A DNA stretch of 20,000 nt from contig QPGO01000091.1 in assembly GCA_008632985.1 (NCBI GenBank), positions 307,780 to 327,779 on the forward strand, written 5' to 3'. Both the position numbers and the translations under genes were made by a program. The stretch comes from Psammoneis japonica. Lineage: Eukaryota. Positions 1 through 20,000 of this stretch are shown one piece after another; within the stretch, counting starts at the first letter, position 1; every line of letters starts with the position of its first letter. The notes beneath the pieces are model-generated. The model had not been told where the DNA came from. It saw nothing but the letters and a program-made list of their open reading frames with translations, and did not search any database.

Positions 1-1570
1 TCCCCGCTATTGATGTTCACTCCTGGTTCTGTGTACGCTTCTTCCGTGTTGAGTTCTCCTTTCTTTGGTTCGACCACCCACTTGACATCGAGTCCAAACT
101 TGGCCGCAAAGGCAAAATCACGGCTATCATGAGCCGGTACCGCCATGACGGCTCCCGTTCCATACGACCCCAACACATAATCACCCACCCATATTGGAAC
201 GCGATCACCAGAAATGGGATGAATGGCGTATCCACCCGTAAAGACACCCGTCTTTTCCTTGGCAGCCGTACGATCCAAATCCGACCGTGATGATGTTTTC
301 TGAACATATTCTTCAACAGCATCCTTTTGCTCATCGGAACAAATGGACGACACCAAGGGATGCTCTGGTGCCAGAGTCACATAGGTGACACCCATGAGCG
401 TATCGGCGCGCGTCGTAAAGACCGAAATATTCTGTAGGGACGTCTGGGGTGTGAGTGTCGTAGTTCAATCCGATGCGTCTCGTATTCCTTTTACCAATCA
501 CACTCACCTCATCTTCCATTCCTTCAATGGCAAAATCAATATTGCATCCCGTACTTTTTCCAATCCACTGTTGTTGTGCCGTAAGCGTTCCACTCGGCCA
601 TTGCAACCCATCCAAACCCGCCTCGAGCCGATCGGCATAATCGGTAATTTTCAAGACCCACTGACGAAGAGGCAAACGTTCGACGGGATGATCTCCACGC
701 TCTGACAGGCCGTTAATGACTTCCTCATTGGCCAACACGGTCCCAAGTGCCGGACACCAATTGACTGACACTTCCGACTGTGTGGCGAGGCCTTTTTTGA
801 AAAGCTACAGTGGTGTAGAGTGTGAAAAAAGAAACGAGTCAATTCAATGCATACAGCTACGAAAACCAGCTTTCATTTACACATTTTTCCCAGGCAACAA
901 CATTCACTCACTTGCAAAAAGATCCATTGAGTCCACTGCACATACGCCACATCGGTCGTGGCGATTTCTCGGTCCCAATCATAACTGAAACCCAACATTT
1001 TGAGCTGTCGTCGAAAGTTATCGATATTTGATTTTGTGGTTTCGGCCGGCTGTGCACCCGTTTGAATGGCAAACTGTTCCGCAGGTAATCCAAACGAGTC
1101 CCAACCAATGGGATGCAACACATCGAAACCCTTCATGCGCCAATAACGAGACATGACGTCGGAAGCTAGAAAAACGGGAAAACAGTTAGTGAGCTTATGC
1201 TGAACACAAAAGTGATCAACTACTACAACACTACCGTACCTGTATAACCCTCGGGATGCCCCACATGCAATCCAGCTCCGGATGGATAGGGAAACATGTC
1301 TAAAACATATTTTTTCGGCTTGTCGGGAGATCGTTCCGGTGTTTTAAATGTCTGATTCTCTTCCCAATAGGCTTGCCATTTTTGTTCCACTTCGGCAAAA
1401 GGATATGTCGTTGATGCAGCTGCTGCTGGCTCTTGTTGTTGTTGCGTCGTGCTCATCCATGTTGACGAAGAAGAAGCTCTTGCAAACCGGGCAACTCGAC
1501 AAGGTACAAACGCGGATGCAACCCGAAACATCATCATTACCACCACCCAACAAAAAGCCGATTGTTTCAT
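1..1570 (-). CDS. leuS: Organellar (bacterial-type) leucyl-tRNA synthetase, N-terminal part; 3' end lies outside the window. Exons 1570-1240, 1165-912, 804-508, 431-<1
   Basis: Spliced translation gives LeuRS motifs: [18 protein letters not shown] (HIGH), [33 protein letters not shown], and editing-domain [11 protein letters not shown] and [16 protein letters not shown] introns at 1239-1166, 911-805 and 507-432 keep the frame. N-terminus has a signal peptide followed by ASAFVP. Confidence 0.95.
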
Positions 1571-2104
1571 TCTGATTTTCTCGAAAAAAAAGAAACCTCT
1601 TGCCTTTCAATCAAAAATTCTCGATACCAACAGACAATCAGCCCTTCAATCTTTGATATTCACAATCTCAAACAAACAGCAATAGCTAACAGACGAAGAT
1701 CGTTGTGATGGTCCTATCCGCATCACCGCACCTTTGTCAGATTTCAGAAAGAACGTCAGATTTTTTCTTTGTCATGTTGTGCGGTGGCGGCAGGGTTCGT
1801 CAACAAAATTCCGGATTCCCACATGATACGTATCGGCAGGAATGGAGTATTCTAATCTTCAAGACTGAAGTAAAACATTATATATTTATCCCGAAAATCG
1901 TAATATAAATATTTATGATCATTCCTAATCCACAAATCTGAATATTCATTCGTGCGAAACAAATTCCAAACCAACGCAAGAGGAGAGTGGCTCACACAAA
2001 TAATAATAATGCCATTGTTGTTATATGTTTCATGGGACTGTTTGTTGTTGCGGATGCAATAGAGAGTGAGGCGTCTATTGTTTGACAAGACCACAAAAAG
2101 AAGG

Positions 2105-3543
2105 ATGATGAGGTCGCTGTTGCTGTTGTCATTGTCACTATCGTGTCTTTTGTTCTTCTCCGCAAGAGCAGAGATTGACTTGGATGATTTGAAATTAAAT
2201 CAACACACGTTTATAACCTCACACAATGCCGCCACGGGCGAAGACAATCTTTCCAATGGCCTTGCGAGGGATGTAGACAATCAAGAAGTGCCCATTGCCC
2301 AACAACTCGAGTGCGGAGCACGTGCTCTCGACTATCGTCCTTTTTTGCGTTCGGACGGCAGGTTGGTGGCACGGCATGGCATTGCACGCATTCAAGTGCT
2401 CATGAAACAATCGGTGCAATCCATAAAGACGTGGTTACAAAACAATCCCACGGAACTGGTAATCCTATATATCAGCAAAGCGGATGCGGAAGGGTCCTTT
2501 GACAGTTTGGATGCTTATAGTTTTGCCGAAGACGTGTTGTTATCGGAAGGAGTGAAATGGATTCGCGATTGCAACGAAATGGTAGGTCTCACGGTGCGAC
2601 AAGCAAAGATTGATTCACAACTCGCAAATGGCGGACACTTGTTGGCTGTGTTTGGATGTACCGATGAACAGTACGATCCCAATATTCGTTGCTATTTTGG
2701 GAGCCATGACTGTACCGACTATGATGTCCTTCCCTTCATACAGTATGACAGCTACATGGTTGAACACACCAACTTTCCCAAGGCCTCGTCCGTCACGAAT
2801 GGAAGACTCTACATGTCTCAGGCTCATTGGCAATACGATGCTTTTGCTCTACTCGTCAAGTCTCCAGCCATTACTTGGGACGAACGCGACTCGGGTCTCA
2901 ATGCTCGTACGGCCCAAGCCGTGAGCCGTGGCGAGTACAACTTTTTGAATCTGTTGGAAGTGGACAATGTTTGCAACAACGGCGCTCGACTCAAGGCAGC
3001 TGTGGAGAAATTCATGGCGCCCAATCCTCAGGTCAATTGTCTCTCCAACAACAATCGACTACGAGTAGGAGAATTTATAGAGAGTGAGAATGGACATATA
3101 AAGCCATGCTGCGTCCAGATGGACAATTGTGCATCAACGGTGGTAGTGGCGTCTCGCAGTGGTGCACCGGCACGTCGGCTCCATCCTACGAGGGTGGCGC
3201 CGGTATTGTCAAAATGAAGGACACTGGAAATCTCCAAATGTTTACTCCGACCGACAACAATTACTGGTCAACCGGTACCCAAGGCGGCGGATTGGAGTTG
3301 GTGCTGCAAAACAATCGAGACTTGGTCATTCGGAATGCCCGCACGGGTGTCGTCGAGTGGTCGTGCAGCAACAATGGGGGTTGCCCAACAGTTTCGTGTG
3401 GAAGTGATTGTGGAAGCAATGCTTGTCTCGACAAGAGTACGGTGCGTTCGTTTACTCCCGCTCCGTCGCCGGCACCGCCACCACCCAACGATGGTGGAGG
3501 AGGAGGAGGTAAACCTTGGTATTGCTTTTGGGTTTTTTGCTAG
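2105..3543 (+). CDS. Secreted PI-PLC-X-like phosphodiesterase with C-terminal bulb-type (B) lectin domain; one frameshift at ~3100
   Basis: Hydrophobic signal peptide (MMRSLLLLSLSLSCLLFFSARA), then TSHNA...QQLECGARALDYRP...ARHG with both catalytic-type His. Adding one A at 3100-3102 joins the 2066 ORF to the 3106 ORF, giving LRVGEFIESENG...MLRPDGQL...MKDTGNLQ...WSTGT...LVLQNNRDLVI...WS, a typical B-lectin pattern. Confidence 0.75.
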
Positions 3544-3871
3544 AGTAACTCGACAAGAAATGATATCGGCTATCTCTCTTATTCATTGCTGATTGACAAG
3601 CATTAATAAAAATAAGCATTGTTTACTTTCTGTAAGTCAAATACGACTACTTCAAGTTAATGAAGAAGTAGACCAACGTCAGCTGCAGCATTCCAAATAG
3701 TCAAAGTCAATTCTGGTGACCTTCTGTCACGTTGTGTGTTATATTTTTAGTTTTCTGGCGTCTAGCTAACTTGGAACATTTGTATCTCGGGTTTTGGGTT
3801 TCTTATTTAGAAGTAACCTTTGTCGAGGTTCGATTGAATCGACTAAAATTCTTCTCCTTTGGCGCTCAAAC

Positions 3872-4078
3872 TGGGGGGCGTCTTTGGAAGTGAGATCGTC
3901 GAAGGCGGTCTGATCGCCAGTGCGTTTGGGGGTTTTCCCAGTACAATTTGTACGCACAAGAAAACACGTAGGATCTGTCCAGAGGTCCCAAATACCCAAT
4001 CGCACTGATTGACAGACTGTTTTAGTACAAATTCTACGTAACTTTCTTCGACAGTCTCACTTCCGAAGACGTCCCCCA
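3872..4078 (+). repeat. Long imperfect inverted repeat / fold-back element (structured RNA or MITE-like)
   Basis: 3872-3904 pairs with 4046-4078 (33 positions: 29 Watson-Crick, 3 G-U, 1 mismatch). An inner helix pairs 3905-3930 with 3995-4020, and there are small apical hairpins. Confidence 0.8.
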
Positions 4079-4239
4079 ANTTGGTCATGTTTTGGTTGTT
4101 CCCAAGCGTTCCTACCTCCTCATCTTCTGTTCCACCCGCAACAGACACGAACCAAAGTTGTTTCTCACAACGATCCAACCTACGACGACTTGTACCTCAC
4201 ACTATTTTTCTCCCCACTACAAACAACAAGAACCACAGC

Positions 4240-5586
4240 ATGCGTTTTTTCCTGCCCTTTTCTTCATCTTCCTTGCCGCAGCTACCAAAGGATGACACTA
4301 CAATCCACTTGACGGCCACTGAACAGACCAATTTGGATTATGGAATACCGCCGACATCGACCGTCGATTGGTTCGAGGGTGATTATCAAAAAGTTGCGGT
4401 TGTTCTCAAGGCCCGTATGGAGGATATGTTATCACAAAACGAATGGTTGTCGGGCCGATATCTGGGCAACGACAAGTTGCATACTCGCCTACGACACGAT
4501 GCTTCAATGTCGAGGACATGTTGAAGGTGGTGGACCCATCCATATCTCCCCTTGATGACAATACATCTCCATCATGTGACGACTTGGTCTCCATGGGACA
4601 ACGAAGTAATTTAGGCTTGACGTTGGTGTGCGAAAATTATCAGTCTCAACCTTTTTGGAAAGCTTCGTTGGTCCCGACTCGTACAGGTACACACTTTGCA
4701 CTCTACGTTAGTTTGTCCCATGGGATTGGAGATGGATACGCATACTACAGCCTCTACAACATGTTGGTCGGGTCCATACCAGTGCGATCCATGACACCGA
4801 TCCGAATCGCCACCACCAAGCAGCAACAAGAAGCTGTCATGGGAAAGGAGGAAGCAAATTATGCCACGTCGCCAGGAGTTGTCTTGTTTTTTTCTGTGGG
4901 GACTGATGCAAAAATATTTTGCATGGAACAAGAAAAAGGTGCAAATGAAGCACAAGATTGTAATGGTGGACCCTACCAAGATTCAATCCGTCAAACAAGA
5001 TTATGCAGCTTCCGCAGCAAAGACGGATGCTACTTCGTCGCCAGACTTTATTTCTACCAATGACATTATCACAGCCACCCTTATGAGACATTCTGGTTGC
5101 TCCCATGGTGGCATGGCCATGAATTTACGGGGACGGCTAGAAGGCCACACTATGGATCATGCCTTTAATGCGGAAAATGATATAATCTTTCGGGTTCCCG
5201 AGGATGTGGCCACTCCCGCGTTGCTCCGAAAAGCCACAATTACCATGAGACGTGCCGCGACAATCGATAGACCCTTTGGTAGCTGGGAAATGGGTGGGTT
5301 GCGAACGAGTCTATTCTTTGTGACAAACTGGTCCACCTTTAAAAAGGATACCGATATTGTGGGATGCAAACATGTGTTCCATTTGCCAAACTACGACATG
5401 AACAAGACTCTTCCGCCGAATGCATCCATGGGTGTGATTTTCAAGCCGCGGAAAGGTCAAGTGGCGGTATTGTTGGGAGGAACTGATGAAACATTGGCAC
5501 CACTCGCCCACGCGGCTGAGGTCTTTGCGACGGCGGGGTCCTTTGAGTTGTTTCCGCCAGTAGAGCAACAATCGCTTCAAACATAG
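4240..5586 (+). CDS. HXXXD-type CoA-dependent acyltransferase (BAHD/CAT-fold-like); two frameshifts (~4470 and poly-T at ~4890)
   Basis: Three overlapping ORFs give a continuous protein: NEWLSGR, then SLSHGIGDGYAYYSLYNML (HXXXD), then FISTNDIITA, MNLRGRL, VTNWSTF. No intron is evident at the junctions. Confidence 0.7.
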
Positions 5587-5880
5587 AAGTGGTTTAATGA
5601 GAGATCGTTTGTTGCCTTTCCGCTGTCCCTACTAAAAGCTCCTGCGTGCGTCAGGACTTTATGATTCCAATCATTTTGTACTCCTTCTGTAGCTACTGTA
5701 GAGATAATCTGGTTGAAGGAGTTGTAACAAAAAAATGGCATTCCTCTTCTAAGCTAAAGACATCCGTTACCCTCTACAGGATGATGCGTGAAAAGTACCA
5801 TAGTTTGTACGTTCTATCACACTCCCTCGGTCAAGAAACCCTTCATTCCAAAAGACTCCACCACCCAAGGATTTAATGTC
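5142..5880 (+). repeat. Direct repeat copy 1 (~740 bp): acyltransferase 3' part, intergenic DNA and the last ~40 bp of the GPDH gene
   Basis: Aligns by eye with 9862-10607 from aggcc(a/g)cactatggatcatgcc through to cacccaaggatttaatgtc. Confidence 0.92.
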
Positions 5881-7155
5881 GTCTACATTATTTTGGGTTT
5901 CCTTGGGTGAAGGTTAGCTGCTGTCTCTGTCGAAGTTGTTTCGATTGGATCGATTAAGAATCTTTAGCCCCAAGTTGGTCACAATTTGGAGCAACCTGCT
6001 AGAGCAATCGAAAGGTAATGCACCACCATTGCATACGCGCTTTCAGCGGATTCATCAGCCAAAGAGCTCACATCCCTCAGCGTTCGGAGCCACCAATTTC
6101 TCTTTGATATTCCGAATTAGCTCCTGGCTTTGTTCAGTTAAGACGCTCACACGAAGCCCAAGATTATCTGCCCTGAGACGTCCAAACAACAATCTTTTGA
6201 AATCTGCCTGTCAAAAGAATCAACGCAGGTTAGGATATGACTTCAAGGATCCACTCTTTTCCACCGCAGATGATGGCTGGCAGATACAGTAAGGTTCACT
6301 GTTATACTCTAGTCTACTAGCTAGCTAGATGGCAGACAACAGACAACAGACACAGAATGATCGCGCACCCGCTGCGACCGACGCGCTCACGCAGCCACAA
6401 AACAAAAAGAAACAGCAGCCACAGAGCAGCCATGCAAATCTTTCACTACTTTGATGTTCTTGTATCCCACTCACTATCTTGACGGTCAAGTCACGACCTT
6501 GGTCCCTTGGTCCTGTTGGCGAGGTGTACCGTTCAATGCGGATAGATACTGAAGTAAACGCAGGCAGATGAGCTGACGGTGGCAAGATCTTCAATCTCCT
6601 CGTACTCTCTGCGTAGAATGCTACGTCAGGTGGCGGATCACGATTCAGTGATGATCAAGATGCGAAACTCGAAACCGAAATCGATAGAGTGTATCGTACG
6701 AACCTCTGGCAATGCTTAAGCCAGCGCCCATCGCGAGCACATGTCAGATACCGTTATCTAAATGACATACAAGGACACCCCAGGAGCTCGTGAAAAGCTT
6801 TTTAATTGTTTCCATCTTTTGACGATTTTTCCCCAAGTTTCAAGTTGGATGTGTGATCGATTTCGGGAACATGCCTACGCTCGCGGACTCGCGGAACTTC
6901 CGCAGTTGGGCAACACGGGAAACCTCTCTGTTAGTTCATTACCAACATGAGTACCGTCTCCGGGAATTTGAATTGACATAAAATTCTCCGGACCGTTTAG
7001 CGAACATTTTTGAACTGAACGTTGAGACCGGCTCACACATGAACTGTTTGTTCGTACCGGCTCGGCTAGCGCGAAAATCAAGATTTTTGCAGGAACCTTG
7101 CCGTTTGAATCAATCGTGTTCTGCTCATTATTTTCCCCGAACAAACTCGTTCATC

Positions 7156-9686
7156 ATGATGGCGGATCGCTATGAGGAAACGATCGATGCCATCAAGGCA
7201 CTCCAGATCAAGGAGGACGAGAAGCACGACGGAGAGCTTCAACACAAGGGAGAGGAGCAATCCGAGGGAGAGAAGCAATCCAAGGGAGAGGAGAAGAACG
7301 TAGAGTTTATCAAGAAGCCGCAGCCAACGGATGGTAAGAAGAGTGTTCGCATGCGCCGAATGCTTGATTCGCTCTTTGATGATATGTCTGCGCAGAAGCT
7401 GGACAAGATTCCGAAGCTCGACCTGTCGTCAACCTTGAAGAATGTTGAATTGTACCCACATCAAGAACAAGGCATCTCCTGGTTGGTTCACAAGGAAGAG
7501 TCTGACGAGCTTCCAGCCTGGTATGCGAAGAAGACACGCAAGGACAAGAAGACAGGCGAGGAAGTTGTTCGCTACAAGTGCCTAGTTACGGACGAAGAAT
7601 ATGATCAGAAGCCAGAGCCAGTCCGCGGATCTATTTTGACCGACATGATGGGCCTAGGAAAGACCATACAAGCATTGGGACTTATTGTGGCACGTCCAAG
7701 CCCAAACGAGGTTGGCACGACTCTCATTGTGTGCCCCGTTTCTGTCATGGCGACATGGGCAGGTCAGATGTCGGAGCACGCCCCCCACTTAAAATTGGAA
7801 CTCTTCTACGGCAAGAATCGTCAGGCTGCGCTGGAACTAGTTAAAGAAGGCAAGGTCGATGTACTCTTGACGTCGTACCACACGCTCGTTTCTGAGCTCA
7901 ACAAATGGAACGAATACCAGGAAAAGGACCTCGAGAACGACGAACGCAAGAAGAACGGACGTCGCATCAAGCACAAGCTTTCTCCCACAGATTTCATCTT
8001 TGACATTCCTCTCTTTCGCACCATCCTCGACGAAGCCCATGAAATACGCAACCCCGACACATTTTGTTTCTCTGCGTGCTGCGCGCTGCAGACGGAATAC
8101 AAGTTGTGCTTGACTGGAACGCCTTATGTCAATCGTCCAGAAGACATTGGTTCGCTCTTGGGGTTTCTGGGTGCTAAACCGCTGAATGATCCTTCTGTAT
8201 TCAGCAAAAATGTGACCGTCCCGATTGTTAAGCTACAAGAGGTGGGGTTGGCTCGACTTCGGACCGTCATGGCGCATGTGACTTTGCGCCGGGAGAAGAA
8301 TGTTATCAGTAGCCGCCCTCTCCCCGCCAAGACCATTGAGCTTGTGCGTGTCGGCCTTTCAGAAGGCAGTCTTCACAAGGCTGTCCTTGACAAATTCTTT
8401 GAAACAACGCGAGCGTGCATTATTGGCGTTTACCAGACTCAGAAGAATTTTGGACTCGATCGGAACGGAAAAGTCATTCGTCTTGACTTGTATCCCATTC
8501 TCGAACTCTTACTTCGGAATCGTCAGGCTGCATGTGACTTCAGACTTGTGCCCTGTGATCGTCGAGTCTTTATTGACAAAATTGCTTCGAAGGTTAAGGA
8601 GATATCTGACTGGACAAGTTCCGAAGGTACTGCGCTGCTTAAAGAAGTCATCGGGACTAAGATTCAAGACACCGATGCGGAAGAAGAGAGTTGCCACAGT
8701 GCAGTCGATGACGATTCAGATGAGGAACAGATCGAGGTTTCATTTAATTCGGAAAGTGAGGATGAAGCGGATGGTCCGCATTGCGAAAACTGTCAGGAAT
8801 CTCTCAACGAGGACACCGCGGTGGTGGTACGAAGCTGTGGGCATGCCTTTTGCGAGGGTTGCCTCGACCCAGGCGCCGGTCAGTTTTGTCCTGAATGTCG
8901 TCAGCAATACAAGCTGTCTGATTTAAGTCGTCAGATTTCCACGATGACTCCCGTCAAAACCAAGACTCCAAGGAAAAGCAAGCGTTCTTATCCAGCCGAG
9001 GAAATGAAAGAGCTCGACTTCAGAAGGAGCGCTCTCCGAAGACTGAGGCTATGCTAAAAATAATTGACGACATGGAACCCGACGAAAAGGGTGTGATTTT
9101 TTCTCAGTGGACATCTCATCTTGATATTTTGGAGGACGCGCTACTTGAAGAGGGACACACGTGCACCCGAATCGTTGGATCCATGAATGGAGAACAGCGC
9201 ATGGAAGCCATCCGAAAGTTTTCTACAGCAGAGTGCAACTCCGATGAGACACCCCGTTTCGTTCTTTGTTCAATCCGTGCCTGTGGTCAAGGCATTACCC
9301 TCAACAGGGCAAATGTGTGCTTTCTCATGGACCCTTACTGGAATAAAGCGGTCGAAGAGCAAGCCATGGACCGCGTCCATCGCATCGGGCAGCAGCGTAA
9401 AGTTCGCATTTATCGTCTTGCGATGAAGGATTCCATTGAAGAGCGCTTCTGGGACTTGCAAGATGCCAAAGCAGCCTTAGGAAAGGGTTCACTTCAGAAG
9501 CTTTCCTCTCAAGAGCGCAAGAAAGCCCGCCTTACCTTCTTGCGTGACTTGTTTCAGATTGAGGACAAGGATGTGTTTGTAGCGGACACCCAGTGGGACA
9601 CGGATCTCCACGACTTTATTGACGACGATGATCTTTCTTTCGGAAGCGATGATGAGGATGAGCTTTGGATCGAGAGTGTCTTATGA
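7156..9686 (+). CDS. RAD5/HLTF-like SNF2-family ATPase with inserted C3HC4 RING finger; intronless, one frameshift at ~9022
   Basis: LYPHQEQGISWL, DMMGLGKT (Walker A), TLIVCPVSV, ILDEAH, LTGTP, RING CENC...CGHAFCEGC...CPEC. In the second frame: SPKTEAML, IFSQWTSHLD, GQGITL, MDPYWN, QAMDRVHRIGQ. Confidence 0.9.
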
Positions 9687-9861
9687 AGTGGCTTTCGAAG
9701 TTGTCAAATTGTAGATTGTGGCAGGTTTGAGCGCCACGAGTAGGAGCTCTTTCTAAATAAGTTAGTTTGAGAGTTGACGAAGCAAACACACTGCAAATGT
9801 CGTCAGATTAATCTTGGTACAAGACGATGGCTAGAGTATAGTCCCACCAAAACTCTACCGT

Positions 9862-10293
9862 AGGCCGCACTATGGATCATGCCTTTAATGCCAAAAATGA
9901 TAGTCTTTCGGGTTCCCGATGTGGCCACTCCCGCGTTGCTCCGAAAAGCCACAACTAGGCCCTACCATGAGGCAAAATGCGTGAATCGATAGACCCTTTG
10001 ATAGCTGGGAAATGGGTGGGTTACTAACGAGCAGTCTATACTTTGTGACGAACTGGTCCACCTTTAAAAAGGATACCGATATTGTGGGATGCAAACACGT
10101 GTTCCATTTGCCAAACTACGACATGAACAAGACTCTTCCGCCGAATGCATCCATGGGTGTGATTTTCAAGCCGCGGAAAGGTCAAGTGGCGGTATTGTTG
10201 GGAGGAACTGATGAAACATTGGCACCACTCGCCCATGCGGTTGAGGTCTTTGCGACAGGGTCCTTTGAGTTGTTTCCACCAGTAGAACAATAA
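9862..10293 (+). pseudogene. 5'-truncated pseudogene fragment of the HXXXD acyltransferase
   Basis: 10012-10293 encodes FVTNWSTFKKDTDIVGCKHVFHLPNYD...FELFPPVEQ, almost the same as the 4861 ORF. 9862-10010 carries indels and stops; the N-terminus and HXXXD motif are absent. Confidence 0.85.
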
Positions 10294-10607
10294 TCACTTC
10301 AAACGTATAAGTGAGTTGCTGGGAGACCGTTTGTTCCCTTCTGCTTCCGCTTTCTTTTCTAAAAGCTCCGGCGTTCGTCAGAACTTAATGGTTCCAGTCA
10401 TGTTGTACTCCTTCTGTAGCTAGAGCTAGAGGTAGTCTCGTTGAAGGATTTGTAACAAAAACGGCATTCCTCTTCTAAACTACAGACATGCGTTACCCTC
10501 TACAGGATGATGTGTTGAAGTACCATGCTTTGTACGTTCTAACACCCTCCCTCGGTCACAGAAACCCTTCATCCCAAAAAGACTCCGCCACCCAAGGATT
10601 TAATGTC
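9862..10607 (+). repeat. Direct repeat copy 2 (~745 bp), overlapping the true 3' end of GPDH
   Basis: Diverged copy of 5142-5880; nearly identical over the acyltransferase C-terminal codons and more diverged in the intergenic part. Confidence 0.92.
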
Positions 10608-12986
10608 TTCTGCCTTTGTTCCACCCAGACTTATCTCAGCAGACAATTGTTTGTGAAATGCAGTATCCGCTCCGTGATTCCACCACTCCTCGAATTCTTC
10701 AAAACTGACTCGCCCGTTTCGGTTCTCGTCCATTTCTTCGAACGCCTTGCTCAATTCATCATCTTGCATGGGGAATCCCAACACGGATGCAACTTCTCCA
10801 ACTTCGGTACGATCCAAGAAACCGTTTCCATCCGTATCAATAGCCGCAAACAAGTCCTTAATCTCTGTGTAGGTTGCATCTCGCAAGGTGGAGCCGGCCT
10901 TGTTGGGAATACGTCCCGCATAGGATTCCACATACTTTTGCGCCAAAATCTTTTGTTCCGCCTTGACATCTTCCGACCAACCCAGCTCGGTTGCCATAAT
11001 GTCTGCGACATGAGGAATGGCCGCAAGAGCAGCGTCCTTGTTGAGGAACGCCAAACGCGTACGCCGGCTCAACACATCCTCAATGGTGCAGGCGTATTCT
11101 CGACAGGCATACACGACTTCGGCATCAATGTAGGGAAAGTTGGGCGCCAATGGAACACCAAAGCGCGGCCATACCTGATTGGTGGGTTGCGACAGTTCGC
11201 ACACCTCCCATGCCCGACCACCGTAGGTTTTGGCTAAGTGGTTGGCCGTCTCTTGTGCCATGCCGTGTTTTTGAATCAATTGAACAGCCAAGTTTTCTGA
11301 GTCTGCGCAAAAGAAACGAGGAACAGAGAGGGTATATTAGAACAATGGTATACAATGTAATACCATCACGCACATACGTACATCCATCTCCACCAAAGAG
11401 AGTCATGTCGAGCGTTTTGCATTTTGGTCCGTCCGTTCCAACGACACGATCAATCACTTCTTCTGCCATTTCTCTCCACGTCGTCCACTTTCCTCCGGCA
11501 ACAAACAATACATCCGTGTCGGGATTTTCGGAAATAATGTGATCCCTCGACACGGGCGCATCCGGTGGAGCGTGCGGGTCCACCGCCAGCGGTCTCCATC
11601 CCCGCCAAGCACTCAGCACGTCGGATCGGCGCACAAGCAAATCTTTGGACAGGTACTTGCCACACTCGTTCAGTAGCCACTGGACTTCATCCTCGGGTGG
11701 ACTAGGCAGCGTTTCGGCTGGACCCTTTGTGTCGGTCGTTCCCACCAGTGTGTGCTTTTCCCATGGCAAAAAGAAGAGAAAGCGACCATCCGACGTGTTG
11801 TAGTCCAACAGTCCCATCTATTGTGTAGTAAGTAGCAAAGAAAGAAAAGGGAAAAGAAATACGAGAGTAAGCATCAGCTAGTTGCTCCATTTCCTTTGAC
11901 CACGAAACAATTACTTACATCGTTTGGACAGTAGTAACCGGGCAAGACAACATGGGTACCAGACGCACCACGGACCGCGGGTTGCATGTCTTTGGACGGT
12001 TGTTCCATTTTACGCATATCATCCGTAAACGGCCCACCGGCCAATACAATCTTTCTTGCTTTGATTTCAAATTCCTCATTGGACATGCGATCCACCGCCT
12101 TGATACCCACAGCCTTGCCCGTTGTGTCGTCGAGAATCATTTCCGTCATTTCGACATAATTGGCAATCGTGGCTCCCTCCTCGGCTGCCGACAGGGCAAT
12201 GGCAATGTTGGTCCGGGCATCATTGTGTTGAGCCTCGTAAAAGACGGCACAGTACTTGATTTGTCGACCCGACAATTGGGGAAAGGCCAGTTTGGCTTTG
12301 GTCTTGCCCATGCTATAGGACGGGGGACACGTGAAACCCGAGAGCGAATCGTAAAATTTCAAAACAAAAGGTGCCAAAACGGGAAAGAATCCAAACAGGG
12401 CATGGCCAAAGGGCGGTGGACTGACATGCCATGAATCAAAGGGAATGGCAATGGGAACCCAATTGGTCAAGTGCTTTTGCTTTTCCGTCATGTACCGTCG
12501 TTCTCGATGGCAATTGATTACCATTTTCATTTCGCCGTAGAAATCCTTGATGGTATCGATGGGATTGGTAAAGAGTTTGGTGCTGAGTAGAGAGACAGAA
12601 GCGGTAGCCATGTACCGAATACCGGCCCAAATAAGCTTGGTGCTTCTCGAACTTGTTTCCGACGCAAAATCACCTCGTTCAATGCACGCCACCGACAAGC
12701 CACGTGAGGCAGCATCCAGAGCACACCCCGCTCCCGTGGCACCACCACCGACAATTAACACGTCATATTCAACATCCTTCGACTTGAGGCTTTGCAATTG
12801 ATCGGCACGAGATGGCAATCCCTCGGGACCTTCTACAGGCTTGGGATGCGTCGCAACGCCCGTCAGATTCAAGCCGGCATCTCGTGTAGCAGTGGTTGAA
12901 AAGTACGAGACGCACTGCCATTGATTTCTTCTCGAAAACGACACGACTCTTGTGCTATTAAGAACGATACGCCCGTGTCGCAACAT
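10569..12986 (-). CDS. GPD2: Mitochondrial FAD-dependent glycerol-3-phosphate dehydrogenase with two C-terminal EF-hands. Exons 12986-11919, 11817-11382, 11302-10569
   Basis: DVLIVGGGATGAGCALDAASRG, DFASETSSRSTKLIW, LVGTTD, AGGKWTTWREMAE, DVLSRRTRLAFL; EF loops DTDGNGFLDRTE and DENRNGRVSFEE. Arg/Ser-rich presequence. GT-AG introns at 11918-11818 and 11381-11303 keep the frame. Confidence 0.95.
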
Positions 12987-13134
12987 GGTTGGCAAACACA
13001 CAAAACAGAGCTATATGAATACTCTGGACTTGCAAGCAAAGTCCCGGTCGTTTGTTGTTGCCGTTGCCGTTGCCGTTGCGTCGAGAAAAATGAGACGAAT
13101 CACGAATCCTTTCTTCGTTTGCACGTATGTATTG

Positions 13135-14710
13135 TGCTGACGAATTCCGACCGCGCGATCGTCGTCAGAATTCTCGCGCGACGTCATCTCCTTGCCCTGC
13201 ATCCAGTTTGCCTGCTCGTCCTGGCCCACTTGCCAAGGCTCACCTCAGCAGCACAAGAGACAAACTCTCTTTGGCAACAGCAGCCCCTCTGCCAATGGCA
13301 CTTCTGTTGTCAATGCCACCAACCAAGCTGGTGGCCGGCTCCTCCTCCCTTTTGCCTTGTTTCTTTTTGGCCATTTGTGTGGTGGCGCCAGCTGCAACTT
13401 CTGCGCCTTCTTTGTTGGCTCATCTTATGACCTTTCCACTTCTGCTCCTCCTCCTCCTCCTCCTCCTCCCCCCAAGCCACCCTGGGCTGATTCCTCATAA
13501 CCTTCTTTCTCAGCCTGTCAAACATCCCAGCACTTTCTCCAACCAACATCCTGGCCAGAGCCATTGTTGCCTGCTTGCAAAAGCAACTGCTTTCTCCTCT
13601 GGCCGACTCAGATCCTCCCGTCACTCATCCACCCCCTCTGTCTTGGTCTGTGCAGCTCCTCAGTCTCAACTTTGGTTTGGCCTCAGCAAGCCACCCAGTG
13701 CTGCCAGTCAAACTGTCCTCCACACTGACACTCCGCCTCTCTTTGTCCTCTCTCCCCGCCAGTCATCTGCGCACACGTGCTGCCAGAGCCCTCCTTTTTG
13801 CACTGCTGTCCCTTCTAGTCTCCATGGCTGTGACTCCACTGCCACTCATTTCTGTTCAAGAACCCAACTTTCTCACACCTTAAATTCCCCAAATCATCAC
13901 AAAAAAACACCCAAAACATTCCCACGTGGCAGTGGACACACCACACACAAAATCAACCATGTGACAATCACAACATCTTGGCGCCCAGCAATCACAACTC
14001 TGACACCGACATGCTCTCTAGTCCCCACATCAACAGCACAAAGAAAAGATGAGCACATCCACCAAAAAAAGGTGAGCAAAAATGGGGGAAAGTGGGCAAA
14101 CACGGCCTTTTGCCATGTCTTGTGCGCCCAGCCTTCCATGGGGTTGAGTTGTTGCAGCTTTGGTTTGTTGGTGACAGACTGAAGAGTGTGCAACCCGTTG
14201 TTTTCTGGAAAGTCCCCCAAGGAATGTGAAAAAAAGAGGTTGATCTTGTCCTTGGTTGTTGTTGAGTGGCCACTGGGCTTGTTTTGCTTGGTCAACTGGC
14301 GAGTGGAAGCACGGTCGAGCAGCTGCCGGGCTTGTTGTTCGTTGGGCCCAGCACTGGGAGACTCAACAGCCCGCCCTGCTTTCTTCTTTGAAAGTTCACA
14401 TGCAATCATCCACCATGTTGTGTTGGTGTGGCAAAGTTGCGACGTGTTTTGGAGACGCCATGGATGCCACATTTGTGCATGAGTGTGCCACTGGATGCTT
14501 TCAGCCACTCGCGACTCTTCTGGCTGAGGGCAGGGGTCATCCCCCACTTCTTTTTCGCTCGTGTCTCGTGTTTTGCTCCAAAAAGCTCGTGATTCGTGAT
14601 TGTTTCAGATCGACATCTTTTGATCATTACACCGGCACACGGGATCATCATCCATCATTCATCATGGTCGCCATGAACACACACACTGCACGACGTCTCT
14701 TTTTGTCAAC
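13135..14710. other. TpA- and CpG-depleted, TpG/CpA-rich block; probably a heavily mutated repeat or TE relic
   Basis: About 6 TA dinucleotides in ~1575 bp and about 30 CG in 13201-14580. Long overlapping ORFs on both strands are nearly Tyr-free and have no recognisable domain. Confidence 0.7.
13446..13469 (+). repeat. (CTC)n microsatellite
   Basis: ctcctcctcctcctcctcctcctc, about 8 units. Confidence 0.8.
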
Positions 14711-14988
14711 TCTAGGGCCCTCGATATTTTCTGGGTCGGTTGAAAATTCCTGTCGCTGTACTCCTTAACGGTAGTAATCCGTTGGGGTTGAGGATACGAA
14801 TATCTCGCCATGTTGGGAGCGGCCGCAGTACGAGAGAGATAGAGCAATCGACCCACCTAGCCGGCGATTATCTTGTTGAATATACCTCTGCTAAGAGCAG
14901 AGTGGAAATGACGGCTTGCTCTTCTACACCAAAAATTACGACATCATAGCCAAGTATCATTGAACCTCACTCAATTATTTGTACTCGT

Positions 14989-15336
14989 TGTGGGAAAGTA
15001 GCCGGAATTCTAAGATTCGTCTGCACTTTCAGTGATTAAAAGCTGCAATTACGATACAACAATCAATCAGTAACTTTATTGTACCAAAAGTTGAGAGGTG
15101 ATAATCAGTACGTTAGAAAGATTATGAGCAGTTTTTATGAGCAGATGCAGCTGCCATCTAAAGGAAACGCGAAGTTAAACAAGCGCGAAGCTAGGAACAA
15201 ACATCGCATTCGTGACTCGGCTTCCGCGGGGATTCGAGACTGAGCATCGCACACGGGGTTCGAATCTTGGATCTTTGACTTGAATCGTGGAGGTCCGATG
15301 TTGTTGTAAAAACATGCAAATATGAATATTGTCACA
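14989..15336 (-). repeat. 3' LTR (start at 15336 firm; end 14989 tentative, alternative 14811)
   Basis: Begins TGTGACAATA directly after the PPT; AATAAA at 15080-15075. Candidate end ...CTTTCCCACA (TGTG/CACA termini); alternative ...CTCCCAACA at 14811. No second LTR in the window to confirm. Confidence 0.65.
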
Positions 15337-15344
15337 CTCCCTTC
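15337..15344 (-). promoter_or_regulatory. Polypurine tract
   Basis: GAAGGGAG immediately before the LTR TG, about 35 nt after the pol stop. Confidence 0.8.
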
Positions 15345-15379
15345 AACAATGTCGGGTGGAATGATGACTCGAAAACGTC

Positions 15380-18300
15380 TTACCACTTAAGGAGCGATTT
15401 CCTGTGTTTAACGAAGAGATTCTGTGGTAGAGGTTTGGTGAAAATGTCTGCAATCTGATCCGCCGTATCAATTGGTAGGATTGATATGAGACCTTTGCGA
15501 ACATGGTCTTTAAAGTGGTGGAGAGTGAGGTTGAAGTGTTTTGTCCGAGGACGCATCTTAGGCAATCTCGCGATCTCCAATGCTCCAGAATTGTCTTCAA
15601 AAGCCTTACAATGTACGACTGGTGTCTTGGAAGGGACATTATGACCGTGATCCATAAATTCTTGAATGAGGTTCATAATTGGGATGGCGCTTCGAAGACT
15701 TTCCGAAAGAGCGATAAATTCAGCTTCAGTAGTGCTGAGCGCGATCTGAGTCTGTAGCTTGGACGTCCAGACAATCGGACATCCTGCATAGGTGATGACA
15801 AACCCAGTTCGAGATTTGGAAGTGCCGACGTCATCGGGTGCAGTCAGCTTATTCCAATTGCCCACAAAGTCCGCGTCGGCGTGAACTTCAAGGGACTTGT
15901 CCGTTGAGGGCTGTAGTATAATACCTTCAGTTCTGGTTGACCTTAGGTACTTACAGAGCCATAGTACGGCTTCACCGTGAGAAACCTTGGGATCGGAAGA
16001 AAAGCGTGCGACTTGGTGCACCGCGTAAGCGATATCCGGTCGAGTGCTCTTCTCCAGAAAATTGAGCTTGCCGATGATGGATCGGTAATGAAAGCTCCCT
16101 TGGAAAGCAGGCTCACTCATATGCCTGTGGAGGATCTTGGAGGAAGGAGCAGGAGTAGACTTATCTGGTAGTCTCTTTGGAATATTGGCCATCTCCAGTA
16201 TCTGATTGATAAGGTGAGGTTGGGTAAGTTTCATTCTGCCGTCTGGTAGTGTCTCGACGTTGACACCGAGATAGTCGTCCAGAGTGCCTTGATCATCAAT
16301 ATCAAAATTCTCATCTCTGATATCCTGTATCGCCTTGTCAATAGCAGACTTGTCAGGGGATGCAAAGATACCGTCATCGACATAATGAATGAAAATGACA
16401 TTGCACGAAAATACAGGCACTCATCAACCGCCGATTGTACGAAACCAATCCTTAACAATCCATCACGTAAGTGTTCTTGCCATACTCTCCCTGCTTGCTT
16501 TTGTCCATATAAGTTCTTGAGCAACTTCAGAACATGAGTCTTACCATTGCCATATTTTGTTTCAATTCCTGCAGGTAATCCATGTACATATCATATTCGA
16601 TATCGGCATGCGGATACGCCAGAACGAAGTCGACTTGGCGTGTATGCCACTTCTTAAGAATGGCAATGATCAGTAGGAGCCGGATAGTGAACCAGAAGAC
16701 CACGGCAGAGTAGGTCTGGAAGTAGTTGACAGCATACTCTTGCTTTCCGCCGTGCACATTAAGTCGGGACTTCCATTGTAGACGGCTTGGGTCTTAATAT
16801 CTCTTTTGCGCTTCATAGACCATACCGAAGGGAGAACATCAACATCGTCAGGTACGTCCTCTCTTGGAATGAGTATCCAATGTTTCCTTTCAATATGATC
16901 ATTGACCTCCTTAACACAGGCCTTGATAAATTCGTCTCTGTCAGGTTCACGCATAGCCTGATCAAAGTACATGGTGTCGGGGTCCGAGCTCGCCAGAAAA
17001 GAGATAGATGAGTCCATATCGTCCTGCAGTTTGTAATCATCCTCGTGCATCGCATCATAATATGCCTCTGCCTCTGCATTGTAGGAGACAATGCCTTGAG
17101 CCCGTTGTAGTTGGCTCTCGCGCATTCCTTTCGGTCGGGCGTCGTTGTCGGCCGGACCTACTGGTACTGGGCTGACCCATAGTGCGCTGTGGCTCAGATG
17201 GTGCGTCAGAATCATCTGGAGGCGTGTATAGCATTTCGTCATCCGGTTGGGCATTATCAAATGAGTCATCAGTGGTAGACGTATCAGTAGGATGCAGCAG
17301 CTGAGACGGGACATCCGAATTCGGCTCAGGTGGTTCCGTTGTGGTAGGGACTGATCCCTCAACCGGTACGTCACTTGATTTCCCAAAGATGTTGAAAGTA
17401 CTCCTTGTCTTGAGTTGTCTGAAACCTGTAATGCCTTGCCATTGTGAGAATGTAGGAGGATTCCCAGCAGATGGACGAACAGTCTCAAAGAAGTCGTCAA
17501 ATTGTACGTGAAATTGCGGCGATACGAGTCCGGTCTGCAAATTCAAAACCAAGGTAACTGAACCTGCGTGTCTTGTTGATGGTCCCAAATTGATTCCTAA
17601 CCTTGCCCTTGGGTCCCACTTAGGCAGCCTACCTCCTCCCTGCAACCGGTTGTGCAAGGCGTAGACGGGACAGCCGAAGGTATGGTGTTGTTTGAGATTA
17701 GGCTGGACCTTGACGGACGAGAAACGTTCCAGCGGAGAAGAGCCGTCCTCGTGATTCGGTAAGTGATTCTTGATCTCGTTTGAGTTCCTGAGAGCGCTTG
17801 GCCATAAGTTCAACTCAATAGCCGTTGGCCATCTCACTTTTGCATGCAGGAGTTGCTTCCGAGATTGCTCTTGGAGGTCCCTTATTCTTTTCTCCGCGAT
17901 GCCGTTTTGGAAGTGGGCGTTGACCCCACAATAGGATATTGTTTGCTGTTGCTTCTTGACGTCTTGTATGAAAGCATTATCAGCAAATCTTCCATTGTCG
18001 GCGTGGTAGTGTTGAATACGGACGTGCATCCGGCGTGCGAATGCCTCGAAAGCGTGCTTGGCTTCGAGCGTCTCGGCTGAGGTAAGTCCTTTCTGCAAAT
18101 ATATGTATCCCAATCCGCTGAAATGATCAACAAAAATTGTCGCTGCTCGATACCTTTGTTTCGTAGGTCTCCCTTTGAGCTGTGGGATCAATCCAGGAGT
18201 AGGACTCTCGAGCTGGTCGACGGATACGGCTTCTCCAGGCGAAGTTGCCAAGTGGATTCGTCGGTTCCGCTTGGACTTGGAGCGCCATGGTCGTTTCGTC

Positions 18301-19637
18301 ATGGCACCGTATAGGCAGCCGGCACATTTTGGGTTGTGTACCTTTGTAAGGCGTTTCGGTAGAATGCCTAGGGCGGCCAATAGCTTTATCATTTTGAATG
18401 ACATGTGGCCCAGGCGGTAATGCCAACGCAATAGTTCACCCTGGTCATCTGTGGCAGCAAGGGCGTCATCATTTGGTATGATGTTGATGGGTTCCGGTAA
18501 GTCCTGCTGTACCTCCGGTGTCGTGAAATCCCTTAGGTTTTCCTCGTCTGAGTCTGAACGACTTGCTCCGTCTGTTGGCTCAAATAAGACAGGAGCATCC
18601 TCATCAGTAGTGTTGCGTGCGTCTTGCGTCTCGGAAGGACGTGTCTCGGATGGACTTCTGAAGACGTCTGTATCAATTGCAGCCTCGTCATCATTCGCAA
18701 TACTCTCGTCGTCTGGTGGTATGATGTGAGCTTGATAGGCCACGTGCTCGATAGTTTCGATATCGGTTTGTTCTTCGACAGCGGCTGCAAAGGTCCGGTA
18801 TTTGTTGGAACCGGGTGCGGAGCGCATCTTGGCGACGTTAGAGTTGGCGGACCATGGAATCAGGCGATGATACTTGCGTTGATCCCACATGAGTAATAGT
18901 CCGTCGTCCCTAGTCCAAGATACGGTTCCGTGAGGCTCTGGCGTGTGGTCATTAGCTTGCTGGCTCCATTGCTGCGGGCAGAGAAGACAATGAGGTAAGT
19001 CCGGTACGAGTAGCGCGTCTCGAATTTTGATGCTGTGCACTCGTCCCATGTCGTCCTCAATTGCCCACTGCACTGTTCCTTCTCCCTTAGCACGTAAGTA
19101 GCCCTTGACACCGAGTACCACTTTGTTGGATTTGCGAAGAGGACCAATGAAGTGTGCCTCGTCGTTGGACATGGTGCAGGAAGAATGCGAGTCGACACCG
19201 ATTACGAATGAGTCCGAATCGTAAGTGGGCTCCGTTCGCTCGGGACGGTATGGTGTGGTTGAGTTGTACGCTCTAACCGTCTTGTATCGCGTAATGACAT
19301 AGTGAGCCTTCTTGGTGGCCACTCTGGAGCGGTGACCTGGCCTCGTCGACGTATGATACCGTGCGCAGTACCTCGTCGTTGGCCGTCGCTGGTAAGTCTT
19401 AACTCGTCTTGTGCCTAGTTCAGCCAGGATATGTGAGATGACCCACTCACCCAGCGTCATTACGGCATGTGACAGGCGCTTACACTTTTCTGAAGGAAGG
19501 GATAGCATCATGAATAGTAGTATGATCCAGATCGGTGCTGCACATTTCATGACGCCAGCGACCGCTATCAGGAGCACTGACACAGTGACGGCTATCTGCA
19601 AGGACAGCAGCAGTGTCAGAGTGAACCTGTAGAGCAG
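15380..19637 (-). CDS. pol: Copia pol polyprotein (hydrophobic leader, protease, integrase, RT, RNase H); four single-base frameshifts at ~17125, ~16776, ~16578, ~16404
   Basis: Protease IGVDSHSSCTMS; WHYRLGH...CAGC zinc domain; integrase SVDQLES, ADNG, NGIAEKRIR; RT SVWSMKRKR, RLNVHGGKQ, QVDFVLAY, LYGQKQAG, HYVDDGIF; RNase H ADADFVG, STTEAEFIALS, EDNSGA, DQIADIFTKPL. Confidence 0.93.
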
Positions 19638-20000
19638 TCACTCTTGATCCACTTCGTTTAGGATGGTAGAGATAGCACTTGCGAAGGAGACTTTCTTGTC
19701 CGACGTGTCTGTGGATGGAGCAGACTGTTGCTTGCGGAGTCTACAGCCTTGGTTGCCCGGATCATCAGGTAAGTGTATGACCCAAGCAGTGTGATATGGG
19801 CACCAGTGATAGTCGCGATTGTTGACGCGCTTGTGATAGTACTGATGACCGTTCACTGTCTTCTTAGGAGCGTCCTCCTTAGGCGGGACTTTCTTCCAGG
19901 CTTCGTCCGCTTTCTGTCTCTGACGTGGAGTGGTCTTGGTCTTCCTTGACCGTGTGCTTCTTTCCTTGGTTGAACCAGCCTTGGCCTTCAAAGCTTTAGA
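19638..20000 (-). CDS. gag: Copia gag, C-terminal part (open to the window edge)
   Basis: Basic region, AWKKVPPK, then a Cys/His knuckle YHWCPYHTAWVIH...C and an acidic end NEVDQE-TGA directly upstream of pol. Confidence 0.8.
   Translation of the reverse strand, partial: SKALKAKAGSTKERSTRSRKTKTTPRQRQKADEAWKKVPPKEDAPKKTVNGHQYYHKRVNNRDYHWCPYHTAWVIHLPDDPGNQGCRLRKQQSAPSTDTSDKKVSFASAISTILNEVDQE

Follow-up and report, generated by a model that had tools for sequence, protein, structure and literature searches.

Gene Neighborhood of the Block

The window, by which we mean the whole 20,000-nucleotide stretch of DNA from the diatom Psammoneis japonica that was analyzed here, contains, according to Pfam, a leucyl-tRNA synthetase on the minus strand (positions 3–1343), a weak PI-PLC-like open reading frame (ORF), an SNF2/RING helicase on the plus strand (6982–9686), and, on the minus strand, a mitochondrial-type glycerol-3-phosphate dehydrogenase with DAO, DAO_C, and EF-hand domains (10569–13010). 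The named proteins most similar to the dehydrogenase come from diatoms (Pseudo-nitzschia australis, 63%; Seminavis robusta, 61%; also Striatella and Thalassiosira exigua), and its best matches among unnamed proteins reach 70–73%, as fits a diatom without close relatives in the protein collection that was searched. Its start lies about 120–145 bp from the edge of a block (13131–14627) that is almost devoid of the dinucleotide TpA and is the subject of this analysis. The assembly carries a single N at position 4080.

The block is followed by a spacer (14628–14988) of single-copy depth and normal composition (22 TA against 25 expected and 21 CG against 20) and then by a Copia retrotransposon on the minus strand. 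The 3' long terminal repeat (LTR) of this element (14989–15336, with 15336 as its predicted inner end) has TG..CA ends, and a PPT-like purine tract, GAAGGGAG, stands just upstream of it. The LTR had been placed next to the block, at about 14711, in the first-pass annotation; the intervening DNA proves to be the spacer. The internal region of the element (15337–20000), which has RVT_2 and integrase-side domains and a normal observed/expected ratio (O/E) for TA of 0.6–0.8, runs off the window. This Copia copy is not fully open between 15380 and 20000 on the minus strand: it has an in-frame TGA at 19638–19640, a frame change at about 17055–17542, and a break between 16420 and 16670.

Contigs of a sequencing run, here called X1, were aligned at a likeness of at least 80% and are possibly the source data of the assembly; X1 was the one DNA run found to contain the locus, and no RNA run was listed for it. 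Their summed depth, which is not equal to copy number, is 2857–3842 over the LTR against about 60 in the flanks; from 14989 onward it jumps to 780–3840, and loose contig ends mark the repeat boundary. Contigs called X2, from the same sample, have very uneven depths (32, 325, and 11).

Dinucleotide Composition of the Block

A near-total loss of TA, with low CG and abundant TG and CA, had been described for 13135–14710, and the counts bear this out: the interval contains 6 TA where base composition predicts 87.5 (O/E 0.07) and 49 CG where it predicts 103 (O/E 0.47), and CA and TG stand at 1.58 and 1.63 times expectation. The limits of the block had to be redrawn. The TpA-erased block proper (13131–14627) holds 5 TA in 1497 bp against 82.5 expected (O/E 0.06; CA 1.54, TG 1.64), and the depletion of CpG, with gain of TpG and CpA, occupies a narrower core (13218–14299; 15 CG against 68 expected), CG being kept at the TA-free edges (13131–13217 and 14300–14627). 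The five internal TAs are found at 13426, 13498, 13816, 13881, and 14019. The block takes in the three longest stretches without TA in the window (609, 318, and 296 bp), and the runner-up measures 162 bp. In 1552 other windows of 1497 bp from the same 20 kb the TA count ranges from 34 to 82, with a median of 60; the Poisson probability of five or fewer TAs is about 3e-19, and the lowest count among 2000 mononucleotide shuffles was 59. The 20-kb window as a whole has a TA O/E of 0.55, its lowest 500-bp window outside the block reaches 0.28, and its other gene-flanking stretches have values of at least 0.33. Over the SNF2/RING helicase region (7001–9500) TA O/E is 0.28–0.47 per 500 bp with normal CA+TG (about 1.1), which is ordinary coding bias, unlike the signature of the block.

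Within the block AA stands at 1.53, TT at 1.15, and AT at 0.67, and because these dinucleotides are not lost, the loss is specific to TpA and does not reflect a general shift from AT to GC. Biased gene conversion, or any general drive from AT to GC, is likewise rejected, since AA and TT exceed expectation and the GC content is just 52% or so. The deficits of about 77 TA and about 55 CG roughly match a CA+TG surplus of about 106; the TpA/ApT ratio is 5/55 and the (CpA+TpG)/(ApC+GpT) ratio is high. We also applied the measure used for the chlorarachniophyte Bigelowiella natans, which couples low TpA with high CpA+TpG and defines a cluster as at least three consecutive 1-kb windows. Two 1-kb windows, starting at 13001 (0.17/1.52) and 13501 (0.05/1.69), pass its thresholds, and no others in the 20 kb do so; at only 1.5 kb, the block is too short for the rule of three consecutive windows to apply.

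Strand composition divides the block into a pyrimidine-rich sub-domain (13131–13879), an A/C-rich sub-domain (13880–14079; 38 CA, 9 TG), and a G/T-rich sub-domain (14080–14499; 60 TG, 29 CA). A runs test on CA and TG gives a z of -1.7 for the block against -2.3 to +0.6 for controls, so the clustering of strand patches is not unusual. The pyrimidine-rich part includes a (CTC)8 microsatellite on the plus strand (13445–13469), at which X1 contigs break. A dense CpG cluster (13141–13182) with two GAATTC sites and a palindromic CGATCG lies where the TA-free zone begins on the left, a short way upstream of the dehydrogenase gene; this cluster may be an unmethylated promoter island.

Searches for Relatives, Copies, and Function

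Among X1 contigs at least 80% alike, no second contig aligns to the block bins at 13474–14411, which are covered by one contig at a depth of about 60, equal to that of the dehydrogenase gene. The block is apparently single-copy and not a repeat, and since 360 bp of normal DNA also separate it from the Copia element, the earlier description of the process as repeat-targeted does not fit. Some short piece of the block within the bin 13206–13339 does have look-alikes elsewhere in the run, the summed X1 depth of the bin being 366 against about 60 around it. Both block edges are spanned by X1 contigs, at 12000–13254 and 13480–14989, with one and three differing letters, respectively. The X2 contigs include one that ends at 13077, in a (GTTGCC) repeat, and one of 330 nt at 14640–14969; a joint across the block is not reported, and X2 is uncovered between 13077 and 14640, a gap that proves nothing. 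The contigs thus speak neither for nor against the block as a possible intron.

Between 12500 and 15500 no meaningful direct or inverted repeats were found, and the sole array reported by Tandem Repeats Finder within 13131–14586 is (CTC)8; two small tandem arrays (14587–14601 and 14646–14665) mark the right edge of the TA-free stretch. In a comparison that tolerates transitions, DNA was collapsed to purine/pyrimidine and the block was aligned to the remainder of the window, both strands included, and to its own reverse complement. The best scores, 39 and 32, are at the level of five shuffles (33–38), from which we conclude that the block neither forms a hairpin nor derives by transitions from any other part of the window.

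Pfam searches with 4 block ORFs at an E-value of at most 0.01 and with 19 ORFs at an E-value of at most 5 returned noise only. The 235-aa minus-strand ORF had no hits in a phmmer search against 1.84 billion protein representatives, none of 4733 candidates matched the 362-aa plus-strand ORF in a search of 5.8 billion proteins, and IMG/VR held nothing for either. With these results and the transition-tolerant comparison, the view of the block as an old transposable element finds no match at the level of Pfam, protein, virus, or DNA. The only Rfam match, sR11, reached 21 bits, well short of its gathering score of 39. As far as can be told, the block is non-coding, with no coding or RNA-family signal. 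Its stop triplets comprise 2 TAA, 2 TAG, and 21 TGA; with TAA and TAG lost and TGA the sole remaining stop, long ORFs arise by default and are not evidence of genes, an explanation that had been offered for them from the outset.

Variation among Copies of the Copia Element

Sequence contexts were looked up for 40 listed places of the 115 at which X1 or X2 contigs read another letter, and the Copia evidence rests on these listed places; the other 75 include 13 C>T and 16 G>A, possibly reverse changes. In the Copia part at 14989–16000, 20 of the 25 listed A>G/T>C differences fall on TpA (9 TpA>TpG and 11 TpA>CpA) and 5 fall off it. Given that 17% of A/T positions in this interval are in TpA (47 TA; 281 A; 274 T), the binomial probability of 20 in 25 is about 9e-12; in the worst case, with all 35 unlisted A>G/T>C places assigned to sites off TpA, the fraction becomes 20/60 and the probability 0.0016. 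Again among the listed places, 4 of 6 G>A differences are CpG>CpA, and neither TpG>TpA nor CpA>TpA occurs.

At two TA sites both products are present: the TA at 15109/15110 is CA in 25% and TG in 47% of depth, and the TA at 15952/15953 is CA in 17% and TG in 20%. The occurrence of both variants suggests TA as the parsimonious ancestral state at these sites and hence the polarity of the changes. Both senses are also carried by the same two contigs, of depth 179.1, which read A>G at 15608 and T>C at 15730. Over all X1 places there are 62 A>G/T>C (24 A>G and 38 T>C), 39 C>T/G>A (14 and 25), and 14 transversions, a spectrum of differences between old copies and not of new mutations, to which CpG decay adds G:C>A:T changes. 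The Copia element, described as young, had been said not to show the signature. That view applies only to the copy in the window, which keeps its TAs; the family is not exempt, and other X1 copies differ from it mostly at TpA. The differences between Copia copies give independent support, in the same genome, for a TpA-directed process.

Contigs of one sample show four differences in the spacer. Position 14688 is part of a TG in the assembly and X1 and of a TA in X2, a TA at 14841 is TG in X1, a TA at 14881 is CA in X1, and position 14856 is C versus G. Three of the four are thus TA versus TG or CA, numbers too small to test, and the X2 contig has TA at all three (14688, 14841, and 14881). The TA versus TG/CA differences of the spacer may be allelic.

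CpG Decay as a Compositional Control

Decay by deamination of methylated CpG is known in the methylated transposable elements of diatoms, plants, and vertebrates. The core of the block, where CG has fallen to 15 against 68 expected with TG/CA as the products, resembles it; the loss of TA does not, given that this decay leaves TA untouched. A metagenome scan for Copia relatives yielded six loci at 40–61% protein identity, which are too distant for substitutions to be tabulated and were used only as a control for composition. In 1-kb windows of these loci CG O/E falls to about 0.1 and CA+TG rises to 1.7, with TA O/E at 0.41–0.97. Locus L004, the part of L005 at about 4500–8000, and L006 serve as examples of methylation decay alone, with CpG O/E of 0.1–0.4, CA+TG of 1.4–1.7, and unreduced TA. 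These CpG-decayed relatives keep their TA, so CpG decay by itself does not remove TA, as the first-pass annotation had argued from known mechanism.

Comparison with Known Mutational Systems

A precedent for the proposed process exists: a preprint dated 2026-04-14 describes mutation-accumulation lines of B. natans in which mutation in two integrated viral regions is about 1000-fold faster than elsewhere in the genome, with 231 mutations in these regions, of which 230 are A>G/T>C, all of them on TpA (bioRxiv 10.64898/2026.01.13.699255). The affected DNA is integrated NCLDV and virophage; the genome has 124 clusters with the low-TpA signature and 324 predicted coding sequences (CDS) with a TpA frequency of 0.0018, the low-TpA sequences are enriched in reverse transcriptase and DDE endonuclease domains, and an ADAT2-like adenine deaminase of the ADAT2/TadA type acting on DNA is named as the candidate enzyme (bioRxiv 10.64898/2026.01.13.699255). 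The preprint makes no mention of diatoms or stramenopiles (bioRxiv 10.64898/2026.01.13.699255). In our literature search we met with no description of such a process from diatoms.

The likeness to the published account of B. natans extends to TpA>TpG and TpA>CpA changes on both strands, a long-term signature in which TpA is lost and CpA+TpG gained, unannotated ORFs or "CDS" that are nearly free of TA, targets of transposon type, and, presumably, DNA that is silent or foreign. Several features differ. The host is a diatom (a stramenopile) and not a chlorarachniophyte (a rhizarian); the block measures just 1.5 kb, is apparently single-copy, has also lost CpG, and is known from its sequence and not from mutation in real time. 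It is also far more depleted, with a Rho of 0.05–0.17 against 0.45 in the active NCLDV region of B. natans, and the X1 contigs show, among old copies, an excess (62 vs. 39) where the B. natans spectrum is near-exclusively A:T>G:C. With regard to the type of target, the Copia copies are selfish DNA; the block has no relative in the Pfam, protein, and IMG/VR searches.

Fungal RIP is similar in that it hypermutates silenced or duplicated DNA by transitions in a specific sequence context and can serve genome defense. Unlike the process considered here, RIP makes CpA into TpA and raises TpA, and we reject it for the block, which has lost TpA instead of gaining it and is not duplicated, no other X1 contig being at least 80% alike on it. 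The hyper-editing by ADAR that is fixed in animal retro-copies shares the clustering of A>G changes and the 5' U/T preference; it requires double-stranded RNA and acts in one strand sense per event, unlike the changes among the Copia copies, which show both senses.

Origin of the Block

In our preferred interpretation, to which we assign a probability of roughly 60%, the block consists of silenced, non-coding DNA that has undergone TpA>TpG/CpA hypermutation of the B. natans type as well as CpG decay. The DNA, possibly foreign or derived from a transposon, would have been exposed on both strands to a TpA-specific A:T>G:C hypermutation that ran nearly to saturation and, in the core (13218–14299), which has presumably long been methylated, to ordinary decay of methylated CpG to TpG/CpA, also near saturation. 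The two processes yield the same products, hence the excess of CA and TG. We infer that an enzyme, for which an ADAT2/TadA-type adenine deaminase is a candidate, carries out the TpA process and that this process might be aimed by chromatin or small RNAs. ADAT2 is, to our knowledge, universal in eukaryotes, so its presence alone says little. The TA-free zone exceeds the CpG-poor core on both sides and stops about 120 bp from the start codon of the dehydrogenase, which would fit targeting by chromatin domain and not by sequence. The interpretation of the first-pass annotation is supported in part: the Copia copies (20 of 25 listed differences on TpA) and the passage of the B. natans thresholds speak for its directional conversion of TpA to CpA/TpG beside CpG decay, and the attribution of the block to an old transposable element finds no support in the searches.

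We are cautious about this interpretation for several reasons. The searches turned up neither an ancestor nor a homologue of the block, so its loss of TA, and with it the former presence of TAs, is read from composition, and the block may never have had any. The strand-composition domains also count against the interpretation, given that transitions at TA and CG alone cannot produce them, as does a precedent that consists of one preprint on a different supergroup lineage.

Selection offers a different account, in which the block is a functional single-copy element, one that, for example, controls the dehydrogenase from upstream or encodes a long non-coding RNA, kept free of TA and CG by such pressures as the avoidance of RNases that cut at UA, of TATA-like starts, or of transposons that target TA. 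The apparently single-copy state of the block, its sharp limits, its position against the 5' end of the dehydrogenase, and the resemblance of its CG-rich left edge (13141–13182) to a promoter-type island are in keeping with this account. It is nevertheless unlikely, because we know of no constraint that bans one dinucleotide across 1.5 kb on both strands, no Rfam family or protein relatives were found, the other gene-flanking stretches of the window do not fall below a TA O/E of 0.33, and the TpA-centered variation of the Copia copies is left unexplained. The compositional domains, the (CTC)8 array at 13445–13469, and the multi-copy short match within 13206–13339 could instead indicate an old low-complexity tract, generated by slippage of motifs free of TA and CG (for instance CTC, CAA/TTG, and CAG/CTG), not yet randomized, and then subject to CpG decay. 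There is little chance that this is so: that array is the only one inside 13131–14586, there are no repeat families of note, and the 287 CA/TG steps of the block should have given many TAs through C>T and G>A, considering how far the sequence has departed from any repeat unit, where just 5 exist.

The change could also have occurred at the level of RNA or cDNA, if an ADAR- or ADAT-like deaminase edited a retroelement transcript and the edited copy then integrated, which would make the block a hyper-edited retro-copy. The neighboring element belongs to a many-copy retrotransposon family, and the 5'-U preference of A-to-I editors, which is raised in the discussion of the B. natans preprint, matches TpA (bioRxiv 10.64898/2026.01.13.699255). 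Editing of one strand predicts one sense of change, however, and the listed Copia differences include 9 TpA>TpG and 11 TpA>CpA, with both senses in the same two contigs (15608 and 15730); the block itself has both CA and TG in excess and no retroelement homology. Moreover, we know of no ADARs outside animals, and we regard this route as improbable. An artefact of assembly or base calling, such as systematic miscalls at modified bases, would be in line with the N at 4080 and with the few places at which the assembly differs from X1, but is very improbable indeed, since X1 contigs reproduce the block across both edges with one and three differing letters, a comparison that is not fully independent if X1 is the source data.

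Implications

Extending the preferred interpretation from the block to its host group, we tentatively suggest, at less than even odds, that diatoms run a DNA-level defense of TpA-specific A>G editing beside cytosine methylation, directed at retrotransposons and other silenced DNA. If this is true, diatoms, which are major marine primary producers, share a process known from one chlorarachniophyte and a single 2026 preprint, and the same signature in a rhizarian alga would mean that the system is ancient within SAR or has evolved recurrently. The diatom host, the LTR retrotransposon family as a target, the CpG decay alongside, and the more complete end-product would then be new. Such a system would be a candidate for a widespread eukaryotic genome defense and the third that mutates the invader, after RIP and APOBEC, and it would suggest an adenine deaminase that acts on DNA and is of interest for base editing. 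A class of tyrosine-free orphan ORFs would also be explained, as relics devoid of TA that gene prediction takes for orphan genes. Mutation-accumulation lines already exist for model diatoms and make the hypothesis directly testable.

Facing Repeats around the Block

The block is framed by a candidate inverted repeat, in which (ACGAATC)x2 at 13095–13108 faces (GATTCGT)x2 at 14587–14601. We rejected it as a transposon end: the matches are 11 nt long and have a chance of about 0.03, a target-site duplication is absent, and the TA-free zone does not reach the left arm. The facing 7-mer arms could be coincidental or could form a binding motif, and the same 7-mer recurs at 15014 and 18255.

Follow-up and report, generated by a model that had tools for sequence, protein, structure and literature searches.

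A candidate stop-codon read-through signal at the gag-pol junction of a Copia retrotransposon from Psammoneis japonica and of related elements

Introduction

Read-through of the gag stop codon is textbook knowledge for gammaretroviruses. Viral signals of this kind have been grouped into types by Firth et al. (2011, PMC3159437), cited here, like the other papers below, from extracts. Type II signals consist of UGA-CGG or UGA-CUA with an extended 3' stem-loop and are described for the alphavirus nsP3/nsP4 junction and for the replicases of tobra-, peclu-, furo- and pomoviruses; murine leukaemia virus exemplifies type III, having gag-UAG-G and a pseudoknot at an 8-nt spacer. Retrotransposons provide further cases. 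Tca2 of Candida albicans, a Ty1/copia element, has a gag-UGA-pol arrangement with a predicted 3' pseudoknot (Forbes et al. 2007, PMC2194720). In the extract of that study, which concerns one Copia element, the junction alone gave no read-through in Saccharomyces cerevisiae and an internal promoter was present. The Ty3/gypsy elements Tj1, Tcry1 and Tosmo1-3 of fission yeasts carry an in-frame TGA within a conserved GAA-TGA-CT (PMC10085805).

Among Copia elements, we found gag-stop read-through documented for Tca2 only, and its mechanism is unsolved. Our search of the literature on read-through in Copia or diatom retrotransposons returned no description of the signal of the clade reported here. 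The type of mechanism is already known from other retroelements and from viruses, and the signal of this clade would be a further case. We examined the gag-pol junction of an element in a 20,000-nt stretch of the P. japonica genome (hereafter, the window) and compared it with the junctions of distant relatives.

Results

The element and its gag-pol junction

On its domain content, the element in the window is a Ty1/copia-type (Pseudoviridae-type) LTR retrotransposon (Table 1). The domains stand in the Copia-type order of protease, integrase, reverse transcriptase and RNase H, as they do in a full-length relative, P0013. Pfam matches to Pol_BBD, gag_pre-integrs and SH3_retrovirus fall within the frame 17055-19637, and a match to RVT_2, the Copia-type reverse transcriptase, lies downstream in 15380-16420; the Pol_BBD match (22.8 bits against a cut-off of 27 bits) and the RVT_2 match (24.6 bits) are both below cut-off, in what is a broken copy. 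The protease motif of the lineage is FDTDSFxIGVDNxAS (consensus of 21 sequences), and the window copy has VDSHSS. The breaks in the reverse transcriptase and RNase H frames coincide with one-base length differences of most copies near 17125, 16775, 16578 and 16403. Compared with most other copies, this one also shows numerous G>A and C>T differences. Near 14990 the sequencing depth rises from about 60 to more than 1500, and a single-copy contig terminates at 14989.

The part of gag within the window has the motif DEAWKK..PPK...WC..H..W..H....C, which is common to the gag of a relative (the upstream ORF of L013), and it has no Pfam match. At the end of gag the minus strand reads ...GTG GAT CAA GAG TGA CTG CTC TAC AGG..., and beyond the UGA the gag frame has no further stop for 860 codons, running by way of protease and integrase to 17055. 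The original prediction of a gag ending in GAG-TGA with continuation in the same frame is therefore borne out by the minus-strand reading. When the junction was translated with X at the stop, it had no match in two word-indexed protein searches.

Conservation of the TGA within the window family, which numbers roughly 30 copies, has two bases. One contig (X2), spanning 19475-19766, differs from the window at a single position, 19656, and keeps the TGA; it represents other copies, with the majority state at the reverse transcriptase frame breaks. In addition, positions 19638-19640 carry no variant among the 40 best-supported of 675 differences, a set that does include the nearby majority difference at 19593.

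Table 1. Positions of the features of the element and of the antisense introns within the window
Feature	Coordinates	Strand	Remarks
gag, 3' part	19641..20000	-	120 codons; truncated at window edge; frame open from 20000
In-frame UGA separating gag from pol	19638..19640	-	context GAG-UGA-CUG
Hairpin, 86 nt	19557..19642	-	10-bp outer stem includes the UGA; minimum-free-energy fold
Inner hairpin	19570..19631	-	starts about 8 nt past the stop (CAGG...CCUG)
Predicted read-through extension	19197..19637	-	upstream of protease; hydrophobic, membrane-span-like start; first in-frame Met is codon 30
Protease region	18966..19196	-	Pol_BBD residues 148-224, below cut-off
Integrase region	17055..18458	-	gag_pre-integrs residues 394-444; SH3_retrovirus residues 645-715; reaches end of intact frame
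Reverse transcriptase and RNase H	15380..17542	-	four frames: ORFs 16670-17542, 16527-16793, 16231-16590, 15380-16420
Probable 3' LTR / element end	14990..15379	-	inferred; 5' LTR outside window
Antisense introns, whole set	16467..19867	+	at least 11
Antisense introns, examples	18082-18166, 18995-19090, 19221-19302, 19392-19475, 19769-19867	+	GTAAGT...AG ends

The hairpin of the window

The minus strand at 19557-19642 folds at -38.8 kcal/mol, against -25.7 +/- 3.0 in 200 dinucleotide shuffles, none of which was as stable (z -4.41). The minimum-energy fold reproduced the helices that had been claimed from inspection of the sequence: the 10-bp outer stem with the UGA, CAGG/CCUG, a middle stem of the GACAC type, and GCUGUC/GAUAGC closing the loop CUUGCA. 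On the plus strand the same interval gives -30.1 kcal/mol (z -1.60; 14 of 200 shuffles as stable), so that, because of its G-U pairs, the fold is specific to the sense strand. A context of 201 nt gives z -1.89. Only one window-family variant, at 19593, falls inside the hairpin among the 40 best-supported of the 675 differences; in most other copies it turns a U-A pair into U-G, and pairing is kept.

The outer stem is the source of most of the significance. From +4 onwards the energy is -29.3 kcal/mol (z -2.10; 4 of 200 shuffles as stable), and the inner hairpin alone, at -20.7 kcal/mol (z -1.38; 20 of 200 shuffles), is not significant. Because the stop codon lies in the outer stem, that stem has to be unpaired while UGA is decoded, which leaves the inner hairpin, from about +12, as the sole part able to act. 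Thus, of the proposal that the whole stem serves as a read-through signal, the fold itself stands and the 10-bp outer stem drops out as the actor. With the UGA placed in the A site, the inner hairpin is the part that could meet the mRNA entry channel of the ribosome.

Layout and stop identity in distant relatives

A search found 11,636 relatives, and 77 related metagenome loci, from aquatic and other metagenomes, were fetched. Sixteen of these reach the end of their contig before any stop and one was dropped because its match begins too deep in pol, leaving 60. In 54 of the 60 loci, pol and a run of at least 100 open codons in its own frame are set apart by just one stop, and in 39 this run has at least 400 codons; the loci are related to one another, and these counts are not numbers of independent events. 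Among the exceptions, L069 and L074 have a long upstream ORF in a different frame, and L047 has a TAA after 5 codons; a secondary stop is probably present in L057.

The gag stop in 48 non-redundant loci is TGA in 44, TAG in 4 and TAA in none, with G following all four TAG codons. For pol, 26 ORFs of at least 1100 codons are closed, and they terminate in TAA (17), TGA (5) and TAG (4). Since many of the relatives' pol ORFs are intact, at 1400-1660 codons, relatives with the in-frame stop are not dead copies. The expectation that distant relatives would share the in-frame stop was thus upheld, and no sense-codon outcome spoke against it.

Stop context and downstream structure across the clade

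The base after the stop in 49 junctions, the window included, is C in 24, T in 10, A in 10 and G in 5. A favourable 3' context (C, CGG, CUA or the like) is present in the window (UGA-CUG) and recurs across the clade, with A, T or G in a sizeable share. The post-stop triplets in these 49 include UGG (9), CUG (6), CUU (5), CGG (4), CUC (3) and CUA (1), CTN coming to 15 in all, and the codon preceding the stop is GAA in 18. Viral read-through contexts include UGA-CGG, UGA-CUA, UGA-UGG and UAG-G (PMC3159437, extract).

Structure is in excess after the stop. The 80 nt that begin 3 nt past it have a mean z of -1.42 (n = 49), against -0.56 to +0.27 at seven control positions in gag and pol (Mann-Whitney p = 6.8e-12). 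In this fixed 80-nt test z is -2 or lower in 11 of the 49 junctions, and the window itself scores -1.1. A sliding 70-nt energy profile falls only modestly at the stop, to -17.4 from levels of about -12 to -14. A rank test on RNALfold local folds was weak (junction first in 1 of 49, median percentile 0.30, combined p 2.5e-4), and the start of the first predicted helix, with 26 of 49 junctions against 12-19 of 46-49 controls, was hardly different. The geometry and shape of the hairpin vary among sub-clades.

Covariation in two sub-clades

In sub-clade G2 (11 sequences) an 8-bp helix begins 10 nt past the stop; 97.7% of its cells are paired and 4 of the 8 pairs vary on both sides. The covariation score of the whole G2 structure, this helix with a 5-bp outer helix, was matched by none of 500 shuffles, and slid controls were 29-55% paired. 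Several of the compensatory changes are at third codon positions. A covariance model of the G2 hairpin retrieved gag-pol junctions only at E < 0.1, with 17 matches in 472 kb. In sub-clade G1 (13 sequences) the stop is followed by 6 nt and then GGYC...GRCC, two sequences having GGUC/GACC in place of GGCC/GGCC. A second G1 stem comprises 10 different 5-mers, and 63 of its 65 cells are paired; 20,000 permutations averaged 47.7 paired cells and never exceeded 58.

The spacer is fixed in each group (6 nt in G1, 10 nt in G2), the alignments being free of gaps between stop and stem, and a quick pol tree places G1 and G2 on opposite main branches. The check on the stem, made in distant relatives, thus did not go against the proposal: compensatory changes occur in both sub-clades, with the spacer constant in each. 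Covariation therefore backs a stem-loop of the type II kind (spacer about 6-9 nt) in two sub-clades of relatives; for the window family there are the fold energy and one pair-preserving variant.

The segment after the stop

In 44 of 49 elements the stop is followed by a hydrophobic, membrane-span-like segment. Of these 44 segments, 13 end before the first Met is reached and 11 more overlap it. The first in-frame AUG is found 0-90 codons past the stop across elements, at positions that are not conserved. In G2 an in-frame AUG in the context GCCAUGG lies within the 3' arm of the hairpin, and in the window the first one is directly 3' of the hairpin.

Introns antisense to the element

The plus strand, antisense to the element, contains a series of at least 11 introns, all short (70-108 nt) and of the GT..AG type, and their joints are present in X2 contigs (Table 1). 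Ten GTAAGT occur on that strand in 16224-19769. The hairpin sits within the antisense exon 19476-19768. Three sequencing runs from one sample are listed, and none is on record as RNA. An antisense protein-coding gene was considered and rejected, no long ORF being present after removal of the known introns from 17623 onward.

Discussion

On these results, this Ty1/copia lineage probably makes Gag-Pol beside Gag by programmed read-through of the UGA, with the aid of a 3' stem-loop. Most ribosomes would terminate at the gag UGA and release Gag, while a minor fraction would insert an amino acid at the UGA and continue in the same frame to give Gag-Pol; rare read-through would keep the Pol:Gag ratio low. 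Leakiness would arise from the identity and context of the stop, UGA then C (UGA-CUG in the window), often with GAA or GAG before it, and from a stem-loop that starts 6-10 nt past the stop and would stand at the mRNA entry channel of the ribosome. From these sequence comparisons we infer the occurrence of read-through, its efficiency, and the part of the inner hairpin of the window as stimulator. The original prediction that the lineage sets its Gag:Pol ratio through UGA read-through gains support, for the lineage, from the comparison; a gag-UGA-pol layout in Copia was, however, already known from Tca2 (PMC2194720, extract).

A different reading, which we regard as unlikely, takes the UGA for a true terminator, with Pol made through reinitiation, internal ribosome entry or a separate or sub-genomic pol transcript, and with the hairpin serving that route or something unrelated. 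The junction of Tca2 harbours a promoter and failed to give read-through in S. cerevisiae (PMC2194720, extract), and the GCCAUGG of the G2 hairpin arm and the AUG right after the hairpin of the window would suit such initiation. However, independent initiation needs no gag frame shared with pol and lacking a second stop, yet 54 of the 60 loci are arranged in this way. Nor does it sit well with the shifting position of the first AUG, or with a conserved hydrophobic segment that in 13 of 44 elements is wholly upstream of the first Met, and the almost complete restriction to TGA, the leakiest of the stops, with TAG-G otherwise, would be purposeless.

It is also conceivable, though we think it quite improbable, that read-through is set by the stop and its immediate context alone and that the hairpins are by-products of coding or have a role in packaging, dimerisation or RNA stability. 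UGA-CU and similar short contexts reportedly promote read-through (PMC10085805, extract), the inner hairpin of the window is not significant by itself, just 11 of 49 junctions have z of -2 or lower, and hairpin shapes differ among sub-clades. Against this stand the compensatory changes at synonymous positions in two sub-clades, the invariant spacer within each, and an excess of structure after the stop that is absent at all seven control positions. A UGA closely followed by a hairpin recalls selenocysteine recoding elements, and the UGA might encode selenocysteine or be read as sense under the genetic code of the host. This we consider very improbable, as there is one in-frame TGA per roughly 1800-2200 codons of element, TGA ends pol in 5 of 26 ORFs, and four relatives have TAG at the junction; the stop statistics thus oppose it, and none of the Rfam families, SECIS among them, matched 14500-20000 at E <= 1, an interval that stops short of the 5' part of the element. 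That the TGA is a nonsense mutation of one dead copy is scarcely credible: the frame breaks in the reverse transcriptase and the many G>A and C>T differences do mark this copy as decayed, but the contig from other copies keeps the TGA, its three positions lack a variant among the 40 best-supported of 675, and the same in-frame stop occurs in 54 of 60 distant relatives.

Programmed read-through of this kind would resemble the viral type II signals (PMC3159437, extract) in its UGA, in the favoured C (or CGG, CUA, UGG), in a stem 6-10 nt downstream compared with 7-9 nt in the viruses, in compensatory substitutions within a coding region, and in yielding a low-ratio polymerase fusion, a proposed one here. 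The present elements differ in being LTR retrotransposons and not RNA viruses, and in hairpins of about 30-90 nt, variable in sequence and shape among sub-clades, in place of structures of 100-200 nt. Tca2 shares with them the Ty1/copia superfamily, an in-frame UGA between gag and pol and a predicted 3' structure; whereas Tca2 was assayed in S. cerevisiae (PMC2194720, extract), the support here is comparative and comes from many lineages and from covariation. The fission-yeast elements also have an in-frame gag/pol TGA, and their GAA-TGA-CT is echoed here by GAA before the stop in 18 and CTN after it in 15 of 49 junctions; they belong to another superfamily with another order of pol domains, and no downstream hairpin is reported for them in the extract of that paper (PMC10085805). 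Murine leukaemia virus is similar in its spacer, in the G that follows its UAG as it follows the TAG of all four relatives, and in the Gag-Pol read-through fusion, proposed in our case; it differs from the window in using UAG-G with a pseudoknot in place of UGA-C (PMC3159437, extract). Diatom CoDi elements (Maumus et al. 2009, PMC2806351; Llorens et al. 2009, PMC2774666, extracts) are, by description, likewise Copia-type with the order PR-IN-RT-RH.

A broader picture may be put forward, tentatively and with considerable doubt. These elements may form an old and widespread Copia clade of aquatic microbial eukaryotes, whose modular signal of UGA, 6-10-nt spacer and stem-loop would be convergent with those of RNA viruses. 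As a membrane-span-like hydrophobic segment is the first product past the stop in 44 of 49 elements, read-through would, besides setting the Gag:Pol ratio, create a membrane-anchored Gag-Pol, a form unavailable to Gag alone, and the built-in antisense introns, spliced in the window family, could possibly blunt dsRNA silencing.

The roughly fifty diverse natural junctions of this one clade, each with a single UGA (or UAG-G), are a ready comparative set, in which stop contexts and hairpin geometries can be compared for their power to promote read-through in eukaryotic hosts that have been little studied. They are also of help in correct annotation, where such elements should be entered as a single gag-pol unit and not as two genes or a pseudogene.

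An in-frame UGA between gag and pol

On the minus strand of the window, a reading frame open from the edge (position 20000) ends GTG GAT CAA GAG TGA and, as the original prediction had described, continues without a shift as CTG CTC TAC AGG; it stays open for 860 codons down to 17055. This 860-codon frame matches gag_pre-integrs and SH3_retrovirus, which are Copia-type markers, and also Pol_BBD at a score below cut-off; a Copia-type RVT_2 fragment, likewise below cut-off, lies downstream of it. Judged by its sequence, the element is therefore a Ty1/copia-type retrotransposon that extends beyond the window at its 5' end. This copy is damaged: downstream of 17542 its reverse transcriptase and RNase H are scattered over four frames. 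In the lineage, the protease active-site region has the sequence FDTDSFxIGVDNxASxCxTN and not the usual D-S/T-G-A.

Contigs of a public run, probably from the source sample, give the element family a depth of ~2000 versus ~60 in the flank, i.e., roughly 30-fold, with a step near 14990. At the four places where its frames break, most family copies are one base longer or shorter than the window, and G>A and C>T differences from it are numerous. We rejected the possibility that the TGA is peculiar to a dead copy: one contig of X2 (a public sequencing run compared with the window) spans 19475-19766 and keeps the TGA, its sole difference being at 19656. The X2 contigs are taken to come from other copies, since elsewhere they show the majority state at the reverse transcriptase frame breaks. 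No variant falls on the stop among the 40 best-supported of 675 differences, which do include a majority change at neighbouring position 19593.

The same arrangement recurs in distant relatives. A phmmer search with the pol ORF returned 11,636 proteins at E <= 1e-3 (best match, 57% identity), and 77 metagenome loci were fetched by way of an alignment containing 21 of the matches. In each locus the pol frame was walked upstream to a stop; 16 of the 77 reached the contig end first, and L025, whose pol match starts only at residue 381, was excluded from later tallies. In 54 of the remaining 60 loci, one stop only stands between pol and an upstream stretch of at least 100 open codons in the same frame, and in 39 of these 54 that stretch runs to at least 400 codons. 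Among the other six, the contigs of L023, L032 and L045 end too soon, L047 has a TAA after 5 codons, and L069 and L074 carry a long upstream ORF outside the pol frame; the last two may be decayed copies or rare frameshift-type junctions in the clade. The gag motif DEAWKK..PPK...WC..H..W..H is common to the window and the upstream ORF of one relative, which identifies the two ORFs as one gene. In a quick pol tree there are two main branches and long terminal branches, with the window nearest L001 at 49% identity. Downstream of a pol fragment, the L013 contig has another gag-pol junction that matches the one in L014 exactly, which suggests tandem or nested copies.

With near-duplicates removed, the gag stop in 48 loci is TGA in 44, TAG in 4 and TAA in none, and all four TAG codons are followed by G. 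Pol itself, uninterrupted over 1400-1660 codons in many relatives, terminates in TAA 17 times, TGA 5 times and TAG 4 times among the 26 ORFs that are closed and have 1100 codons or more. When the window is included (n=49), the base 3' of the gag stop is C in 24, T in 10, A in 10 and G in 5; the triplets there include UGG (9), CUG (6), CUU (5), CGG (4), CUC (3) and CUA (1), and the codon 5' of the stop is GAA in 18.

Probable translation past the stop

The clade seems to be marked by a hydrophobic domain lying between Gag and protease. A membrane-span-like segment, defined as a 19-residue Kyte-Doolittle mean of at least 1.6, occurs within the first 120 post-stop residues of 44 of 49 elements; the same test found none in the last 120 gag residues (0/49) or in pol residues 400-520 (0/47). 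The distance from the stop to the first in-frame AUG varies between 0 and 90 codons. In 13 of these 44 elements, the window among them, the hydrophobic segment is wholly upstream of the first Met, and in 11 more it overlaps that Met. Peptides such as RPAWL..AMAEAP and LLCWP are conserved within groups directly after the stop. This post-stop conservation, together with the same-frame rule, argues that ribosomes pass through the stop and do not make a fresh start downstream.

RNA structure after the stop

The 86-nt hairpin originally drawn at the junction was reproduced by RNAfold at -38.8 kcal/mol; shuffles averaged -25.7 +/- 3.0, and 0 of 200 were as stable (z -4.41). The fold is specific to the sense strand, since the opposite strand reaches only -30.1 (z -1.60). 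Within a 201-nt context z is -1.89. Most of the significance of the fold is carried by the outer 10-bp stem, within which the UGA lies: z is -2.10 from +4 onward and -1.38 for the inner hairpin alone. Only this inner hairpin, starting ~8 nt past the stop, can act on the ribosome, because with the UGA in the A site the outer stem is already opened. Through the majority-copy change at 19593, a U-A pair in the apical stem becomes U-G on the sense strand.

Minimum free energy folds of the 100 nt past each stop mostly show a hairpin beginning within ~10 nt. For an 80-nt window from 3 nt past the stop, mean z is -1.42 (n=49), with z <= -2 in 11, while means at seven control positions in gag and pol range from -0.56 to +0.27 (Mann-Whitney p = 6.8e-12). 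The raw-energy profile dips only modestly at the junction, the junction came first in only 1 of 49 elements when ranked by RNALfold (combined p = 2.5e-4), and the start position of the first helix hardly distinguishes junctions from controls.

Covariation is stronger evidence than these fold-energy tests. Covariation in a stem after the stop, a check proposed in the original prediction, was found among relatives in two sub-clades, G1 and G2, which lie on opposite main branches of the pol tree and in each of which the spacer between stop and stem is free of gaps. In G2 (11 sequences, alignment A2), an 8-bp helix 10 nt past the stop has 97.7% of cells paired, against 29-55% in slid controls. Four of its eight pairs changed on both sides, and one appears as G-C, A-U and U-A, both partners being third codon positions (Pro, Ala). 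The covariation score of this helix plus a 5-bp outer one was reached by 0 of 500 shuffles, and a covariance model of the hairpin matched only junctions in 472 kb at E < 0.1, the new locus L005 among them. In G1 (13 sequences, alignment A3), the layout is the stop, 6 nt and GGYC...GRCC, with a compensatory GGUC/GACC form in two sequences. The second stem, built from 10 different 5-mers, is paired in 63 of 65 cells (20,000 permutations: mean, 47.7; maximum, 58).

Probable antisense introns and other features

At least 11 short plus-strand segments (70-108 nt), bounded by GT..AG and mostly opening with GTAAGT, are missing from X2 contigs as if spliced out of a transcript antisense to the element. 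X2, labelled 'DNA?', is inferred to be RNA because it is transcriptome-sized and another run, X1, is without the intron joints. All six inspected junctions begin GTAAGT. Five have a clean AG end; at the one near 18589 the 3' end has to be moved slightly. The plus strand has 10 copies of GTAAGT within 16224-19769 (3.5 kb), and the whole window has 14 versus 5.6 +/- 2.3 expected. Under synonymous-codon shuffling of 47 relatives and the window, GTAAGT is enriched antisense (109 versus 61.3 +/- 7.2) and depleted in sense (8 versus 23.6 +/- 4.5), with antisense sites in all three codon phases. We found no long ORF in the spliceable part of the antisense RNA. For the non-LTR element TART, antisense transcripts with several introns have been described (PMC1636488); our literature search found no such description for Copia elements.

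The remainder of the window contains host genes. The repeat-flanked helicase locus is perhaps no ordinary LTR element and may have arisen by segmental duplication or gene capture.

Features of the window and of one related locus
Feature	Position	Strand	Remarks
gag stop (TGA)	19640-19638	minus	
86-nt hairpin	19642-19557	minus	
Inner hairpin	19631-19570	minus	
Region with the hydrophobic domain	19197-19637	minus	also in the related metagenome loci
Protease active-site region	18966-19220	minus	read as VDSHSS in the window copy
Antisense introns	16467-19867	plus	
SNF2-family helicase gene	6982-9686	plus	RING finger and Helicase_C; flanked by the direct repeats
Direct repeats, ~750 nt	5142-5889 and 9862-10616		79-100% alike, ~4.72 kb apart
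Host gene fragments split by introns	331-1343 and 10572-13010	minus	one a leucyl-type class I tRNA synthetase, the other an FAD-dependent glycerol-3-phosphate dehydrogenase with DAO_C domain and EF-hands
Second gag-pol junction of L013	5154-5223 (L013)		

Discussion

Programmed UGA read-through that would set the Gag:Pol ratio is the best reading of these junctions, and at the level of the lineage it is supported by the comparison of sequences. Read-through would be aided by the stop context and by a stem-loop 6-10 nt downstream. The original prediction is supported for the lineage; the exact 86-nt fold of the window family is only weakly indicated as the putative stimulator.

The closest described match is to the viral type II signals (PMC3159437). 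These have UGA-CGG or UGA-CUA, or in one furovirus UGA-UGG, followed 7-9 nt downstream by an extended stem that compensatory changes support. The type III signal of the same account has UAG-G and a pseudoknot at 8 nt. Among retrotransposons, the Copia element Tca2 has a gag-UGA-pol layout, and its junction by itself gave no read-through in S. cerevisiae (PMC2194720); fission-yeast Ty3/gypsy elements have a conserved GAA-TGA-CT context (PMC10085805). We did not find the signal of this clade described in the literature on read-through in Copia or diatom retrotransposons, and Rfam, SECIS included, gave no match in the element. Read-through as a mechanism is already known; the value of this clade as a natural data set lies in its breadth and in the diversity of its covarying hairpins.
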